DNA of 64,000 nt from Bradymonadia bacterium (GTDB lineage Bacteria; Myxococcota_A; Bradymonadia; UBA7976; UBA1532): assembly GCA_046290225.1 (NCBI GenBank), contig JBKAGE010000044.1, positions 1 to 64,000 on the forward strand, read 5' to 3'. The notes beneath the pieces are model-generated. The model searched no databases and had not been told where the DNA came from. It worked only from the letters and a program-made list of their open reading frames with translations. The translations under genes and the position numbers were made by a program. Below are positions 1 to 64,000 of this stretch, in pieces. Position 1 is the stretch's first letter, and every line of letters starts with the position of its first letter.

Positions 1-2
1 CC

Positions 3-1052
3 ACTGGCATCTTCGTCTCTCTCGGCGCACGCTGTGATGTGGGTGAAGACTCCGCCATCTACGACGGTGTGACTCTCGGTGTCGACGGTGCCATTGGCGC
101 TCGCAGCACGGTGCTCTTCCGGGCCACGATTGGCGACGAAGCCACCATTGGCACCGACACCATCATCGACGAGCAAATCACCGCCGGGAACCGCTTCACC
201 CTCGGCAACAACAGCCGCCTCTGGCCCCGCAGCACCTACGGCAACGACGTCACCATCGGCGCCAACGTACTCATCCGCGATACCGCTGATGTCGGCGAGG
301 GCGTCACCATCGAAGACGACGTCACCATCTACCCCGAGACCACCATCGGCCAGGACACCACCATCCGCCAGGGTGTGGAGCTCGGTGTCGCAGTCTGCGC
401 GACTCAGCGCTGTGGTCAGGTCACCATCGGTGAGTGTCTCGACGTTGACGCTGACATGGCCCCCCTCGGCAACATGGTCGGCACCTGCACCCCTGGTGGC
501 GATGCGGGGAGCGCTGGCGCCTCTTGCCAGGCCATCCTCGATGCCAACGGCGACGCAGCCACTGGCCTCTACTGGGTCGATCCTGACGGCGATGGTGGCG
601 AGCCCCCCTACGAGGCCTACTGCGACATGACCACCTCTGGTGGCGGCTGGCAGCTCGTCATGACCCGCACCAAGAACGTGAACACATCCCACACCAACGA
701 TCCGCTCACACCGGCCATGGGCGCCACGGCCATCACCAACGCGCGCTGGCTGTGGCTGCGCGACAACGCCACTGAGTCCCTCGCCACTTACAGCGGCGGC
801 AGCATCGTGGCCAACCTCGCCCCCATGCGCACCGCCCGCTGCACCCAACTGCAGTTCGACCTCACCGCTCTGGTCATCGCCCATGACGAGAGCTCTGGGT
901 GTAATGGCACCGGCAGCGATTACAGCTTGTGGTTCGGCGTCTATCACACCGTCACCCGCAACACCTACATGAGCCGCTACTCCAACCAGCCGTTCTGGTC
1001 CGGGCAGGTGGCTGCGGCCGAGCCTGGCTCTTCCGCGATGTGGGTTCGATAG
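3..1052 (+). CDS. 3' part of a large surface protein: left-handed beta-helix (hexapeptide) repeats plus C-terminal fibrinogen-related/NC1-like domain; paralog of the next gene (5' end outside window)
   Basis: Frame open from window start; hexapeptide repeats (TIGDEATIGTDTII); SCQAIL...GLYWVDPDG...AYCDMTTSGGGW motif; aligns with 3535-4591 of the next gene. Confidence 0.85.
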   Translation, partial: TGIFVSLGARCDVGEDSAIYDGVTLGVDGAIGARSTVLFRATIGDEATIGTDTIIDEQITAGNRFTLGNNSRLWPRSTYGNDVTIGANVLIRDTADVGEGVTIEDDVTIYPETTIGQDTTIRQGVELGVAVCATQRCGQVTIGECLDVDADMAPLGNMVGTCTPGGDAGSAGASCQAILDANGDAATGLYWVDPDGDGGEPPYEAYCDMTTSGGGWQLVMTRTKNVNTSHTNDPLTPAMGATAITNARWLWLRDNATESLATYSGGSIVANLAPMRTARCTQLQFDLTALVIAHDESSGCNGTGSDYSLWFGVYHTVTRNTYMSRYSNQPFWSGQVAAAEPGSSAMWVR

Positions 1053-1159
1053 ACCCAAGCTCTATCTCCCCCCCCCTTAGGTGTAGCACACTGCCTCCTC
1101 ATGACTTACACTGTGCCGGATTGCTTTACAGCTCGGCACCCGTAGTTCGAGGAGTTCCC

Positions 1160-4100
1160 ATGGCCCTGTCACTGACTCAAAAGCTCTTGCAAGGTGCTCT
1201 CGCCGCGGGGGTCATCACCCTCGCCGGTTTCAGCACCGCCTCTGCGAGCACTGGCTACCACCACTGTGCCATCGATGACGCCGGCCAGCTCAAGTGCTGG
1301 GGCCGTAACGATCACGGCCAGCTCGGTCAGGGCAACACCAGCCGCTATGGCGATCAAGCCAATGAAGTGGCCAACATGTCTCCCATCGATCTGGGCACCA
1401 ATGCTCAAGACCAACAGCACACAGTCCAGCAAGTCACTCATGGCTACCACAGCACCTGCGCCATCCTCGACGATGGGCGCGTGAAGTGCTGGGGCTACAA
1501 TGGCCAGGGTCAGCTCGGTCAAGGCAACACCACCCAGCGTGGTGATGGGCCCAACGAGATGGGGAACAACCTCGCCTACACAAATCTCGGCACTGGCCGC
1601 ACCGCGGTACACCTGAGCAGCTTTTACCATGGCCATTGCGCCATTCTGGACAACGGCAAAGTGAAGTGCTGGGGCTACAACAACTATGGCCACCTGGGCA
1701 TTGGTGACACCGCCAACCGCGGTGATCACGCCAACGAGATGGGCGACAACTTGCCCTACACCGAACTTGGCACTGGTCGCACCGCAGTGCAGATGGCCAG
1801 CGGTTACTATCACACCTGCGCGCTGCTCGATAACGGCGGGGTAAAGTGCTGGGGCTACAACAACAACGGTACCCTCGGCCACAACAACAACACCCAGCGG
1901 GGTGATGGCCCCAATGAGATGGGCGACAACCTGCAGTACACCGATCTCGGTACCGGTCGCACTGCAGTGAAGGTCAGCGCAGGCTACCTGCACAATTGCG
2001 CCATTCTGGACAACGGCAAGGTGAAGTGCTGGGGCTACAACAACCAGGGCCAGTTGGGGCAAGGGAACACGACTCAGCGCGGTGATGGCGGCAACGAGAT
2101 GGGCGACAACCTCGCCTACACCGAGCTTGGTACCGGCCGTACCGCAGTCGACATCGTCTCAGGCAACACCCACAACTGCGCCATCTTGGATGATGGTGGA
2201 GTGAAATGTTGGGGTCGGGGCTCCAATGGCAACCTGGGGCAGAACAACACCCTCGACCGAGGCGACGGCGCCGGTGAGATGGGCGACAACCTCGCCTACA
2301 CTTACCTCGGCGATGGCCGTACCGCAGTGTCCATGGGCGTTGGCTTCCACAACACCTGTGCCCTGTTGGACAACGGCACGGTGAGGTGCTGGGGCCACAA
2401 CAGCTACGGCCAGCTCGGCACCGGCAACACCACGACTTACGGCAGCACCGCCAACTCAATGCAAGCCAACCCCGGCATAGACTTCGGTGCCAACTTTGGC
2501 ACCCCCGTCGATCTGGACAACTCGGGCGGCGTGCGCTGCCCCGACTCTGACAACGACGGCCTGTGCGATACCGAAGACAACTGTCCCCTGGCCGCAAACG
2601 CGGGTCAGAGTGATGTTGACGCAGATGGCTTGGGCGACGCCTGCGACGCCTGCGCGAATGACGCGACGAACGACGCTGATGGTGACGGCATCTGTCAAGA
2701 CGTCGATAACTGCATCACCGTCGCGAATGCAGACCAGACCGACAACAACGGCGATGGCTACGGCGATGCCTGCGTGAGCACCGCCGCTGACATCGACCCC
2801 ACTGCCACTCTTGGCAACGACATCGTCATCGGCGAGAACGCCGTGATTGGTGCCTTCGCGCGTGTGGGCGATGGCGCAACTGTCATGGGCAGCATCGGCA
2901 GCAGCGTCGGTGTGGGCGCTGGCTCGAGCATCGGCGCCGGGGCTGACATCGAGAACGGTGTGCAGATCGGTGAAAACGTCGGCATCGGCGCTGGCACCAC
3001 CATCAGCGTCATTGCCCGTATCGGTGACGGCGCGAGCATTGGCGCTGGCGTGAGCATCGGCACTCAAACGGAGATCGGCGCCGGGGCGGTGGTCCCTGAC
3101 AACGTGCAAATCGGTGAGATTTCCCGCGTGGGGGCCAACACTCAGCTGGGCGCCGGGTGTTTCCTCGGCAACAACGCTCGCATGGGCGCCAACGGCGCAA
3201 CTGGTGCCGACTGCACGCTCGAATCGAACACTGAAATCGGTGATGACTTTGTCTTCGGCGAGACGGTCTACATCGAGTCCAACGCCATCGTCGAGGCCGA
3301 GGCCGACTTCGGCAACGGCGTCACCATCGGTGACTACGCTGTCGTGGGCCGCAACGCCCACATCGGCACTGGTGCCGAGTTGGCCTCAGGTGCAGAGCTC
3401 GGCGAGAACGCGAGCATCGGCACCAACGCCGAGGTGCGTGGCGCCCTGGGCAACGGCGTCACCCTCGGGGACGACACCTTCATCGGCAACCAGAGCAGCG
3501 TCGCCGACAACTGTACCCTGGGCGATCGCGTCACCACGGGCATCTTCGTCACCATCGGCGCCCGCTGCGGCATCGGCGACGATACCGCCCTCTACGACGG
3601 CGCCACCCTCGGGGTCGACGGCACCATCGGGGCGCGCAGCACGGTTTTGTTCCGGACCACCATTGGTGATGACGCCACCATCGGGACCGACACCATCATC
3701 GATGAGCAAATCACCGCCGGTAACCGCTTCAGCCTCGGCAACAACAGCCGCCTCTGGCCTCGCAGCACCTACGGCAACGACGTCACCATCGGCGCCAACG
3801 CGCTGATTCGCGACACCGCTGATCTCGGTGAAGGCGTCACCGTGGAAGATGGTGTCACCATCTACCCCGAGACCACCATCGGCGAGCAGACCATCATCCG
3901 TCAGGACGTCGGCCTCGGCGTGGCCAACTGCCCCACGCAACGCTGTGGTCAGGTCACCATCGGCAGCTGCCTCGACATCGGCGCCGACGTAGATCCTGTG
4001 AGCACCATGCCGGGCACCTGCACCCCTGGCGGTGACGCCGGGAGCGCTGGGGCCTCGTGTCAGGGCATCCTCGACGTAGATGGCAACGCAGCCGATGGCC

Positions 4101-4591
4101 TCTACTGGATCGATCCTGATGGCGATGGCGGCGAAGCGCCGTTCCAGGCGTACTGCGACATGACCACCGCAGGCGGTGGCTGGATCCTGGTACTCAACCG
4201 TACCTCTGGTGTGGCCACCTCGCACACCAACGACCCGCTCACCACAGCCATGGCGAACCAGGCCATCACCAACGCGCGATGGGCGTGGCTGCGCGACAAC
4301 GCCACCGAGAGCCTGGCCACGTACAGCGGCGGCAGCATCGTGGCCAACCTCGCCCCCATGCGCACTGCCAGCTGTGTGCCCTTGACGTTCGATCTCACCA
4401 ACCACGTCGTCGCCTGGGACGAGAACTCGGGCTGCGATGCCACTGGCCTCGACTACAGCAACTGGTTCGGCGTGCGGAACCAGGTGGGCCGCAACACCTT
4501 CATGGACAATGGCTCAAGCGACCGATTCTGGGATCCGGCGGGGCAGCCCTCACATGCAGAGCCCGCCTCGGCCTCCATGTGGGTCCGCTGA
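1160..4591 (+). CDS. Secreted surface protein: RCC1-like repeats, thrombospondin type-3-like Ca-binding repeats, long hexapeptide (LbH) beta-helix, C-terminal fibrinogen-related domain
   Basis: RBS GAGGAG before ATG 1160; signal peptide; ~7 repeats of HxCAILDNGxVKCWGYN; DxDxDGxxDxxDNC repeats; hexapeptide stretch; GLYWIDPDG..YCDMTTAGGGW. Confidence 0.88.
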   Translation: MALSLTQKLLQGALAAGVITLAGFSTASASTGYHHCAIDDAGQLKCWGRNDHGQLGQGNTSRYGDQANEVANMSPIDLGTNAQDQQHTVQQVTHGYHSTCAILDDGRVKCWGYNGQGQLGQGNTTQRGDGPNEMGNNLAYTNLGTGRTAVHLSSFYHGHCAILDNGKVKCWGYNNYGHLGIGDTANRGDHANEMGDNLPYTELGTGRTAVQMASGYYHTCALLDNGGVKCWGYNNNGTLGHNNNTQRGDGPNEMGDNLQYTDLGTGRTAVKVSAGYLHNCAILDNGKVKCWGYNNQGQLGQGNTTQRGDGGNEMGDNLAYTELGTGRTAVDIVSGNTHNCAILDDGGVKCWGRGSNGNLGQNNTLDRGDGAGEMGDNLAYTYLGDGRTAVSMGVGFHNTCALLDNGTVRCWGHNSYGQLGTGNTTTYGSTANSMQANPGIDFGANFGTPVDLDNSGGVRCPDSDNDGLCDTEDNCPLAANAGQSDVDADGLGDACDACANDATNDADGDGICQDVDNCITVANADQTDNNGDGYGDACVSTAADIDPTATLGNDIVIGENAVIGAFARVGDGATVMGSIGSSVGVGAGSSIGAGADIENGVQIGENVGIGAGTTISVIARIGDGASIGAGVSIGTQTEIGAGAVVPDNVQIGEISRVGANTQLGAGCFLGNNARMGANGATGADCTLESNTEIGDDFVFGETVYIESNAIVEAEADFGNGVTIGDYAVVGRNAHIGTGAELASGAELGENASIGTNAEVRGALGNGVTLGDDTFIGNQSSVADNCTLGDRVTTGIFVTIGARCGIGDDTALYDGATLGVDGTIGARSTVLFRTTIGDDATIGTDTIIDEQITAGNRFSLGNNSRLWPRSTYGNDVTIGANALIRDTADLGEGVTVEDGVTIYPETTIGEQTIIRQDVGLGVANCPTQRCGQVTIGSCLDIGADVDPVSTMPGTCTPGGDAGSAGASCQGILDVDGNAADGLYWIDPDGDGGEAPFQAYCDMTTAGGGWILVLNRTSGVATSHTNDPLTTAMANQAITNARWAWLRDNATESLATYSGGSIVANLAPMRTASCVPLTFDLTNHVVAWDENSGCDATGLDYSNWFGVRNQVGRNTFMDNGSSDRFWDPAGQPSHAEPASASMWVR

Positions 4592-4676
4592 GGCGCTCCT
4601 CTCCACACCTGCCTTGCGTCCATGGGCAGAGATCGCCACAGTCCACACGTTCTGAGCACGACCGGTGGAGTATCTG

Positions 4677-7373
4677 ATGGCCGATCGCCCTCTTCGACTT
4701 GAGCTCCTCGCCCCTGCGGGCAATCAAGAAGCCCTCGACGCCGCCCTCGCTGCAGGCGCTGACGCGGTGTACTTCGGCCTCGACGAGGGCTTCAACGCCC
4801 GCGCTCGAGCCGCTGGCTTCACCCGAGAGGGCTTGCCAGAGACCATGGCCCAAATCCATCGGGCAGGTGCTCGGGGCTACCTCACCTTCAACACACTCGT
4901 CTTCGAGTCGGAGCTGCCTCATGTAGAGGCGGCGCTCCGCGACGTGGCCTTCGCCGGGGTGGACGCCATCATCGTGCAAGACCCCGCGGTGGCCCTCATC
5001 GCTCGGGCGGTCTGCCCGGACCTGGAGATCCACGCCAGCACGCAGATGACCGTGAGCAGCCCTGAGGCCGCCCGATTTGCCGAGACCCTCGGGGTGAGCC
5101 GGGTGGTGGTCCCTCGAGAGCTCTCCATCGATCAGATCGCCAAGTTCAAAGCCAACACGTCGCTGGAACTCGAGGTCTTCATCCACGGGGCCCTGTGCAT
5201 GGCGTGGTCGGGGCAGTGCCTCACCAGCGAAGCCTGGGGCGGCCGCTCGGCGAACCGCGGGCAGTGTGCTCAGTCGTGCCGTATGCCCTACGATCTCGAG
5301 GTCGATGGGGAGATGCGCGATCTCGGTGATGTGCGCTACCTGCTCAGCCCCCGTGATCTGGCGGGCTTCAGAGCAGTGCCCGCTCTGGCAGAGATCGGCG
5401 TGCACAGCTTGAAGATCGAAGGCCGCTACAAAGGACCAGCCTATGTGGTGACCACCGTGCAAGCCTATCGCCGCTGGGCGAAGCAGATCGCCGAAGAGGG
5501 CGAGTCCGCCCTCGATCCAGAAGGCGAGGCGGTGAGCCAGCTCAAATCCGATCTCACCGAGATGGGTGTGGTCTACTCCCGAGGCTTCGGTGATGGCTTC
5601 TTCGGGGGCTCCGATCATCAGACCCTGGTGGGGGGCAGGTTCCCCAAAAACCGCGGTGTACGCCTCGGACAGGTGATCGGTATGCAAGGCAATCAAGTGC
5701 GGGTTCGGCCCTGGTCACCCGACGCGGGCGATTTGCCGCGGACCGGCGGCCTCGCCCTCGCAGATGGCCCTGGTGCCCCGCAAGGAGTGCTGGAGAGCGC
5801 CCTGGCACCTCTCGGCGGTGATCCGGAGTCGGCCACGGGGGCGCCTCGAGCCCTGCCCGAGGTTCGGCCGGGGATGGGCGTGGTCTTCGATGCCGGCAAC
5901 CCCGAGAGCCCCAACGAAGCCGGCGGACCCATCTTCTCGGTGAATCAGGTGAAGAAGGGCAAGTGGACCGACTGGTTGCTGGGCTTCGGACGCCCCGGGC
6001 CCGATCTGCGCCGGGTGGAGATCGGGCAACAGGTCTGGCTCAACAGCGATCCAGCAGTGCACAAGCGCGTGTCCTCTCTGGTGGCCCGAGGGCCCGAGGG
6101 GCGCATCCCGATGTCGATGCGCGTGTGGGGTCAGGCCGGCGCGCCGTTGAAGGTGCTCGCCACGGCCATGGGCCACAGCGTCGACGTGCGTACGGACTTC
6201 GACCTGGCCCCATCGACGGGTGCCGGCCTCACCGAGCAGCTGATGCGAGACAAGCTCGGTGCGCTCGGAGGCACCCCCTTCACCCTCGGTGATCTCGATC
6301 TCTCGGGCCTCGGCGAAGGCTTGCATGTGCCGGTGTCGGCCCTCAAAGCGCTCCGCCGCGATCTGGTGTTCCAGCTCGACGTGCTCGTTGCCGCAGGGCC
6401 AGATCTCGAGTTGGAGAAATCTCCTGCCCTACCCCGACTCCATACCGCCATCGCCGAGCGTTGGGCCGAGGTGCCCGAGGTGGAGGATCCTGCGCCTACG
6501 TTGATCCCGCTGTGTAGAACGGACGCGCAGCTCGATGCCCTCATCGCTCTGCTCGACGAGGGTGGTCCCCGTGAGGTGGAGCTCGACTGGATGGAGTTCA
6601 TTGGCCTGCGCAAGGCTGTAGAGCGGGCTCGAACAGCAGGGTTGAAGGTGCACATCGCCAGCGTGCGGGTGCAAAAGCCCGGGGAGGCAGGCTATGACCG
6701 CCGCATCGAGACCCTGGCCCCCGATGGGGTGCTGGTGCGCCACTGGGGCGGGCTGATGCACTTCTCCACCCTGCCTGCAGATCAGCGGCCGGAGATCCAC
6801 GGCGACTTCTCGCTCAACGTCACCAACGCCATCACTGCGGCCCACGTGCTCTCGCTGGGTCTCGACAGCTTCACGGTAGCTCATGATCTCGACGCCGAGC
6901 AGCTCTTCGGCCTGTTCGATCGCATGAAAGCCCTCGGCATCCCCCGCCATCGGGCCACGGTGACGGTGCATCACCACATCCCCACCTTTCACACCGAGCA
7001 CTGCGTGTACGCCCACCTGCTCAGCAACGGCCGCGACTTCCGCACCTGCGGGCGGCCCTGCGAGGCACATCAGGTGGGCCTGAAAGATCACACCGGCAAG
7101 GTGCACCCGGTGCTCGTGGACGTGGAGTGCCGCAACACCGTCTTCAACGCCCAGGCCCAGAGCGCTGCGAGCCTGGTGCCTCGCATGCTCGAGGCCGGGG
7201 TGCGCCGATTCCGCGTCGAGTGTGTGCGGGAAGATGCAGCCACCACCCGCACGTTCATCTCAGCGTGGTCCGATTTGCTCGCCGGCCGCATCGACCCCTC
7301 CACCCTGAACCGCCGCGTCGGCGTACACGAGCAGTTTGGGGTCACCGCGGGCACCATGAGGGTTCTGAGTTGA
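4677..7373 (+). CDS. rlhA: Long U32 peptidase-family protein (RlhA-like 23S rRNA hydroxylase, with DUF3656-like region)
   Basis: LELLAPAGN, GADAVYFG, HASTQM, Fe-S cysteine cluster GALCMAWSGQC...NRGQCAQSCR, SLKIEGR; C-terminal HTEHCV..C..PC. Confidence 0.85.
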   Translation: MADRPLRLELLAPAGNQEALDAALAAGADAVYFGLDEGFNARARAAGFTREGLPETMAQIHRAGARGYLTFNTLVFESELPHVEAALRDVAFAGVDAIIVQDPAVALIARAVCPDLEIHASTQMTVSSPEAARFAETLGVSRVVVPRELSIDQIAKFKANTSLELEVFIHGALCMAWSGQCLTSEAWGGRSANRGQCAQSCRMPYDLEVDGEMRDLGDVRYLLSPRDLAGFRAVPALAEIGVHSLKIEGRYKGPAYVVTTVQAYRRWAKQIAEEGESALDPEGEAVSQLKSDLTEMGVVYSRGFGDGFFGGSDHQTLVGGRFPKNRGVRLGQVIGMQGNQVRVRPWSPDAGDLPRTGGLALADGPGAPQGVLESALAPLGGDPESATGAPRALPEVRPGMGVVFDAGNPESPNEAGGPIFSVNQVKKGKWTDWLLGFGRPGPDLRRVEIGQQVWLNSDPAVHKRVSSLVARGPEGRIPMSMRVWGQAGAPLKVLATAMGHSVDVRTDFDLAPSTGAGLTEQLMRDKLGALGGTPFTLGDLDLSGLGEGLHVPVSALKALRRDLVFQLDVLVAAGPDLELEKSPALPRLHTAIAERWAEVPEVEDPAPTLIPLCRTDAQLDALIALLDEGGPREVELDWMEFIGLRKAVERARTAGLKVHIASVRVQKPGEAGYDRRIETLAPDGVLVRHWGGLMHFSTLPADQRPEIHGDFSLNVTNAITAAHVLSLGLDSFTVAHDLDAEQLFGLFDRMKALGIPRHRATVTVHHHIPTFHTEHCVYAHLLSNGRDFRTCGRPCEAHQVGLKDHTGKVHPVLVDVECRNTVFNAQAQSAASLVPRMLEAGVRRFRVECVREDAATTRTFISAWSDLLAGRIDPSTLNRRVGVHEQFGVTAGTMRVLS

Positions 7374-8779
7374 GAACTTCCGCGTTGATGTGTGTCTTGC
7401 TCTGGTCGAGCCTCGCCTTCGCTCAAAAAGGCCAGCCTCAAAAAAGCCAGCCTCAAAAGAGCCAGCCCGAAACAACCGCCCCAGAGGCGGCCCCCGCTCA
7501 GCCATCGGAGAGCTTTGCCGGGCTCATCGCCAAAGGAGACGCTGCCGCCGTCGAGGGCAAGACCAGCGAAGCCCTGACGTGGTGGTCTCTGGCTTATGTG
7601 GTTGAGCTGGCCTCGGTGCGGGGCCTCGCCTTCAAGCAACATGTCCCCGCCCAACACATGACGCAGAAGGCCCTCCAAGCCCATATGCTCACCCTCATCG
7701 ACCGTGAGTATCCTCCAGAGAAACGGGCCTCTGACAAAGCCGCCCTCACAGCCTTCGGGTTGATCCCGCCTGATCTCGATCTCAAGACCATGGCTGTGGA
7801 GCTGCTCGCTGGCGAGGTGGCGGGCTTCTACGATCCCGAAAGCAAGGAGTTGTATCTCATCTTGCGAGAAGAGGGCTTCGAAGCCCCAGGTCTCATGGAT
7901 CGCCTCATGGGGCTCGCCCTCGGCGATGAGGAGAAGATGGTCCTGGCCCACGAGCTGACCCACGCTCTGGAAGACCAGCACTTCGATCTCTTCAGCATGA
8001 GCGAGTCCACCAAGCACGACGACGACATGGCCGTGGCGCTGTCGAGCCTCGTTGAGGGCTCGGCCATGGTGGTGATGCTCTGGTCACGGCAGCCCGACAG
8101 TTTCGAGGCGCTCACCAGCGCCGCCGGCGCTCAGGCGATCGAGAGCATGCTCAGCAGCCTCGAACCGGAAGATCTCGCAGCGGCATCTGGTGACGCTTTC
8201 AAAAAAGCCCCGCTCATCCTCCAGACCCAGATGGTGTACCCCTACCTCTCGGGCCTGACGATGTGCTTGAAGCTGATCAGGGGCAAGGGCTGGGCAGCCA
8301 TCGACGCTGCCTATACCGATCCGCCAATCTCCTCGGAGCAGGTGCTTCACCCGGAGCGCTACCTCAACCGGAAAACAGATCCGCCCCTGAAGGTGGACTT
8401 CTCCGAGCACCCTCCCGGTGTCGACCCGACCACCCGAACGGCGCAGAACACGTTGGGCGAGCTGTCGATCCGGGTGCTGCTCAATGCAGAAGCAGATCAG
8501 GGTGTCAGCGCTGCTGATGGCTGGGATGGCGACGGCTACATCGTCTACGGCACAGGTGAGAAGGCGCGACTGCTCTGGCTCTCGGTCTGGGAAAACGCCG
8601 ACGAAGCGACGGCCTTCGAACAGGCGCTTCGACGCCAGCGCCCTCAGATGAGCATCGCCCGCCACGGCAACAAGATCACCGCCCTCGCCGGCGTGCCCTC
8701 GGGCGAAACGGAGAAGATGCACCGCTGGCTCAGCAGCCGGGGGCTCTCGGAGAAACGGTTTGTTCGCGCAGTGAAGTGA
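7370..8779 (+). CDS. Secreted zincin-like metalloprotease (HExxH)
   Basis: TTG start overlaps the TGA of the U32 gene (alternative ATG 7388); signal peptide; AGFYDP, AHELTHALEDQHF, LVEGSA, PPISSEQVLHPERY, GWDGD motifs. Confidence 0.75.
   Translation: MRTSALMCVLLWSSLAFAQKGQPQKSQPQKSQPETTAPEAAPAQPSESFAGLIAKGDAAAVEGKTSEALTWWSLAYVVELASVRGLAFKQHVPAQHMTQKALQAHMLTLIDREYPPEKRASDKAALTAFGLIPPDLDLKTMAVELLAGEVAGFYDPESKELYLILREEGFEAPGLMDRLMGLALGDEEKMVLAHELTHALEDQHFDLFSMSESTKHDDDMAVALSSLVEGSAMVVMLWSRQPDSFEALTSAAGAQAIESMLSSLEPEDLAAASGDAFKKAPLILQTQMVYPYLSGLTMCLKLIRGKGWAAIDAAYTDPPISSEQVLHPERYLNRKTDPPLKVDFSEHPPGVDPTTRTAQNTLGELSIRVLLNAEADQGVSAADGWDGDGYIVYGTGEKARLLWLSVWENADEATAFEQALRRQRPQMSIARHGNKITALAGVPSGETEKMHRWLSSRGLSEKRFVRAVK
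7424..7468 (+). repeat. 15-bp tandem repeat x3 (QKS/GQP) just after the signal peptide
   Basis: caaaaaggccagcct/caaaaaagccagcct/caaaagagccagccc. Confidence 0.85.
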
Positions 8780-8839
8780 GCCTTGAGGCAGGCCTTCGAC
8801 ATACAGTGGGGTGTACCCGTTGTATGTGTGGAGGCTCTC

Positions 8840-9610
8840 ATGTCTGCTCGAATCCCCGCCATCTTCGTCGCCCACGGCGCCCCGACTCTGGCCCTGCAGC
8901 CTGATCGGGCCGCGCCCCTCGTCCGCTGGGCCAGAACGCTGACTACCCCCAAAGCCATCCTGGTGATCAGCGCCCACTGGCTGACCCGAGGGATTCAGCT
9001 GGGTCGCACCGCGACCCACGACGCCCTCATCTACGACTTCAGCGGGTTTCCCAAGGCGCTCTACGAGATGCAGTATGCGGCGCCCGGGGCCCCTGCCCTC
9101 GCCGCCCGTATCACCCAGCTGCTCGGCGACGAGCACACAGTGAAGACTGTGGATCGCGGCATCGATCATGGAGTGTGGATCCCGCTCAAAGTCATGTACC
9201 CCGAGGCGAAGATCCCCGTGCTCCAGATGTCGATCCCTCGGGAGATGGATCCCCGAGCGCTCATGGAGCTGGGCCTGCGTCTGCGTACGCTGAGCGAAGA
9301 GGGCGTGCTCATCATGGGCAGCGGCAACATCACCCACAATCTGAGGGCTCTGGATTTCCGCGAAGGCGCCCCCCCGACCTGGGCCACGCAGTTCGACGCC
9401 TGGGTCAAGACACAGCTCGAGGCTTCGGCGTTGGACACCCTCGCTCAGTGGAAGACGCTGGCCCCCTCGCCGAAGATGGCCCACCCCACCGACGAGCACC
9501 TGCGGCCCTTGTTCGTGATCGCCGGCGCCGGCGTGGGCGATCGGTTGTCCTGGGGGCTCGAGGGCTTCGAATACGGCTCGATCAGTCGACGCTCGGTGCA
9601 ATACGGCTGA
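8840..9610 (+). CDS. ygiD: 4,5-DOPA extradiol dioxygenase (LigB/DODA family)
   Basis: IFVAHGAP, ISAHW, YDFSGFP, DHGVW, GSGNITHNL, HPTDEH motifs. Confidence 0.9.
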   Translation: MSARIPAIFVAHGAPTLALQPDRAAPLVRWARTLTTPKAILVISAHWLTRGIQLGRTATHDALIYDFSGFPKALYEMQYAAPGAPALAARITQLLGDEHTVKTVDRGIDHGVWIPLKVMYPEAKIPVLQMSIPREMDPRALMELGLRLRTLSEEGVLIMGSGNITHNLRALDFREGAPPTWATQFDAWVKTQLEASALDTLAQWKTLAPSPKMAHPTDEHLRPLFVIAGAGVGDRLSWGLEGFEYGSISRRSVQYG

Positions 9611-9617
9611 GCGTTGC

Positions 9618-10280
9618 TCAGGGCATGCGCCCCATGATGTACACGTGTCGATCGCCCACAGCTGTGACGGACCACCCTGAGATGCCCGCCGCCTCAAGTT
9701 GCCCTTCGATCTCCGTCACCTCGAAGGCAGCGTGCAGCGAGGCGTGAAAGTCGAGGCGTAGGATCTCCGGCACATCGCTGGCGTAGAGCGCGGTGAGGCG
9801 GTCCGCCTCTTGGGGTGTGCTTGGGCGCCGCAGATCTCCGATACACACCGGCGCCCCAGGGCGGGCGATGTGTTTGATCGTCTCCCACAATCCCTGAGGA
9901 TCGTGCAGGTGATGCAGCAGACTGTTGCTGATCACGGCGTCGAAGGCCTGAGCAGGCAGCTCGGGGTTGGGAATGAACGAGCGTTCAAAACGCACACGCT
10001 CGCCGAGCCCTGAGGCAACGCTCTGTTCCCGACCGTGGGCCAACATGGCCTCAGCGCCGTCGTACCCCACGATCTGGAGGTCTGTGTCGAGCGCCGCAAT
10101 CTGCAGGGCGATGTTCCCCGGGCCACACCCCAGATCAGCCACATGCCTCACCTCTGATCCGGCGAAGGCCTCGAGGCACATCTGCGCAAACCGCACGTCG
10201 GTCTCGACAAAATCAGCGGCAGCGTATGACTGTGCCTGCTCGGCGGTGTCCATGAGCTCGGGCTCGGGGGTGCGGTGCAT
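9618..10280 (-). CDS. Class I SAM-dependent methyltransferase
   Basis: RTPEPELMD, DLGCGPG, SNSLLHHL, DLRRP motifs. Confidence 0.88.
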   Translation of the reverse strand: MHRTPEPELMDTAEQAQSYAAADFVETDVRFAQMCLEAFAGSEVRHVADLGCGPGNIALQIAALDTDLQIVGYDGAEAMLAHGREQSVASGLGERVRFERSFIPNPELPAQAFDAVISNSLLHHLHDPQGLWETIKHIARPGAPVCIGDLRRPSTPQEADRLTALYASDVPEILRLDFHASLHAAFEVTEIEGQLEAAGISGWSVTAVGDRHVYIMGRMP

Positions 10281-10490
10281 GATCTCTCCATGGGGACGAT
10301 TTCAACCTGGACAGCGGGGGCACCATAACTCAGAGGCGGCCTGGTTACCCTGTCCATCCTCGACCCCCCTCAAGGGGCGCCTTTGTGGAGGTTGGACTGG
10401 GCACTCCGCCCACACGAAGATCCTCTCGACACCTCGTCCAGCCCAATGGCCCGCTACACTGTGCACACCCGTGCCGCTGAGGAGAATGAC

Positions 10491-12314
10491 ATGGGGGTGA
10501 CGCGGTGGTCACCGATGCTCTGCCTGATGACGCTCGCGACCTGGGGTTGCCAGGGCGGCAGTGTCGAAATTCAGGGTCAGCTCGGAGCACAGGGATCCGT
10601 GGGCGACGCCGAGGTGTCCCCTGCCCTCGCCGACATGACGATCTCCGACGGGTGTGAGGGCGACTGCTCACCCGATGCTGGCCTTGGCCCCTCTGACTCG
10701 GCCATGCCTGCTGATCTTGTCGCCGTCTCTGGCCTGCGGCGGCTCTCGGTCTACGAATACGACAACACCGTCCGCGATCTGCTCGATGACGGCAGCCGGC
10801 CGGGCAAATCGAGGCTGCCCGAAGACTTCAGGCAGCCTTTCGACAATGATCAACACGCTCAATTCGTCAGCCGCCCCCTCATCGAGAGCGTCGAGTTGCT
10901 CGCTCGAGAGATCGCGGAGCGGCTTCGCGACGATCCCCAACGGCTCGCCAGGTTGATCGGATGCACGCCGAGCAGCGTCACGGATCGCATCTGCATGTCG
11001 GATTTCGTGCGTCGGTTTGGCCGGCGTGCGCTGCGTCGCTCACTCACTGAAGCGGAGATTGGCGAGTTCCTCGTGCTCGGTGTGCAGTGGGCGCAACAAC
11101 GCGACAACTTCGACGAAGGGGCCCTGGCCATCATCGAGGCCCTGCTCCAGGATCCAGAGTTCGTGTACCGCGTAGAGATCGGCGAGGCGGTGGGTGACGG
11201 CCTCTTTCGGCTCTCAGGGCCCGAGATCGCCACGCGTATGTCCTATCTGCTCTGGGGGAGTAGCCCCGACGCCTGGCTGCTCGACCGCGCCGAGGCGGGG
11301 GCCCTCGACACTGCCGAGGGGCGCACCGCAGCGGCGCGAGAGATGCTCACCGACTGGCGGGCCATCGGGCAGGTCCTGCGGTTTCACAGCCTCTGGCTGG
11401 GCTATGAAGATGCAGATCTACAGCTGCCCTGGGAGATGGCTCAGGAGACCGAGGCCCTCATCGAGCGGGTGGTCTTCGAAGATCTCCGACCCTGGGTCGA
11501 TCTCTTCACCCTCGAAGAGACGCTCTTGGGGCAAACCATGGCAGCACACTATGATTTGCCAGAGGCGATGTGGCCTGCCCCCGGTCGGGCCCAGTGGTTC
11601 CCTGCAGAGGCCTTCGAAGACGCCCTCGTCGTCGACACCCTCGCCACGTCGAGAGGGGTCAAACGCAGAGCGGGCATTTTGTCTCACAGCACAGTGCTCG
11701 CCGTGGCTGCGAACGCCCTCGACACCAGCCCCACGCGTCGTGGGCAGTTCGTGCGGGAGCGCTTGATGTGCCAGCCGATCCCGCCACCACCTCCTGACGT
11801 GGAGTCCGACAACCCTCCCCCGAGACCACAAGGCTCGTGTCGTGTGGACAACTACGCCGCCCACACCGCTCAAGGTCGTTGCGCCACGTGCCACACTCTG
11901 ATGGATCCCATCGGCTTCGGGCTGGAGAACTTCGACCGCGACGGCCGCTTCAGGGCCTTCGACTTCGCTGTGCCCGAGCTGGGCAATGTCTGTGATCTCG
12001 ACACACCTGACGGGTGCAACCTGAACCTCGACTGCCCGATCCAGAGCGAAGGTGTTCTGGTGAGAGCGGAGGCGGATCCTCTGCCCTTCTCCGGGCCCGC
12101 GGAGCTCGGCGCTCTGCTCGTGAGCGAAGGCCTCGTCGACAGCTGCATGGTGCAGCACCTCTATCAGTTCGCCCTCGGGCGCTCGCTCGACTTTGCCGAT
12201 GCCCCCATGTACGACGCCCTCACCACGCACCTCAGGGAGGTGGATCCTCGCCTGGACCAGCTGCTGGTGGCGCTCATCGCCCATCCGGCCTTCGTCCACC
12301 GAAGGGAGGAGTGA
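10491..12314 (+). CDS. DUF1592/DUF1588/DUF1595-type protein with a c-type heme motif, probable lipoprotein
   Basis: RRLSVYEYDNTVRDL, ATRMSYLLW, SPTRRG..VRERLMC, CATCH (CxxCH), DPIGFGLENFD; lipobox-like TWGC. Confidence 0.85.
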   Translation: MGVTRWSPMLCLMTLATWGCQGGSVEIQGQLGAQGSVGDAEVSPALADMTISDGCEGDCSPDAGLGPSDSAMPADLVAVSGLRRLSVYEYDNTVRDLLDDGSRPGKSRLPEDFRQPFDNDQHAQFVSRPLIESVELLAREIAERLRDDPQRLARLIGCTPSSVTDRICMSDFVRRFGRRALRRSLTEAEIGEFLVLGVQWAQQRDNFDEGALAIIEALLQDPEFVYRVEIGEAVGDGLFRLSGPEIATRMSYLLWGSSPDAWLLDRAEAGALDTAEGRTAAAREMLTDWRAIGQVLRFHSLWLGYEDADLQLPWEMAQETEALIERVVFEDLRPWVDLFTLEETLLGQTMAAHYDLPEAMWPAPGRAQWFPAEAFEDALVVDTLATSRGVKRRAGILSHSTVLAVAANALDTSPTRRGQFVRERLMCQPIPPPPPDVESDNPPPRPQGSCRVDNYAAHTAQGRCATCHTLMDPIGFGLENFDRDGRFRAFDFAVPELGNVCDLDTPDGCNLNLDCPIQSEGVLVRAEADPLPFSGPAELGALLVSEGLVDSCMVQHLYQFALGRSLDFADAPMYDALTTHLREVDPRLDQLLVALIAHPAFVHRREE

Positions 12315-12316
12315 TC

Positions 12317-13786
12317 ATGGCGAAACGCCTTCGACTGAGCCGCAGGGCCCTGCTCAAGGGCGCCGGCGTCGCCCTGGGCCTGCCCCTGCTCGAAGCGATG
12401 GGATCACCCGCCTGGGCTCAGGCTGCGACCCCACGACGATTCGTCACCTGTTTCGGGGGATACTCACTGGGCACCGATCAAGATCACGGCCCGAATGTCG
12501 TGGTGCCTGACACGACAGGGCCGCTGCGGCTGGGTGCTCGACCGGCGACGGCACCTCTGGCACCTGTTCAGGACCATGTCACCCTCGTCTCGGGCCTGTC
12601 GGTGCCCATCAGCGCCATCGGCGCGCCGACCCCACCCGGAGGCCGCTCGGCCGGTGTGGAGAGCTTCCACTACCACGTGAACCCGCTCCTCAGCGGGCAC
12701 AGACAGGTGGGGGATCCCTTCGACACCACGGTCACCGGCCCCAGCGCCGATCAGATCGCGGCCCGGGCCATCGGCGGCCAGACCCGCTTCGACAGCCTGA
12801 CCTTTCGGGCCCAGGCCGCGGCCTATGGTGGCGACTTGCTCAACCGGGGCACCCTCTCGTTTCGAGAGATGGACGGGCGCGTGGTGCCAGTGCAGCCCGA
12901 CGTGAGCCCCTGGCAGGCCTACCAATCGCTGGTGGTGGGCATCGAGCCCGGAGATCCCCAGGCGGCGCACATCGCTCAGATGCAGTTGAGCCGGCGCAAG
13001 AGCGTGCTCGATCTCGTGGATCGTCGTATGGGTGGTCTGATCGATCGACTCGGCCGCGCCGATCGACAGCGCCTGCAACAACACTACGACGAGCTGCGGG
13101 CCCTGGAAGTCCGTCTCGAGCGCCCTCCAGTGCCCACAGGCGGAGGTTGCTTCCTCACCTCCACCCCCCCTGATCCCGACATCGATATTTCGCGCCGATA
13201 CAGCGGTGAGCTGGCGCGTGGTCGACGCTTTGCCGAGCTGATCCGCATGGCCTTTGCCTGCGATCTCACCCGCGTGGCCACCTTGATGTTCACGTTCTGG
13301 CAGTCTCGGGTGGCCCACAACGCCCCTGCCATCGAGGCAGCGCTCGCAGGATCCGAGGCCCGGGCCTTCGACGGCACCGAGTTTCACACGATCCTCCACG
13401 AGCACAGCCACACAGATCTCGCTCGGGGCATCGCCTGGCACATGGATCTCTTCGCCCATCTGCTCACGCTGCTCCGCGAGACCCCGGAAGCCGACAGCAC
13501 CCTGCTCGACCACTGCGCCATCGTCTACCTCAACGAAGGTGGCTACGGTGCTGCAGAAGCAGGCGTAGCCTCTGACGACCATGGCAAGTTCACATCTCAC
13601 TCCACCGACAACATGGTGGCCCTCGTCGCGGGTGGCGCAGGGGGGCTGCAGCGCGGCGTGCACATCGTGTCCCCCGAGGGCCGGGACCATCCGGTGAACG
13701 TTCAGCTCACGGCGCTGAAGGCCGCTGGCGTCTCCGTAGACCAAATGGGAGATGTCTCTGGGATCATCGACGCGCTGTTGCCCTGA
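12317..13786 (+). CDS. DUF1552 family protein with Tat signal
   Basis: LSRRALLKGAGVALGLPLLEAM, SADQIAA, RRKSVLD, AFACDLTRV; usual partner of DUF1592 proteins. Confidence 0.88.
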   Translation: MAKRLRLSRRALLKGAGVALGLPLLEAMGSPAWAQAATPRRFVTCFGGYSLGTDQDHGPNVVVPDTTGPLRLGARPATAPLAPVQDHVTLVSGLSVPISAIGAPTPPGGRSAGVESFHYHVNPLLSGHRQVGDPFDTTVTGPSADQIAARAIGGQTRFDSLTFRAQAAAYGGDLLNRGTLSFREMDGRVVPVQPDVSPWQAYQSLVVGIEPGDPQAAHIAQMQLSRRKSVLDLVDRRMGGLIDRLGRADRQRLQQHYDELRALEVRLERPPVPTGGGCFLTSTPPDPDIDISRRYSGELARGRRFAELIRMAFACDLTRVATLMFTFWQSRVAHNAPAIEAALAGSEARAFDGTEFHTILHEHSHTDLARGIAWHMDLFAHLLTLLRETPEADSTLLDHCAIVYLNEGGYGAAEAGVASDDHGKFTSHSTDNMVALVAGGAGGLQRGVHIVSPEGRDHPVNVQLTALKAAGVSVDQMGDVSGIIDALLP

Positions 13787-13872
13787 CCCCCTGGGCAATC
13801 AGCAGAGGCGGTGTTGTCGTCTCTCAGCCTCCACCGTCGCCTCTGGAGCATGTCTTCCAGAATGAGTGACCC

Positions 13873-16269
13873 ATGCCTTCTGCTCACCTGCTCGACGACC
13901 TGAACGACATCAACTGGCCCAGTCTCCAACATGCATACGGAGACGCCAGCGACACCCCGACGCATCTACGACGCTACTGGTCGAGCAAGCACAGACGGCG
14001 AGATGCCATGATCGCCCTGCGGCACAGCATCTACCATCAAAGCGGCGGCTTCAGCGCCAGCGCCGCGGCCATGCCATTTCTGTTGCGCATGCTCGCCGAT
14101 CCGCAGGCGCCTCTCGCCACAGATCTGCTGCGTCTCGTCGTGCTCCTGGGCGCCCATGGCAATGTCTATACGCTGGCCACCCACGGATACGCCTCCCGAG
14201 AGATCGGACAGTGGCTCAGTCGCTGGTATGGCCCTGACCTGCAACACTTCCACAGCTGTCGAGCGCTCTATGTCGAGGCCTCTGATCTCTTCATCGAGCT
14301 GCTCGATCGCCCTGGCCCGCGATTTCGCGCGTGGGTTGCCTATGCCCTGGGCCACCTGCCTGAGCACCACACCGCGATCACGCCTGCTCTTCAGCGTCGA
14401 TATGATCGAGAAACACACCCCATCACACGGGTGAGCATCCTCATCGCCCTCGGTGTCTTGTCCCGTGCTGCAGCCCCTGCAGATCATGCACAGCTTGCGC
14501 GCTGGCTTGCGCCGAGGCGTCGCCGCGCTCGACACCCCAGCCTTCAGATCGCTCACACAGTGGCCACGCTCTACCTCTCACCCTCTGCCCCCTCAGCGAA
14601 GCAGAAGGCCGATCTCATAGAGCTCCTCGCCGCTCCAGCTGCGGCGAGTGTGTACCCCATGCCCTGGCTCGACGGGGCCCTCGACGCCCTCTGTGGTGAA
14701 TTGCTCCTCGCCCTGACCCCCACAGGCTGGCCTGCGAGCGAGATCCTACTTGAGGGCTACCGCAGATGGGCACAACTCAACCCCACAACACGAGATGTAG
14801 ATCATGGGCCGGGGCGGCGCCTTCTGCGGCAAGTACTGCAAGCCGGAGATCCCTCGGTCCACACAGCCGTGCTCACGGAGATCGCGCTGAGGCCCGGTTT
14901 GATCGCTCGATACGTCGGCGAGCTCCAGCGTGCCCTCGACGCGGCTCAGCTGCCCAGAGGTCTGAAGGGCATCACTGCTCATTTGGGCTGGCAGCCTCCA
15001 CCCCCAGTCCGACGTACGCCTACTCTCGCCGCCCAGCTGCCTGAGGCGAGCTGGGCGTCACACGTGCCAGCAGTATTGCGCCAGTGCTCCCTCGAGCTTC
15101 CGGTGATGCTCTTGCGTTTTTATCCCTTTGCAGGACCCGTGCTCGACATCATCGCGCCTCTTTTGCCCCAGAGTTCAGGCGGGGATCGCGCACCGTGGAG
15201 ACTGCTCAGCGCCAACCCTCATCTGCACGTGGACGACGCCTGCCTCGAAGCCCACAGGGGGCAGTGGAGCATGTGGCATCTGCTCCAGAATCCCGCCATC
15301 ACGCTTAGAGCCTCTTGGGTGGAACGATGGCGAGATCGAATGCATTGGGGGGCGCTGTCTCGCCGAGTCGACTTTCCGTGGAGCACAGCATTCCTCGATC
15401 GATATGCCGAGGTGCTCGACTGGGACGCCCTGTCGAGCAATACGGGGTTGCCGTGGTCGGAAGACCTCGTCGTGCGCTACGCCGACCAGTGGAGCTGGTC
15501 GCGGCTCAGTCAGAACCCTGCGCTGCCGTGGTCGCTGGGTCTCGTGATGCGTCGATTCCGGCGCTGGTTTTCGCATCTGAGCAGCAATGACGGCCTGCCC
15601 TGGTCCGATGCGTTCCTGCACACGCTCTGGGATCGCTGGGATCCCGAACAGCTTTGCGCCGTGAACACCCTGCCCTGGTCCGAGGGCTTGCTCGAGCGAC
15701 ACGCTGACGTGCTCACATCCTGGCAGCGTCTCTCGGCCAACACGGGCTTGCCGTGGAGCGTCGAGTTCATCGAGCGCCATATTGACCACTGGCATTGGGA
15801 TCAGCTCTCGAGCAACCCGGCCCTGCCGTGGTCCACCGCGCTCATCCTCGAGCATGCAGATCGGTGGCAATGGGGTCGGCTGATGCAAAACCCTGCTGTC
15901 ACCTGGAGCGATCCCCTCGTCAGCGCCCTCGCCGAGCGCGCACACACGGTAAGCACCTCCAGCTTTCGCAGCCTGTCTCCTCACCTGCCCTGGTCCGTAG
16001 AATGGCTCCGAGACCCCCGCCTGCACCGCGTGCTGTGCGAGGGCGATGCACAGCTCCATCAGCGGCTGCTCGCCCCTCTTTTGAACGATGAGCGCGTGCT
16101 CGAGATATTTCGGAGCTTCGAGGATCGTCGACATGCGCACGCGCGCTCACGCTGGGCCCATCTACAACGGGCTCGCCCGGAGATGACCCTCAACGATCCA
16201 TTGCCTGAGGCCTTGGGCCTCACCGAAGCTTTGAGCGGGCAACGACCACACTCGCCGAAGGGCGCTTGA
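13873..16269 (+). CDS. Hypothetical protein: HEAT-like N-terminus fused to Trp-rich ~25-aa repeats (LSxNxxLPWS)
   Basis: INWPSLQHAYGDASDTP N-terminus; about 10 repeats such as LSSNTGLPWSEDLVVRYADQWSW. Confidence 0.75.
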   Translation: MPSAHLLDDLNDINWPSLQHAYGDASDTPTHLRRYWSSKHRRRDAMIALRHSIYHQSGGFSASAAAMPFLLRMLADPQAPLATDLLRLVVLLGAHGNVYTLATHGYASREIGQWLSRWYGPDLQHFHSCRALYVEASDLFIELLDRPGPRFRAWVAYALGHLPEHHTAITPALQRRYDRETHPITRVSILIALGVLSRAAAPADHAQLARWLAPRRRRARHPSLQIAHTVATLYLSPSAPSAKQKADLIELLAAPAAASVYPMPWLDGALDALCGELLLALTPTGWPASEILLEGYRRWAQLNPTTRDVDHGPGRRLLRQVLQAGDPSVHTAVLTEIALRPGLIARYVGELQRALDAAQLPRGLKGITAHLGWQPPPPVRRTPTLAAQLPEASWASHVPAVLRQCSLELPVMLLRFYPFAGPVLDIIAPLLPQSSGGDRAPWRLLSANPHLHVDDACLEAHRGQWSMWHLLQNPAITLRASWVERWRDRMHWGALSRRVDFPWSTAFLDRYAEVLDWDALSSNTGLPWSEDLVVRYADQWSWSRLSQNPALPWSLGLVMRRFRRWFSHLSSNDGLPWSDAFLHTLWDRWDPEQLCAVNTLPWSEGLLERHADVLTSWQRLSANTGLPWSVEFIERHIDHWHWDQLSSNPALPWSTALILEHADRWQWGRLMQNPAVTWSDPLVSALAERAHTVSTSSFRSLSPHLPWSVEWLRDPRLHRVLCEGDAQLHQRLLAPLLNDERVLEIFRSFEDRRHAHARSRWAHLQRARPEMTLNDPLPEALGLTEALSGQRPHSPKGA

Positions 16270-17050
16270 ACCCAGGCAGTCGCTGCAGCGCCCGCGCACA
16301 TGGTCCAGGTGTGTTGCCCATGACCGCCGTGTCGACCCGGGTCACCGAGTCCACCTCCGGGGCCCAGGCCCGCAGGGTGGGCTCGACAGTCTCTGGATCA
16401 AGGCCCCAGGGCATCGAGGGGACCGCGTAACCATCGCCCACCTGCCAACCGCGCACAGTCTTCTGAGCGAACCACTCCGGCACGGCGTCAAAGATCAAAG
16501 TGAGCTGAGGAAAGCGTTGAAACAGCTCCGCGACGAGGCTCTGCACTTCGTATGGCTCGAAGTACATCAACAGCCCCTGAGCGATGATACACACCGGGCC
16601 GTCGTCGGGGATGAGATCCATCCATTTGGTGCCCAGCGCGCTGCAGGTGATGTGAGCACAGCGCCTCGTCGGGGGCAGGAGTCGACCGCGAAGAGACATG
16701 ACACTGGGTACGTCGACGCACACCCACCAGCTCGTGTGATCTCCACATCGCAGATGTCGTGTCTCCAGCCCCACGCCCAGTTCGACCACCATGCCTTCGA
16801 GACCTGCGACCCGCTGCTGGGCCAGCCAGAGCTCCACTGCGAGATCAATCTGCTGAACCGTAAGCCCATGGGCGACATCAGGAGGTCCAAACCGCATGAA
16901 GTCGTATGCGATCTGCTGATACACCCGCACAGCTTCGGGATCATGAAGCGATGACTTCGGATCAAGGGCTGCCCGAGCGCGCCCGTGCAGCGTCCAGAGG
17001 AGCGTCTCGGGTACTCCGGTGAGGTGGGGGTGATGGTGGATCGCGTTCAT
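16220..17050 (-). CDS. Class I SAM-dependent O-methyltransferase (LCM/TcmP-like)
   Basis: VPETLLWTL, VVELGVGLET, AQGLLMYF; RBS GAGGAGG. Confidence 0.85.
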   Translation of the reverse strand: MNAIHHHPHLTGVPETLLWTLHGRARAALDPKSSLHDPEAVRVYQQIAYDFMRFGPPDVAHGLTVQQIDLAVELWLAQQRVAGLEGMVVELGVGLETRHLRCGDHTSWWVCVDVPSVMSLRGRLLPPTRRCAHITCSALGTKWMDLIPDDGPVCIIAQGLLMYFEPYEVQSLVAELFQRFPQLTLIFDAVPEWFAQKTVRGWQVGDGYAVPSMPWGLDPETVEPTLRAWAPEVDSVTRVDTAVMGNTPGPCARALQRLPGFKRPSASVVVARSKLR

Positions 17051-17089
17051 GGCACCTCCTCAGCAGATGACTTCCACAGAAAAACGAAC

Positions 17090-17106
17090 TTGAAATCCAT
17101 TTTCAA
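17090..17106. promoter_or_regulatory. Fur-family-like operator palindrome
   Basis: TTGAAATCCATTTTCAA, AT-rich 6-5-6 inverted repeat resembling the deltaproteobacterial Fur consensus WTGAAAATNATTTTCAW. Confidence 0.6.
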
Positions 17107-17184
17107 CAAATATAACGATCGATCCGATGGAAAACTCAAGTAGCCGGCATGTAGCTGGCCGCTTCATGCCCCATTGGAGCCCCC

Positions 17185-17406
17185 ATGAGCCAGCGCCCAA
17201 AGCACTTCGTCAGCCCCCACTGCACCATCTCCCTGACGCCCGCAGGGCCAGCGCAAATCACCTTCGGTGGTCAAAGTTTCAAGGTGTGCCCTTTTGCTCT
17301 CATCTCCATGGCACAGGCATTTTCTGCCGCAGCAGACATGTTGGAGCGACAGGCGGCAGAGGCCCGCATGCAGCTTGATATCGAGGATCAACGCACGCTG
17401 CACTGA
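17185..17406 (+). CDS. Small hypothetical protein (73 aa)
   Basis: GGAG RBS 6 nt before ATG; protein-like composition; follows the Fur-like box. Confidence 0.6.
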   Translation: MSQRPKHFVSPHCTISLTPAGPAQITFGGQSFKVCPFALISMAQAFSAAADMLERQAAEARMQLDIEDQRTLH

Positions 17407-17417
17407 GAGGTCCTCTG

Positions 17418-17577
17418 ATCGTGCTGTGCATTCGGATTGAGTGTGAGTACTTGTCTTGAGGGCAGATTTCGAGGTTGAAGATGCTCGATGAGCCGATGGG
17501 CTCACCTGCGCTATTCGCCCCCGAACTCTGGCCTCAATCCTGCGTTCTCCCGACTCAATCCGAATGCACAGCACGAT
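17418..17577. repeat. 160-bp palindromic element with perfect 25-bp terminal inverted repeats (MITE-like or rod-shaped ncRNA)
   Basis: ATCGTGCTGTGCATTCGGATTGAGT (17418-17442) is the exact reverse complement of 17553-17577; interior is also imperfectly self-complementary. Confidence 0.8.
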
Positions 17578-17690
17578 GAGCCTCGAACCTCACGAATGTG
17601 TCGCCTGCTCAGAGAAGTGGCGTTACGATAGTGTCTCTACAACACGAAAAGCTGAGTGAACGTGGTCCATCAGCTTTCTGGGGCAACAGC

Positions 17691-18614
17691 ATGTCATCGA
17701 CCGAGCAAGCTTCATCCGATCTCACGCCATCACAACGCGCTCGCCTCGCCCTCGACGGCCTCTCGGTGGGCGATGCCTTCGGACAGAAATTCTTCACTCA
17801 TCTCACTGATGATCTGCCGACGCCCCCATGGCGTTGGACAGACGACACCATCATGGCCATCTCGGTGGTGGAGAACCTCGAGACTCACGGAGCAATTGAC
17901 TGCCCGACCCTCGCCACTGCCTTCGCTCGCCGATATGCAGAGGACCCCTATCGTGGCTATGGCCAGGGCGCCGCGCGTCTGCTCCAGGATCTGATGCGGG
18001 GCGCTCCGTGGAAAGCCACGGCGCAGTCTCTGTTCAACGGTCAGGGCTCGATGGGCAATGGCGGTGCCATGAGGGTGGCGCCTCTCGGCGCCTGGTTCGC
18101 CGACGCCCCTCTTGAAGTGCTCGTGGACAACGCCCGGCGCAGCGCCGAGGTCACCCACACTCACCCTGAAGGGCAAGCCGGTGCCGTTGCTGTCGCGGTG
18201 GCTACAGCGTGGGCCTGGCAGTGGTTTCAAACCCCGGTCTACGAACGCCCTCACCCCATGGGCATGGTCGAGGCGGCGCTGAACGCCATCGACGAGGGGC
18301 CCACAGCCAATCGTCTGGGGTTTGCATTGGAGCTCGGCATCGACGGGCACCAGCTCTCAGCCGTGAACCAGCTGGGCAACGGCAGCCGCATCACTGCACC
18401 CGACACGGTGCCCTTCTGTCTCTGGGCAGCAGCACGACATCTGGGGAAGTTCGAGAAGGGATTGTGGTTCACCATGCGCGCAGGGGGCGACATCGACACC
18501 AACTGCGCAATTGTAGGCGGAATTCTGGCCATGACAGATGCGGTGCCTCCTCAATGGCTCACCTGTCGCGAATACCTTCCGATCGCCCCAACGGCCCAAA
18601 CCGAAACACGCTGA
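17691..18614 (+). CDS. ADP-ribosylglycohydrolase family protein
   Basis: GLSVGDAFG, WTDDT, RGYG, SMGNGGAMRVAP, THTH, GGDIDTN..IVG motifs. Confidence 0.92.
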   Translation: MSSTEQASSDLTPSQRARLALDGLSVGDAFGQKFFTHLTDDLPTPPWRWTDDTIMAISVVENLETHGAIDCPTLATAFARRYAEDPYRGYGQGAARLLQDLMRGAPWKATAQSLFNGQGSMGNGGAMRVAPLGAWFADAPLEVLVDNARRSAEVTHTHPEGQAGAVAVAVATAWAWQWFQTPVYERPHPMGMVEAALNAIDEGPTANRLGFALELGIDGHQLSAVNQLGNGSRITAPDTVPFCLWAAARHLGKFEKGLWFTMRAGGDIDTNCAIVGGILAMTDAVPPQWLTCREYLPIAPTAQTETR

Positions 18615-18642
18615 ACCAAAACGAAACACACATTCAACTCAC

Positions 18643-18695
18643 GTTTCATTAAGAAACAGCCAATATAGGCTAGAGTTGCATGACACTGTCATGCA
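18643..18695. promoter_or_regulatory. Two palindromic candidate enhancer-binding-protein sites (UAS)
   Basis: GTTTC-ATTAA-GAAAC (18643-18657) and TGCATGACA-C-TGTCATGCA (18677-18695), 90-140 bp upstream of the predicted sigma54 start site. Confidence 0.55.
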
Positions 18696-18716
18696 GCCCC
18701 CTACACACACCAGTAA

Positions 18717-18729
18717 TTTCAATACGTTA
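18717..18729 (+). promoter_or_regulatory. IHF-like site
   Basis: TTTCAATACGTTA vs consensus WATCAA-N4-TTR, between the UAS and the sigma54 promoter. Confidence 0.5.
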
Positions 18730-18757
18730 ACGGACCCATTTCTCGACCCTTCGGTCA

Positions 18758-18773
18758 TGGCACACGATCTGCA
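18758..18773 (+). promoter_or_regulatory. sigma54 (-24/-12) promoter
   Basis: TGGCACACGATCTGCA: GG and GC at exact -24/-12 spacing; predicted +1 near 18784 coincides with the base of a long stem. Confidence 0.7.
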
Positions 18774-18783
18774 ATCATATCGC

Positions 18784-18990
18784 AGCAGATTGGCTGGTTG
18801 TTTTGCCGTACGGTTCCCTCCCTCTCCTCCGTTCGGCGTCCCCCAACCTGAACAGCCTACCAGTCTGCTCATGTGCTCTCGATCATGATTCTTGCCCCCC
18901 CTCGAATCATGGTCACGGACAGGGGAGTGCATACGAGCCCAAAAGGCTCATTCGAGGCGCAGCAAGCCCCCACTTGCTGCGCCTTTTTTT
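18784..18990 (+). ncRNA. Putative sigma54-dependent sRNA with C-rich loops (Pxr-like architecture)
   Basis: Stem AGCAGATTGG/CCAGTCTGCT; inner loop TTCCCTCCCTCTCCT; hairpin GATCATGATTC-TTGCCCCCCCTC-GAATCATGGTC; terminator with CCCCCA loop; no credible ORF. Confidence 0.7.
18955..18990 (+). terminator. Rho-independent terminator
   Basis: AGGCGCAGCAAG-CCCCCA-CTTGCTGCGCCT followed by a T run. Confidence 0.9.
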
Positions 18991-18992
18991 AT

Positions 18993-19119
18993 GGGCTCCG
19001 GCGCTGCGGCGGCGCCAGCCGCCGTGACGCCGGCGATCTCGCGCACAGGCACGACTTTTCCGTCCTCGGGGTAGCGCTGCTACCCCTGCGGGTGAAAACC
19101 CGCGCCTGCACACGAGCTC
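18993..19119. other. GC-rich multi-hairpin element (REP-like or structured RNA)
   Basis: Hairpin 18998-19033, plus GGGGTAGC-GCT-GCTACCCC and GCGGGT-GAAA-ACCCGC enclosed by CAGGC/GCCTG. Confidence 0.45.
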
Positions 19120-19248
19120 ACCAACCTCACGACGACTGTCGCCACCTCCGCGCCTCCGCAGGGCACGTGCACAGGTGGGTTATGGCTTTGAGGGCCAGCA
19201 GTTTGAGTTTTGTCGTAGGTGGGGGGTAAGCCTGCTGCTTTTAACGCA

Positions 19249-20427
19249 TCAAAGCGCTGGCAACGCCGAAGGGATCGTGAACCAGAAGGTCGATCCGTGC
19301 GCCCCGTCACTCTCCACCCCGACATTGCCACCACGCTCTTCGATGATGCGTTTGACGATGGCCAGCCCCAAGCCTGAGCTCTCCACCTTGTCGCGGCTCT
19401 GCAGTGTTTTGAGCTTCTCGAAGACCCTATCGTGATGATCCGGATGAATCCCCGGACCATTGTCGGACACCTCGATGCGCCAGAACCCAGCTTGCGTCAC
19501 CGCCTTCACCGAGATCTCTGGCTGTGCCTTGTCGTTGTACTTCACTGCATTGCTCATCAGGTTCTGCATGACATGATGAAGTGCCACCGAAGCACCCAGC
19601 ACAGTCGGCAGTGGCTCGATGCGCCATTGAACCTGCTCCGAGTCGGGGATCATGCCTTGCACGTCGGCGGCCACACGATTGAGATCCACCGGCACCATGG
19701 CCTCGTCACGCTCTTCCAAACGCCAGTACGAAAAGAGGTCCTGCATCAGCCGCCTCAAGCGACCAGCCCGTGTGTGGGCCATGTTCAACATGGGCACCAT
19801 CTCGGGGATCGCGTCGCCGTGGTCTTCGCACAAGATCTCCAAGAGCGACTCGATGTTGATCACCGGGCTCTTGAGATCGTGCGCCAGCACCCCCATGAAG
19901 TCGACGAGATCAGCGTTGTGTCGTTCAGCCCTGGCTGTCTTGGCACGTAGATCGAGCAGATACTCAACCTGAGCGCCGAGATCCTGAAGGGCCTGGAGTT
20001 GGGCATCGGTGAGATGCCGTGGGACCCGATCGATGACACACAGCGTGCCCACAGGCATCTCATCGTGGACAAGGGGTACACCGGCATAGAAGCGAATGTC
20101 GGGGGCTTCGGTGACGAGGGGGTTCTGCTGGAAGCGCTCATCTTCGAGAGCGTTCGCCACGATGAAAGTCTCATCTTGCAAGATGGCGTGAGCACAGAAC
20201 GCCAGATCTCGGTGAGTCTCCTCGGCGTCGAGGCCCACCCGGCTCTTGAACCACTGGCGATCGACATCGACGAGGCTCACGAGGCTGATGGGCACCTCAC
20301 AGATGTAGGCAGCGAGGCGAGTGATCCGATCGAAGGCCTCTTCGGCGGCGCTGTCGAGCAACCGCAACTTCTGCAGGGTGACGAGGCGTTTGACCTCTTC
20401 TGGATGTGGGGGGGCGGGTTGGGTCAT
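19249..20427 (-). CDS. GAF-domain sensor histidine kinase
   Basis: GAF (FDRITRLAA, FCAHAI, IRFYAGVPL, GTLCVID), H-box LAHDLKSP, NLMSNAVKY, DNGPGI, GLGLAIV. Confidence 0.93.
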   Translation of the reverse strand: MTQPAPPHPEEVKRLVTLQKLRLLDSAAEEAFDRITRLAAYICEVPISLVSLVDVDRQWFKSRVGLDAEETHRDLAFCAHAILQDETFIVANALEDERFQQNPLVTEAPDIRFYAGVPLVHDEMPVGTLCVIDRVPRHLTDAQLQALQDLGAQVEYLLDLRAKTARAERHNADLVDFMGVLAHDLKSPVINIESLLEILCEDHGDAIPEMVPMLNMAHTRAGRLRRLMQDLFSYWRLEERDEAMVPVDLNRVAADVQGMIPDSEQVQWRIEPLPTVLGASVALHHVMQNLMSNAVKYNDKAQPEISVKAVTQAGFWRIEVSDNGPGIHPDHHDRVFEKLKTLQSRDKVESSGLGLAIVKRIIEERGGNVGVESDGAHGSTFWFTIPSALPAL

Positions 20428-20439
20428 CGTTTCACTTCA

Positions 20440-22860
20440 TCACAGTGCGCTCTGCACCTCTTGTCCCTGATCGTATTCCACGGCTCTCCACGGAGAGCCA
20501 TCTGGCCGCCACCACTGCCACTTGCCCTGGCGCTGACCATCGACGAACTCTCCCTCCCCCTTGCGACCCCCATCGCGATACCACTGCTTCCAGGTGCCGG
20601 TGGCTTGACCCTGTGCATCGTAGGCCCCCTCTTCTTTCTTCTGCCCCTTGCCGTACCAATATGTCCATCGGCCCATTTTGAGCCCCCCTTGATAGGCACC
20701 TGAAGCCACCAGCTGCCCATCGGGGGTATAGGTCTTCCACACGCCTTCTTCTTTGCCCGCGGTGTATCGACCTTCGAACCTCAACTGACCATCGCGATAC
20801 AGACCGCGCCAATCACCACTCTCCTCACCGTCGACGAACTCGCCTTCCATCTTGAGCGCGCCATTGTCGTAGAAGTATCGCCAGGGGCCGTTGGGCTTGC
20901 CCTGTGCGTAGTGCCCCTCCTGCTCGAGCTTGCCGTTGGGATGCCACCACCGCCAGACGCCCTGCTCGCGGGCGAGGACCTCGACCTGCTTCTCTGGTGG
21001 GAGCGGTGCGGTGTCGTCAGGATCACCGGCGTCTGGAGCACTGCCATCAGGAGTGCTGCCATCCGAGCCACTGTCGTTGGGCGCTCCTGCGTCTTCTACA
21101 GGGGCCGCATCGGGTGCACCTGCGTCCGGTACACCCGCATCAGCCACGGCATCAGGTACTGCCCCATCCGGTGCATCGATCTCGATGATCTCACTGGGCT
21201 GGCTCGAGGCCACCTCTTCGGCCTTCACCGGGGTCTCTTCACAGACAAAGCAGCCTGCGGTCCGGCCTTCGACGTCGACCTTCCATTTGCCCTCTACGCC
21301 CCCACAGGCGATCTCGGCGTCATCTTGGGCGGCGCCGTTTCGATACTCCACCGTGCGCCACAGCTCTCCGGAGTACCACCACTCGGCCCATGCACCGTGC
21401 TTGCGACCCTCTACATATGGCCCTGAGCCGGCCTTGTTGCCGTTGTTGTGCCACTCGGTCCACATGCCGTCAGTGGCGTCTTCCTTGAAGTGACCGCGCA
21501 TACGCACGCCGCCGGCCCAGTAGTAGAAGCTCCACTCGCCCTCGCGCATGCCACCGACGTACTGACCCTCCCAGGCCACCCGGCCGTTGTTGTAGAGCCT
21601 CACCCACTCACCGACCCGCTGGCCGTCTTCGTAGTTGCCCACCATCTTGGGGCCGCCGGTTCGGTGCCAGGTCGTAGAGGCGCCGTGTTTGCCATTGGGT
21701 CCCCAGGCGGAGAGGTCCATGGGGTTGCCATTGTCGTAATTGGTGCGCCAGACCCCGTCGCGACGGCCTGCGAGGTAACGGCCTTCTTCTTCGACCTTCC
21801 CGTCGGCGAAGTATGACACCCAGTCACCGGTGCCCTCGATGATGGTGGACTGGCCCATCTCACTGCCGTCGGGCTTCTTGAAGATGTGCAGCCCTGCAGG
21901 CACGTCTTTGTCGTATTTGCCCTGACGCAGGATCTCACCTGTGGGGTGATAGTCGATGTGCTCACCATCTCGCAGACTCCCGCCGAAGTGGCTCTTCCAC
22001 ATGAGCTGACCGGTGAGGTACCAGCGCTTCCAGAGCCCCTCTCGATCCATGCCCACCATGCAGCCCTCGAGGGCGGCCTCGTAGTCGACCTGCCACGTGC
22101 CGCTCACCTCGTCGCAGGCCTTCATGCCCTCGACCTGACGCACGCCTTTGTCGTACTGCACGGTCTGCCACTTGTGGCCGCTGGTGAACCACTCCTTCCA
22201 CGGACCCTGCTCAGCGTCGTCCTTCATCTGCCCCTGGCGGATGCGTGTACCGTCGGAGTGAAAGAACGACCACTGTCCGGTCCGCTTGTTGTCGGCGTAC
22301 AGGCCCTCTTCTTGGAGGTTCCCGTTGAAGTACCAGCTGCGGGCCACCCCTTCTTTTTTGTCCGCCACCCAGATGACCTCTCGGCGCCGGTGGCAGTTGG
22401 GGTAGTAGTAGATCTCGACGCCTTCCTTGAGACCCTTTTCGAAGCGGGTGGCGTTGCGCAGCTGCCCACCGCCGTACCAGCTCTGCCACTCCCCGTCTTT
22501 CTTGCCGTCGACGTACTGGCCATCCACCGATACGCCTGCCTTGGGGTGGTACTCGATGTATCGACCGTGCAAACGGCCCTGGCGCATCTGGGCCCAGGCG
22601 AGGATCAGGTCGGGCTTCGACTCATCGAAGACCATCGAGGGGCCGTTGGCCCGACCATTGATGTAGCAACCGGCCACCTCGTCGCGACGACGCCACTCAC
22701 CCCCCAGCTCGGCACACGTCTTCTGTGCCCGTGACTCGCTGCGCAACGCCAATGGGTCTTCTGGTGCGTCAGCCTGGGCGGAGGCAGAGCTCAAGAGCAT
22801 CGGCACCACACAACAGAGCAGGCTGAGAGGCAGGTGACGTATGTGGATCAGGCGCTTCAT
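20440..22860 (-). CDS. Secreted MORN-variant (YwqK-like) repeat protein
   Basis: Signal peptide; many GxxxGxWxxWYxxG repeats; acidic PDAG linker; three CxxxxGxW..GC modules. Confidence 0.85.
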   Translation of the reverse strand: MKRLIHIRHLPLSLLCCVVPMLLSSASAQADAPEDPLALRSESRAQKTCAELGGEWRRRDEVAGCYINGRANGPSMVFDESKPDLILAWAQMRQGRLHGRYIEYHPKAGVSVDGQYVDGKKDGEWQSWYGGGQLRNATRFEKGLKEGVEIYYYPNCHRRREVIWVADKKEGVARSWYFNGNLQEEGLYADNKRTGQWSFFHSDGTRIRQGQMKDDAEQGPWKEWFTSGHKWQTVQYDKGVRQVEGMKACDEVSGTWQVDYEAALEGCMVGMDREGLWKRWYLTGQLMWKSHFGGSLRDGEHIDYHPTGEILRQGKYDKDVPAGLHIFKKPDGSEMGQSTIIEGTGDWVSYFADGKVEEEGRYLAGRRDGVWRTNYDNGNPMDLSAWGPNGKHGASTTWHRTGGPKMVGNYEDGQRVGEWVRLYNNGRVAWEGQYVGGMREGEWSFYYWAGGVRMRGHFKEDATDGMWTEWHNNGNKAGSGPYVEGRKHGAWAEWWYSGELWRTVEYRNGAAQDDAEIACGGVEGKWKVDVEGRTAGCFVCEETPVKAEEVASSQPSEIIEIDAPDGAVPDAVADAGVPDAGAPDAAPVEDAGAPNDSGSDGSTPDGSAPDAGDPDDTAPLPPEKQVEVLAREQGVWRWWHPNGKLEQEGHYAQGKPNGPWRYFYDNGALKMEGEFVDGEESGDWRGLYRDGQLRFEGRYTAGKEEGVWKTYTPDGQLVASGAYQGGLKMGRWTYWYGKGQKKEEGAYDAQGQATGTWKQWYRDGGRKGEGEFVDGQRQGKWQWWRPDGSPWRAVEYDQGQEVQSAL

Positions 22861-24953
22861 CGATGGTTCACCAAATCTCGCGGGCCCATGATCTCCTGGA
22901 GGGCCTGATCAGCGTCGACGCGGGTGGCCCGGCCATCGAGGCTGTTCAGATCGGTCTGAGTCAGCTCCAGCTTGGGGGCAAAGGCTCTCTCGTGAAAACG
23001 ATCTGCAGCGACGACGGCGAGGCTGTCGTGTTTGAGGGGCTCGGGGGTGAAACGTGGAGACGGCGCCGACTTCTGAGGCTGGCCCTGAGCCTTCTGCGTG
23101 TTGGCCTGCGCTGTGGCTTCGCGTCTCAGGATGTCGACGCTGGTGAGCACGCAAGCGTACTGAAACCCGCCGCTGCCCAAGATGCACGTCTTGACGGTCT
23201 TGTTTGCCGGTTGGGTCACGCTCACCTGAAACCCAAGGGCATCGTTTGCCGGGGCGAGCCAGGGTGAGTCTTGAAGGCGATCAGCCACCTCTGTGGCGAG
23301 GGCCGAGTCGTCGTGCACAATGGCCGCAGGCAGCTTTACGCCCAGCAAGGGCAGCGATGTCGGCCACAGACGCAACAAGGTGTGCAGATGGCCGCGGGCC
23401 TTGCCGTGCTCCCCCTGGGCGATGTACGCGTCGGCGAGCCACGTCATGATGCGGCGACGAAAGAGCTTCGCCCGATCAGGCACCCCGGCGAGCGCTTGCT
23501 CCCCGAGGACAATGGCTGCGGCGTGGTCACCCGCCCTCCACTTCAGCTCACCACTCATACCATCAAGGAAGGCCCCAGCTTTTTTGGGGAAGTCCACCTC
23601 GATGGCCCGGGCCTCGTCGATGGCCTTCTCCCAGATGCCGTCGCCGAGCAAGTCGGCGATGACACCGCTGAACCAGGGCTGCGCGTCGCTGTAATAGGGC
23701 CGCGCCATGTCGCGCATCACCGTGCCGTGGGTGGCCAGCGAGATGGCGAGCCGCTGATGCTTCCAGCGGCTCATGGCCAGAGCTTCTGCCTTGGCGGAGA
23801 TCTTCAGGCCGTCCCAGAAGTCACGGACCGCAGCCCGGGCTTCGAGGCGCCGCGTCTCGAGCTGCGCCGTGGCCCAGTAGAGCACCAGGCCTTCGAGTCG
23901 CCTGATCTCCTCTGAGGCTGAGTCCATGCCCTTGCGGTCCGGGTTGCGGATGATCTCCTCGGCTCGGGGCAGCGCTTTCTCGGACTGGTTGAGCGCCAGC
24001 AGCAGCTCCACCATCCGCGAGCGGATGAACATCTCGTTCTGCACCTTCTGTCGCGGCTTCTGTGGGATCTCCCGGAGCGACTTCAGGGCCGAGAGGCCTT
24101 TCTGGAACTCACCCACCATCAAGTAGAGCAGAGAGAGCTGACCATAGGGTGAGGTGGGGCAGCTGCCATCGGTGGCCTTGAGGGCCTGCTTGTCGAAGGT
24201 GATCGCCTCGTCGAGGTCGAAGCACCGCCGGGCGGCGAGGGCGAGGTTGGTGCTGATGATGCACGACCCGCCTCGGGTGATGCGGTTGCCCTTCTTGCCC
24301 CAGTCGTAGCTCGCCTTGCGATTCCGGGCCTCGTCTTCGACGGCCATCATGCTGTTGTAGGCCCGCTCGCGGATGTCTTGATCTTCGTCGTGGATGAGCC
24401 GGTTGCCGATGGCCCGGGCTTCGTCGAAGCGCCCGAGCTTCACCAGGGGCCACATGCGATACACCTCGACCGACTGGTAGAGCGCTTCGAGACGATCGAT
24501 GGAGGCGAGCTGCCCCTCACGATCGTCCATCTGGCCCAGCAGCCACATCTCTTCTCTCATGATCCGCTGATGCATGACCCGCATCACCACGTCGGTGGGG
24601 GGGCTGCCGTGCAGCTCGACGAGCTGCTTGAGCGATTGCCGCATCAGGAACAGGGCCCGGGCGAGGTTGCCCTCGGCCTCGAAGTGCACCATGGCCAGCA
24701 CATAAGTAGCCAGGAACGACGGGCCATCTTTCAAGATCGCCTCTGCTTGCCGACGCGCCCGGGCCCACTTCTCTTCGTCGAGGCTCTGGATCGCCTCCCG
24801 CTCGGCCTGTGTGCCCAGGTTGGAGAACGACAACAGGCTCTTTTGGGCGTACACCTCTGTCGGTGACGCCAGCGCGGCCATGATCAAGAGCATGGCCCAG
24901 AGCAGGCGGGGCCTGAAGAGCTGGCCGATGGCTGTGATCATGGCGCCTCTCAT
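22857..24953 (-). CDS. Secreted TPR-like helical protein
   Basis: Signal peptide, TPR-like helices, overlaps the downstream MORN gene start (ATGA). Confidence 0.7.
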   Translation of the reverse strand: MRGAMITAIGQLFRPRLLWAMLLIMAALASPTEVYAQKSLLSFSNLGTQAEREAIQSLDEEKWARARRQAEAILKDGPSFLATYVLAMVHFEAEGNLARALFLMRQSLKQLVELHGSPPTDVVMRVMHQRIMREEMWLLGQMDDREGQLASIDRLEALYQSVEVYRMWPLVKLGRFDEARAIGNRLIHDEDQDIRERAYNSMMAVEDEARNRKASYDWGKKGNRITRGGSCIISTNLALAARRCFDLDEAITFDKQALKATDGSCPTSPYGQLSLLYLMVGEFQKGLSALKSLREIPQKPRQKVQNEMFIRSRMVELLLALNQSEKALPRAEEIIRNPDRKGMDSASEEIRRLEGLVLYWATAQLETRRLEARAAVRDFWDGLKISAKAEALAMSRWKHQRLAISLATHGTVMRDMARPYYSDAQPWFSGVIADLLGDGIWEKAIDEARAIEVDFPKKAGAFLDGMSGELKWRAGDHAAAIVLGEQALAGVPDRAKLFRRRIMTWLADAYIAQGEHGKARGHLHTLLRLWPTSLPLLGVKLPAAIVHDDSALATEVADRLQDSPWLAPANDALGFQVSVTQPANKTVKTCILGSGGFQYACVLTSVDILRREATAQANTQKAQGQPQKSAPSPRFTPEPLKHDSLAVVAADRFHERAFAPKLELTQTDLNSLDGRATRVDADQALQEIMGPRDLVNHR

Positions 24954-24954
24954 C

Positions 24955-26472
24955 TCACCACCGCTTCAATGTGGATCGCGACAAGGCCTCGAGGGGGCCT
25001 TCAAGAGCCTGGGCGATGACCGGCGTCGCGGACTCGACACCCGGCGCCAGGGCGAGCCGGTGCTGGAACAGCGGGCCGGCGAGGTGCTCGATGTCGTCGG
25101 CGCTGACGAAGTCGCGCCCCCGGAGCACAGCGAGGATCTGCAGCGCGGGGATCGCCTGTACCAGGGAGCGCGTGCTCACCCCCTGCAGACACCGCTTGTC
25201 GGCCCGCAAAAGCCCGGCGAGATCCACGAGGCATTCGTGGATCGCCTTGGAGACGTGCACGTTCTCCCGAATGAGCTGCCGGGACTGGATCACCTGACTC
25301 CGGGTCACCGTGTCGAGCTCGGCCTTCTTCCGGGGTGTGCCCCAGGTGGACAACACCTCGAGCTCAGAGGCCCGGTCGACGTGGTCCATCTTGATCTTGA
25401 ACAGGAACCGGTCGAGCTGCGCCAGGGGCAACGGGTAGGTGCCGATGGAGTCGAGGGGGTTCTGCGTGGCGATGACGAAGAACAGTTCGTCGAGGCTGTG
25501 GCTGATGTTGTCGACGGTGACCTGCTTCTCGGCCATGGACTCGAGCAAGGCCGCCTGGACCTTCGGCGAGGTGCGGTTGATCTCGTCGACGAGCACGATG
25601 TAGGCGAAGACCGGGCCTCGACGGAACTCGAAGCGGTTGGTCTCGGTGTCGAAGATCATCACCCCGGTGACGTCGGAGGGCAGCAGATCGGGGGTGAACT
25701 GGATCCGCCGGAACTCTGCGAGCCCGTCGTCGGTGGACTCGCCGTCATCGACGATGGCGTGGCCCAGGGCCTTGGCCAGGGTGGTCTTGCCCGAGCCCGG
25801 GTAGTCCTCGAGCAGCACATGGCCGTCGCCGAAAAGGGCCACCAGCACCATCTCGATCACGTCGTCACGGCCCATGACGTCATGGCGCATGCGGGCCCTG
25901 ATCTTCTCTGCCACCTCTCGCGCGGCGTCGAGGCTGGTGATCTGCGCGGCCTTGGGCTTTCGCTGCACCGTAGGCAGATCGATGGCCGAGGGCATCGGGC
26001 CTCCGGCGAGGGTGCGCTCCCGCTGCAGAGGCGCCGGCGGCACATCGACACGGGCTGTGGTCTCGTTGTCACTGCTGGGCATGGCCGCCTCGGGGATGGG
26101 TCGCGTGATCATGGGGGTCACCCCCAGGTCGATGCCTCCAGCCGGTGTGGGCATCGGCCGACCCCCCAGCGGGTTCGCCGGGCCCACCTTGGGCTCTGGC
26201 GTCTGCTCGCCGGAGAGCACGGAGGGCGGCGTCATGGCCTTGGGCATCGCCTCGAAGGTCTGGGTCTCGGTGACCTTGCTCGGCCCAGGCTTCGCCAGTG
26301 AAGGCGGCGGGGCCTGATCGGCCTGCCGATCGTGCAAGTTGGGCACTGGGATCCCCAGCTCGGTCCTCGGGCTCCTGGGCGGCGTGGGCTGCGGGGCAGC
26401 TCGCGGTGGAGCCTCGACCTCGGCATCGGCCGCTTGCGCATCAACCTTCGGCTTGTCGCCTTCGTCGGACAT
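24955..26472 (-). CDS. moxR: MoxR family AAA+ ATPase with Pro-rich N-terminal extension
   Basis: HVLLEDYPGSGKT, RIQFTPDLLPSD, DEINRTSPKVQAALLE, ATQNP, LPLAQLDRF. Confidence 0.95.
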   Translation of the reverse strand: MSDEGDKPKVDAQAADAEVEAPPRAAPQPTPPRSPRTELGIPVPNLHDRQADQAPPPSLAKPGPSKVTETQTFEAMPKAMTPPSVLSGEQTPEPKVGPANPLGGRPMPTPAGGIDLGVTPMITRPIPEAAMPSSDNETTARVDVPPAPLQRERTLAGGPMPSAIDLPTVQRKPKAAQITSLDAAREVAEKIRARMRHDVMGRDDVIEMVLVALFGDGHVLLEDYPGSGKTTLAKALGHAIVDDGESTDDGLAEFRRIQFTPDLLPSDVTGVMIFDTETNRFEFRRGPVFAYIVLVDEINRTSPKVQAALLESMAEKQVTVDNISHSLDELFFVIATQNPLDSIGTYPLPLAQLDRFLFKIKMDHVDRASELEVLSTWGTPRKKAELDTVTRSQVIQSRQLIRENVHVSKAIHECLVDLAGLLRADKRCLQGVSTRSLVQAIPALQILAVLRGRDFVSADDIEHLAGPLFQHRLALAPGVESATPVIAQALEGPLEALSRSTLKRW

Positions 26473-26490
26473 TTCGCTTCCCTCTCGCCA

Positions 26491-28701
26491 TCAACGGGTA
26501 AACCACCACCCCAGCGGGTTCGCCCAGCTGAGGAGACGGCGCCCGAGGGGGGTGTTTCGGGCCCACTCGGCCCGCACCGCCGCCGACAGGCGCCGCAGCT
26601 CGTCGCCCGATGGGGGCGCGCCGGCCCCCAGGGTGAGCTTCAGATGCATGTGCGTCAGGGTCTCGAGGCTCGGTGACACGGCCTTGAGCCGACGCGCGTA
26701 TCGCTCTCGCGTCTCTCCGCGTTTGCGGGTGAGGCCCCCGTCGGAGAACCGATCGAGGGTGGCGGCGAAGAGCAGCTGATGTGAGGCCCGCCCGGAGACC
26801 ACGGCGAGCTGACGCCCGATCTTCACGGCGTAGCCCAGAGCCAGCAACACCCCGAGACACAGGGCCAGCCACCGGGCCATGGCCCCCCAGGGCATCTCGA
26901 AAGGCTCGGCGCCGGCCCCCTTGCCCCCAGTGGGATCGTTCCGGGCCAGCTCGCCCATCAGGCTCTCGAGATCAGTGGCCACCATCTGCGGGGGCGGCTC
27001 GTCGCTCTGAGACGGATAGATGTCGAAGGTGAGCCACCCCACCCCGTCGATGTAGATCTCCGGCCAGGCGTGTGCTCGCTGGGCCATGATCAACACCGCA
27101 GAGCCCGCGCCCCGCAGCTGATTGTCCACGGCGTAGCCCACCGCGACCCGGGCGGCGATGCCCTGGCTGCGGAACAGGTGCACCGCGGAGTGGGCGAAGT
27201 GCACGCAGTACCCCCGCATCGAGCCAAAGAGGAAAGCCGCCGTGGGATCGTCGACGTCTTCGTAGGTCTCTTTGCGGGTGTAGAAGCCGTTCTGCTCGAG
27301 GTAGCGCTTGATGGTGAGGGCCTTCACCAGATCATCGCCGACGAAGCGGGGATCGATGTCGCGCACGATCAGATCAGAGAGGGCCTGGTACCGCGGATCA
27401 TCAGGGGTCTGCAGGTAGTGGGCCTCTTGCTCTGGGCTCCAGTCGCCGGGGATGGATCGACGGCCCGTGAGCCGGGTGTAGGGCATCGACAGAGCCAGCG
27501 ACTTCACCCCGTAGGCCGAGACGAAGCGCTGGGGTGAGGGGTTCTCCACCGGCGACACCGCCACAGAGTTCGTCAGAGCGAAGGGCTGAGGGTGATCGGT
27601 CATCAGGTACATCGAGGTGGGCACCTCGACGTGGAAGGCTGGCACCTGCACCGGCGAGGCGGTGAGAGTCTCCGACTGAGGAAACTCGGTGATCACGTCC
27701 TGATCGAACTTGCCCGTGGGATCAGGGGAGAGGTGGTTGCCGTCGAAGTACGAGAAGACCTGCTGTCGGAAGTACAAGATGCGTCCGGGGGGATCGTAAT
27801 CCTCGTGGAAGATGGCCACGGCGACGGGCTGGTCCTGGCTGCTGCCGCCCCCACCGTCGCCATTGCCGTTCCCCTGGCCGCCGCCCTGGCCGCCGCCTTG
27901 ATTCCCCTTGCCACCCTTGCCGTCCTTGCCATCGCTCTTCTTGTCGCCCTTCCCCTGCCCCGGGGTGCCCAGCGTGAGCGGATCCACCTCGATGGCCGGG
28001 GGGCCGTCGAACTCGTCGACGAACTGATAGAACACCACCGCCGACACGAGCACCCAACCCACGGTGACCACCAGCTTGGCGTGTTGCTCCACCCGCAAGA
28101 GCACCAACAGGGCCAGCGCAGAGACGCACACCCCGATGGCCAGCAGGATCGACTGGGGATCGATGCCATTGGACCACGCCCAATCGCTCAAAATGCGCGG
28201 CTGGTGAATCATGGCGTTGCGGTGACTGGCGAAGGCAAAGGAGACCGCCGCCACCACAACCACAGCCTCCACCACCGAGGCTGCTCTATAGCGAGCGCCC
28301 AGAGATCTCAGCGTGAAGATCACCCCGAGGGCCGTGACGCCGACGAGCACCGCGTCGGAGAGCTTGAGCACTGTGGCCGTGCTCAACCCACCGAACACGC
28401 CGTTGGCGAGCCAGGGGGCGTTCACGATGCCGTGGCCGAACCAGAGACCCACGATCGTCACCAGCACGCCGACGATCACACAGGCCCTGGCTCTCAGGCG
28501 CCTCACCATGCCCCGACGAGCGGCCCAGACCGCCAGAGGTGCCGCGATGGCCCCGGTGATCTGCCCTTGGGGGGTGGAGAAGCTGAAGATGAAGGCCCAC
28601 ACCCCGATGGCGTAGATCAGCGCCTTCAGGATCAAGACCCCGATGGGCTCTTCGTCGATGGGGGCCGGGGCGATGTCGGCGTCGATGGGTGCAGTGACCA
28701 T
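26491..28701 (-). CDS. Membrane transglutaminase-like protein
   Basis: N-terminal TM helices; triad GYCVHFA, AHAWPE, FDIYP. Confidence 0.88.
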   Translation of the reverse strand: MVTAPIDADIAPAPIDEEPIGVLILKALIYAIGVWAFIFSFSTPQGQITGAIAAPLAVWAARRGMVRRLRARACVIVGVLVTIVGLWFGHGIVNAPWLANGVFGGLSTATVLKLSDAVLVGVTALGVIFTLRSLGARYRAASVVEAVVVVAAVSFAFASHRNAMIHQPRILSDWAWSNGIDPQSILLAIGVCVSALALLVLLRVEQHAKLVVTVGWVLVSAVVFYQFVDEFDGPPAIEVDPLTLGTPGQGKGDKKSDGKDGKGGKGNQGGGQGGGQGNGNGDGGGGSSQDQPVAVAIFHEDYDPPGRILYFRQQVFSYFDGNHLSPDPTGKFDQDVITEFPQSETLTASPVQVPAFHVEVPTSMYLMTDHPQPFALTNSVAVSPVENPSPQRFVSAYGVKSLALSMPYTRLTGRRSIPGDWSPEQEAHYLQTPDDPRYQALSDLIVRDIDPRFVGDDLVKALTIKRYLEQNGFYTRKETYEDVDDPTAAFLFGSMRGYCVHFAHSAVHLFRSQGIAARVAVGYAVDNQLRGAGSAVLIMAQRAHAWPEIYIDGVGWLTFDIYPSQSDEPPPQMVATDLESLMGELARNDPTGGKGAGAEPFEMPWGAMARWLALCLGVLLALGYAVKIGRQLAVVSGRASHQLLFAATLDRFSDGGLTRKRGETRERYARRLKAVSPSLETLTHMHLKLTLGAGAPPSGDELRRLSAAVRAEWARNTPLGRRLLSWANPLGWWFTR

Positions 28702-28709
28702 GTCTGCTC

Positions 28710-30041
28710 CTATGCGCCAACAGCGGCGGCGGTTGCGCCGGGGGTGATCTGGAAAGCCTCGAGCTGGTTGAGCCCGAGGGCGCGGCCGCTGGGTCGATGG
28801 AGCACGATGACCCGAGCACCTGCTGCTTCGAGGCGCCGGTACACCGAGGGCAGCCCCTCGTTTCGGCGGGCAGAGATCTCAGCAGGATCAGGGGTGTCGA
28901 CGAGCCAGCGCTTGAGCTTGACGCCGACGCCCGTCGGAGGCGGCTCGGGCACATCGTCGACGGAGAGCACCAGCGTAGGTGATCCTGGCAGGCGGCCGAT
29001 GAAGTGCGCCACCCGGTCGAGCCAGGGGCCCGGCGCGCCAGGGGCGAAGATGAGGCAGCGGCCGAGCTGCGCCGGAGGCACCTCGCTGAGCAGCGACTCG
29101 AGGCCTCTGCCGCCGTCGTCGCGGTGGTGGGCCGAGTCGATGATGGCTTCTACAGCCTCACCGGCGTTGTCCACGGGCCTGGGGGCCCCGTCGGCGGTGA
29201 AAACGAAGTCCACCCCGAGCAGCCCCTGCTCGAGGAACATACGGGCCACCGAGGCCGAAGGCTCATCTCCGGGGCCCGCCACCATGGCGGCCACGGCGCT
29301 CGGGGTCGGGGAGATGGCCCGCTCGGGCTGGCGCACCAGCAGCCGTCGGCTGCGGGCGTAGGCCTTCCAGACGATGAGGCGCATAGGATCGCCAGGCTGA
29401 TACCGGCGCATCTCGATGTACTCACCCTGGGGCTCCCCCTCGGGGTGAGACAGCGCCTCGCCTGAGGTCTGGCGTAAAATCGTCGTGAGATCAGCCCCGC
29501 CGGGGCTCGGCGCCACCCGCAAGGCGGCAGCCCGGGTGATGACGAAGCCGATGGCGGTGAGGCCGAGCACGTCGCCCACGGTGATCTCTCTGACGACCTC
29601 TTGATGGCGGCCTCGACCGTAGGGGGTGATCTCTTCTGTGAGCCACGGCCCCTGATGCCCGACATCGACCCCCACCTCTCCCGGGGTGAGCCAGGCCACT
29701 CGGACCTTGATCAGAGGCCACCATCGCAGCGCCGGGCACCGAAAGTCGGTGGTGAAGGGCGAGCCGACGAAGGCTGATCGAGCCACAGGGGGCGCGTCGC
29801 GATGTGTGCGCAGCCACCAGGCCACGTAGCCGGCCCCCAGAAGGGTGAGGAGCAAGCACACCACAACAGCGCCGAGGGCGAGCATGGTGCCTGCCCGCAG
29901 GATGAAGTCGGACTCGTCACGGCCATAGTAGATGTAGCCCAGCCACGCCCCGGCAGCGAGCAGCATGCCCGGCAGGGTGAGCGGCCATGTACGGCGTACT
30001 GGCCGGAGTGGTTCGAGCAGGAGACGAAGTCGACGCATCAT
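28710..30041 (-). CDS. DUF58 domain protein
   Basis: MRRYQPGDPMRLIVWKAYAR motif; two N-terminal TM helices; usual MoxR partner. Confidence 0.88.
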   Translation of the reverse strand: MMRRLRLLLEPLRPVRRTWPLTLPGMLLAAGAWLGYIYYGRDESDFILRAGTMLALGAVVVCLLLTLLGAGYVAWWLRTHRDAPPVARSAFVGSPFTTDFRCPALRWWPLIKVRVAWLTPGEVGVDVGHQGPWLTEEITPYGRGRHQEVVREITVGDVLGLTAIGFVITRAAALRVAPSPGGADLTTILRQTSGEALSHPEGEPQGEYIEMRRYQPGDPMRLIVWKAYARSRRLLVRQPERAISPTPSAVAAMVAGPGDEPSASVARMFLEQGLLGVDFVFTADGAPRPVDNAGEAVEAIIDSAHHRDDGGRGLESLLSEVPPAQLGRCLIFAPGAPGPWLDRVAHFIGRLPGSPTLVLSVDDVPEPPPTGVGVKLKRWLVDTPDPAEISARRNEGLPSVYRRLEAAGARVIVLHRPSGRALGLNQLEAFQITPGATAAAVGA

Positions 30042-30270
30042 GATCGCAAATGAACCGTGTGAGCAGGACAGGCGATTCCCCGGCATGTGCTTTCCCTCGC
30101 AGCCGCGTCGAGTCACCCCCTGAGGGGTGCACAACAAAGCACATACAGTTGACAGCAAACTGCACGTCCGAGCGGAGGGCAAGATCTCTTCAGCCCCTCT
30201 TCACACTGCCATCGACCTGCGAACCGGAGTAACGTCTCCCCACGCACACCGCACAGGATGCCCCCCGACG

Positions 30271-31389
30271 TTGGCTCCCAACGCCCCCACGACCACTCTG
30301 GAGCACCGCCTCGAGCCTGGCCCCGACGGCGCCACGCTGTTCTTAAGCGGTCACCTCGGCCGGCTGCAGGTCAAGGCCTTGAGCGCCCTACTCTCCGAAA
30401 GCACGCGGGGGGGGCTCACCCTCGATCTCAGCGAGGTGCGCTCCATGGACTCCGCGGTGGTGGCCACGTTGATCCAGGGGTGGCGGGCGGCGAGCCTCAC
30501 GGGCGGGCGCTTCACCGTGGGCCCCATGAGCGAGCCCGCCCGACAAGCGCTGAGCCTGTTCCGCCTCAACGACGTCGTCGAGCCTCCACCGCGGCCGCCG
30601 GGCTTCTTCGAGGCCATCGGCGCCGGGCTCTATGGCACCCGAGACGGCTTCAAAGCCTTCTTCGATCTGAGCCTCACCAGTTTCTCCGCCATCGGCCGGG
30701 TGTTGTTGAGCCCCCGCAGTTTTCGGTGGCACCACCTGATCGACCAGTGCATCTACATCGGCTCTCAGGCCCTGCCCATCGTGGGCCTCATCTGCTTCTT
30801 GATCGGCCTGGTGCTCGCGTTTCAGTCGGCCCACCAGCTGCGACAGTTCGGCGCCGACATCTTCGTCGCCGATCTCACCGCCGTGGCCATGGTCCGGGAG
30901 ATGGGCCCCCTCATGACCGCCATCCTCGTCGCCGGCCGCTCCGGGAGCAGCATCGCCGCGGAGATCGCCACCATGAAGGTGAGCGAAGAGGTGGACGCCC
31001 TCGAGGTCATGGGGGTCGAGCCCATCGGCTATCTCGCGGTGCCCCGGCTGCTGGCCATCACCCTCATGATGCCCCTGCTCACCATCCTCGCGGACCTGCT
31101 GGGCATTCTCGGCGGGTTCCTGGTGGGCACCCTGTATCTCGACATCGCCTGGAACGCCTTCTTGAACCAGACCATCGCCGTCTTGACCCCCTGGGACGTC
31201 ACCACGGGCATCATCAAGAGTGGGGTCTTCGCCTTCGGCATCGGCCTCATCGGGCTGCACAACGGGTTCCGGGTGAGCGGGGGCGCCGGCGAGGTGGGCC
31301 GCACCACCACCTCGTCGGTGGTGGCCTCGATCTTCTATGTAATCGTCGCTGACGCTGTGTTCAGCATCCTCTTCTACATCGTGCTCTGA
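30271..31389 (+). CDS. mlaE: STAS-fused MlaE family ABC permease (start uncertain)
   Basis: STAS LDLSEVRSMDSA; REMGPLMTAILVAGRSGS, EEVDALEVMG, VGRTTTSSVV. Confidence 0.92.
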   Translation: MAPNAPTTTLEHRLEPGPDGATLFLSGHLGRLQVKALSALLSESTRGGLTLDLSEVRSMDSAVVATLIQGWRAASLTGGRFTVGPMSEPARQALSLFRLNDVVEPPPRPPGFFEAIGAGLYGTRDGFKAFFDLSLTSFSAIGRVLLSPRSFRWHHLIDQCIYIGSQALPIVGLICFLIGLVLAFQSAHQLRQFGADIFVADLTAVAMVREMGPLMTAILVAGRSGSSIAAEIATMKVSEEVDALEVMGVEPIGYLAVPRLLAITLMMPLLTILADLLGILGGFLVGTLYLDIAWNAFLNQTIAVLTPWDVTTGIIKSGVFAFGIGLIGLHNGFRVSGGAGEVGRTTTSSVVASIFYVIVADAVFSILFYIVL

Positions 31390-31420
31390 GGGGTGTCGTG
31401 ATGGATTGGGTGAAGGCTTC

Positions 31421-32212
31421 ATGACAGAGACCGCAGCGCTCAAGGTCCGCGATCTCGTGGCCCGATACGGCACCCGCACGGTGCTCAATGGGGTGAACCT
31501 CACGGTGCCTCCTGGAGAGATCCGCGTGATCCTTGGCGGCTCCGGCGGCGGCAAGAGCACTCTGCTCAAGCACTGCATCGGCCTGCTCGAACCTGCAGAG
31601 GGCACCATCGAGATTCTTGGAGAGACCTACACCGACATGAGCCCTGCGGCGCGGGTGAAGCTCATGACCCGGGTGGGTGTGCTGTTCCAGAACGGCGCTT
31701 TGCTGGGCTCGCTCACCATCCGGGACAACGTGGCCCTGCCCCTGGTGGAGCACACCGATTTGCCCACCGACGTCATCGACGAGATCGTGCGCCTCAAGCT
31801 GATTCAGGTGGAGATGGGCCACGCCGCCTATCTGCTGCCCTCGGAGCTCTCCGGCGGGATGCGCAAGCGGGCGGCCCTGGCCCGGGCCATGGCCCTCGAC
31901 CCCGATCTGCTCTTCTGCGACGAGCCCTCCGCGGGGCTCGATCCGCTCACCAGCGCCGAGCTGGACAAGACCTTGATGCGCATGCGGGATCAGTTCGGCA
32001 TGGCGGTGGTGGTGGTCACCCACGAGATGGACAGCATCGAGACCATCACCGACAAGGCGATCTTTCTGTCGAAGGGCCAGGTGGTGGCCGACGGCACCCT
32101 CGACGATCTCAAGGCCAACGATCACCCCGAGGTGGTGGCCTTCTTCGCCCGGCAGGCCGCCGGGGACATGCGGGGGCCCCGGCGGGCCCTCGACGTACTC
32201 ACGGGAGGCTGA
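31421..32212 (+). CDS. mlaF: MlaF family ABC ATPase
   Basis: GGSGGGKST, LFQNGALL, ELSGGMRKR, CDEPSAGLDP, VTHE. Confidence 0.93.
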   Translation: MTETAALKVRDLVARYGTRTVLNGVNLTVPPGEIRVILGGSGGGKSTLLKHCIGLLEPAEGTIEILGETYTDMSPAARVKLMTRVGVLFQNGALLGSLTIRDNVALPLVEHTDLPTDVIDEIVRLKLIQVEMGHAAYLLPSELSGGMRKRAALARAMALDPDLLFCDEPSAGLDPLTSAELDKTLMRMRDQFGMAVVVVTHEMDSIETITDKAIFLSKGQVVADGTLDDLKANDHPEVVAFFARQAAGDMRGPRRALDVLTGG

Positions 32213-32214
32213 CT

Positions 32215-33243
32215 GTGGCCGTATCCAAGGGTCAAAAGGCCCGCCTGGGGGTCTTCGTCACCATCGCGGTGATCTGCCTGCTCGGGGCCCTCGTGGTGCT
32301 CGCGGGGCTGCGCCTCGGCGAGAGCCGGGACCCGTACACCGTGCGCTTTGGCGACGAGAACGTGTCCATGAGCGGCCTCGACGTGGGATCGCCGGTGAAG
32401 TACAGCGGCATCCAGATCGGCCGGGTAGAGACCATCTCCGTCGACCCGGAAGACGTCTCGGTCATCGTGGTGTCACTGTCGCTCAACCCCGGCACCCCCA
32501 TCGCGGAAGACTCCGTGGCCAGCCTCGGCAGCCTGGGCATCACCGGGCTCAAGTACGTCGAGCTGACCCGAGGCAGCAAGGGGGCCCGGGTGCGCGAGCC
32601 CGGAGAGGTCATCCCCGCGGGGCCTTCGCTCATCGACGATCTGACCAACCAGGCAGCGGTCATCAGCAAGCAGGTGAGCGTGGTGCTCGATCGGGTGGCG
32701 GCCTTCACCTCGCCGAAGATGCAGGCTCAGGTGTCGAGCCTGCTCTCCCGGGCCGACAAGATCCTCGAAACCTACGAGACCCTCGGAGCCGAGAACCGCG
32801 AGCGCCTGCGCTCGGTGCTCACCCGCACCGACGCCATCATGGCCAACGCCGAGAAAGTCAGCGCCGAGCTCACCGGCACGGTGCGCAGAGTGAACGCCTT
32901 GCTCGATGACGTGCGGCCGGGTATGCACCGGGCCTCGAGCGGCGCCGCCCGGCTGGTGAACAACATCGAGCGCACCCGCCAGCTGCTCGACGAGAACCTC
33001 GAGGCGAGCAAGCGCCTGATCGAGAACGTCGCCGATCTCAGCGGCCCCGAAGGCGCGCAGAAGACCCTGGCTTCGCTCGATCGACTCGCCACCCGGAGCA
33101 CCCAGCTGATCTCTCAGGCCCGGGGTGATCTCGTCGAAGCCATCGGGTACCTGCGCGAGACCTCGGAGAACATGACGGAGTTCTCTGCGAAGGTGAAAGA
33201 CGATCCGTCGCTGCTGCTGCTCGGCGAGGAGGAAGAAGAGTGA
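32215..33243 (+). CDS. mlaD: MCE/MlaD family protein with long helical C-terminus
   Basis: N-terminal TM; SGLDVGSPVKYSGIQIGRV; GITGLKYVEL; coiled-coil tail ending DPSLLL. Confidence 0.9.
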   Translation: MAVSKGQKARLGVFVTIAVICLLGALVVLAGLRLGESRDPYTVRFGDENVSMSGLDVGSPVKYSGIQIGRVETISVDPEDVSVIVVSLSLNPGTPIAEDSVASLGSLGITGLKYVELTRGSKGARVREPGEVIPAGPSLIDDLTNQAAVISKQVSVVLDRVAAFTSPKMQAQVSSLLSRADKILETYETLGAENRERLRSVLTRTDAIMANAEKVSAELTGTVRRVNALLDDVRPGMHRASSGAARLVNNIERTRQLLDENLEASKRLIENVADLSGPEGAQKTLASLDRLATRSTQLISQARGDLVEAIGYLRETSENMTEFSAKVKDDPSLLLLGEEEEE

Positions 33244-33294
33244 TGCCCCGCAGAGTCATATCCCGCAGTGTCATACCCTGCAGTGTCATGCCCC
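33243..33294 (+). repeat. 15-bp imperfect tandem repeat x3.5 at the gene start
   Basis: atgccccgcagagtc/atatcccgcagtgtc/ataccctgcagtgtc/atgcccc. Confidence 0.8.
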
Positions 33295-35570
33295 ATACTG
33301 GGGGCCCCTGGGTCCGGATCGCCCTCGCCCTCGTCGCCCTGATGCTCGCCCAGGTGTTCACAACCGGTTGTGGCCGCACGCGGCCCAAGCGCACCTACTA
33401 CACCCTCACCTACCCTGCCCCGGAGCGGCGTCTCGAGCCACACCCCATCACGCTGCGGGTGAAGACGCTCTCGATCCCGCAGACCTATCGCCGGGCCGAG
33501 GTGGTCTTCCGCCCCGACGTGCACGAGATCCGCTACGACAAAAACCGCCGCTGGAGCGAGAAGCCCCAGCAGATGGTCACCGAGCTGATCGCCAACCACA
33601 TGCGGGCCTCCGGGGTGGCGGCTCAGGTGATGACCAACGCCGGGGAGCGGGATCCCGATTACGTGCTCGATGGCCAGATCGACGCCCTCGAGGTGGTGGA
33701 AGACGGTGAGGATCATCACGCCCGCCTTGCGGTCACCCTCTGGCTGACCCGCACCGCCGATGACACCGAGGTCTGGCGGGTGAGCTTCGACGAATACCAG
33801 CAAACCGCCGACACACAGGGCACCGAGGTTCGCAGCGCCGTGCGGGCCATGAGCCGCATCCTGGCGGTGCAGCTCGACAAGGTGTCGAGTCAGCTGCACG
33901 ATTTTTTAGACCAGAGCGGCCCTGACTCCAGCGCCTCCACTCAGGGAGCGCAGGGATCTTCGGGTCAGGCGCCGCCCTCGAAGGCCACCTCACCGCCGAA
34001 GAAAGCGTCTCAAGGCAACCCCCCCCAAATCGCCCCGCAGACCAACTTCGATATGTCCTCTGGCTGGTTCGAGCCGGATCCCGAGAGCCCCCTCAACGTC
34101 TACCCGCAGCTGCTCGCCGACGAGACCCCCCTGCCCCCGGGCCGAGGGGCGATCTTTCTGCCGGCGCTCTCCGGCGGCAACCGGGAGCCCCCGGTGGCGG
34201 TGTACGACGGCGAGGGCGGCAAGCTGGTGAAGAACGATCGCATGGGCCGCAAGATCGTCGTCGCTCCGGGCAATTACGTGGTGCACTTCGGCTCAGGCCC
34301 CACCGATCTGCAGCTCACCACCAAGGTGAAGGTGAAGGCCAACGCCGTCACCATCGTGCCTCCGGAGTGGGCCGCCGTGGAGATCCGGGTGGTGGATCCG
34401 CGTTTCATCCCCTTCCGCGGCACCTACGAGATCATCGAGGCCCGATCTCGGGCGGAGTACGGCCTGGGCTTCGGCGCCGACGAGCTGCTGGCAGAGCAGC
34501 TTCGGGTCTGGGTGCTGCCCAAAGGGCTCTACAAGATCATTCAGGCCGGCGGCACGTATCGCGATCGCACGAACTTCGTCACCGTGAACGTCAACGGCGG
34601 AGAGCTGACCCCTTACACCCTGGTCATCGACGAGGATGACGAAGAGGGGAACACCTTTCGCGGAGGCGGCATCCTGGTGAACCCCGTGCTCCAGGGCAAC
34701 TCCAACGTGGCGCAAGCTGCGGACCCCTGGCAGATCCGGGCGCTCCTCGGCGGCGACCTGCAGTTCGACCGCTCGAACGAGATCGGCGCTCAGCAGGGCT
34801 GGTCTCTGGCGCTCAACGTGTTCCTCGACAGCCGGGCCCGCTACCTCGAGGGACCCCACCTCTCGATCACCCGCCTGGAGATCGAGCAGGGACAGCTACG
34901 ACCTGCGGGGCAGGACGAGTTCCGGACCCAGACCGATCGCGCCTTCTTGAACACGGTCTACACCTATCGCTTGGTGTCGTGGTTCGGCCCTTATGGCCGC
35001 CTGGGCCTGGAGACGAAGCTGCTGGCCCGCTACCAGGACTACGACGAGCCCACCACCATCACCCTCGTGGACGAAGACGGGAACGAGACGGTCCTCGACA
35101 CGCCGCGGGAGCGCGTGCGTCTCGGCGGGGCGTTCTCGCCTACAGAGCCCCTCATCGGCGCCGGCGGCAACTTCATCGTATTGCAGACTCAGGCCCTCGA
35201 TTTGAGCCTGCGCACGGGCTTCGGCGCCCGGCCCACCTTCGCCTTCGGCCTGCGGGCCGTGGACAACAACGACAGCAGCCGCATCATCGACGTGGAGGAC
35301 AGCTTCCCCTGGGGGCTCGAGGGCACCATCGTGGCCCTGGGGCGTGTGTCGCGCTATGTGACCATCGCCACGGAGTTCGATGGCCTGATGGCGCTGTCGC
35401 CGGGCGACAAGAGCGTGTTCACGTGGCGCAACCAGCTCAACGTGCGCCTGTCGAGCTTCCTGTCGCTGATCTATCGCCTGAACCTGGAGCGCAACCCCAA
35501 CCTGGGCCTCGGTGATCAGGTGACCACTGATCACGACGTGCAGCTGCGCTTCTCGTACAACCTGTTCTGA
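33243..35570 (+). CDS. PqiC-like ABC auxiliary lipoprotein fused to beta-sandwich domains and a predicted outer-membrane beta-barrel
   Basis: Lipobox TTGC; YYTL, RWSEKP, DYVLDGQI PqiC motifs; C-terminal alternating beta-strands ending QLRFSYNLF. Confidence 0.75.
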   Translation: MPRRVISRSVIPCSVMPHTGGPWVRIALALVALMLAQVFTTGCGRTRPKRTYYTLTYPAPERRLEPHPITLRVKTLSIPQTYRRAEVVFRPDVHEIRYDKNRRWSEKPQQMVTELIANHMRASGVAAQVMTNAGERDPDYVLDGQIDALEVVEDGEDHHARLAVTLWLTRTADDTEVWRVSFDEYQQTADTQGTEVRSAVRAMSRILAVQLDKVSSQLHDFLDQSGPDSSASTQGAQGSSGQAPPSKATSPPKKASQGNPPQIAPQTNFDMSSGWFEPDPESPLNVYPQLLADETPLPPGRGAIFLPALSGGNREPPVAVYDGEGGKLVKNDRMGRKIVVAPGNYVVHFGSGPTDLQLTTKVKVKANAVTIVPPEWAAVEIRVVDPRFIPFRGTYEIIEARSRAEYGLGFGADELLAEQLRVWVLPKGLYKIIQAGGTYRDRTNFVTVNVNGGELTPYTLVIDEDDEEGNTFRGGGILVNPVLQGNSNVAQAADPWQIRALLGGDLQFDRSNEIGAQQGWSLALNVFLDSRARYLEGPHLSITRLEIEQGQLRPAGQDEFRTQTDRAFLNTVYTYRLVSWFGPYGRLGLETKLLARYQDYDEPTTITLVDEDGNETVLDTPRERVRLGGAFSPTEPLIGAGGNFIVLQTQALDLSLRTGFGARPTFAFGLRAVDNNDSSRIIDVEDSFPWGLEGTIVALGRVSRYVTIATEFDGLMALSPGDKSVFTWRNQLNVRLSSFLSLIYRLNLERNPNLGLGDQVTTDHDVQLRFSYNLF

Positions 35571-35650
35571 GGCACCGCTCACAGCGCTGGACACGGGCAC
35601 CTCGAGCCCGGAGACTTGTGCGCACTGTCTTTGATGAAGTCTGACCCTCC

Positions 35651-35845
35651 ATGACCGAACCACAAAAGCCCGTCGACAGCCTCTTCAAACCCCTGTGGGC
35701 CCGCGTCGGCGCCATGTTGCTCGCCATCACCTGGGCGGTCATCGAGGCCCAGCAGGGCAGCTGGGTCTGGACCGTCATCGCCGGGGGCATGGTGATCCTT
35801 GCCGCCTGGATGGTGATCTACGGCCCTGGGGAAGACGAGGCGTGA
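35651..35845 (+). CDS. Small membrane protein (DUF3329-like)
   Basis: FKPLWARV..two TM helices; GTGA overlap with the cyclase start. Confidence 0.6.
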   Translation: MTEPQKPVDSLFKPLWARVGAMLLAITWAVIEAQQGSWVWTVIAGGMVILAAWMVIYGPGEDEA

Positions 35846-37599
35846 GCACCGTCTCCGGCGGGCGGCCCGCCTTCTCGCTGCGCAACAAGCTCATGATCAT
35901 GGGCGCCCTGCTCACCGTGCTGCCCCTCGGCGCCGTGGGCCTCGCCCTGGTGGACATCAATGCCGACGCCTTGGAGCACACCACCCGGGAGTTCCAGCTC
36001 GCCATCACCAATGACGTGAGCCGCGCAGTAGAAGGCACATTCGAACGGGTGCAGGACACCCTCGACGCCGTGGCCCGCACCCTCACCGATGCCGACCTCC
36101 CTGGGCAGGCCCGCGTGGGCAACGCCCTGCGCCTCGTGGCCTCAGCGGCGGCGGTGGATCACGTGACGCTGTATGGCCCCGAGGGGCAGCTGCTCGACAC
36201 CATCCGCGAAGCCGCCGCCAGCACAGTGCAACCCTTGCAGACTTTGCCCGAGGCACTGCGCGCCCAGGCCGCCGATCCAAAGCAGAACGTGGCCACGGGC
36301 CGCGCAGTGCTCGTCGACGGGGGCGTGCGGGTGCCGCTGGTGGTGCCGCTACGCGCCGAGGGCAAGCTCACGGGCTATGCCGGCACGTTGATGTCGGTGG
36401 GGCCGGTACAGGATCGCCTCGAGCGGTTGATCGCGCTGCACTTCGAGGGCCTGCCCGATCCGCTGTGGATCATCGACGATCAAGAACGCCTCATCGCCGG
36501 CCCCACGGGCTCTGCGCCTCTGGGGCCAGCGCCGAAGTTGCCGCTGTTGGAGCTCGCCGCCCCGGAGGGCGGCCAGATGCTGGTGTCGCAGGTTTACGAG
36601 CAGGGCGATGGCGAGACCATGGTGGGGGCCCTGGTGCCCCTCACCGGGCGGCCGTGGCGCGTGATCCTGCAGCAGCCTCAGGCGGTCATCTATCACAGCC
36701 TGCGGCAGATGCGGCTCATCATCATCAGCACCATCATCGGGGCGATCCTCATCGCCCTCGTGGGGGCCTTGATGCTCGCCCGCCGAATCACCGCCCCCCT
36801 CGACCGGCTCTCGAAGTTCGCCGCAGCTTTGTCTCAACGACGCTTCAGCGAGCGCGTCACGGTGGACACCCGAGACGAGCTGTCTTTGTTGGGCCAGGCC
36901 CTGAGCAACGCCGCCGCCGATCTGGAGGCCAGCGAGGCCCGGATTCAGCGGGAGGTGGCCATCCGCAGCGACCTGGGCCGCTACCTGCCCTCCGAGCTCG
37001 TCGACCGTGTTGTGGCCCGAGAGCAGGACATGGGCCTCGGCGGTAGGCGTATGCCCATCACCGTGCTCTTCGCCGACGTGGTGGCCTTCACCCCCATGAC
37101 TGAGCAGCTCGCGCCAGAGCAGGTGGTCTCCCTGCTCAACGAGCTGTTCACCCTCATGACCGAGGTGGTCTTTCGCCACGGCGGCACCGTAGACAAATTC
37201 GTGGGTGACTGCGTCATGGCCATCTGGGGAGCGCCCCGGCCCGAACCCGAGCACGCCGCCCAGGCCCTTGCCGCCGCCGAAGACATGATGCGCTGGCTCG
37301 AGATCGGCAACGAGGGCTGGTCGAAGACCTATGGCACCACGATCCAGCTCGCCATCGGCCTCAACACCGGCGAGTGCATCGTGGGCAACATCGGATCCGA
37401 GAGCCGCATGGAGTACACCGCCATCGGCGACGCGGTGAACGTCGCCGCCCGCCTCGAGGCCATCGCCCGCCCGCAGCAGATCGTCGTCTCCGAGACCACG
37501 CGAGCCGCCGCCGGTGACGACTTCGAATACATCGATCTCGGTACGCACCCCATCGCCGGCAAGGGCACAGGCATGCAACTCTTCGAGGTGCGGCCGTGA
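35842..37599 (+). CDS. Membrane class III adenylate cyclase (Cache-HAMP-cyclase)
   Basis: Two TMs, HAMP (TRDELSLLG), FADVVAFT, DKFVGDCVM, EYTAIGDAVNVAARLE. Confidence 0.93.
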   Translation: MSTVSGGRPAFSLRNKLMIMGALLTVLPLGAVGLALVDINADALEHTTREFQLAITNDVSRAVEGTFERVQDTLDAVARTLTDADLPGQARVGNALRLVASAAAVDHVTLYGPEGQLLDTIREAAASTVQPLQTLPEALRAQAADPKQNVATGRAVLVDGGVRVPLVVPLRAEGKLTGYAGTLMSVGPVQDRLERLIALHFEGLPDPLWIIDDQERLIAGPTGSAPLGPAPKLPLLELAAPEGGQMLVSQVYEQGDGETMVGALVPLTGRPWRVILQQPQAVIYHSLRQMRLIIISTIIGAILIALVGALMLARRITAPLDRLSKFAAALSQRRFSERVTVDTRDELSLLGQALSNAAADLEASEARIQREVAIRSDLGRYLPSELVDRVVAREQDMGLGGRRMPITVLFADVVAFTPMTEQLAPEQVVSLLNELFTLMTEVVFRHGGTVDKFVGDCVMAIWGAPRPEPEHAAQALAAAEDMMRWLEIGNEGWSKTYGTTIQLAIGLNTGECIVGNIGSESRMEYTAIGDAVNVAARLEAIARPQQIVVSETTRAAAGDDFEYIDLGTHPIAGKGTGMQLFEVRP

Positions 37600-38927
37600 G
37601 CGCCGACCTGGGCCCGCCTGGGGGTCTGCAGATCGGCCAGATTGTCGCTGGTCGTTACCGTATCGAGGGTCAAATCGGCCAGGGGGGCACCGGCACGGTC
37701 TATCGAGCCACCCACCTCGCCCTGGAGCGCGAGGTGGCGGTGAAGATCCTGCTGCCTCAACGCCAGACCATGTCGGTCTATCGGGCCCGCTTCGAGCGCG
37801 AGGCTCGGGTGGCCAGCGCACTGCAGCACCCCGGCGCGGTGCACATCTACGACTTCGGAGAAGACGAAGGGGCGCTGTACCTCGTGATGGCGCTGCTCAC
37901 GGGGCAGACCCTGCGGCAGGCCCTCGGTACGGGCAACGCGCTGCCGTACGCCCAGACGCTGCAGGTGACCCGGGGCCTCGTCGACTTGCTGGTGGCGGCC
38001 CACGGTATGGGGCTGGTCCATCGGGATCTCAAGCCGGAGAACATCTTCCTGGAGCCCATCGCCCACCCACGAAGAGACGGCCCGGAGTCACAGGTCATGG
38101 TGGTGGACTTCGGGCTGGCCTACATCGAGGACGACGACACTCGAGGCCGGGTGACGGAGAGCGGCATGATGTCGGGCACCCCCCAATACATGTCCCCTGA
38201 GCAGTGCCGGTCAAAAGAGGTAGGGGCGCCCTCCGACATCTACGCCCTGGGCTGTATTCTGTATGAGCTGCTCACAGGGCAGCTGCCCTTCGATGGTGCC
38301 CTCTTCGAGATCATGAGCGCCCACCTCTACACCCCACCAGTGGCACCGAGCCTGTTGCCCGGCGCCGAAGAGATTCCCCGAGTCATGGACGATCTGGTCA
38401 TGCGGCTGTTGCGCAAACGACCCTCTGATCGACCCTCTGCCCCAGACGTCCTACGGGTGGTGGACGCCATCATCGGCCGCGCTGGCGGTCGTGAGCGTGG
38501 TCGAGACATCCGCATGCTCGGCGATCGCGCCACCCGCATGCTGGCCACGCCGCCGCCGAGGCTCGTGGCCAGCACGCCAGCGCCGTTGCCCACCGGCGGC
38601 GCCCAGGTGGGCGTGTGCGGCACGCTGAGCAATGATCTACAGCTGGCCCTGAAGCTGAACGGGGTGGTGCCGGTGTCACTCTCGGATCCCACTGAAGAGG
38701 CCCCACCGGTCATCCTGGCGCTCACCCTCGAGCCCGAGGCCCTGCCGGCGTGGCTGGCCACGGGTCGTCAGGTGGTGACCGCAGGAGATCCGAGCGATGT
38801 CGAAGGGCTGACCCGGCTACTGCGCATGGGCGTGGCCGAGGTGGTGCCCCACACAGCGACGGCAGCCGAGGTGGTCTCTCGAGTCAAACGGGCCCTACGG
38901 CGCGCCAAGCGAGGGCAACGTCGCTGA
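37596..38927 (+). CDS. Ser/Thr protein kinase with degenerate receiver-like C-terminal domain
   Basis: GQGGTG, VAVK, HRDLKPEN, DFG, GTPQYMSPE, DIYALG; GTGA overlap with the cyclase. Confidence 0.93.
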   Translation: MSADLGPPGGLQIGQIVAGRYRIEGQIGQGGTGTVYRATHLALEREVAVKILLPQRQTMSVYRARFEREARVASALQHPGAVHIYDFGEDEGALYLVMALLTGQTLRQALGTGNALPYAQTLQVTRGLVDLLVAAHGMGLVHRDLKPENIFLEPIAHPRRDGPESQVMVVDFGLAYIEDDDTRGRVTESGMMSGTPQYMSPEQCRSKEVGAPSDIYALGCILYELLTGQLPFDGALFEIMSAHLYTPPVAPSLLPGAEEIPRVMDDLVMRLLRKRPSDRPSAPDVLRVVDAIIGRAGGRERGRDIRMLGDRATRMLATPPPRLVASTPAPLPTGGAQVGVCGTLSNDLQLALKLNGVVPVSLSDPTEEAPPVILALTLEPEALPAWLATGRQVVTAGDPSDVEGLTRLLRMGVAEVVPHTATAAEVVSRVKRALRRAKRGQRR

Positions 38928-38940
38928 GCGCGCCTTGTGT

Positions 38941-39741
38941 TCAGTTGAGGACGAACATGGGCAGGGGGGTGTGGCCGAGGGCCTCGAGGCTCTGAGACAG
39001 CTCCTGAGCGTCCATCGGGCGGTAGAGGATCTCCATGGGCAGCCCCCGACCATCTACAGGTGGGTCGAAGGGCATGCTGAGCAGCGGCCCGGGGCCCGGG
39101 CGAGCGGCGAGAGCGAGTGCCAGGGCGTCGACGACGTCGGTGCGATCGAGGACCGAGCGCGGGTAGCGTTGGACCATCTCGTCCACGAGGGCCACTGTGC
39201 CCGGCAACAACATCTCCAACACCGCGAGGCGATCGGTGAACCCTTCGTCGTGGTGCTTGTTGCGTCGCATGGGCTCACCACACAAAGCCCTGAAAATCAC
39301 CTCAGGGTGGCTCTCTCTCACCACGGCCTGGGCCTCAAGCTCTTTTTGCAGCAGGGCGTCGACCTCGCGTATCCCGGGCACAATGTTCCAGGTTTGCTTG
39401 GCGAGCTTTTTCCCAGTGAGGCGGGCATTGATCTCACAGGCCTCATCGTACGTGTCGGCGTACACCGCCTCGCGGCAGGGTACCCGAAAAACACTCGACG
39501 AGCGTGGCCCGATGAGGCGCCGGGCGGCGCGATCACAACGCCGCTCTTCTTCACCCCCTTCGGGCAGGCCGATGGGCATGTCCACCAGGATCAAGGCCGC
39601 CTGGCTGTAGGCCGTCCACAGAGACTCGAAGGTCTCGAAGACCTCCACGAGAGGGGGCGCGCCCATGATCAGTCGGGCGGCCACCCAGCCACCGCGACAG
39701 CCATCGACACCGACATAGGCCCTGGGCGCACCTCTCATCAC
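38941..39741 (-). CDS. DUF429 family predicted nuclease (RNase H-like fold)
   Basis: VGVDGCRGGW, VDMPIGL, RRCDRAARR, ESHPEV, DVVDAL. Confidence 0.85.
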   Translation of the reverse strand: MMRGAPRAYVGVDGCRGGWVAARLIMGAPPLVEVFETFESLWTAYSQAALILVDMPIGLPEGGEEERRCDRAARRLIGPRSSSVFRVPCREAVYADTYDEACEINARLTGKKLAKQTWNIVPGIREVDALLQKELEAQAVVRESHPEVIFRALCGEPMRRNKHHDEGFTDRLAVLEMLLPGTVALVDEMVQRYPRSVLDRTDVVDALALALAARPGPGPLLSMPFDPPVDGRGLPMEILYRPMDAQELSQSLEALGHTPLPMFVLN

Positions 39742-40889
39742 TGCCCTTCTCCTCTCTGGAGCGTCTCCGTCGCCCGACTCCACACCCGAGCCATTTGACG
39801 CTGCGCTGCGCGGCGAGCAGGACCCTCGATGGCCCGCGCCAGAACTTCCAGAGCTTCCCCTGGTGGACGCGTCCTGAGCCGTGACGCCAGGGCGCCATGG
39901 ACCACGAGGCGATCTGCTCGCATGGTTGCTTCATCGGCACCGGCGTCGCCCCATTCAAGTGGAATTGCTTCGAGAATCGCCGCGAGGGCCGGCGCCATGA
40001 GCTGTGGCGCCCTGGGCGGAAGGGCCCGAACGAGGGCATTCCGGAAGCTCGCAGGCAACGGCTGACCGACGATGGGACCCTCAACTTCGGGCAAAGAGTG
40101 AGGCCCGTCGACGAGGGTGCCCACACCATCGAGGGTGGCCACGGTGGCCCAGTGCTCACCAGCAAGAAAAACCTCGGCGCTGAAGCCTTCTTCGGTGCGC
40201 ACCAGCCTCCGGGTGCGACCTCGGGTGCTGAACATCTGGCCGTTGACGTAGACCGCTTCGACCTCGTCCCGCCGCTGCACGCACACCTGTGGGTGGGTCC
40301 ACGACCACATGAACGGTCGCGGGTGCCAGTCCACGGCAGGGGTCTTGTTGGCCGTGGTCAGCGCGCTTTCTTCCACCCCCTCTGTAAACCGCGCGCAGGT
40401 GGCCACGAGATCGATGGCGTCCTCCTCACCCAGCGCGAAAGACGTGTGCAGCGCATCGAACAAGGCCTCTGTCGGATAGGGCCCGGTGTAGCGCAGAGAC
40501 GACAACCCCGCGATCTGGGCCGTGATGGAGACAGCATTGAGGATGGCAGCCCCACCCCCTTGAGGCAGCCGCCCGGGCTCGGCGAGAGGGGGGATGCACT
40601 TGGGGCGCGACCACTTCACCTGCCGAAATGGGGTGATGGGCCGCTCGATGGCTTCGTTGCTCATGGCCTCGGCCTGATCGTCGAAGGGGCCACAGACGAG
40701 ATCGCACCGCCCGAGCACAGGATGTTGCGCCTGGGCGGTGAGCACGGTGATCCACTGCCCTCCGGGCAACTTGAGCGCCATCCGGCTCAACGTCTCCGAG
40801 CCCCACTGAGCGATGATGTAGGGGGTGTCGCCGCCCACGCTGAGCACACGGCCTTCTTCGGCGTGGATGTCGAGTTCGGACGAATGCAT
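39738..40889 (-). CDS. Hypothetical protein
   Basis: RBS AGGAGG before ATG 40889; long ORF coupled to DUF429; YTGPYPTEALF motif. Confidence 0.75.
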   Translation of the reverse strand: MHSSELDIHAEEGRVLSVGGDTPYIIAQWGSETLSRMALKLPGGQWITVLTAQAQHPVLGRCDLVCGPFDDQAEAMSNEAIERPITPFRQVKWSRPKCIPPLAEPGRLPQGGGAAILNAVSITAQIAGLSSLRYTGPYPTEALFDALHTSFALGEEDAIDLVATCARFTEGVEESALTTANKTPAVDWHPRPFMWSWTHPQVCVQRRDEVEAVYVNGQMFSTRGRTRRLVRTEEGFSAEVFLAGEHWATVATLDGVGTLVDGPHSLPEVEGPIVGQPLPASFRNALVRALPPRAPQLMAPALAAILEAIPLEWGDAGADEATMRADRLVVHGALASRLRTRPPGEALEVLARAIEGPARRAAQRQMARVWSRATETLQRGEGQ

Positions 40890-41067
40890 GTTACCTCCTG
40901 GCCGCCGATCAAAGATGCCCGGGCGATATGGTGGTTGTGGGGGTGCACGCTGACCCACGGGGTCCCACGGTGTATCACACCCCACGGCAGAGGCTGACGC
41001 GCTAAATTGCGCACCCAGCTATCCAGATGGCGCCACAGCATGACATTCGATACAGAACAACACGACG

Positions 41068-41080
41068 TAAACCACTGAAA
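41068..41080 (-). promoter_or_regulatory. IHF-like site
   Basis: TAAACCACTGAAA resembles YAA-N4-TTGATW, 30 bp upstream of the sigma54 motif. Confidence 0.4.
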
Positions 41081-41110
41081 TCACCTCCCGACAGCCATCC
41101 CCGGCTTTTC

Positions 41111-41126
41111 TGGCACGCCCTCTGCT
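41111..41126 (+). promoter_or_regulatory. sigma54 (-24/-12) promoter of the tRNA operon
   Basis: TGGCACGCCCTCTGCT vs consensus TGGCACG-N4-TTGCW (one mismatch). Confidence 0.75.
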
Positions 41127-41224
41127 CTAGTGCTGGGCGCCGCATCGAAGCGGACCGGGGGCGCCACTCTCGCCCCGCTTCGAGAAGGCCTGAGCAGCTG
41201 CTTTCATGCACGTATTGCTCATGT

Positions 41225-41296
<72 letters not shown>

Positions 41297-41423
41297 CAGT
41301 GGATTTGGGCGGGGCCTCGCGGGGGCGGGGTTTCGGGGTGCGGGCACGCCAGAGGTGGTGATTCTCATGTCACCGCCTCTGACGTGAGGTCCTCTGATGG
41401 CTTGACCATCAGGCGACCTTGTT

Positions 41424-41498
41424 TCCAGGGTAGCTCAGGGGTAGAGCATCCGGTTGTGATCCGGTGAGTCACGGGTTCGAATCCCGTCCTTGGAACCA
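41424..41498 (+). tRNA. tRNA with GTG (His) anticodon, non-canonical: U-1, U1-A72, A73
   Basis: TCCAGGG-TA-GCTC-AGGGGTA-GAGC-A-TCCGG-TTGTGAT-CCGGT-GAGTC-ACGGG-TTCGAAT-CCCGT-CCTTGGA-A-CCA. Confidence 0.88.
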
Positions 41499-41501
41499 TG
41501 T

Positions 41502-41530
41502 AGAGCCCAGGTCGTCGACCTGGGCTTTTT
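41502..41530 (+). terminator. Rho-independent terminator of the tRNA operon
   Basis: AGCCCAGGTC-GTC-GACCTGGGCT-TTTT. Confidence 0.85.
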
Positions 41531-41664
41531 CATTCCGTGCGCCACTGAGTTTGGCGCGATCACTCAAGTCGAGCCTGATCACGGCCCCTACCTTTCGAGT
41601 GTGCGCTGCGGATGATGCACATCCGCAGCCTGGCGTCTTCTCACGCGTACACTCGGAGGTCTCC

Positions 41665-42576
41665 ATGCGCCCGACCAGACTGACTCCAAAACTCCTTGTC
41701 TCTACCACTTCATGGGTGGTCCTTCTGGTGTGCCTGCTCTGGGCAGGCTCCGGCTGCGCACCCAACGCGGCGTATCGTGTCGATGTGCCTCAGAGCGATC
41801 AGGCCAAGGTGCGGAGGCGGCCCGCTGGCGAAGTCCTGATGGTCTTGTCGGCGGCCCCGATACAGACGCTCGCTGACGGCACCACGAGAGAAACCGGATA
41901 CTTCCTCAACGAGTTCTACGAGCCATATCAGGCCCTCGTCGGCGCCGGTTACAGCATCACCATCGCCACGCTTGACGGCCAACCCCCGAGCCTCGATCCC
42001 GAGAGCCTCCAGGAAAAGTACTGGAATGAAGGCCCTGAGACGCTGGCCCAGGCCCGGGCCCTCGTCGAGACTCTGCCTCAGATGAGATCTCCCGTGCCCC
42101 TCGCAGAGGCAGCTCGTCGGGCAGATGCCTTCCAGGCCCTCGTCGTCCCCGGAGGTCAGGGGGTCATGGTCGATCTGCTCGACGCGCCGACGCTGCATGC
42201 CCTCATTCGAGACTTCGCCGCCACGGATCGACCCATCGGCCTCATCTGCCATGCGCCAGCGATCTTGAGCCGGGTGAACAACCTCCCTGCTTCGTTTACC
42301 AACCGACACGTCACCTCGGTCTCGGGCATCGAGGAATGGTACATCGAGTCGTTCGTCATGGACGCCGAGGCCCAGGTGCGAGGCATCGGCGATCGACTGG
42401 AGACTGCAGGCTTTCGCCACGAGAGCGGCTTCCCGGGCAAGTCGCACGCAGTGCGGGACTGCAACCTCGTCACCGATCAAAACCCCTTCTCTGGTGAAGC
42501 GTTCAATACACTGTTCCTCGATGCACTTCGGGATTGGCGACGGGGCGGACGCTGTGTGCCCAACGTGGATGGCTAG
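41665..42576 (+). CDS. DJ-1/PfpI (type 1 glutamine amidotransferase-like) lipoprotein
   Basis: RBS GGAGG; lipobox GSGC; TGYFLNE, PGGQG, ICHAP, TDQNP. Confidence 0.85.
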   Translation: MRPTRLTPKLLVSTTSWVVLLVCLLWAGSGCAPNAAYRVDVPQSDQAKVRRRPAGEVLMVLSAAPIQTLADGTTRETGYFLNEFYEPYQALVGAGYSITIATLDGQPPSLDPESLQEKYWNEGPETLAQARALVETLPQMRSPVPLAEAARRADAFQALVVPGGQGVMVDLLDAPTLHALIRDFAATDRPIGLICHAPAILSRVNNLPASFTNRHVTSVSGIEEWYIESFVMDAEAQVRGIGDRLETAGFRHESGFPGKSHAVRDCNLVTDQNPFSGEAFNTLFLDALRDWRRGGRCVPNVDG

Positions 42577-42579
42577 ACG

Positions 42580-43515
42580 ATGAACCACGAAGATCAAGGC
42601 AGCATGACGAGCCAGACGCTCACCGCCATGCTCAGGCAATCCGTATCGAGCACTTATCCAGATCTGGTGGTCGACGGCCTCGACAAGGTCGAGATCCTCG
42701 ACGCCGTGTACCAACGAGCGGGCTGGACCGCCGTCGTCTCGTTGGGGCGGGCGCTGCGCACCCTCACGTGGCACCCGGTCATCCGTGCTCTGCTGGCGGC
42801 ACGGAGTCTCGAGGCGATCGCCGAGCGCTGGATGCGCCTCGAGCGGTTCGGGCACTCGCGTAATTACACCAAGTTGCTCGACTGCCGACGCGATGGTGGC
42901 ATCACGACACTGAGGCTGCGCCACGTAGCGAGAGATGGTGGCGCCATCGCCGCCGTGAACGACCTCTTCGTCTGGGGCATCTTCATCGGCCTCATGGAGG
43001 CAGCCCACGTCGAACATCTCGAAGCCGGCTTGCAGGTCGACGCATCAAGCCCGCTCTTCTCGCTCTATGGCGAGATGCAGGCGCCCTCTTCTGCCCCCCT
43101 GCCAGAGATCACCCACACCCTTGTCCTCAGTGGCCACTTGCCTGCCACAGCTTTCAGCGCTGAGGTCGAGGTGCTCGACGAGGGAGATCCATCGATGAAG
43201 GGCCGTCTTGCCGCGCTCCAACGACACGATCTGCTCGAAGTGTGGCAGCTCGCCGATGCCGCCCGGTTGCTCGGTGTCTCCGGGCGCTCTCTGCAACGCG
43301 CTCTGCACCAGGAGGGCACCACTTTCTCAATGGTGGTGCACCACACCCGGATCGAGGCCGCCCAGCATCTCATGTCGGATCCTCAGCTCAAGCTCACCGA
43401 CATCGCGTTCTGCGTCGGCTTTGCCGATCAGGCCCACTTCACCCGAACGTTCCGCACGCTCTGTGATGTGCCCCCTTCAGCCTTTCGCGCGCTGCTCCTC
43501 ACATCTCAGGCGTGA
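42580..43515 (+). CDS. AraC family transcriptional regulator
   Basis: AARLLGVSGRSLQRAL, DIAFCVGFADQAHFTRTF. Confidence 0.92.
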   Translation: MNHEDQGSMTSQTLTAMLRQSVSSTYPDLVVDGLDKVEILDAVYQRAGWTAVVSLGRALRTLTWHPVIRALLAARSLEAIAERWMRLERFGHSRNYTKLLDCRRDGGITTLRLRHVARDGGAIAAVNDLFVWGIFIGLMEAAHVEHLEAGLQVDASSPLFSLYGEMQAPSSAPLPEITHTLVLSGHLPATAFSAEVEVLDEGDPSMKGRLAALQRHDLLEVWQLADAARLLGVSGRSLQRALHQEGTTFSMVVHHTRIEAAQHLMSDPQLKLTDIAFCVGFADQAHFTRTFRTLCDVPPSAFRALLLTSQA

Positions 43516-43542
43516 GCACCCGAAGGTGCCCGCCCGCTTGCC

Positions 43543-44247
43543 TCACAGCTCCGCTGGCCTGTCATCGAGGATCTGCCCCAGGGCGTCGTCGAAAGGCACA
43601 CGCTGAAAGGTCCAGGCCTCGTAGACATCGACGCGCTCGACGCACCGATCAGTCGCCCGAGGCTCGCCAAAGGTGAGGCCAGCAGGGTTGATGTCGACGA
43701 AGTCCATCAGCGTGCAGTCCCGGAACGGGAAGAAAGGCTCACCGCAGTTGTCCGTGGCGGTGCTCATGGGCACGTTCATCGTGGCGTTGCAGTCGTCCAC
43801 CCCCAGAATTTCGAGGATTTGAGGCACGTCGACATAGGTGGTGACGTAGCTGCTGACATCTTGCCAGTCCAGCTCCACCGCGGTGTCGGAGATGGCCGCC
43901 GGGCCACCGAGACGGTACCCCCGAACGATGTCCCATCGAGCCAGAGGTACAGTCTGCGCCTCATCTGCGTAGACCAGGACCGCATGCCAGGCGTGGGTCT
44001 CCCCGACGATCCAGATGAGATCGGCCCACGCGGTGACGCCATTGCCTTCCACGGGCGACAGCACACGCCATATCCCCTTGAAATCAGACCCCTCCGGATC
44101 TCGCTCGCTGCCCGCTCGAGCGTCTTGAATCAACTCATCCATCGAAGGTGGAGCGGTCTCTTCTGGCGTCGTAGTGTCCTCACCACAGCCTGTGGTGAGG
44201 CTGATCCACAACGCGGTGACGGCAAAAAGGGCGATTTGGCTGCTCAT
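43543..44247 (-). CDS. Lipoprotein, APCDD1-like domain
   Basis: RBS GAAGGAG; lipobox TTGC; YADEAQTVP, GYRLGGP..ELDW, Cys spacing and LTFGEP pattern resemble APCDD1. Confidence 0.55.
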   Translation of the reverse strand: MSSQIALFAVTALWISLTTGCGEDTTTPEETAPPSMDELIQDARAGSERDPEGSDFKGIWRVLSPVEGNGVTAWADLIWIVGETHAWHAVLVYADEAQTVPLARWDIVRGYRLGGPAAISDTAVELDWQDVSSYVTTYVDVPQILEILGVDDCNATMNVPMSTATDNCGEPFFPFRDCTLMDFVDINPAGLTFGEPRATDRCVERVDVYEAWTFQRVPFDDALGQILDDRPAEL

Positions 44248-44449
44248 GAGCATCTCCTTCGGGTGACATGGGCTCTGCAAGAGCCTGAAAGGAGACTAGA
44301 AATGTGGTGAGACCAGAGCTTGTACGATGGCGCCAGCTCTCTCCTGGCTGCCTGAGTGCATGTCTGTGGTAAACGCTTTTTTTGCTGGAAGCCGCAGCGC
44401 GCTCCGTTAGGGTCGGTGCCCTTGACACTTGCCCTGCGGAGCCGACGCG

Positions 44450-45271
44450 ATGTCGACCAACCTTATCCTCGCACATACGCAGAACAGGGTACGCACCCTG
44501 ACCATGAACAACCCGCGCCGCCTCAATGGGTGGACCCTCGAGATGATGGAGGCCCTCTTCGAAGCGATGAAGGTCGCCGCCGCAGACGACAACGTGGCGG
44601 TCCTCGTGCTCACGGGCACCGGCGACTACTACAGCGCCGGGGTCAACCTGTCCTCCACCATCCAGTTGGGGCATCCCAAGGCGCTCCGGGAGCAGATCCG
44701 CAGCCACAACCAGCAGCTCTTCGATCAGTTCATCGACTTCCCAAAGCCGATCCTGGTGGCCTTCAACGGCCCCGCCATCGGTGCCACGGTGACCTCTTCG
44801 ACGCTCTGCGACGGCGCCATCGCCTCGGAGAACGCCAACTTCCTGACCCCCTTCGCCCGCCTCGGCGTGCCCCCCGAGGGCTGCTCCAGTGAGCACTTGC
44901 CTCGCCTGATCGGCGAGGCGGCTGCGGAACGCATGCTGGGCCGCGAAGGGTGGAAGCCCACCGCCGCCGAGGCCCTCGAGATGAACTTCCTCGACGAGGT
45001 CGTCGCCCCACAGGATCTCGCCAACCGCGCCCAGGCCATCGCCGAGTCCTGGATAGAGGCTGGCCATACCCGGAGCTTCCGCGCCGGGGCCACTGCCGAG
45101 CAGCTCAAGGCGATCAACGCCCGTGAGTCGGAAGATCTCGCCGACGCCTTCCTCGCACCGCCATTTCTCATGGGGCAGTTCAAGTTCTTGTGGAGTCGCA
45201 AGAAGTATGGCCCGGCCCTCACGTTCCTTGGCCTCCGCGCCACTCGACCTGGGTGGTCACGCCTGCTCTGA
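44450..45271 (+). CDS. Enoyl-CoA hydratase/isomerase (crotonase) family
   Basis: LTMNNPRRLN, YYSAGVNL, FPKPILVAFNGPAIG, PFARLGVPPEG. Confidence 0.92.
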   Translation: MSTNLILAHTQNRVRTLTMNNPRRLNGWTLEMMEALFEAMKVAAADDNVAVLVLTGTGDYYSAGVNLSSTIQLGHPKALREQIRSHNQQLFDQFIDFPKPILVAFNGPAIGATVTSSTLCDGAIASENANFLTPFARLGVPPEGCSSEHLPRLIGEAAAERMLGREGWKPTAAEALEMNFLDEVVAPQDLANRAQAIAESWIEAGHTRSFRAGATAEQLKAINARESEDLADAFLAPPFLMGQFKFLWSRKKYGPALTFLGLRATRPGWSRLL

Positions 45272-45351
45272 AGACTGTTGTCTTCAACGTTGGGTGCGTG
45301 ACTATGAGTCTGCTACATTGCCCGCGCACCACAGCTGGATCACCACAGGCA

Positions 45352-45957
45352 GTGAAGAACACCACAGGCAAATCAACGCAGCCCACCGCCCTCCGTGCGC
45401 TGTTATGCCTCGAAAAAGTCGCCCTCAAAAAAAGTCTCGATGGCCTGTCGATGCGTGGCGTGGCCGAGCAGCTCGGGATCTCTCTGGCGGCGCTGCAGTA
45501 CCACTACCCGACGAAGTCGAAGCTGATCGAAGCCTTCATCGAGCAAAAACTCGAAGAGCACCGCAGCCGAACTCGGGCGCTCATCGAGCAGATCGACGGT
45601 TCGGAGAGTCTCGCTCAGGTGATCCGACGCATCCTCGACGAGAGCAGAGCCACCGAAGCAGAGTTCAGCATCATGATGATGATCGAGGCCCGGGCTCTGC
45701 ACGACGAGGGCACAGCACAGACGCTTCACCGCGGCATGTGTATGTACGTGCAGACGATGCAGGAGGCTGTCTCCGCGTGTGATCCCACCCTCGATGAGGC
45801 CCAATCGCTGAAGGCCGCCACCCTCATCATCTCGCTCATCGAGGGCACGTACACCACCTTCGATGCCGCACACACGCTCGGTGCGCAGACGCCCGACCTC
45901 ATCGATGCCATGGTCAATGCAGTGCTGGCCATCCCCGAAGTCGTTAAGACGATCTGA
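45352..45957 (+). CDS. TetR/AcrR family regulator (start uncertain)
   Basis: LSMRGVAEQLGISLAALQYHYPTK helix-turn-helix. Confidence 0.85.
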   Translation: MKNTTGKSTQPTALRALLCLEKVALKKSLDGLSMRGVAEQLGISLAALQYHYPTKSKLIEAFIEQKLEEHRSRTRALIEQIDGSESLAQVIRRILDESRATEAEFSIMMMIEARALHDEGTAQTLHRGMCMYVQTMQEAVSACDPTLDEAQSLKAATLIISLIEGTYTTFDAAHTLGAQTPDLIDAMVNAVLAIPEVVKTI

Positions 45958-46057
45958 GCCTAAGCTCACACACCCCCCTGAGGCATCCAGGGCAGGCTTG
46001 CATGTTGTATCGGCTCGGTTATGTTGAAGATCCACGCGAGATTCAGGAGTCGTTCAG

Positions 46058-46453
46058 ATGGCGCGAGTCACCGGCATCGGTGGTGTGTTCTTCAAATCCA
46101 ACACGCCCAAAGAGCTCTCTGCCTGGTATGCCCGACATCTCGGTATGCGCCTCGAGCCGTGGGGCGGCGCGATCCTCAAGTGGCCTGAGGACACCGCGGA
46201 AGATCGAGGCGTGACCGTGTGGAACCTGTCGGCGAAGGACTCAGACTGGTTTGCACCGAGCACATCGACGTTCATGATCAATTATCGCGTCGACGATCTG
46301 GATGCGCTGCTCTCACAGTTGCGTGATGCCGGTGTGGAGATTCTGGGCGGCCCGGAAACCCACGAGAATGGCAAATTTGCGTGGCTCATGGATCCGGAGG
46401 GCAACAAGCTCGAACTCTGGGAGCCCATGCTCTGGGACGAGGCGAACGGCTGA
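46058..46453 (+). CDS. VOC/glyoxalase family protein
   Basis: RVTGIGGVFFK, MINYRVDDLD, DPEGNKLELWEP. Confidence 0.92.
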   Translation: MARVTGIGGVFFKSNTPKELSAWYARHLGMRLEPWGGAILKWPEDTAEDRGVTVWNLSAKDSDWFAPSTSTFMINYRVDDLDALLSQLRDAGVEILGGPETHENGKFAWLMDPEGNKLELWEPMLWDEANG

Positions 46454-46476
46454 TCATGTGTGGGTAAGAATGCGCC

Positions 46477-47451
46477 ATGACGTCCACTGATCTCACCGGG
46501 CTCAACACGCTGCACGCCCTGCTCGAAGAGGAGAGCGTCTCTGGCGCAGCCCGCCGGCTGGGGCTCTCCACACCAGCGGTGAGTCACGCCCTTGCCAAGC
46601 TGAGGGCACGACTCGACGATCCGCTCCTCGTACGGGCCGGACGGCGCATGGTCCTCACGCCGAGAGCCGTGGCCCTCAAGCCACGGGTACGACAGGCCAT
46701 CGCCACAGCTGCACTGGTCTTCGACCCCGAGACCCCCTTCAGCCCGGCGACGCTCGAACACACATTCACCGTGAGCGCCACCGACTATGTGCTGCTCGTC
46801 TTTGGTGGAGCGCTCGACGCTGCATTGCAGGCGGAGGCGCCAGGGCTGAACCTGAGGATTGTGCCCAATGTGGTCGATGACGCCGCGCGGTTGCGGGCGG
46901 GAGAGACTGATCTCGCGATTGGCATCTATGGCGATCTGCCACCTGAGCTGAAGATCCGTCCAATCATCACTGATCGCTTCGTCTGCGTCGTACGCCAGGG
47001 GCATCCCCTGCTCGGTGAAGCGCTCACCGTCGAAGCCTATGCAGCCCTCGAGCATGTGCAGGTGGCACCGAGAGGCCGCCCGGGTGGCTACCTGGACGAG
47101 TGCCTCGCCGAGTTGGGCCTGAGCCGACGCGTGGCCCGAGCGGTGCCGTACTTTCAGTCGGCCCTCGAGCTGACGGCGCGCTCTGACCGCATCCTCACCG
47201 TCTCTGAACGCATCGCCCGACGGCTCGGACCAGGCCTCGCCCTTGAGATCCTCGAGCCGCCTCTGCCCCTGGAGCCCTTCGCGCTCTCCATGATCTGGCA
47301 CCCTCGCCACGATGCCGATCCAGGGCACCGCTGGCTGCGCGCACAACTGGCCCACGTCACCGGCTCCATGGGGGGCATGGCCCACGCAGAGCCTCGCCGA
47401 CGCCTCAGCCGCTCTGATCCCACGACCGGTATGGGCACACGTAAAGATTGA
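46477..47451 (+). CDS. LysR family transcriptional regulator
   Basis: ESVSGAARRLGLSTPAVSHALAKLRARLDDPLLVR; PBP2 effector domain. Confidence 0.93.
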   Translation: MTSTDLTGLNTLHALLEEESVSGAARRLGLSTPAVSHALAKLRARLDDPLLVRAGRRMVLTPRAVALKPRVRQAIATAALVFDPETPFSPATLEHTFTVSATDYVLLVFGGALDAALQAEAPGLNLRIVPNVVDDAARLRAGETDLAIGIYGDLPPELKIRPIITDRFVCVVRQGHPLLGEALTVEAYAALEHVQVAPRGRPGGYLDECLAELGLSRRVARAVPYFQSALELTARSDRILTVSERIARRLGPGLALEILEPPLPLEPFALSMIWHPRHDADPGHRWLRAQLAHVTGSMGGMAHAEPRRRLSRSDPTTGMGTRKD

Positions 47452-47462
47452 ATCGTGTGCAA
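47448..47462. promoter_or_regulatory. Candidate LysR T-N11-A box
   Basis: TTGAATCGTGTGCAA; core TGAATnnnGTGCA recurs at 51375 and inverted at 51394. Confidence 0.6.
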
Positions 47463-47547
47463 CTATAAATTGAATTCCGTTCTATTGTTGAAACATCCTT
47501 AGATCAGAACACTGGCTCTGTACCCACCTCACAGCAGGAGCCAGCGC

Positions 47548-48294
47548 ATGAGCGCCAACGCCAACATCACCCAGCCAGAGCGCAAGAAGCGCATCCTCAT
47601 CATCGCAGCCAACCCCTCCACCTCCACGGTGACCCAATGGCCCGTGGGCTTCTGGTGGGCTGAGCTCACCCACCCCTACTGGGCCTTCACCGAAGCGGGC
47701 TACGAGGTGGAAATCCGCAGCCCTGACGGCGGCGCGCTGCAGGCTGACGGGTTCAGCGATCCAGAAGACGATAGTGGCTACTCGGCCCACGACATCCTGA
47801 GCCTCGGGTTCAAGCACTCGGCGCAGCACATGGCCCTCCTCAACGACACCAGGAGCATCGACGACGTTAACCCTGCCCACTACGACGCCATCTTCCTCGC
47901 CGGCGGGCAGTCCCCAATGTTCACCTTCCGCGGCAACGAGAAGCTCCAGAAGCTCGTGGCGGTCTTCTATGAAGCGGGCAAAATCACGGCCCTGGTCTGT
48001 CACGCCACCTGCATGCTCCTCGAGACGAAGCTCAGCTCCGGTGAGCTGCTTGTGAAGGGGAAGACCTGGACGGGCTTCACCGATGCTGAAGAGGCCTTCG
48101 CCGACAACTATGTGGGCCTGCACATCCAACCTTTCTGGATCGAGAGCGAGGCCCGCACACTCGAAGACACCAACTTCGTCGTGGATCAGATGTTCCGGCC
48201 CTTCGCGGTCCGTGACGGTCGGCTGATCACAGGACAGCAGCAGTTCTCCGGAGCCGAAACCGCCAACCTCGTCATCGAAGCCCTCGGCCGCTGA
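47548..48294 (+). CDS. DJ-1/ThiJ/PfpI family protein
   Basis: GFWWAELTHPY, AGGQSPM, VCHA, ITGQQQFS. Confidence 0.9.
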   Translation: MSANANITQPERKKRILIIAANPSTSTVTQWPVGFWWAELTHPYWAFTEAGYEVEIRSPDGGALQADGFSDPEDDSGYSAHDILSLGFKHSAQHMALLNDTRSIDDVNPAHYDAIFLAGGQSPMFTFRGNEKLQKLVAVFYEAGKITALVCHATCMLLETKLSSGELLVKGKTWTGFTDAEEAFADNYVGLHIQPFWIESEARTLEDTNFVVDQMFRPFAVRDGRLITGQQQFSGAETANLVIEALGR

Positions 48295-48308
48295 GCATAG
48301 GAGGCAAC

Positions 48309-48953
48309 ATGAAGATCGCGTTCATCGGCGCTGGTAGGGTCGGCGCCCCCCTCGCAGCTCACCTCGCCGAAGCCGGGCACACAGTCTGGCTGGCTCAAAC
48401 AAAAGATGACTCCAAGAGTCTCGATACAGCCCTCGCACGCTCGCTCCGCCTCTCTGCGCGCCCCCTCGACGAGGCCATTCGAGACGCAGATGCGGTCTTT
48501 CTCGCGATCCCCTTCGGCGCTCACGAGACACTGTTGCCCACGATCGCCGACGCCCTGGCGGGCAAGGTGCTCGTCGACTGCACCAACCCCGTGGGCCCAG
48601 GGCTCTCTCACGGCCTCGGAGATCGCTCGGGCAGTGCGTACGTGCAAAGCCTCGTGCCCGGCGCCCGGGTGGTGAAGGCCTTCTCCATCTATGGGTTCGA
48701 GAACTTCGAGGACCCAGGATTTCCCGGCTATGGCATACGCCCAGTGATGCTCTTCTGCGGTGAAGACCCTTCGGCCAAGGCAACTGTGGCGACATTTATC
48801 AATGATTGCGGATTTGAGCCGATGGATGTTGGCGGACTCGCCCAGGCCCTGCACCTCGAGCACATGACCCTGATGTGGGTGCGCATGGTGCGGGTGGACC
48901 GACACTCACCCCACCTGACCTGGGCGGCGCTCCGGCGCATCAAGGCATCCTGA
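48309..48953 (+). CDS. NADP oxidoreductase, F420-dependent family
   Basis: IGAGRVG, DCTNP, RVVKAF; RBS AGGAGG. Confidence 0.9.
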   Translation: MKIAFIGAGRVGAPLAAHLAEAGHTVWLAQTKDDSKSLDTALARSLRLSARPLDEAIRDADAVFLAIPFGAHETLLPTIADALAGKVLVDCTNPVGPGLSHGLGDRSGSAYVQSLVPGARVVKAFSIYGFENFEDPGFPGYGIRPVMLFCGEDPSAKATVATFINDCGFEPMDVGGLAQALHLEHMTLMWVRMVRVDRHSPHLTWAALRRIKAS

Positions 48954-49075
48954 AACGCACAGCCTGCCTGAGGAAGACTGAGTAGAAACACGCTTCAGCG
49001 TGCCCATGAGGCCGGGTATGGTCGCTCTGTCCCGGAGAGTTGGGCTCAGTATTCCAGTCCAGGAAGGCATACTCA

Positions 49076-49840
49076 TTGAGTTCGAAGCGCAAACAGGCCA
49101 TCCGCACCCTGCTCAAGGGCATCGAGAGCGGAGATCCCGCTGCAGCCGCCGTGGTCAACGAGGCGAAGTACATTCAGCACAACCCGCAGACTCACGAGGG
49201 CAGTGAGGGGCTCGCCGCCCTCTTCGCACGGCTGTCGAAGACCAACCCTCGGGTGAACATCGTGCGCATCTTCTCCGACGGTGACTTTGTCTTCGGCCAC
49301 ACCGAGTATGACTTCTCGACGCGACGCATCGGATTCGAAGTCTTCCGCTTCGAGGGCGATCAGGCCGTAGAGCACTGGGACAACATTCAGCCCCGTAAGG
49401 GGCCCAACCCTGCGGGCCGTAGTATGGTGGACGGCCCCACTGAAGTGGTGGATCTGCCACACACCGAGGCCAACCGGGCCCGGGTGGTGGACTTTGTGCG
49501 AGAGGTGCTCATCGCAAGGCGACCAGAGCGCATCGCCGAGTTCGTCGACGTCGATCGCTTCGTGGAGCACAACCCGGGCATGACAGATGACTTGTCAGCG
49601 CTGCGAGAGGCGCTGACGGCCCCTGAGGGCTCAGCGGACGCCATCGACTATCGGCAGCAGCACCGCGTGCTCGCCGAGGGCAATTTCGTCTTGTCGGTGT
49701 GCGAGGGTGCTGTTGGGGGCGAGCACTCGGCGCTCTATGATCTGTTCCGGCTCGAAGCCGGCAAGATCGTCGAACATTGGGACACGACGGAGCACGTGGC
49801 ACCGCGCTCGGAGTGGAAGAACGACAACGGTAAGTTCTGA
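49076..49840 (+). CDS. Tandem SnoaL-like/NTF2 domain protein
   Basis: YIQHNP, EHWDNIQ, DLFRLEAGKIVEHWD, WKNDNGKF; TTG start after AGGAAGG. Confidence 0.88.
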   Translation: MSSKRKQAIRTLLKGIESGDPAAAAVVNEAKYIQHNPQTHEGSEGLAALFARLSKTNPRVNIVRIFSDGDFVFGHTEYDFSTRRIGFEVFRFEGDQAVEHWDNIQPRKGPNPAGRSMVDGPTEVVDLPHTEANRARVVDFVREVLIARRPERIAEFVDVDRFVEHNPGMTDDLSALREALTAPEGSADAIDYRQQHRVLAEGNFVLSVCEGAVGGEHSALYDLFRLEAGKIVEHWDTTEHVAPRSEWKNDNGKF

Positions 49841-49843
49841 GAA

Positions 49844-50515
49844 TCAGTCGAGGCCCGACTTGCCCTCGACCCAGTAGGCCTTCACCTTGAAGTCGCTCAC
49901 CCCACGGGCCCTGAGCTCGCCTCGCACGCGCTTGATCATCGCGCCGCCGCCGGCCATCCCCACCCGAGCCCCCGAGGCCACCGCGTCGAGGAGCGCTGGA
50001 TCTGTCCGGGCGCCTCGTCGAAAGACCTGGGCGTCGCTCAGCCCCAGCTGTTCGAGGGCCGGCGCGACATCGAGCTCGGGCGCCACTTCGAGGATCGTCT
50101 CGAAGCCCTGCGGCCGGGCGCGCTTGAAGGCGGCGGCCACGGCGATGGCGGTCTCATCGCCGATGAAGGTGATGGGCCCTGCAGGCAGGCTGAGGGAGCG
50201 CGACGGGCCTACGAACCTGATCTTCTGACCTGCCTCGAGCCCCTTGAGCCACCGCGTCGCCGGCGTTGACCCACCATGGTCGAAGGCCAGCAGCTCGAAC
50301 CGGCCGTTGTCCCAGCCCACAGGGGTGTACGTGCGCACATCCCGAGAAGGGAAGACGATCTGCACCTTCGCCCCGGGCGTATACCCCTTGGCAGGCGCCC
50401 CACGGACCTCGAGGTACACAAAGCGCTCGCCGAGCACCTCGACGCGACTGAGCTCGGCTTCGGAGAGCACGAGGCCTCCGAGCAGATTCAAGATGCGGCC
50501 TTTCGCAGATGACAT
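49844..50515 (-). CDS. Siderophore-interacting protein (FAD-binding reductase)
   Basis: RTYTP, GDETA, KAYWVEG motifs. Confidence 0.82.
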   Translation of the reverse strand: MSSAKGRILNLLGGLVLSEAELSRVEVLGERFVYLEVRGAPAKGYTPGAKVQIVFPSRDVRTYTPVGWDNGRFELLAFDHGGSTPATRWLKGLEAGQKIRFVGPSRSLSLPAGPITFIGDETAIAVAAAFKRARPQGFETILEVAPELDVAPALEQLGLSDAQVFRRGARTDPALLDAVASGARVGMAGGGAMIKRVRGELRARGVSDFKVKAYWVEGKSGLD

Positions 50516-50582
50516 GCACGCTCCCGTTGTGCAGTTCAGAGAGTTGAACGCGCTGATGAGATGGTCGAGCGGCAGGATCGGT

Positions 50583-51356
50583 TCAGAACTTGCCAGAGTT
50601 GGCCCACTCTTCTCGGGGTGGCACCGGTTCCGAGTTGTCCCAGTGTTCGACGATCTTGCCGTCTTCGAGCCGGAACAGATCCACTTGGCAGAGATCCTGC
50701 TCTTCCCAGCGAGCGCGGTTGAGGGTGGCGACGAAGTTCCCCTCCCCCACCATCATGAAGCACGACTGGTAGCTCAACGGATCATCTTCTTTGTCGGCGA
50801 GCTTGAGGAACGCGTCGAGGCCGTCGCCCACCACGGCGTTGTGTTGCAGATACTTCTCGCTGTTGATGAAGTCGGTGACGCGATCGAACCGTCGCCCGAT
50901 CAGGCATGTCTCGATGAACTCGCGCACCACAGCCTTGTTGGCCTCGGTCTTGTCGAGATCGACGATCTCCGTGGGGCCATCGGTCAAAGTCCGGCCTGAG
51001 GGGTTCGGAGGTGTATCAGCGGCGATGACATCCCAGTGCTCGATGATTTTGCCGTCGGCGTCACTGTCGAAGAAGTCCGTAGTCACCCACTTGCTCTCTC
51101 CGTCATTCAAGACCTGATGGGCGTGAATGAAGACGTTGGGGCCGTCTTGCAGCGCCCGCACCACGCGGATGTCCCGCTTGGGGTTCCGGGCGATGAAGGG
51201 CTCGAAGAAAGCCACAAAGCCTTCGACGCCGTCGGCGACCCCCGTGGAGTGCTGGGTGTAGCGGTCTCCGGTGTACTTTTCGACTGCGGCGCGGGCGTTG
51301 CCGTCGCGGATCCCGTCCATGTAGAGGGCGATGGCGTTGTCTCTCGGTGAAGCCAC
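50583..51356 (-). CDS. Tandem SnoaL-like/NTF2 domain protein (paralog of 49076)
   Basis: YTQHST, EHWDVI, YLQHN, DLFRLEDGKIVEHWD, WANSGKF; GTG after GGGAG. Confidence 0.88.
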   Translation of the reverse strand: MASPRDNAIALYMDGIRDGNARAAVEKYTGDRYTQHSTGVADGVEGFVAFFEPFIARNPKRDIRVVRALQDGPNVFIHAHQVLNDGESKWVTTDFFDSDADGKIIEHWDVIAADTPPNPSGRTLTDGPTEIVDLDKTEANKAVVREFIETCLIGRRFDRVTDFINSEKYLQHNAVVGDGLDAFLKLADKEDDPLSYQSCFMMVGEGNFVATLNRARWEEQDLCQVDLFRLEDGKIVEHWDNSEPVPPREEWANSGKF

Positions 51357-51374
51357 AAGGTCTCCCTTGTTGTA

Positions 51375-51406
51375 TGAATGAGGTGCATGAGAGTGCACCT
51401 CATTCA
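51375..51406. promoter_or_regulatory. Perfect 13-bp inverted repeat made of two candidate LysR boxes
   Basis: TGAATGAGGTGCA-TGAGAG-TGCACCTCATTCA. Confidence 0.6.
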
Positions 51407-51446
51407 CAGTGCGTCGTCGAGCCTTCTGTCTCATTGTCATCAAACT

Positions 51447-51850
51447 TCACATTTCAAGATCTGGCACAAAGCCTCTGAGCAACACTTCCAGGTGGGACTC
51501 CAGCGCCTCAAAGGCCTCTGCCTTCGAAGTCACGCCTCGGCCTTCGTTGGCCAGCGTCACCAGGCCATGCACCTGCGACGGGAGGTGAAGCGCGAGTGAG
51601 GCAGTCGAAAGACCCGCAGGCGATGCCGGCTAACGCCTTTAAAGCATCGTCGAGGACGCTTTCGGCTGCATCGCGAAGTGCTGATGCCCAGACAGGCGAA
51701 GGTATCTGGCTTTGCCAGACAACTCGTAGTCGACAGAGGCGAAGCCGACGGAGCGAAGAGTTGCCCATCGGGTGCCTTCGTCTGGCTGAGCTAGACAGCA
51801 CTGCCTTTCTGGCGATGGGAGCAGTTGTGTTAGAACCTCTTTATGCTTTT
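51447..51850 (-). pseudogene. Frameshifted remnant of a TetR (WHG-type C-terminal) regulator
   Basis: Three minus-strand frames give LRSVGFASVDYELSGKARYLRL, then ALRDAAESVLDDALKAL, then LALHLPSQVHGLVTL..LEVLLRGF*. Confidence 0.45.
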
Positions 51851-52637
51851 GAGGAGGCTGGTCTTGCACTCCAAACTGATCTGCGCGCTGGTCTTTAGCT
51901 GGGCAGCCATCGGTGCCGGCTGCGCTTCGGACTACACCCGCACGCAGTTGCCCCAAGGTGAGGTGCACTCGGTCCGCATTGCGTACAACAACGCCCACGT
52001 GCTCGTAGGGCCCGCTGGGGCGGTACTCATCGACTCGGGGCTCGAACGGGATGCCTCGGAGTTGCTCGAAGAGATCGCTGACGCTGATGTGTCCCCTGCT
52101 TCGATCAAGGCTGTCATCATCACCCATGGTCACGCAGATCATGCCGGTGGGGCCCGCCTGCTGCGCGAGCGTCACGGCGCGCAGATCATCGCAGGTCAGG
52201 CAGAGCGCCCCATGCTCGAGGCAGGGCAGAACGATCGCCTTTGCCCCACAGGAGATCGGGCCCGTGACGACCTCGAGAAGTATCAAAACGAGACTTACAC
52301 GGGCTATGCCGCCGACATCTGGATCTCAGAGCAGATGGATCTGGCGCCGCTCACGGGCATCGAGGGACACATCGTGGCTCTGCCAGGTCACACGCCTGGC
52401 TCCCTGGTTGTGATCGCAGGCAAGGTGGCCTTCGTCGGGGATCTCTTCCGCGGAGCCATCGTGGGCGCCTCGGCGGAGACACACTTCTACATGTGCGATC
52501 TCGCCGACAACCGCCGCGACATCGAGTGGCTGCTCGCCACGTACCCTCAGGTGCACACCTTCTTCGCGGGGCACTTCGGCCCGGTCTCGCGAGAGGCAAT
52601 CACCGAATATCTCGATCGCTCGAAGAGCGAAGGCTGA
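51843..52637 (+). CDS. MBL-fold metallo-hydrolase, lipoprotein
   Basis: Lipobox GAGC; THGHADH, PGHTPGS, GDL, GH. Confidence 0.9.
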   Translation: MLLRRLVLHSKLICALVFSWAAIGAGCASDYTRTQLPQGEVHSVRIAYNNAHVLVGPAGAVLIDSGLERDASELLEEIADADVSPASIKAVIITHGHADHAGGARLLRERHGAQIIAGQAERPMLEAGQNDRLCPTGDRARDDLEKYQNETYTGYAADIWISEQMDLAPLTGIEGHIVALPGHTPGSLVVIAGKVAFVGDLFRGAIVGASAETHFYMCDLADNRRDIEWLLATYPQVHTFFAGHFGPVSREAITEYLDRSKSEG

Positions 52638-53246
52638 TCAGGTCACCTCGGGGCGCCGACCCACAGCCCACATGACCTCCGCTTCTCCTTTGGGAGTCTC
52701 CATCGTAAAGGCGGGCTCCAAACGCACACGCTCCAAGTCGGCTCCATCGAGCGCTTCGCTGATCTCCTGACTCGTCAACCCATAGGGATCGTCTCCCCCC
52801 GTCCATGCCCAGTCCCACTGAACGAAGAGGCCGCCAGGCTGGAGCGCCCCAGCCAGTGTACGCAGAACGCCAGGGTAACCTTTACCGAGGAATGCACACA
52901 CTGACGACGCCACGATGAGGCCATACGGCCCGGAGATCTCCTCAGGCAGCACGCCGTCGGCGGGCACCGTACCCACCCGAGCATCCACGTGGGGGAGCCC
53001 CTTCGCCCTGAGCACCTCGATCATCGCCAGCGATCCGTCGAGAGCCAGCACCTGAGCTGGGGCGAGCTTCTCGGAGAGAAGCCCGGTGCCGCAGCCGAAG
53101 TCCAATACACGAGCGCCGTCGAGCGAGCGCCCGAGGGACGTCAACAGCTCGCTCAACAAGGCGTAGGCCTGCTCCGCATATGACCGCGCCCCTGGATCCT
53201 CGTCCCAGCCCTCGGCATAGGCATCCCAGCTGTTGTCTTCGCTCAT
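52638..53246 (-). CDS. Class I SAM-dependent methyltransferase
   Basis: WDAYAEGWD, LDFGCGTG, SSVCAF, PGGLFVQWD. Confidence 0.9.
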   Translation of the reverse strand: MSEDNSWDAYAEGWDEDPGARSYAEQAYALLSELLTSLGRSLDGARVLDFGCGTGLLSEKLAPAQVLALDGSLAMIEVLRAKGLPHVDARVGTVPADGVLPEEISGPYGLIVASSVCAFLGKGYPGVLRTLAGALQPGGLFVQWDWAWTGGDDPYGLTSQEISEALDGADLERVRLEPAFTMETPKGEAEVMWAVGRRPEVT

Positions 53247-53333
53247 CTACAACCTCCCAATCCGATTGAACCCGACGCGACCGTCGGTGTAGAGCTTCGC
53301 CATCTCCGACCACGCCCGTGAAAACTACGTCTC

Positions 53334-54143
53334 GTGAAGATATCTGGCCAGAGGCACACGCACGCTCATCGAGCAGGTCTGCTCGTGCTCTGCTTTTCTG
53401 TGCTCTGCTTTTCTGTGCTCGGCTGTCGCGAAGCCGAGAAGCGAGCACCCAAGACCACCCTCCATGTGCTCGCCGCTTCATCGCTCACTGAAGCGTTCCA
53501 CGATCTTGCCCGCGAGTTCGAAGCTCGGCACCCCGATGTCGATGTGCGGTTGAGCTTCGCTGGCAGTCAAATCCTGCGCATGCAGATCGAGCAAGGGGCA
53601 ACGGCAGACATCTTTGCCTCTGCAGACGAGGCACACCTCGACGCTCTGGTGAAAGCCGGGCTCGCCCTCGCGCCTCGCCCCTTCGCGCGCAACAGGCTGG
53701 TGGTGATTGTGCCTTCTGAGCACGCGCCCGCCGCTGATGGTCTTGAGGCGCTCTCACAGGCTCGACGCATCGTCGTAGGCACCGAAGGGGTGCCCATCGG
53801 GCGTTACACGTCACAGTTGCTCGCCCGCGTACGAGAGTTGCGTGGGCCGCACTTCGTGAACGCCATTGAAGGGCACATCGTCTCTCGGGAAGCCAACGTA
53901 CGCCTGGTCCGGGCCAAGGTGGCTCTCGGAGAGGCCGACGCCGCCGTCGTGTACCGCACCGACGTCAATGAGCAGGTCCGGGCCGTGGAGATGCCCTCGG
54001 GGCTCGACGTGCAGGCCCGATATCTCATGGGCCGGATGTCAGCGAGCGCCCACGCCGAGGTGGCCGCGGCGTTCATCGATTACGCCCGCTCTCCTGAAGG
54101 ACAACGCGTACTTCGGGGGCGGGGGTTCGACACCTTCGAGTGA
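53334..54143 (+). CDS. modA: Molybdate ABC transporter substrate-binding lipoprotein
   Basis: AASSLTEAF, FAGSQIL..QIEQGA, DIFASA, VPIGRY, GEADAAVVYRTD. Confidence 0.92.
   Translation: MKISGQRHTHAHRAGLLVLCFSVLCFSVLGCREAEKRAPKTTLHVLAASSLTEAFHDLAREFEARHPDVDVRLSFAGSQILRMQIEQGATADIFASADEAHLDALVKAGLALAPRPFARNRLVVIVPSEHAPAADGLEALSQARRIVVGTEGVPIGRYTSQLLARVRELRGPHFVNAIEGHIVSREANVRLVRAKVALGEADAAVVYRTDVNEQVRAVEMPSGLDVQARYLMGRMSASAHAEVAAAFIDYARSPEGQRVLRGRGFDTFE
53385..53420 (+). repeat. 15-bp tandem repeat in the modA signal peptide (VLCFS x2)
   Basis: gtgctctgcttttct x2 + gtgctc. Confidence 0.85.
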
Positions 54144-54162
54144 TGCGCATCGCGCAGTCTGT

Positions 54163-54927
54163 TCAAAACTCGAAGTGACCGCCGAGGGTGATGGAGCGGC
54201 CCACCACGAGGCTGCCGAGATCGTCAGCCACCCGTGAGTAGGACCGCCACACCAGGGAGAGGCTCCCGAGAGGCATGTCGTAGTAGCTGGCCACCCCCCA
54301 GGCGTTGCCCCAGGGCAACCCGTCGAAGATGGAGTCGACGGCAGAGAACAGGTCTGCTTCGCCGCGGAGCCCCACGCGCACCCGGTCGGCATACACCCCC
54401 GCCTCGAGGTTGAAGTTCCACATGAAGCGGTCAATGCGGGTGGGGCCTGTGAGATCGCGCCAGACCATGTCGATGAAGTCGAAGTCGATGTAGAGGTTTT
54501 CGTCGGCGAACTGGCCGCCTACGGCGAACCGCCACTCACTGTAGGCCGCTGTGACTTCTTCCACAGGGCCACCGGTGCGCTGCGTGTCGACGTCGGCGCC
54601 AGACCACGCGTGTACCAACTGCACGCGCATGCCTTGGGGCATCGGCGTGTATTCGGACCAGAAGGTCTCGGTGGTCGTGGTGGAGTATCGCTTCGTCACC
54701 ACCTTACGGTCGTATCGCGTGCTGGCGATGATGCTGGCGAGCAGCCCGGTGGAGTCGATGATCTTCACCCGATGTACCGGCAACTGCACCTTGACGTTGG
54801 GCTGACCCTCGATCCTGCGATGCTCGAACTGATGCAGCTCGTAGGCGTAGCCCAAACCAAAGGCACCGGCGACGGTGGGCGTGCCGAGCAGGGCCAGGGC
54901 GAGCAGGGTGAGCATCGAGGGGCGCAT
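54163..54927 (-). CDS. Hypothetical secreted protein, probable outer-membrane beta-barrel
   Basis: Signal peptide; alternating aromatic strands; C-terminal GGHFEF. Confidence 0.6.
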   Translation of the reverse strand: MRPSMLTLLALALLGTPTVAGAFGLGYAYELHQFEHRRIEGQPNVKVQLPVHRVKIIDSTGLLASIIASTRYDRKVVTKRYSTTTTETFWSEYTPMPQGMRVQLVHAWSGADVDTQRTGGPVEEVTAAYSEWRFAVGGQFADENLYIDFDFIDMVWRDLTGPTRIDRFMWNFNLEAGVYADRVRVGLRGEADLFSAVDSIFDGLPWGNAWGVASYYDMPLGSLSLVWRSYSRVADDLGSLVVGRSITLGGHFEF

Positions 54928-54994
54928 ACCTCGAATTTAAGAGGAGCGCATTCGAATGTCGAGATGAGCGGCCATCGCAGTTAACATCATCCGC

Positions 54995-56455
54995 ATGCGT
55001 CGCCCAATCCACCTTCGACGACTCTGCATCTGGTCACTGGCTCTGAGCTGGCTGCTTTCGGGCTGTGTCTGGGACACCAACTTCTTCGACGACTACAGCG
55101 AAGCAGGCCTGATGGACTTCGCCGACATGGGCGCCGAAGGCCCGTTGGCGGACATGGCCCTGCCTGCAGACGCAGCCCCACCGCCGACGACGAGCGGTCT
55201 GGGGCCTGACTGCAGCGTTGGAGGATGCGGCCTGGTCACCTTCACCGGGAGCGCTCAGCTCGCGGGTCTCGCCGCCGATGACGGCGGTGGCGCCTGGGTG
55301 TTGATCAACGGCCCAGTGTCCTCTGCCCGCTCTGGCGGACAAGATGAGGCCCTCGACCCCAACGCACCGGGGCACCTGATCCACATCACTGGTGGAGGCT
55401 TCGTCGTCGACTTCGTCGCGCCGCTGCCGTTTCGCGGCACAGGCCTCGCTGCCACAAATACGGCGGTCTTCGTCAGCGGACACAATGTTCAGGCCGGCGA
55501 GTTCCTCGATCGCTCACTCGACCCGGCCCAGGGCAACGCCATCATCGCCCGGATCGCCAACCAGCAACTGCAGTGGTGGGTGACATGGTCCAGCTCTACT
55601 CCGCCGAAGCTGGGCAGTGAAGGCCCCACGGCGGTCTGGATCGCAGGCAGCCCGGGCAACCCCACCTTCACCCGCGATGGTGCGGCGACACCTTTCTTCG
55701 AAGGCTCGGCTCCTGATGCACCCGGGCAGTTCGTCGCCCGCTTCACGGGGCTGGGCGACCTGGAATGGCTACAGCCCTTTGGGGCACCTGATGCGTCCAC
55801 CGCCCTCTTCGACGTCGGACCAGGCGGTCACGGTGTCATCGCCGCAACAGGCAATGGCACCTTCTGGGACGGTACGGCGCTGTCACCGGTGATGTTCACG
55901 CTGGCGCAAATCAACAGCGCCGGCGGCATCATCTGGACACAGCCTTCCACAGCGATGCCCACCGCCCTCGCCGTCGATCCCGGCGGCCGCACCTGGATGA
56001 CCGCCCGAGTCTCTGGGGATCCCGGTGAGTTGCCGGTGGAGCATCCTGAGGGTGAAGCAGGTTATTCGGCGTTGGGGCTCTTGCTGCCCAACGGGATCGC
56101 ATCAGGCGCTTCAGCGCTGGTGGGCCCTCAAGGAGGCACGATCGACGCGATCGGCGCATCAGGCTCTCCCCTGGTGCTGGGGCAGACCTATGGTGAGGGC
56201 AGCACCACCCTCGCCGAGCGTACCGTCGGTGCCACAGGGCTCTTCATCGCCGGGGTCAACGCCAATGTACGGTCCACCTGGATGCAGCGCATCGGCCCAC
56301 CGAGCCCCAACGCCCCTCAGGGTCGCGCCGTCTCCGAGGGTGGTCAGTTCCAGTTCATCGCAGCTGACGCCTTCGCCCCCATCGAGTGGGGGGGTGAGAC
56401 CTCACCGTACGCCGGCCAGCCCACGGTGGTGGTCCTGCGGTTCCCCACCCCCTGA
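54995..56455 (+). CDS. Lipoprotein with SBBP-like beta-propeller
   Basis: Lipobox LSGC; repeated FVARF..G.LEW / LAVDPGG units. Confidence 0.65.
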   Translation: MRRPIHLRRLCIWSLALSWLLSGCVWDTNFFDDYSEAGLMDFADMGAEGPLADMALPADAAPPPTTSGLGPDCSVGGCGLVTFTGSAQLAGLAADDGGGAWVLINGPVSSARSGGQDEALDPNAPGHLIHITGGGFVVDFVAPLPFRGTGLAATNTAVFVSGHNVQAGEFLDRSLDPAQGNAIIARIANQQLQWWVTWSSSTPPKLGSEGPTAVWIAGSPGNPTFTRDGAATPFFEGSAPDAPGQFVARFTGLGDLEWLQPFGAPDASTALFDVGPGGHGVIAATGNGTFWDGTALSPVMFTLAQINSAGGIIWTQPSTAMPTALAVDPGGRTWMTARVSGDPGELPVEHPEGEAGYSALGLLLPNGIASGASALVGPQGGTIDAIGASGSPLVLGQTYGEGSTTLAERTVGATGLFIAGVNANVRSTWMQRIGPPSPNAPQGRAVSEGGQFQFIAADAFAPIEWGGETSPYAGQPTVVVLRFPTP

Positions 56456-56489
56456 TCCACAACAGCTCACCCAGGAACTGACGCCTCTG

Positions 56490-58808
56490 GTGCATCCCGC
56501 CCTACAGCCACGCATCAGCCGGACCATTCAGGCGATCATCGCTGATCTCCTCAGGCACCTGCGCCGACTTCCGACAGCTCAACGGGCCCGATGGTCCGAT
56601 CATCTGCGCTATGTCTATGGCCCCCTCAACGGTCAGAGAGGGCTCGACCTCCCGGGCTTGATGCACAGCGCCCCATGGCTGCAGGGGGCACATAACCTTG
56701 AAGAGGTGATCATCGCCCTGCAGACGGGCTTCGCGTTCATGTGCGAAGCCCTCGTGATCACCCTGACGGGGCATGGCGGGTTGCTCGACGATCTGCCCTT
56801 TCATTGGGCACTTGAGCTCGCCGACGATGCCTCCCGAGATCTCTGGCAAGCGTATGTCGGCGAGTTGGAGTCTCTTTCGGACGCCTTTGCTGATGAGTTG
56901 TGCCATCACTCGGATCTCTGCGGCCAGCTCTACGCCGAGATGTTGCCCCGAGAGGTCCGCCATGCCCTCGGCGAGTTCTACACCCCCCGCTGGCTCGCAG
57001 CGCAGCTCATCGACGATCTCCAGCTCGAGGGCCCAACGCGCGTGGTTGATCCGTTCTGCGGATCGGGCGTGTTTCTGCTCGCAGCCCTCGACGCTCAGAT
57101 CTCTGCAGGCCAGCCACCGGCCATGGCATGCGCCAATGTCTTTGGCGCTGACATCAATCCTGCAGCCTGCGTCGCCGCCCGTGGCAACCTCGCCCTCGCC
57201 TGGCACCGCCATGGCATCTCTTCAGAGCACCGCCCACGTCAGTGGCCAGTCTGGTGGTCCGACAGCCTGCAGCCCGCGCTGTCCCGTGCCCATGATGGCG
57301 CTCGGCAGACCGTCGATGCGCCTCTATGGCAGCGCGCCCCCTTCGACGTCGTCGCCACCAACCCGCCCTGGGTCGGGTGGGAATACCAATCACGGGCGCT
57401 GAGGACCGCTGTTCAACCGGCCTGGGATCACTACGCTCTCTCGTCTTCGAGAGGCACCGCCCGGGCGTTCCTCAAGGAAGACCTCTCTACCCTGGCCATG
57501 GTGGCCACCTGGGACACACTGCTCGCCGAGGGCGGACGATCGGTGGCGGTGCTTCGCAGCTCCACCATGACGTCGAGCGTGGCCTCCTCGGGCCTGCGCA
57601 GGTTATCGATCCATCCAGAGGCAGCGGCAGTCGACCAGATGGCGCTGGAGCACGTACACGTGCTCGATGATCTGCGTGTGTTCCACGGCGCCCGAGTAGA
57701 AGCCTGCGCGTGGATGCTCACCAAAGGGGCCCCCACCACCTTCCCAGTGCCCGGGCAGATCTGGCAACGGAAGCACTCCTCGGCACACCCTTCTCCCTGG
57801 GCACCGTTGTCAGAAGTGCTTGATCACGTACACCTCACCCCAGCAGCGGTGACCCCCACAGATCCACAGCGCCAAGCGGATCGGTGGATGGTGGGCGCGC
57901 GGCGATGTGTCGAACTGAGCGCCGAGATGAGCGGCGTGTGTGCCTATCGCGGCCGCGCCGGGGTCTTCACTGGGGGCGCCAACGCGGTGTACTACCTCGA
58001 GCGGCAAGGGCCCCATGCGCCGGGGTGCTCTCGATACACCAACATCGTGAAGCGGAGCCGACGCCCGGCGCCGAAGATCTCGGCCATCCTCGAAGACGCC
58101 TGGGTGTACGAGATCATCCGCGGGCGTGACGTTCAACGCTGGCACACCTCGGGTCACAGCCTGTTGCTCTGCCCCCACACGGCGGACACGCGTTTGCACG
58201 CCATCGACCCCACGGCCCTTGGGCAGATAGCACCCCATGCCCTCGCCTACCTCACCTCGATGCGGGCGACCCTCGACGCCCGCAAGGGCTTCACCCGCTG
58301 GGAGCAGCCCTATCGTGAGCAGGCGTTCTATGTGTTGCAGCGCATCGGCGCGTATACCTTCGCGCCGTACAAGGTGTGCTGGCGCTACATCGCCACCGAC
58401 TTCGTCGTCGCCGTGGTGGGCCCCGACGCTCTGGGGCGCCCCCGGCTGCCCAATGACAAAGTGATGAGCGTGGGGGTCGCATCTATAGAGGAGGCCCACT
58501 ATCTGTGTGGGGTGCTGTCATCGAGCCCTGTGCGATGGCGGGTGCTCGCCCACTCCTCGGGCAAGCAAATCTCCGCGAGCGCCATCTCGTCGATCAAGGT
58601 GCCGAGGTATGACGCGGACGATACACTCCACCGGCGAATCGCTGCGATCAGCCTTGAGGGCCATGGGCAAATCACCACCGCTTCTTCCAGCGCCAGAGCA
58701 GAGTGGGCCTGGGCGCTCGATGCCCTCATCGCAGACATGTTCCAGTGGCCCGTGGAACACATCGACACCTTCAGAGACGACCTGCATCGTTGGGGACTGA
58801 CGTTTTGA
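56490..58808 (+). CDS. N6-adenine DNA methyltransferase with C-terminal target-recognition region (type IIG-like, no nuclease domain); start uncertain
   Basis: LGEFYTPRW, motif I DPFCGSGVFL, GADINP, motif IV NPPW, YTFAPYKVCWR, YLCGVLSS. Confidence 0.85.
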   Translation: MHPALQPRISRTIQAIIADLLRHLRRLPTAQRARWSDHLRYVYGPLNGQRGLDLPGLMHSAPWLQGAHNLEEVIIALQTGFAFMCEALVITLTGHGGLLDDLPFHWALELADDASRDLWQAYVGELESLSDAFADELCHHSDLCGQLYAEMLPREVRHALGEFYTPRWLAAQLIDDLQLEGPTRVVDPFCGSGVFLLAALDAQISAGQPPAMACANVFGADINPAACVAARGNLALAWHRHGISSEHRPRQWPVWWSDSLQPALSRAHDGARQTVDAPLWQRAPFDVVATNPPWVGWEYQSRALRTAVQPAWDHYALSSSRGTARAFLKEDLSTLAMVATWDTLLAEGGRSVAVLRSSTMTSSVASSGLRRLSIHPEAAAVDQMALEHVHVLDDLRVFHGARVEACAWMLTKGAPTTFPVPGQIWQRKHSSAHPSPWAPLSEVLDHVHLTPAAVTPTDPQRQADRWMVGARRCVELSAEMSGVCAYRGRAGVFTGGANAVYYLERQGPHAPGCSRYTNIVKRSRRPAPKISAILEDAWVYEIIRGRDVQRWHTSGHSLLLCPHTADTRLHAIDPTALGQIAPHALAYLTSMRATLDARKGFTRWEQPYREQAFYVLQRIGAYTFAPYKVCWRYIATDFVVAVVGPDALGRPRLPNDKVMSVGVASIEEAHYLCGVLSSSPVRWRVLAHSSGKQISASAISSIKVPRYDADDTLHRRIAAISLEGHGQITTASSSARAEWAWALDALIADMFQWPVEHIDTFRDDLHRWGLTF

Positions 58809-59581
58809 GCCACACACGCCGAGCGCCCAGCTTGCTGCCCCGAGAGCACGGCGCCTACGCCGAGATCGGGTTCCCCCTCCTCGGCGCGCTGATCGCAGGC
58901 ACGCCGAGTGTCGGCAGCATCTGCCTCACCCTGGCCACCCTCGCGGCCTTCCTCGCCCACGAGCCCTTGCTTGTGCTCTTGGGCCGGCGAGGTCCCCGAG
59001 CGCTGGAAGCTCTCCAAACACGCGCACGGCGTCGGCTGCTCATCCTCGCGCTGTTCACTGTGCTCAGCGGGGTGGCGGGGCTTGTCATGGCGCCAGCATC
59101 GGTCTGGGTGGTGGTCGTGGTGCTCGCCACCCTGACCCTGCCCCTAAGCCGACTGATCGTGCACAAGCGAGAGAAGACGCTCTTTGGCGAGAGCCTCGTG
59201 GTGGTGATGTTCTCCGGTGCAGGGGCCATGGTGGCCCTCGCCGGTGGCGTACCCTGGCTCGATGCCCTGATCACTGCCTGGATCTGGTCGGCGACCTTCA
59301 CGTTGAGCACGGCGGCGGTGCACGCCATCCTCGCCCGAACCAAACGCCGTGGCCGCAAGTGGCTCCCCACTGTGGTCTTGTGCATCGCGTTGGCGCTGGG
59401 GCTGCTCTCGCCCATCGGGTTCGTCTTCGACGCCCCCTGGACCATGGCGTTGTTGCCTGGCGCCCTCACCACGGCAGGGCTCGTGATCTCCGGCGTGACT
59501 GCCAGACACCTTAAGCGTGTGGGCATCGTGGTGGTGATCTCGAGTGTGGCGACGCTGGTGTGCCTCGTGTTGCTCGTTTGA
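58805..59581 (+). CDS. YwiC-like membrane protein
   Basis: LPREHGAY motif, about 8 TM helices, TTGA overlap with the MTase. Confidence 0.75.
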   Translation: MSHTRRAPSLLPREHGAYAEIGFPLLGALIAGTPSVGSICLTLATLAAFLAHEPLLVLLGRRGPRALEALQTRARRRLLILALFTVLSGVAGLVMAPASVWVVVVVLATLTLPLSRLIVHKREKTLFGESLVVVMFSGAGAMVALAGGVPWLDALITAWIWSATFTLSTAAVHAILARTKRRGRKWLPTVVLCIALALGLLSPIGFVFDAPWTMALLPGALTTAGLVISGVTARHLKRVGIVVVISSVATLVCLVLLV

Positions 59582-59722
59582 GCGCCCCGAAGATTCCCCC
59601 GTCACGCTCAAACTTTCCTTGACGCCTGCAGCACGCTCGTCATCAAAGAGGCCGTCTGAGAGGCCCCATCACATCCGGCTCGCCCAGATACACCTCAACT
59701 CATGATGTAGACAGGAGTCTTT

Positions 59723-61069
59723 ATGTACTTCGTGCACCGCTGCGCCTTGCCCGCTCTGATCTTCACGATGGCTCTTGGGGGCTGTGATGATGGCGAGGAT
59801 GGCGTCGAACCCATCCCCGACGCAGCCCCATCTGGTGGCTCTGGTGGTGAGGCTGATGCTGGGGGTGTGGGCGGCACCGGCGGTGGTGAAGCCGGCTCTG
59901 GTGGAGGTCAGGGCGGCGCAGGTGGCGCTCCCGACCTTTCAGATGCGCTTCGAGAGGCCCTCGAAGCCCGAGGACAGAGCGCATGGGAGAGCGCTGACCT
60001 CCCAGGGTTTTCCATCGCCGTGGTTCAGGGCAGCGAGGTCGTCTGGTCTCGAGGTTGGGGCTTCGCGGACATCGAGGGGCAAGTGCCCGCGACACCTGAG
60101 ACCCCCTACACTCTGGGCTCGATCAGCAAGGCGATCATGGCTGTGGGCGTGATGCAGGCTGTCGATGCCGGACACCTCACCCTCAACACGCCGCTCTCCG
60201 AGCTGCCCATGCCCTTCGCGATCACCAACCCCAGGGCCCCCGAGGGGCAGATCACGCTGGAGCATCTCGTCACGCACACTTCAGGGATCCGCGATGGTGA
60301 TGCATATGACTGCGCCTACGCCATCGATGATGACGGCAGCGCCCTCTATCACCTCGCCGATCCAGACTTGGGATGCCCAGAGCCGGTTCAGATGGACCAG
60401 GCCCTGTTCGTCGAGAGTCACCTGACGCCCGAGGGCGCTCTCTACGACGAGGGGCACTGGGCAGCACATGCCCCTGGTGCACGATACAGCTACACCAACG
60501 TAGGCTCCGCCCTCACCGCTGTGGCCTTCCAAGCCGCCACGGGCCAGGGGCTCGACATGTGGACCTCTTCGAAGATCTTCGACCCACTGGGCATGACGTC
60601 GACATACTGGCACGCCGAGGGTGCCACGATGCCCATGGCCGTACGATACTACCGACCTGAAGACGACGGGCCCCTGGAGCCCTTGCCCGCCTACAGCCTG
60701 TCCACGTGGGCCGATGGCGGTCTCAAGTCGAGCGCACAGGATTTGGGCGCATTCCTCGGGGCCGTGGTCAGCGCCTATGAAGGCACCGAGACGGTGCTCA
60801 CACCCACGGCTGCTCAGGCGATGCTGGCCTCTCGGCTCGACATCCCCTCTGAGAGCGACTGGCAGGGCGTCTTCTGGAGCGGCGCAGGCGGCGTCTTCGG
60901 CCACTCGGGGAGCGATCCTGGTGCCGACACTCTGATGTTCTACGATCGTACCAGCGCAGTGGGCGTCGTACTGCTGACGAACGCCGACGACGACTTCGCC
61001 GATCTCACGCCAGTGCACAGCCTCTTCTTCGATGTCTTCGAGATCATGGGCAGCGACTTCGAGCTGTGA
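59723..61069 (+). CDS. Serine hydrolase, beta-lactamase class C-like lipoprotein
   Basis: Lipobox LGGC; SISK (SxxK), YTN, HSG motifs. Confidence 0.9.
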   Translation: MYFVHRCALPALIFTMALGGCDDGEDGVEPIPDAAPSGGSGGEADAGGVGGTGGGEAGSGGGQGGAGGAPDLSDALREALEARGQSAWESADLPGFSIAVVQGSEVVWSRGWGFADIEGQVPATPETPYTLGSISKAIMAVGVMQAVDAGHLTLNTPLSELPMPFAITNPRAPEGQITLEHLVTHTSGIRDGDAYDCAYAIDDDGSALYHLADPDLGCPEPVQMDQALFVESHLTPEGALYDEGHWAAHAPGARYSYTNVGSALTAVAFQAATGQGLDMWTSSKIFDPLGMTSTYWHAEGATMPMAVRYYRPEDDGPLEPLPAYSLSTWADGGLKSSAQDLGAFLGAVVSAYEGTETVLTPTAAQAMLASRLDIPSESDWQGVFWSGAGGVFGHSGSDPGADTLMFYDRTSAVGVVLLTNADDDFADLTPVHSLFFDVFEIMGSDFEL

Positions 61070-61219
61070 GCAGGGACTGCACCACTCACCCGAACCGCCG
61101 AGCGCCCATGCATGAAATGCACAGATGCAGAAACCTCGATGCCTTGGGCGGCTTCCCTTTGCTGCCCCCATCAGAGGATGGGGGATTCACCCATCTGATT
61201 TTCCGAGGAGCCCCCTGAC

Positions 61220-61738
61220 GTGAGCGTCTCCATCTACGACCTGACTGTCCCCTTCTTCATCAGCGGTTTGAGCACCTTGAAGGGTGTGCTTCAGAAAGCT
61301 GAGAGCTACGCCACCGAGGGCAACATCGAGCCTGGAGTGCTGCTCAACGCCCGGCTGTTCCCTGACATGTTCCCGCTGGTCCGTCAGGTGTGGGCCTGCA
61401 CCGACACCGCTCGCCGCGGCACGCAGCGCGTGGCCGGCCTCGAGCCCTCAAGTGTAGAAGACAACGAGACCTCTTTCGAAGAGCTGTACGCCCGCATCGA
61501 CAGCACCATCGCCACCCTCAAAGAGATCGACGTGGCCCTCTTCGAAGAGGCCGAGACCCGCGCGTTCACCATGAACCTGGGTCAGGAGATGCACTTCACC
61601 GGCCGCAGCTTCGTGCTCGGCTTTGCCCAGCCCAACTTCCTGTTCCACGTGGCCACGGCCTACAACATCTTGCGCCACAATGGCGTGCAGATCGGCAAGC
61701 GCGACTTCATCGCCCCCTTCATGATGGCTCAGATGTAA
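61220..61738 (+). CDS. DUF1993 family protein
   Basis: ARLFPDMFPL..QV, PNFLFHVATAYNILRHNGVQIGKRDF. Confidence 0.92.
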   Translation: MSVSIYDLTVPFFISGLSTLKGVLQKAESYATEGNIEPGVLLNARLFPDMFPLVRQVWACTDTARRGTQRVAGLEPSSVEDNETSFEELYARIDSTIATLKEIDVALFEEAETRAFTMNLGQEMHFTGRSFVLGFAQPNFLFHVATAYNILRHNGVQIGKRDFIAPFMMAQM

Positions 61739-61876
61739 CCCGCCCATCATCGCTCTGATGCATGACTCATGTAGAGCGTTCGTTTCTCTGCATACCCCAC
61801 CCTCGCCATCTTGCCTCTCGACGGACCAGCACACAGGCCCTTGAGAGGAGACCCCATGTTCAAGAAGACTCACACG

Positions 61877-63121
61877 TTACTCTGCTTTGAATGCTGGGTG
61901 ACTCCATCCCATCCCGAAGCACTCGAAACACATCATCTCGACGCCAGCGTGCTGATGCCTCCCCCGACCTTGACAATGTGTGCACTCAAGACTGCAGTCA
62001 GGCCGGCGCGGTAGGAGTGTGGTCAACTCGGCGCATTGTCGAATCTTCGCACCCGCATGAATGGCCAGGCACACCTCTCCCAAATGTTTTGCGGGGCGCA
62101 CTGGCACCTCACCCTCGAGATCGTCCATATACGGGTGAAAGAACACGTCGCCATGCATTGATAGATAGACTGCGTCGCCCAGACCATGGGTCATCACGAC
62201 AGCGTCATGCTCAATCTCAAGCTGATCTTGAGAGCCTGTGTGCCTGAGTCTCGACAACGTGCGCCTCATGTCGTCGGAAAACACCCGCCTCCACGAAGTC
62301 TGCATGAGTGCCTGAAACGGCGGCGCCGTCTGGCGGCGCTTTACCGGCTCGTACACGGCGAAGATCACCCAATCGAAAGCACCCGCAAAGCGTGGGCTGC
62401 TCAAAAGCTCGCCCCAGATGCCCGCCACCATCTCTGGTGGGCATCCGAATACGCCACATCCCCACGCCCCGAGCAACACAGTGCGGTGTCCTTCGGCCTC
62501 GGCCACGGCGAGGACCCCGGCAGCCCGACGACGTAACGCCTGCTCCACTTCGGGCATACAGTCGGGATCTCGCCGCATGGCTTGTGTGGCGTTCGGAGCG
62601 GGCGCGGTGATGACCGACGCCTCGAAGGGGGCAGAGAGCAGATCGCGGTTCTTGCGCCTGAAGAAGGGCACCTTGGGTGAATAGATGATGTGATCGGTAT
62701 AGAGCATGGACCGGCAGGCCTCGTTGCTCTCGTAGTATTCACGTTGCGGACCCACACAACGATACAGCGCCGAGCAGCGGGCGAGATCTTCTTCTTGGGC
62801 CTTGGCCCCTCTGAGAAAACCCCCGCTGGGATTCCGGGCCGAGGCAAAGCTGAGCAGAGCCAGATCGGTGACCCCCATCTGCGTCACCAGCTGCCAGGCA
62901 GCTTCTTGAGTCCGCATGTCCATGAAGGTGACCAGGGGGTGCTGCCCAGGCCGATCAGGGCCGTCGCACAGCCGCATCACCTCGTGGGGTGTATAGGTGC
63001 AGGTGTCTTCGATGGCGTGCTGCACCGAGGCAGAGATGTCCACCCACTCACCCTCGGGGTTCTGGTATCGACCCTCGTCGGTGATGTGCATTGTGTCTTT
63101 GGCAACGCCTCGCAGCGACAT
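61877..63121 (-). CDS. TIGR02452/DUF2263 bacterial PARG-like macrodomain protein with extra C-terminal Zn-finger domain
   Basis: FASARNPSGGFLRGAKAQEEDL, IYSPKVP, ITAPAPN, LGAWGCGVF; C-terminal CTHCQGRG...CFECFGMGW. Confidence 0.88.
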   Translation of the reverse strand: MSLRGVAKDTMHITDEGRYQNPEGEWVDISASVQHAIEDTCTYTPHEVMRLCDGPDRPGQHPLVTFMDMRTQEAAWQLVTQMGVTDLALLSFASARNPSGGFLRGAKAQEEDLARCSALYRCVGPQREYYESNEACRSMLYTDHIIYSPKVPFFRRKNRDLLSAPFEASVITAPAPNATQAMRRDPDCMPEVEQALRRRAAGVLAVAEAEGHRTVLLGAWGCGVFGCPPEMVAGIWGELLSSPRFAGAFDWVIFAVYEPVKRRQTAPPFQALMQTSWRRVFSDDMRRTLSRLRHTGSQDQLEIEHDAVVMTHGLGDAVYLSMHGDVFFHPYMDDLEGEVPVRPAKHLGEVCLAIHAGAKIRQCAELTTLLPRRPDCSLECTHCQGRGRHQHAGVEMMCFECFGMGWSHPAFKAE

Positions 63122-63209
63122 GGGACCCCCTGTGTGAACCGCACTTACTGTAGCGTTCACACGAAGAGGGTTCTACCTCGATTTTTCGCAGGGGGCTCTA
63201 CGAGGTGGA

Positions 63210-64000
63210 TCAGGGCAGCAACTGAAGAGGGGCCTCGCCCCTGGGGTGACGCTGTTCGATGAGCCACTTCTCCGCGGCGGGGCGATCCCACATCTTCTTC
63301 TGACGCTCGGCCCAAAGCTCGGCGCCACGGCGAGCGTGGGCCTGCAGCCGCGGGCTGAGAGGAGAGGCGCTCTTGGGGGTCCTGGCCGACTTCGTGGTCA
63401 TCACCGAGACCCGGGGGCCGGTGATCCACATCTCGCCGCCGCTGGGATTGTCTACGAGAAGATAGCTCTGGCCCAGCAGCTCCACGTCGACGAGGCCGCT
63501 GTACTTCTGCCACTTGATCTTGCCCTGGCGCAGGCCCTCGAGGCTGATCTCGCCACCTTCCGGGCTCAGGCTGACGCCTTCTGGATCTTCGCCCTCGTTG
63601 CGCGAGAGCGCCAACAGCGTCACCGAGCGGTTCAGGTCAGCATCTCCGGTGGTGCCCAGCCACACGCTGGCCTCGAGCACGCCCGCCTGAGCCTGGAACG
63701 AGATGAGCAACCCCTCGGCGTTGAACAGCCGCACCGCGGGCTGCCGCGTAGGCGAAGCCGGCAGCACGAAGTGATCGGCGCCAAAGCCCTGGGGCAAGGC
63801 AATGGGGGCCAGGGCCGAGGTGATCTCGAGAGGCGGGTTCATCACGAGGTTGCCTGCAGGATCATCACCGAAGGGCGAGCGCTCGATGAGGGCCCGCCGC
63901 GGGGGCCCGGCGTCGGGCACCATCATGTCGGGCAGCGCTGCATCAGGTGTGGGCTCTGCGTCGGGGATCACCTCGGCGTCAGCTGCGGTCATGGCGTCGG
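63210..64000 (-). CDS. Hypothetical (probably exported) protein, 3' part; 5' end outside window
   Basis: Open frame to window edge; PDA/DAG-rich linker followed by a globular domain. Confidence 0.65.
   Translation of the reverse strand, partial: DAMTAADAEVIPDAEPTPDAALPDMMVPDAGPPRRALIERSPFGDDPAGNLVMNPPLEITSALAPIALPQGFGADHFVLPASPTRQPAVRLFNAEGLLISFQAQAGVLEASVWLGTTGDADLNRSVTLLALSRNEGEDPEGVSLSPEGGEISLEGLRQGKIKWQKYSGLVDVELLGQSYLLVDNPSGGEMWITGPRVSVMTTKSARTPKSASPLSPRLQAHARRGAELWAERQKKMWDRPAAEKWLIEQRHPRGEAPLQLLP

Follow-up and report, generated by a model that had tools for sequence, protein, structure and literature searches.

The stretch from position 18784 to position 18990 of the analyzed window (the whole 64,000-nt stretch of DNA, contig C44) is likely a regulatory RNA gene, preceded by a sigma-54 promoter motif and closed by an intrinsic terminator; the feature as a whole (18643–18990) is very probably real. 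Its predicted 207-nt product may be a lengthened relative of a ~50-nt hairpin RNA, the short mvaD-linked family of which is, according to sequence comparison, conserved across the bacterial family of the host and apparently undescribed. The first-pass annotation had proposed here a complete sigma-54 transcription unit; the promoter motif, a strongly folded noncoding stretch, and the intrinsic terminator were all confirmed, and every motif that it had listed was found in place (Table 1). Its reading of the product as an undescribed anti-Shine–Dalgarno (anti-SD) regulatory RNA stood as regards a stand-alone sigma-54 noncoding RNA with C-rich loops and anti-SD potential in loop 1, but not as regards kinship with the myxobacterial RNA Pxr.

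The host genome (8.58 Mb, 64% GC, 99% complete) contained rpoN and 51 matches to PF00158 (enhancer-binding proteins), 44 of them near full length and none on contig C44. Three of its proteins were IHF-like by motif, and no Hfq was found in this genome. RpoB was 69–70% identical to that of Kofleriaceae, Sorangium, and Enhygromyxa and 64–65% identical to that of two other deltaproteobacteria, while an 11-row tree placed the host outside both groups with modest support; based on these identities and the tree, the host is a deltaproteobacterium and not a relative of Myxococcus in the narrow sense.

Table 1. Positions of the predicted RNA, its parts, its upstream sites, and neighboring elements (window coordinates unless a contig is named).
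Feature	Position	Strand	Remarks
ADP-ribosylglycohydrolase gene	17598..18614	+	PF03747; upstream context, outside the unit
Palindrome 1	18643..18657	.	5-bp arms, 5-nt gap; weak candidate activator site
Palindrome 2	18677..18695	.	Perfect 9-bp arms, 1-nt center; candidate enhancer site
IHF-like site	18717..18729	+	One mismatch to the consensus; position fits
Sigma-54 −24/−12 motif TGGCAC-N5-CTGCA	18758..18773	+	TGGCAC 18758, CTGCA 18769
Predicted 207-nt small RNA	18784..18990	+	Four stem-loops; fold z −6.5; RNA-run contig over 18799–18962
Domain 1	18784..18869	+	Long interrupted hairpin, 86 nt
Inner module	18800..18849	+	GCCG stem base, CCCUCCCUC loop, CGGCG and C-tract
Loop 1	18814..18828	+	15-nt C/U loop, predicted seed; unpaired in the ensemble
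C-rich bulge	18839–18849	+	11 nt; absent from the first-pass list
Domain 2	18871..18932	+	62-nt hairpin, C6–7 loop; CCCCCCC 18895–18901
Small hairpin 3	18935..18949	+	Fold prediction
Intrinsic terminator	18954..18990	+	13-bp stem 18954–18985, loop CCCCCA 18967–18972, U7
Dispersed repeat, ~200 bp	18995..19195	.	~60–70 genome copies; context, outside the RNA
GAF histidine kinase gene	19249..20427	−	Convergent; context
Own-genome copy of the short family	C72:111666–111745 (L271:4667–4746)		Divergent from mvaD (diphosphomevalonate decarboxylase)

The sigma-54 motif exceeded the chance level, an equivalent being found in 2 of 5000 dinucleotide shuffles of the upstream stretch, and the transcription start is presumably A18784, counted from the GC dinucleotide at −13/−12 according to sigma-54 geometry. 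Among 158 loose intergenic sigma-54 sites of the host genome, three were followed within 320 nt by a hairpin with a U-tract, and two belonged to noncoding, terminated units, namely, the 18784–18990 unit and a unit on contig C72. Both palindromes indicated in the first-pass annotation are present, but only the second is above chance. Palindrome 2, whose center lies ~98 nt ahead of the predicted start, is likely the enhancer (activator) site: a palindrome with 9-bp arms appeared in 2 of 1000 shuffles, and this is the sole perfect copy in the genome. Palindrome 1 is at chance level (arms of at least 5 bp in 430 of 1000 shuffles) and has two sites in the genome, the second of which lies ~600 nt from an activator gene. 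The IHF-like site is likewise present and suitably positioned, but an equally good match was found in 139 of 1000 shuffles, which is not above chance. A regulon search of the host genome with both palindromes turned up no further site close to a sigma-54 motif. It should be noted that a 15-nt sigma-54 core identical to that at 18758 precedes a predicted lipoprotein gene at C42:66555, where the palindromes are missing, and that a further sigma-54-like motif lies in the window at 41111–41495, ~110 nt before paired tRNA genes (41225 and 41424).

The 216 nt from position 18780 had a folding energy of −94.3 kcal/mol (z = −6.49), which was matched by none of 200 shuffles. The stem-loops with C-rich loops and the strong terminator were found as previously described, and in domain 1 an 18-bp outer duplex surrounds the inner module. 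The view that no ORF fits this stretch was upheld by the hexamer coding scores, which were negative for all ORFs overlapping the 207-nt RNA (−32 to −54), and the three longest of these ORFs had no Pfam match.

Small shares of the region were covered by three sequencing runs, X1 and X2 (DNA) and X3 (RNA). The X3 run (metatranscriptome, symbiont metagenome) contained one 166-nt contig over 18799–18962, with seven other letters and one gap, from a ~95% identical relative; this contig, which gives no strand, ends, or level, falls within the transcript predicted between 18784 and 18990. The substitution analysis covered five of the seven differences, all of which were in the stems of domain 2 and preserved pairing: a compensatory swap of A-U to G-C at 18885 and 18910, A-U to G-U at 18888, G-U to G-C at 18928, and U-G to U-A at 18929. 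Five random transitions fell into stems with all pairing kept in 0.7% of trials and merely broke no pair in 27%. One extra C was present at the loop of hairpin 3. The contig was the only X3 cover within 3.5 kb, the flanking genes and the multicopy repeat being uncovered, which was not used as evidence; in both DNA runs, cover was deepest over the repeat. The X2 run (marine sediment DNA, another organism), whose cover does not extend past ~18871, contained a contig matching from 18785, with TGGCGC-N5-TTGCA 11 nt upstream, i.e., a different −24/−12 motif at identical 11-nt spacing with an unrelated spacer. From this comparison of sequences, the promoter and the RNA are kept and the spacer is not. 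The cover of X1, which excludes the RNA body, included a relative's contig over 18464–18695 with 13 differences, 12 of them listed; one (18645) was in palindrome 1, and none of those listed, hence at most one difference, was in palindrome 2, which adjoins the contig edge.

Homologues of the long form were found in none of 27 family genomes and none of 112 class genomes (the host's genus not being represented), so the covariation of the long form comes from the single X3 contig. Structural conservation, by which the first-pass annotation had proposed to judge the unit, was seen in the paired X3 stems but not in these genomes. When compared by BLAST with 60 relatives and the 27 family genomes, the unit gave chance words only, and the single-sequence model R1 matched none of the 27 family genomes and one of the 112 class genomes (E-value = 0.027). 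This match was rejected as a leader before a gene that we recognized by eye as presumably ileS-like. The structured leader at L235 (G212:C116:14660–14889), which lies before an apparent ileS gene and ends in a terminator, is unusual for the group and possibly T-box-like or an attenuator. A metagenome scan for the promoter with the first 9 nt of the RNA gave at least 123 stretches, and none of those listed was similar according to nhmmer.

It is very unlikely that the stretch lacks an independent functional RNA and is instead a leader, a mobile-repeat remnant, or a 3′ untranslated extension of the ADP-ribosylglycohydrolase gene. No plus-strand intrinsic terminator was found between that gene and the RNA, the dispersed repeat adjoins the 3′ end, and the searched genomes contained no homologue, all of which would suit such an origin. 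On the other hand, the 207-nt RNA is present in one copy in the host genome; it is not a leader, since no plus-strand gene lies downstream, where the repeat is followed by the convergent histidine kinase gene; and both the fixed spacing of the X2 promoter motif and the retained X3 stems argue for a unit of its own. The upstream ADP-ribosylglycohydrolase has at best 54% identity to its relatives. The repeat at 18995–19195 is MITE- or REP-like and is often located at contig ends and behind T-rich or CTA/TAA-like ends; 3′ of the terminator of the C72 unit, a related piece is also present.

The short family, absent from the first-pass annotation, was discovered using a pattern of the sigma-54 motif and a C-rich word, which revealed hairpins in five family genomes, three of them with tandem copies, each preceded by its own motif. 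The predicted RNA is ~50 nt long and forms a single 14-bp hairpin at a locus between mvaD and pepP, an aminopeptidase P homologue. The C72 unit, syntenic with the family copies, consists of one hairpin (z = −6.9) with a U7 tail, and most copies of the family have a C-tract at the end rather than a U-tract. Model R2, trained on 9 copies, had matches at E ≤ 0.05 in 18 of the 27 other family genomes and at E < 1e-9 in 17, 12 of these 17 being outside the training set; a match in genome G015 (E-value = 0.013) was dropped, as it covered the promoter only. In six genomes of other families, R2 reached E-values of 0.006–0.05 only. The 12 new loci had mvaD upstream in 10 cases, pepP downstream in 11, and GG-N10-GC kept in 9. 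Loci of the family (L255, L261, L282–L297, L305, and L306) were recorded in 17 of the 27 family genomes and in the host genome. The RNA-only model R3 matched 9 of 11 family genomes and none of 139 others (a phylum sample with 38 candidates scored per genome under strict filters). No Rfam family matched in a scan of five short-family loci.

In the 21 aligned copies (20 of them distinct), both sides changed in 10 of 14 pairs and 99.3% of cells were paired; none of 500 shuffles reached the observed level, and controls with a slid alignment were 34–57% paired. The CCCUCCCUCC loop was intact in 20 of the 21 copies. That the loop stays constant while the stem covaries freely suggests that the loop is the working part. 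Half-sites GGCACA/GTCACA/TGTGCC recurred 40–130 nt ahead of the −24 element in the majority of first copies and did not precede tandem second copies; these repeats are candidate activator sites of the family. Viral contigs searched with the short-family pattern yielded no match. A phylum scan of 401 genomes gave 15 matches outside the family, mostly 5′ leaders, versus 10 for reversed-pattern controls, and with the exception of one pair the matches outside the family were set aside as background. Long hairpins led by a sigma-54 motif and having a common C-rich internal loop were observed from position 1501 of L409 (genome G368) and L410 (genome G087), in two genomes of another family of the phylum; with CCCUCCCUCC in this internal loop, they possibly form a second C-loop family. 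Group II intron domains 5–6 (RF00029, 49 bits) were located beside the short RNA at the C72 contig end (L271:4957–5039, minus strand).

Several features are common to the 207-nt unit and this family, namely, the sigma-54 motif, the CCCUCCCUC loop, the GCCG/CGGCG stem base, and the C-tract after the stem. The sigma-54 motif combined with CCCTCCCTC occurs at only two sites in the host genome, the 207-nt unit and the C72 unit, and CCCUCCCUC is in a loop of both of these terminated sigma-54 noncoding units. The pattern of stem base, loop, and C-tail, which was written post hoc, after both RNAs had been seen, was found in 17 of 21 family members and at one site in the 8.6-Mb genome, the 207-nt RNA. 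On the 64-kb window, the inner module was the best match of R3 (16.8 bits, E-value = 0.2), with an end-to-end alignment, and the second match of R2 (13.1 bits, E-value = 0.15), whereas true members of the short family score 50–94 bits; it was not found in the genome-wide family-model search or by nhmmer. Compared to the family, the loop of the inner module has a 2-nt insertion, and its inner stem has ~9 bp instead of 14 bp. Unlike the short family, the 207-nt RNA is not at the mvaD/pepP locus, the syntenic copy being the C72 unit, and lacks the upstream GGCACA/GTCACA repeats; because these repeats are missing, the 207-nt unit probably responds to a different activator. The scores are not significant and make homology suggestive at most, and common descent of the inner hairpin and the short family is slightly favored.

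Alternatively, though with a low probability, the 207-nt RNA serves as a precursor from which cleavage of the outer domain 1 duplex would release the inner ~50-nt module as a short RNA of the family type. The end-to-end alignment of the module with the short-family model and its enclosure by the 18-bp duplex are compatible with such processing, as is the stepwise maturation of Pxr, from Pxr-L to Pxr-S (PMC10217877, PMC5684412). However, the X3 RNA contig continues through domains 2 and 3, and the pairing of domain 2 is also constrained.

The full 207-nt RNA is probably an Hfq-independent, trans-acting anti-SD RNA, by analogy with the mechanism of 6C, cuckoo, and Pxr. The host anti-SD was inferred from SD word counts, as the assembly lacks a 16S gene; AGGAG was found before ATG 646 times versus 43 in the upstream control and GGAGG 449 versus 50, and the commonest SD words were AGGAG, GGAGG, and GAGGA. 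Within the 20 nt ahead of start codons, the complement of loop 1 was 6–8 times as frequent as in gene interiors (at least 6 nt: 778 of 5916 predicted starts versus 121 in the coding control; 7 nt: 224 versus 27). Loop 1 provides the accessible, SD-complementary, C-rich loop by which the anti-SD class with C-rich loops is recognized. The complementarity was no higher than that of permuted loops (11/60 and 11/56), and since these do equally well, the match reflects capacity and not selection. Complements of the CCCCCCC loop (164 genes vs. 183 in the control) and the CCCCCA loop (125 vs. 138) were not enriched before starts, so the suggestion of several anti-SD loops was sustained for loop 1 but not for these two.

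No conserved target was predicted for loop 1. Complements of at least 9 nt preceded 30 genes, which were functionally mixed (20 of the 30 scanned), and among the 30 loci with a full loop complement a single orthologous pair was seen; neither of its two genomes had a strong family match. A pilin gene with a 10-nt match was rejected as a target because the site was not kept in relatives. An unlikely alternative function is that of a decoy, with five C-rich single strands titrating a pyrimidine-binding protein (such as Rho or S1) or a G-rich RNA and no repression of mRNAs. Three C tracts without an SD-enriched complement, the lack of an emerging specific target, and one ANGGA in the domain 2 bulge in a genome that has csrA would fit this function. 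Against it, the exact order of CCCUCCCUCC in 20 of 21 family copies seems more seed-like than a composition-based protein site, and CsrA sponges bear many GGA loops, whereas the 207-nt RNA has one.

The 207-nt RNA was compared with Pxr, to which the first-pass annotation had likened it, and with other small RNAs. The Infernal search proposed there was performed: the Rfam scan of 18550–19300 gave no RF01812 match at E ≤ 10 and no match to any other family. RF01812 had no match in the host genome (150 of 2423 candidates scored), was not over the cut-off in any of 151 phylum genomes, which accordingly provided no positive control, and was not over the cut-off in five named myxobacterial genomes, where the sigma-54 motif with CCCTCCCTC was also absent. 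The score above 80 bits by which the covariance model assigns membership of Pxr was not reached. According to PMC5568312 and PMC5684412, Pxr has three stem-loops and a sigma-54 promoter, lies behind pxrR, and is confined to Cystobacterineae; a further source for comparison is PMC11928866. The C-rich loop ascribed to Pxr in the first-pass annotation proved right for its loop 1, where a primer given in PMC5568312 shows GGUUCCCCCC.

The two RNAs share a sigma-54 promoter motif, an upstream enhancer region, an intergenic multi-stem structure, a C-rich first loop, and an Hfq-less host, and the stem-to-loop junction GGUUCCC is present in both the 207-nt RNA and Pxr loop 1 (PMC5568312). Together with the 69–70% RpoB identity to three myxobacterial genomes, the promoter motif and the junction would speak for a true distant Pxr homologue gating multicellular development, a reading that is already largely refuted and has next to no probability. 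In contrast to Pxr (~110 nt, 109 model positions, three stem-loops), the 207-nt RNA has four stem-loops; it lies behind an ADP-ribosylglycohydrolase gene with no adjacent pxrK or pxrR-type activator, none of the 51 PF00158 matches being on its contig; and it belongs to another lineage than the Cystobacterineae to which Pxr is reported to be confined (PMC5568312). A role in fruiting-body development was not supported for the 207-nt RNA; the host genome has a flagellar cluster. Since it does not match the Pxr model and differs from Pxr in gene context and size, the 207-nt RNA is at most Pxr-like in working, and its membership of Pxr was not supported.

Other C-loop RNAs provide further parallels. 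PMC4615179 describes cuckoo RNAs (RSs0680/CcsR) of alphaproteobacteria, with anti-SD-like C/U loops, variable stems, and modular length variants, and treats anti-SD loop RNAs as a general class of convergent origin. The 207-nt RNA shares such a C/U hairpin loop; however, cuckoo RNAs have CCUCCUCCC in each of 2–4 similar hairpins, whereas the 207-nt RNA has CCCUCCCUC in one loop and different sequences in the others, and neither CCUCCUCCC in its listed loops nor a cuckoo match in Rfam was found. Unlike cuckoo RNAs, it has a sigma-54 promoter motif and a host without Hfq. The 6C RNA of Actinobacteria combines C-rich loops with a high-GC host, as does the 207-nt RNA, and pairs in a likely chaperone-independent manner (PMC6486639), but differs in phylum, architecture, and promoter and gave no Rfam match. 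GlmY/GlmZ and Qrr are reported to be under the control of a sigma-54 promoter and enhancer-binding proteins (PMC3045617 and PMC10162802), but the 207-nt RNA has no sequence or model match to them. A TRIC-seq preprint (10.1101/2025.09.11.675593) describes contacts of Pxr and MXnc1 with SD regions in M. xanthus, a host without Hfq. No published description of the 207-nt RNA or the short mvaD-linked family was found in a search mostly outside subscription journals. GlmY/GlmZ and Qrr act with Hfq or RapZ. For deltaproteobacteria without Hfq, Pxr is almost the only known case of riboregulation.

In the anti-SD mechanism proposed here, an enhancer-binding protein encoded elsewhere would bind palindrome 2 and switch the 207-nt RNA on, with sigma-54 transcription running from 18784 to the terminator. 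Loop 1 would act as the seed, kept open by long stems that may also stabilize the RNA, and its C/U sequence would pair without Hfq with the G-rich SD regions of several mRNAs and repress their translation. The descent of the inner hairpin from the ~50-nt mvaD-linked RNA, for which the odds are a little better than even, would leave two siblings that share a seed but respond to different upstream inputs. The results add to Pxr a second and independent system of sigma-54 C-loop RNAs, with a family that is backed by covariation and absent from Rfam, and possibly give a rare snapshot of a one-hairpin seed carrier that gained a new input as it grew to four domains. The 21 aligned copies and the fixed seed make comparative target prediction directly possible, and the system bears on the question, raised for cuckoo RNAs in PMC4615179, of whether the action of anti-SD loops is general or confined to selected mRNAs.

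A post hoc lead with a low probability is csrA as a target of the 207-nt RNA. It is quite unlikely that the full sequence of events took place in which the 50-nt RNA was duplicated, giving rise to the 207-nt RNA with a new enhancer, and both RNAs with the CCCUCCCU seed shut the csrA ribosome-binding site in flgL-csrA-fliW without Hfq; if this were true, CsrA would be controlled by base-pairing RNAs instead of GGA sponges in the absence of Hfq. The host csrA gene is in a flagellar cluster of a flagellin-family gene, csrA, and fliW (C75:228095–229866, L414), with AGGGAGGG ahead of its start and a leader, G-rich in any case, containing two G-rich boxes complementary to loop 1. Hybrid energies placed csrA 5th of 5919 for loop 1 and 16th for the loop of the C72 unit; with 25 permuted versions of each loop, its best ranks were only 14 and 20, respectively. 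After the opening cost of the mRNA was included for the top 200 genes, csrA ranked 103rd and 128th for the full loops and 7th for the common 9-nt core.

Follow-up and report, generated by a model that had tools for sequence, protein, structure and literature searches.

Departures from the encoded G-1:C73 pair of canonical bacterial tRNA-His have been described for one alphaproteobacterial clade, in which the tRNA lacks G-1 (PMC4338351). The tRNA-His of Caulobacter crescentus has no encoded G-1, carries A73 and a GUG anticodon and opens on a weak first pair, G1·U72, whose U72 is a 91-fold element for the cognate HisRS (PMC3064791). In that enzyme, the GG dipeptide of the T. thermophilus G-1 pocket is replaced by DD, which blocks the pocket (PMC4357726). 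Eukaryotic tRNA-His likewise combines A73 with the lack of an encoded G-1 and is matured by Thg1 in cells with a eukaryote-type HisRS. Bacterial Thg1-like proteins (TLPs) prefer templated addition, unlike eukaryotic Thg1, and have been called unneeded for tRNA-His since G-1 is encoded (PMC3061083, PMC3245924). The B. thuringiensis enzyme (BtTLP) places G or U at -1 of A73 tRNA-His in vitro, at 108 (G-1) and 230 (U-1) per M per s, compared with 5500 for G-1 on C73, which makes it about 50-fold and 24-fold less efficient, respectively (PMC3061083); it also rescues yeast thg1 with only A73 tRNA (PMC3061083, PMC3245924). Reviews leave the in vivo role of bacterial TLPs open (PMC3245924, PMC6471195) because bacteria are thought to encode G-1, and the charging of the U-1 tRNA-His forms carried by human cells is left open as well (PMC5238791).

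Supernumerary tRNA genes are known from L-arrays such as the Anabaena trn operon, single arrays of 20-43 genes; the tRNAs of the Anabaena array are induced by stress and carry amino acids (PMC8421152). Sigma-54-type promoters precede tRNA-shaped RNAs in the repair operons with Ro60 and YrlA, which are driven by sigma-54 and RtcR (PMC4987338, PMC4201824).

The window (the whole stretch of 64,000 nucleotides analysed here) contains an intact tRNA-His(GUG) gene at 41424-41498 on the plus strand, called by ARAGORN in agreement with a direct reading of the sequence and present in environmental contigs. It matches the full cloverleaf of Rfam RF00005 (model positions 1-71) with 63.1 bits and an E-value of 6.5e-13, at a gathering score of 29. 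As the host has a second, housekeeping tRNA-His, we refer to this gene as the spare copy. Its acceptor stem comprises seven pairs beginning with U1-A72, C2-G71 and C3-G70, followed by the discriminator A73 and an encoded CCA. The anticodon loop is a normal 7-nt loop (U32, U33, GUG, A37, U38), the D-loop is short and without 20a, and a U27·U43 mismatch, marked as non-standard in the Rfam alignment, weakens the anticodon stem. The spare copy thus has a GUG anticodon in a His-type loop and no encoded G-1:C73. The letters on which the initial annotation relied (T at -1, U1-A72, A73, U27·U43 and the encoded CCA) are all borne out by the sequence, ARAGORN and Rfam. Folding for minimum free energy (MFE) gave a z-score of -1.06, no better than shuffles, as is common for tRNAs; the tRNA identity of the gene is carried by the covariance model and not by MFE folding. 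The T at position -1 (41423, plus strand) could pair with A73, as judged from sequence and folding. It is the commonest state at this position in the host genome (52/90 parsed tRNA genes, and 25/44 of those with A73) and is not special by itself. An encoded U-1 kept by RNase P was considered and rejected: the resulting eight-pair stem is possible on paper, but more than half of the A73 tRNAs of the host have the same U-1/A73 combination.

The body had been described as Asn-like, which holds for the first three pairs only, because positions 32 and 38 of the loop are of the His type found in relatives. U32/U38 occurs in 25/25 parsed tRNA-His genes of relatives and in 0/25 tRNA-Asn genes, the latter carrying C32/A38 and G73 in all 25 cases. 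An anticodon slip from tRNA-Asn was likewise rejected, as the loop departs from Asn at 32, 36 and 38 and the discriminator 73 does so as well.

To place the acceptor end among known genes, a strict acceptor-end pattern was run over 185,579 species genomes. It yielded six loci (L055-L060), each with a tRNA-His that has T-1, U1-A72 and A73 and lies directly before hisS. Three of the loci belong to Acidobacteria (Bryobacterales, Solibacteraceae) and three to Bacteroidota (two Saprospiraceae), and a metagenome contig (L306) holds a seventh hisS cassette. A looser pattern gave 55 loci in species genomes, 13 of them with an ARAGORN His call, and added no U1-A72 locus to the six; the remainder consists mostly of chance matches and of sequences whose acceptor ends do not pair. 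Viral and metagenome scans gave 2 and 8 loci, namely the L306 cassette and mostly phage-like tRNA clusters. Because the same end marks the tRNA-His beside hisS in six genomes, these comparisons indicate that U1-A72/A73 is a natural histidine type and not an Asn body. The spare copy shares T-1, U1-A72, C2-G71, C3-G70 and A73 with the hisS-linked class and is identical to its best match at 43/57 compared positions, a figure that is partly circular because the cassette rows were picked for their common 3' end. The settings differ: in the hisS-linked class, hisS is adjacent, each of the five genomes tested out of six has one HisRS, and Thg1 was found in 0/5 of them, their completeness not being given, whereas the host copy is orphaned, has a tRNA-Asn as its partner and shares its genome with a Thg1-like gene. 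No second tRNA-His was found in five cassette genomes among the 12/16 loose pattern matches run through ARAGORN; one of the other four is the cassette itself, and three lie outside this check. In the literature searched, mostly open-access main texts without supplements, we found no account of the U1-A72/A73 class or of an orphan spare copy.

The host genome (8.58 Mb, 99% complete) gave 96 ARAGORN tRNA calls, a few of them doubtful. Beside a housekeeping set, they include a second, divergent one whose genes are grouped by amino acid into small, scattered blocks, the largest with 10 genes; the spare tRNA-His belongs to this second set. As in L-arrays, extra divergent isodecoders that are patchy among relatives thus stand beside a full housekeeping set. 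In contrast to the single long array, the host's spare genes are dispersed, and the unit of interest consists of two genes only. Of 31 order genomes searched, 27 gave a match, and among these the host alone has two tRNA-His genes; a DNA search of 41 genomes for an orthologous unit returned generic tRNA matches only. At the level of the class, A73 tRNA-His occurs in 5/113 genomes, of which the host alone combines it with U1-A72.

The first gene of the unit is a spare tRNA-Asn(GUU) with G1-C72 and G73 at 41225-41297 (plus strand; ARAGORN; Rfam 69.6 bits over the full model). Its G1-C72 pair recurs in 2/25 parsed tRNA-Asn copies of relatives. It also has a U·U mismatch at 6·67, and the housekeeping tRNA-Asn on contig C39 has U1-A72. 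A pattern match to TGGCACG-N4-CTGCT at 41111-41126 (plus strand), 114 bases upstream of the tRNA-Asn, is presumably a sigma-54 promoter (-24/-12); no sigma-70-like site was found in 40850-41700. The host genome contains 14 exact copies of this pattern, and of the four copies of the extended pattern TGGCACG-N4-CTGCTCTAG, three lie upstream of a tRNA or tRNA-like gene, including two at Ro60 loci. A second sigma-54-type site lies in the window at 18758. An imperfect palindrome at 40997-41013 (plus strand), 114 nt upstream of the promoter and partly common to two Ro60 loci, is a weak candidate for an enhancer. An enhancer in common with the Ro60 loci was rejected: an upstream 10-mer is unique to the tRNA unit and the Ro60 locus on C34 but is not above chance, as words of this length are in common with 4/47 other promoters and 56/1128 promoter pairs share 10 or more bases.

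The two tRNA genes are separated by a spacer (41298-41422, plus strand) in which folding and contig comparison point to three hairpins, the third at about 41386-41419. A terminator-like hairpin with a T-rich tail follows the tRNA-His at 41502-41534 (plus strand; RNAfold -20.7 kcal/mol); a simple terminator scan omitted it and listed 41400-41414 instead. The unit holds no protein gene, and its neighbours are an open reading frame (ORF) without annotation and a DJ-1/PfpI gene. No hisS lies near the spare tRNA-His; the host hisS sits on contig C35. Elsewhere in the window are an ADP-ribosylglycohydrolase gene (17598-18614) and a microbial PARG gene (61877-63160).

Contigs spanning the spare tRNA-His were found in three DNA runs (X1, X2 and X3) of three studies; no RNA run with the gene was listed. 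None of the three lists a change within the 75 tRNA-His bases, while their flanks differ; changes less than about 30 bases from a contig end are unlisted, which in X3 applies to the last 30 tRNA-His bases. In X2, the 151 aligned bases contain 11 substitutions, all of them outside the tRNA-His (P = 3.6e-4), and X1 has 9 in 278, again all outside it (P = 0.056). In X3, 10 changes are listed upstream, of which four form two compensatory pairs in the last spacer hairpin (41397/41409 and 41398/41408, both sides changed); one further pair is kept by a one-sided change and two pairs are broken. These contigs have depths of 2-3.8 and were retrieved through shared words, possibly ones within the tRNA. 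With this in mind, the spare tRNA-His is probably under selection. The X1 contig diverges from the window at 41686, just past the start of the DJ-1/PfpI gene, and its downstream neighbour is therefore different.

The initial annotation had also considered Thg1-like editing, and this route gains direct support from the rest of the genome. The housekeeping tRNA-His (C35:228775-228851), packed one base behind a tRNA-Arg(UCU), has C at -1 and C73 and likewise lacks an encoded G-1. A73, whose presence in all host tRNA-His genes the initial annotation would have counted against its reading, is therefore confined to the spare copy. An intact-looking Thg1-like gene lies at C54:6327-6722 (PF04446, 106 bits); its closest match is the B. 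thuringiensis TLP (PDB 4kgk; E = 1.6e-42), and the enzyme is thus of the TLP type that prefers templated addition. Across 24 order genomes with C73 tRNA-His, some of them incomplete and three with A73 left out, the Thg1-like gene is found in 5/5 genomes without an encoded G-1 and in 1/19 with it (Fisher P = 1.4e-4, with the caveat that the five G-1-less genomes span four genera and that kin are not independent in this test). Outside the order, it occurs in 1/28 genomes, and that one encodes G-1. We infer from this distribution that the Thg1-like enzyme supplies G-1 to the housekeeping tRNA-His. The argument that bacterial TLPs are unneeded because G-1 is encoded fails for the host genes, and in mostly open-access main texts without supplements we found no account of bacteria needing a TLP for G-1. 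The co-occurrence of the housekeeping tRNA-His and the Thg1-like gene may be a stronger lead than the spare copy.

The single HisRS of the host matches human HisRS with E = 2e-75 and E. coli HisRS with E = 1.5e-40, and its sequence identifies it as eukaryote-like. Together with A73, the missing G-1 and a Thg1-family enzyme in the same cell, this resembles the eukaryotic arrangement. A HisRS phylogeny, which the initial annotation had proposed as a check, was built as a quick tree of 56 sequences with SH-aLRT support only and C. crescentus HisRS not included. All A73-associated HisRS (the seven cassettes represented, G013, G021 and G027) fall into one clade (SH-aLRT 96); G025, G026 and three Rickettsiales-titled rows, which were outside the tRNA comparison, belong to it as well. 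The host enzyme lies outside this clade, in a family clade with SH-aLRT 98. At the position of the G-1 pocket dipeptide, the host enzyme has G-D and human HisRS has GG. The host-type motif is present in 20 order genomes, and all 18 in which a tRNA-His was found have C73. Outside the order, 28 genomes were hand-picked from 80 loci for their nearest HisRS; 26 gave a tRNA-His, all with G-1 and C73. The suggestion of an unusual HisRS is therefore not supported: there is one enzyme, and it belongs to a clade that co-occurs with C73 tRNAs. No divergent HisRS of the Caulobacter type was found in the host genome. The spare copy shares with the Caulobacter tRNA the missing G-1, A73, GUG and a weak first pair, but it is a spare gene with U1-A72 in place of G1·U72, in a host whose HisRS is of another clade.

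On balance, we consider it about an even chance (probability roughly 0.5) that the spare tRNA-His receives its -1 base from the Thg1-like enzyme and is then weakly charged by the host HisRS. The gene, which lies without its matching synthetase, would have arrived by horizontal transfer and would be transcribed conditionally by sigma-54 and an activator. After an RNase P cut at +1, the Thg1-like enzyme would use A73 as a template to add U-1 or, at a lower rate, add G-1. The host HisRS, whose closest well-known solved eukaryotic relative is the human enzyme that works on G-1/A73 tRNA, could then histidylate the product, which would serve as back-up for decoding whenever the main tRNA-His runs low or suffers damage. 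The natural histidine type of the acceptor end, selection, the His-type loop, the Thg1-like co-occurrence, the activity of BtTLP and the eukaryote-like HisRS speak for this reading, as does the charging of 23/26 tRNAs of the Anabaena array on induction (PMC8421152). Against it stand the fact that host-type HisRS was never found with A73-only tRNA-His in either genome set (18/18 and 26/26), the inefficiency of BtTLP on A73, the U27·U43 mismatch and the lack of a convincing codon-matched leader with a terminator. Somewhat more tentatively, and with the odds on the lower side of even, we propose that this lineage, like archaea and eukaryotes, shifted tRNA-His maturation from the gene to the Thg1-like enzyme, which would let it keep a foreign, eukaryote-like A73 tRNA-His as an inducible reserve charged by ordinary HisRS. 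One cell would then have two histidine identity sets, the second taken from the U1-A72/A73 class that is accompanied by its own synthetase in other genomes.

A possible but less likely reading is that the gene yields a stress-made, largely uncharged RNA that would act as a signal or lure enzymes that cut tRNAs, comparable to the tRNA-shaped RNAs next to Ro60 genes. Both G-1 and C73 are missing in a genome whose HisRS type co-occurs only with C73, three of the four extended promoter copies precede tRNA or tRNA-like genes, and the host has Ro60, RtcR and three RtcB genes; sequence conservation would fit a decoy as well. The upstream region argues otherwise. A TATCC-N5-GATA-like box, derived here from relatives and counted exactly or with one mismatch on a shorter core, lies upstream of 4/6 sigma-54 promoters found at relatives' rtcR loci and also precedes the Ro60 locus on C34. 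It is absent from the spare-tRNA unit, where the best match in 220 nt has three mismatches, and control of the unit by RtcR was rejected on this ground, with the sigma-54 promoter itself identified by pattern match only. The upstream words in common with other promoters are not above chance either. Unlike the RtcR repair operons, the unit has no protein gene, and its tRNA-His has a normal anticodon arm; the encoded CCA, the normal 7-nt anticodon loop and the intact tRNA-Asn partner (GUU, G73) fit translation, and the same acceptor end is that of a hisS-linked tRNA elsewhere.

Distinctly unlikely, in our view, is a relaxed host HisRS that charges the spare tRNA-His without a -1 base, mainly via the anticodon. 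The G-D dipeptide, at the place of GG in human and DD in C. crescentus HisRS (PMC4357726), would be compatible with it, as would the fact that neither host tRNA-His gene encodes G-1, and independence of G-1 has evolved repeatedly among HisRS of the eukaryote-type group (PMC4338351). Yet the same G-D/E/G motif occurs in relatives that keep G-1/C73, and the A73-associated enzymes all fall into another clade of the quick tree (SH-aLRT 96, host clade 98). The loss of the encoded G-1, moreover, tracks Thg1-like genes (5/5 compared with 1/19), and a HisRS indifferent to G-1 would make such genes superfluous.

It seems very unlikely that the gene is a now functionless remnant left behind by a transferred tRNA/hisS cassette or tRNA array. 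The second tRNA-His in the host alone of 27 order genomes, the lack of a nearby hisS and the U27·U43 mismatch could be read in this way, but the tRNA-His is unchanged between changed flanks, the spacer shows compensatory pairs, and the promoter pattern and terminator-like hairpin are intact.

The initial annotation had further raised recoding of His codons, with U1-A72 as a determinant for GatCAB. This argument fails: no GatB was found in the 99% complete host genome (12/14 controls positive), so that U1-A72 has no partner enzyme there, and AsnRS and GlnRS are both present. Recoding with Asn through GatCAB was rejected accordingly; the spare copy carries GUG and A73 where tRNA-Asn has GUU and G73, both of which AsnRS requires (PMC9976931). 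Mischarging would more plausibly involve GlnRS and place Gln at His codons, because U1-A72, U35, G36, A37 and U38, together with G10, count among the elements of E. coli GlnRS (PMC9976931) and the first three pairs and a non-G discriminator recur in the spare tRNA-Gln genes of the host, but we hold it to be the least probable of all, given that G34, A73, C2-G71 and C3-G70 miss the GlnRS set, that the housekeeping tRNA-His also has A37/U38, that the loop is of the His type and that the U1-A72/A73 type must read His where it is the hisS-linked tRNA.

The sigma-54-type promoter sets the unit apart from other spare blocks of the host, which have codon-matched leaders. In three such blocks (C20:227-1226, C37:77269-79067 and C42:92366-93501), short ORFs rich in the blocks' own amino acids (18/34, 20/34 and 17/31 codons) are followed by terminators; P-values range from 2e-8 to 2e-5 for ORFs that were picked after being seen. 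Leader-peptide attenuation of the tRNA-Asn/tRNA-His pair is not supported: a 12-codon ORF at 41040 has 3/11 His/Asn codons (P = 0.02, post hoc), it lies upstream of the promoter, and no terminator was found after it. Literature searches on an RtcR site or on leader-attenuated tRNA genes, covering mostly open-access main texts without supplements, returned nothing on point.

These results bear on the role of bacterial TLPs, as neither tRNA-His gene of the host encodes G-1 and the Thg1-like enzyme tracks that loss across the order. The U1-A72/A73 tRNA-His with its own HisRS, as found in acidobacteria and Bacteroidota, is a candidate for a further histidine identity set and possibly an orthogonal pair. 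If the spare tRNA-His were uncharged, it would represent a natural decoy tRNA under sigma-54 control.

Several observations extend beyond the unit itself. The TATCC-N5-GATA-like palindrome lies 58-77 bases upstream of sigma-54 promoters divergent from rtcR in four loci (L310, L311, L313 and L319) and is a candidate RtcR operator, a site given as not known in PMC4987338. Both Ro60/TROVE genes of the host (C34:374570-376950 and C35:239913-242410) have sigma-54 promoters upstream and are preceded by tRNA-shaped RNAs with enlarged anticodon arms, with an RtcR-type box at C34. Among the other spare tRNA blocks, that for Trp (C77:152519) has a short ORF with two Trp codons and a terminator, and the block at C79:72099-73132 has a terminator and no ATG-led matching ORF that we could find. 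At C42:92366 and 92651 and at C20:227 and 795, spare tRNA-Gln genes have U73 and spare tRNA-Val genes parse with U1-A72. A tRNA with a CUA (amber) anticodon, called Pyl by ARAGORN, is the last gene of a two-gene unit at C14:27995-28067.

A73 tRNA-His was also observed in relatives (L042/L184 in G013, L043/L185 in G021, L053 in G027 and L348 in G097). In G013 and G021, it is immediately followed by a divergent hisS (41% to the host enzyme), and in G097 it has G1·U72. In G074, a second His-anticodon tRNA-like sequence (L327) has a poorly paired acceptor stem and no ARAGORN call. Seven further loci (L299, L301-L304, L305 and L228), several in phage-like tRNA clusters and none with a Thg1-like gene in the locus, carry tRNA-His with A73 and a C1·A72 mismatch. 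One of them (L305) has two 5' mismatches, and templated repair would yield a U1-A72 end.
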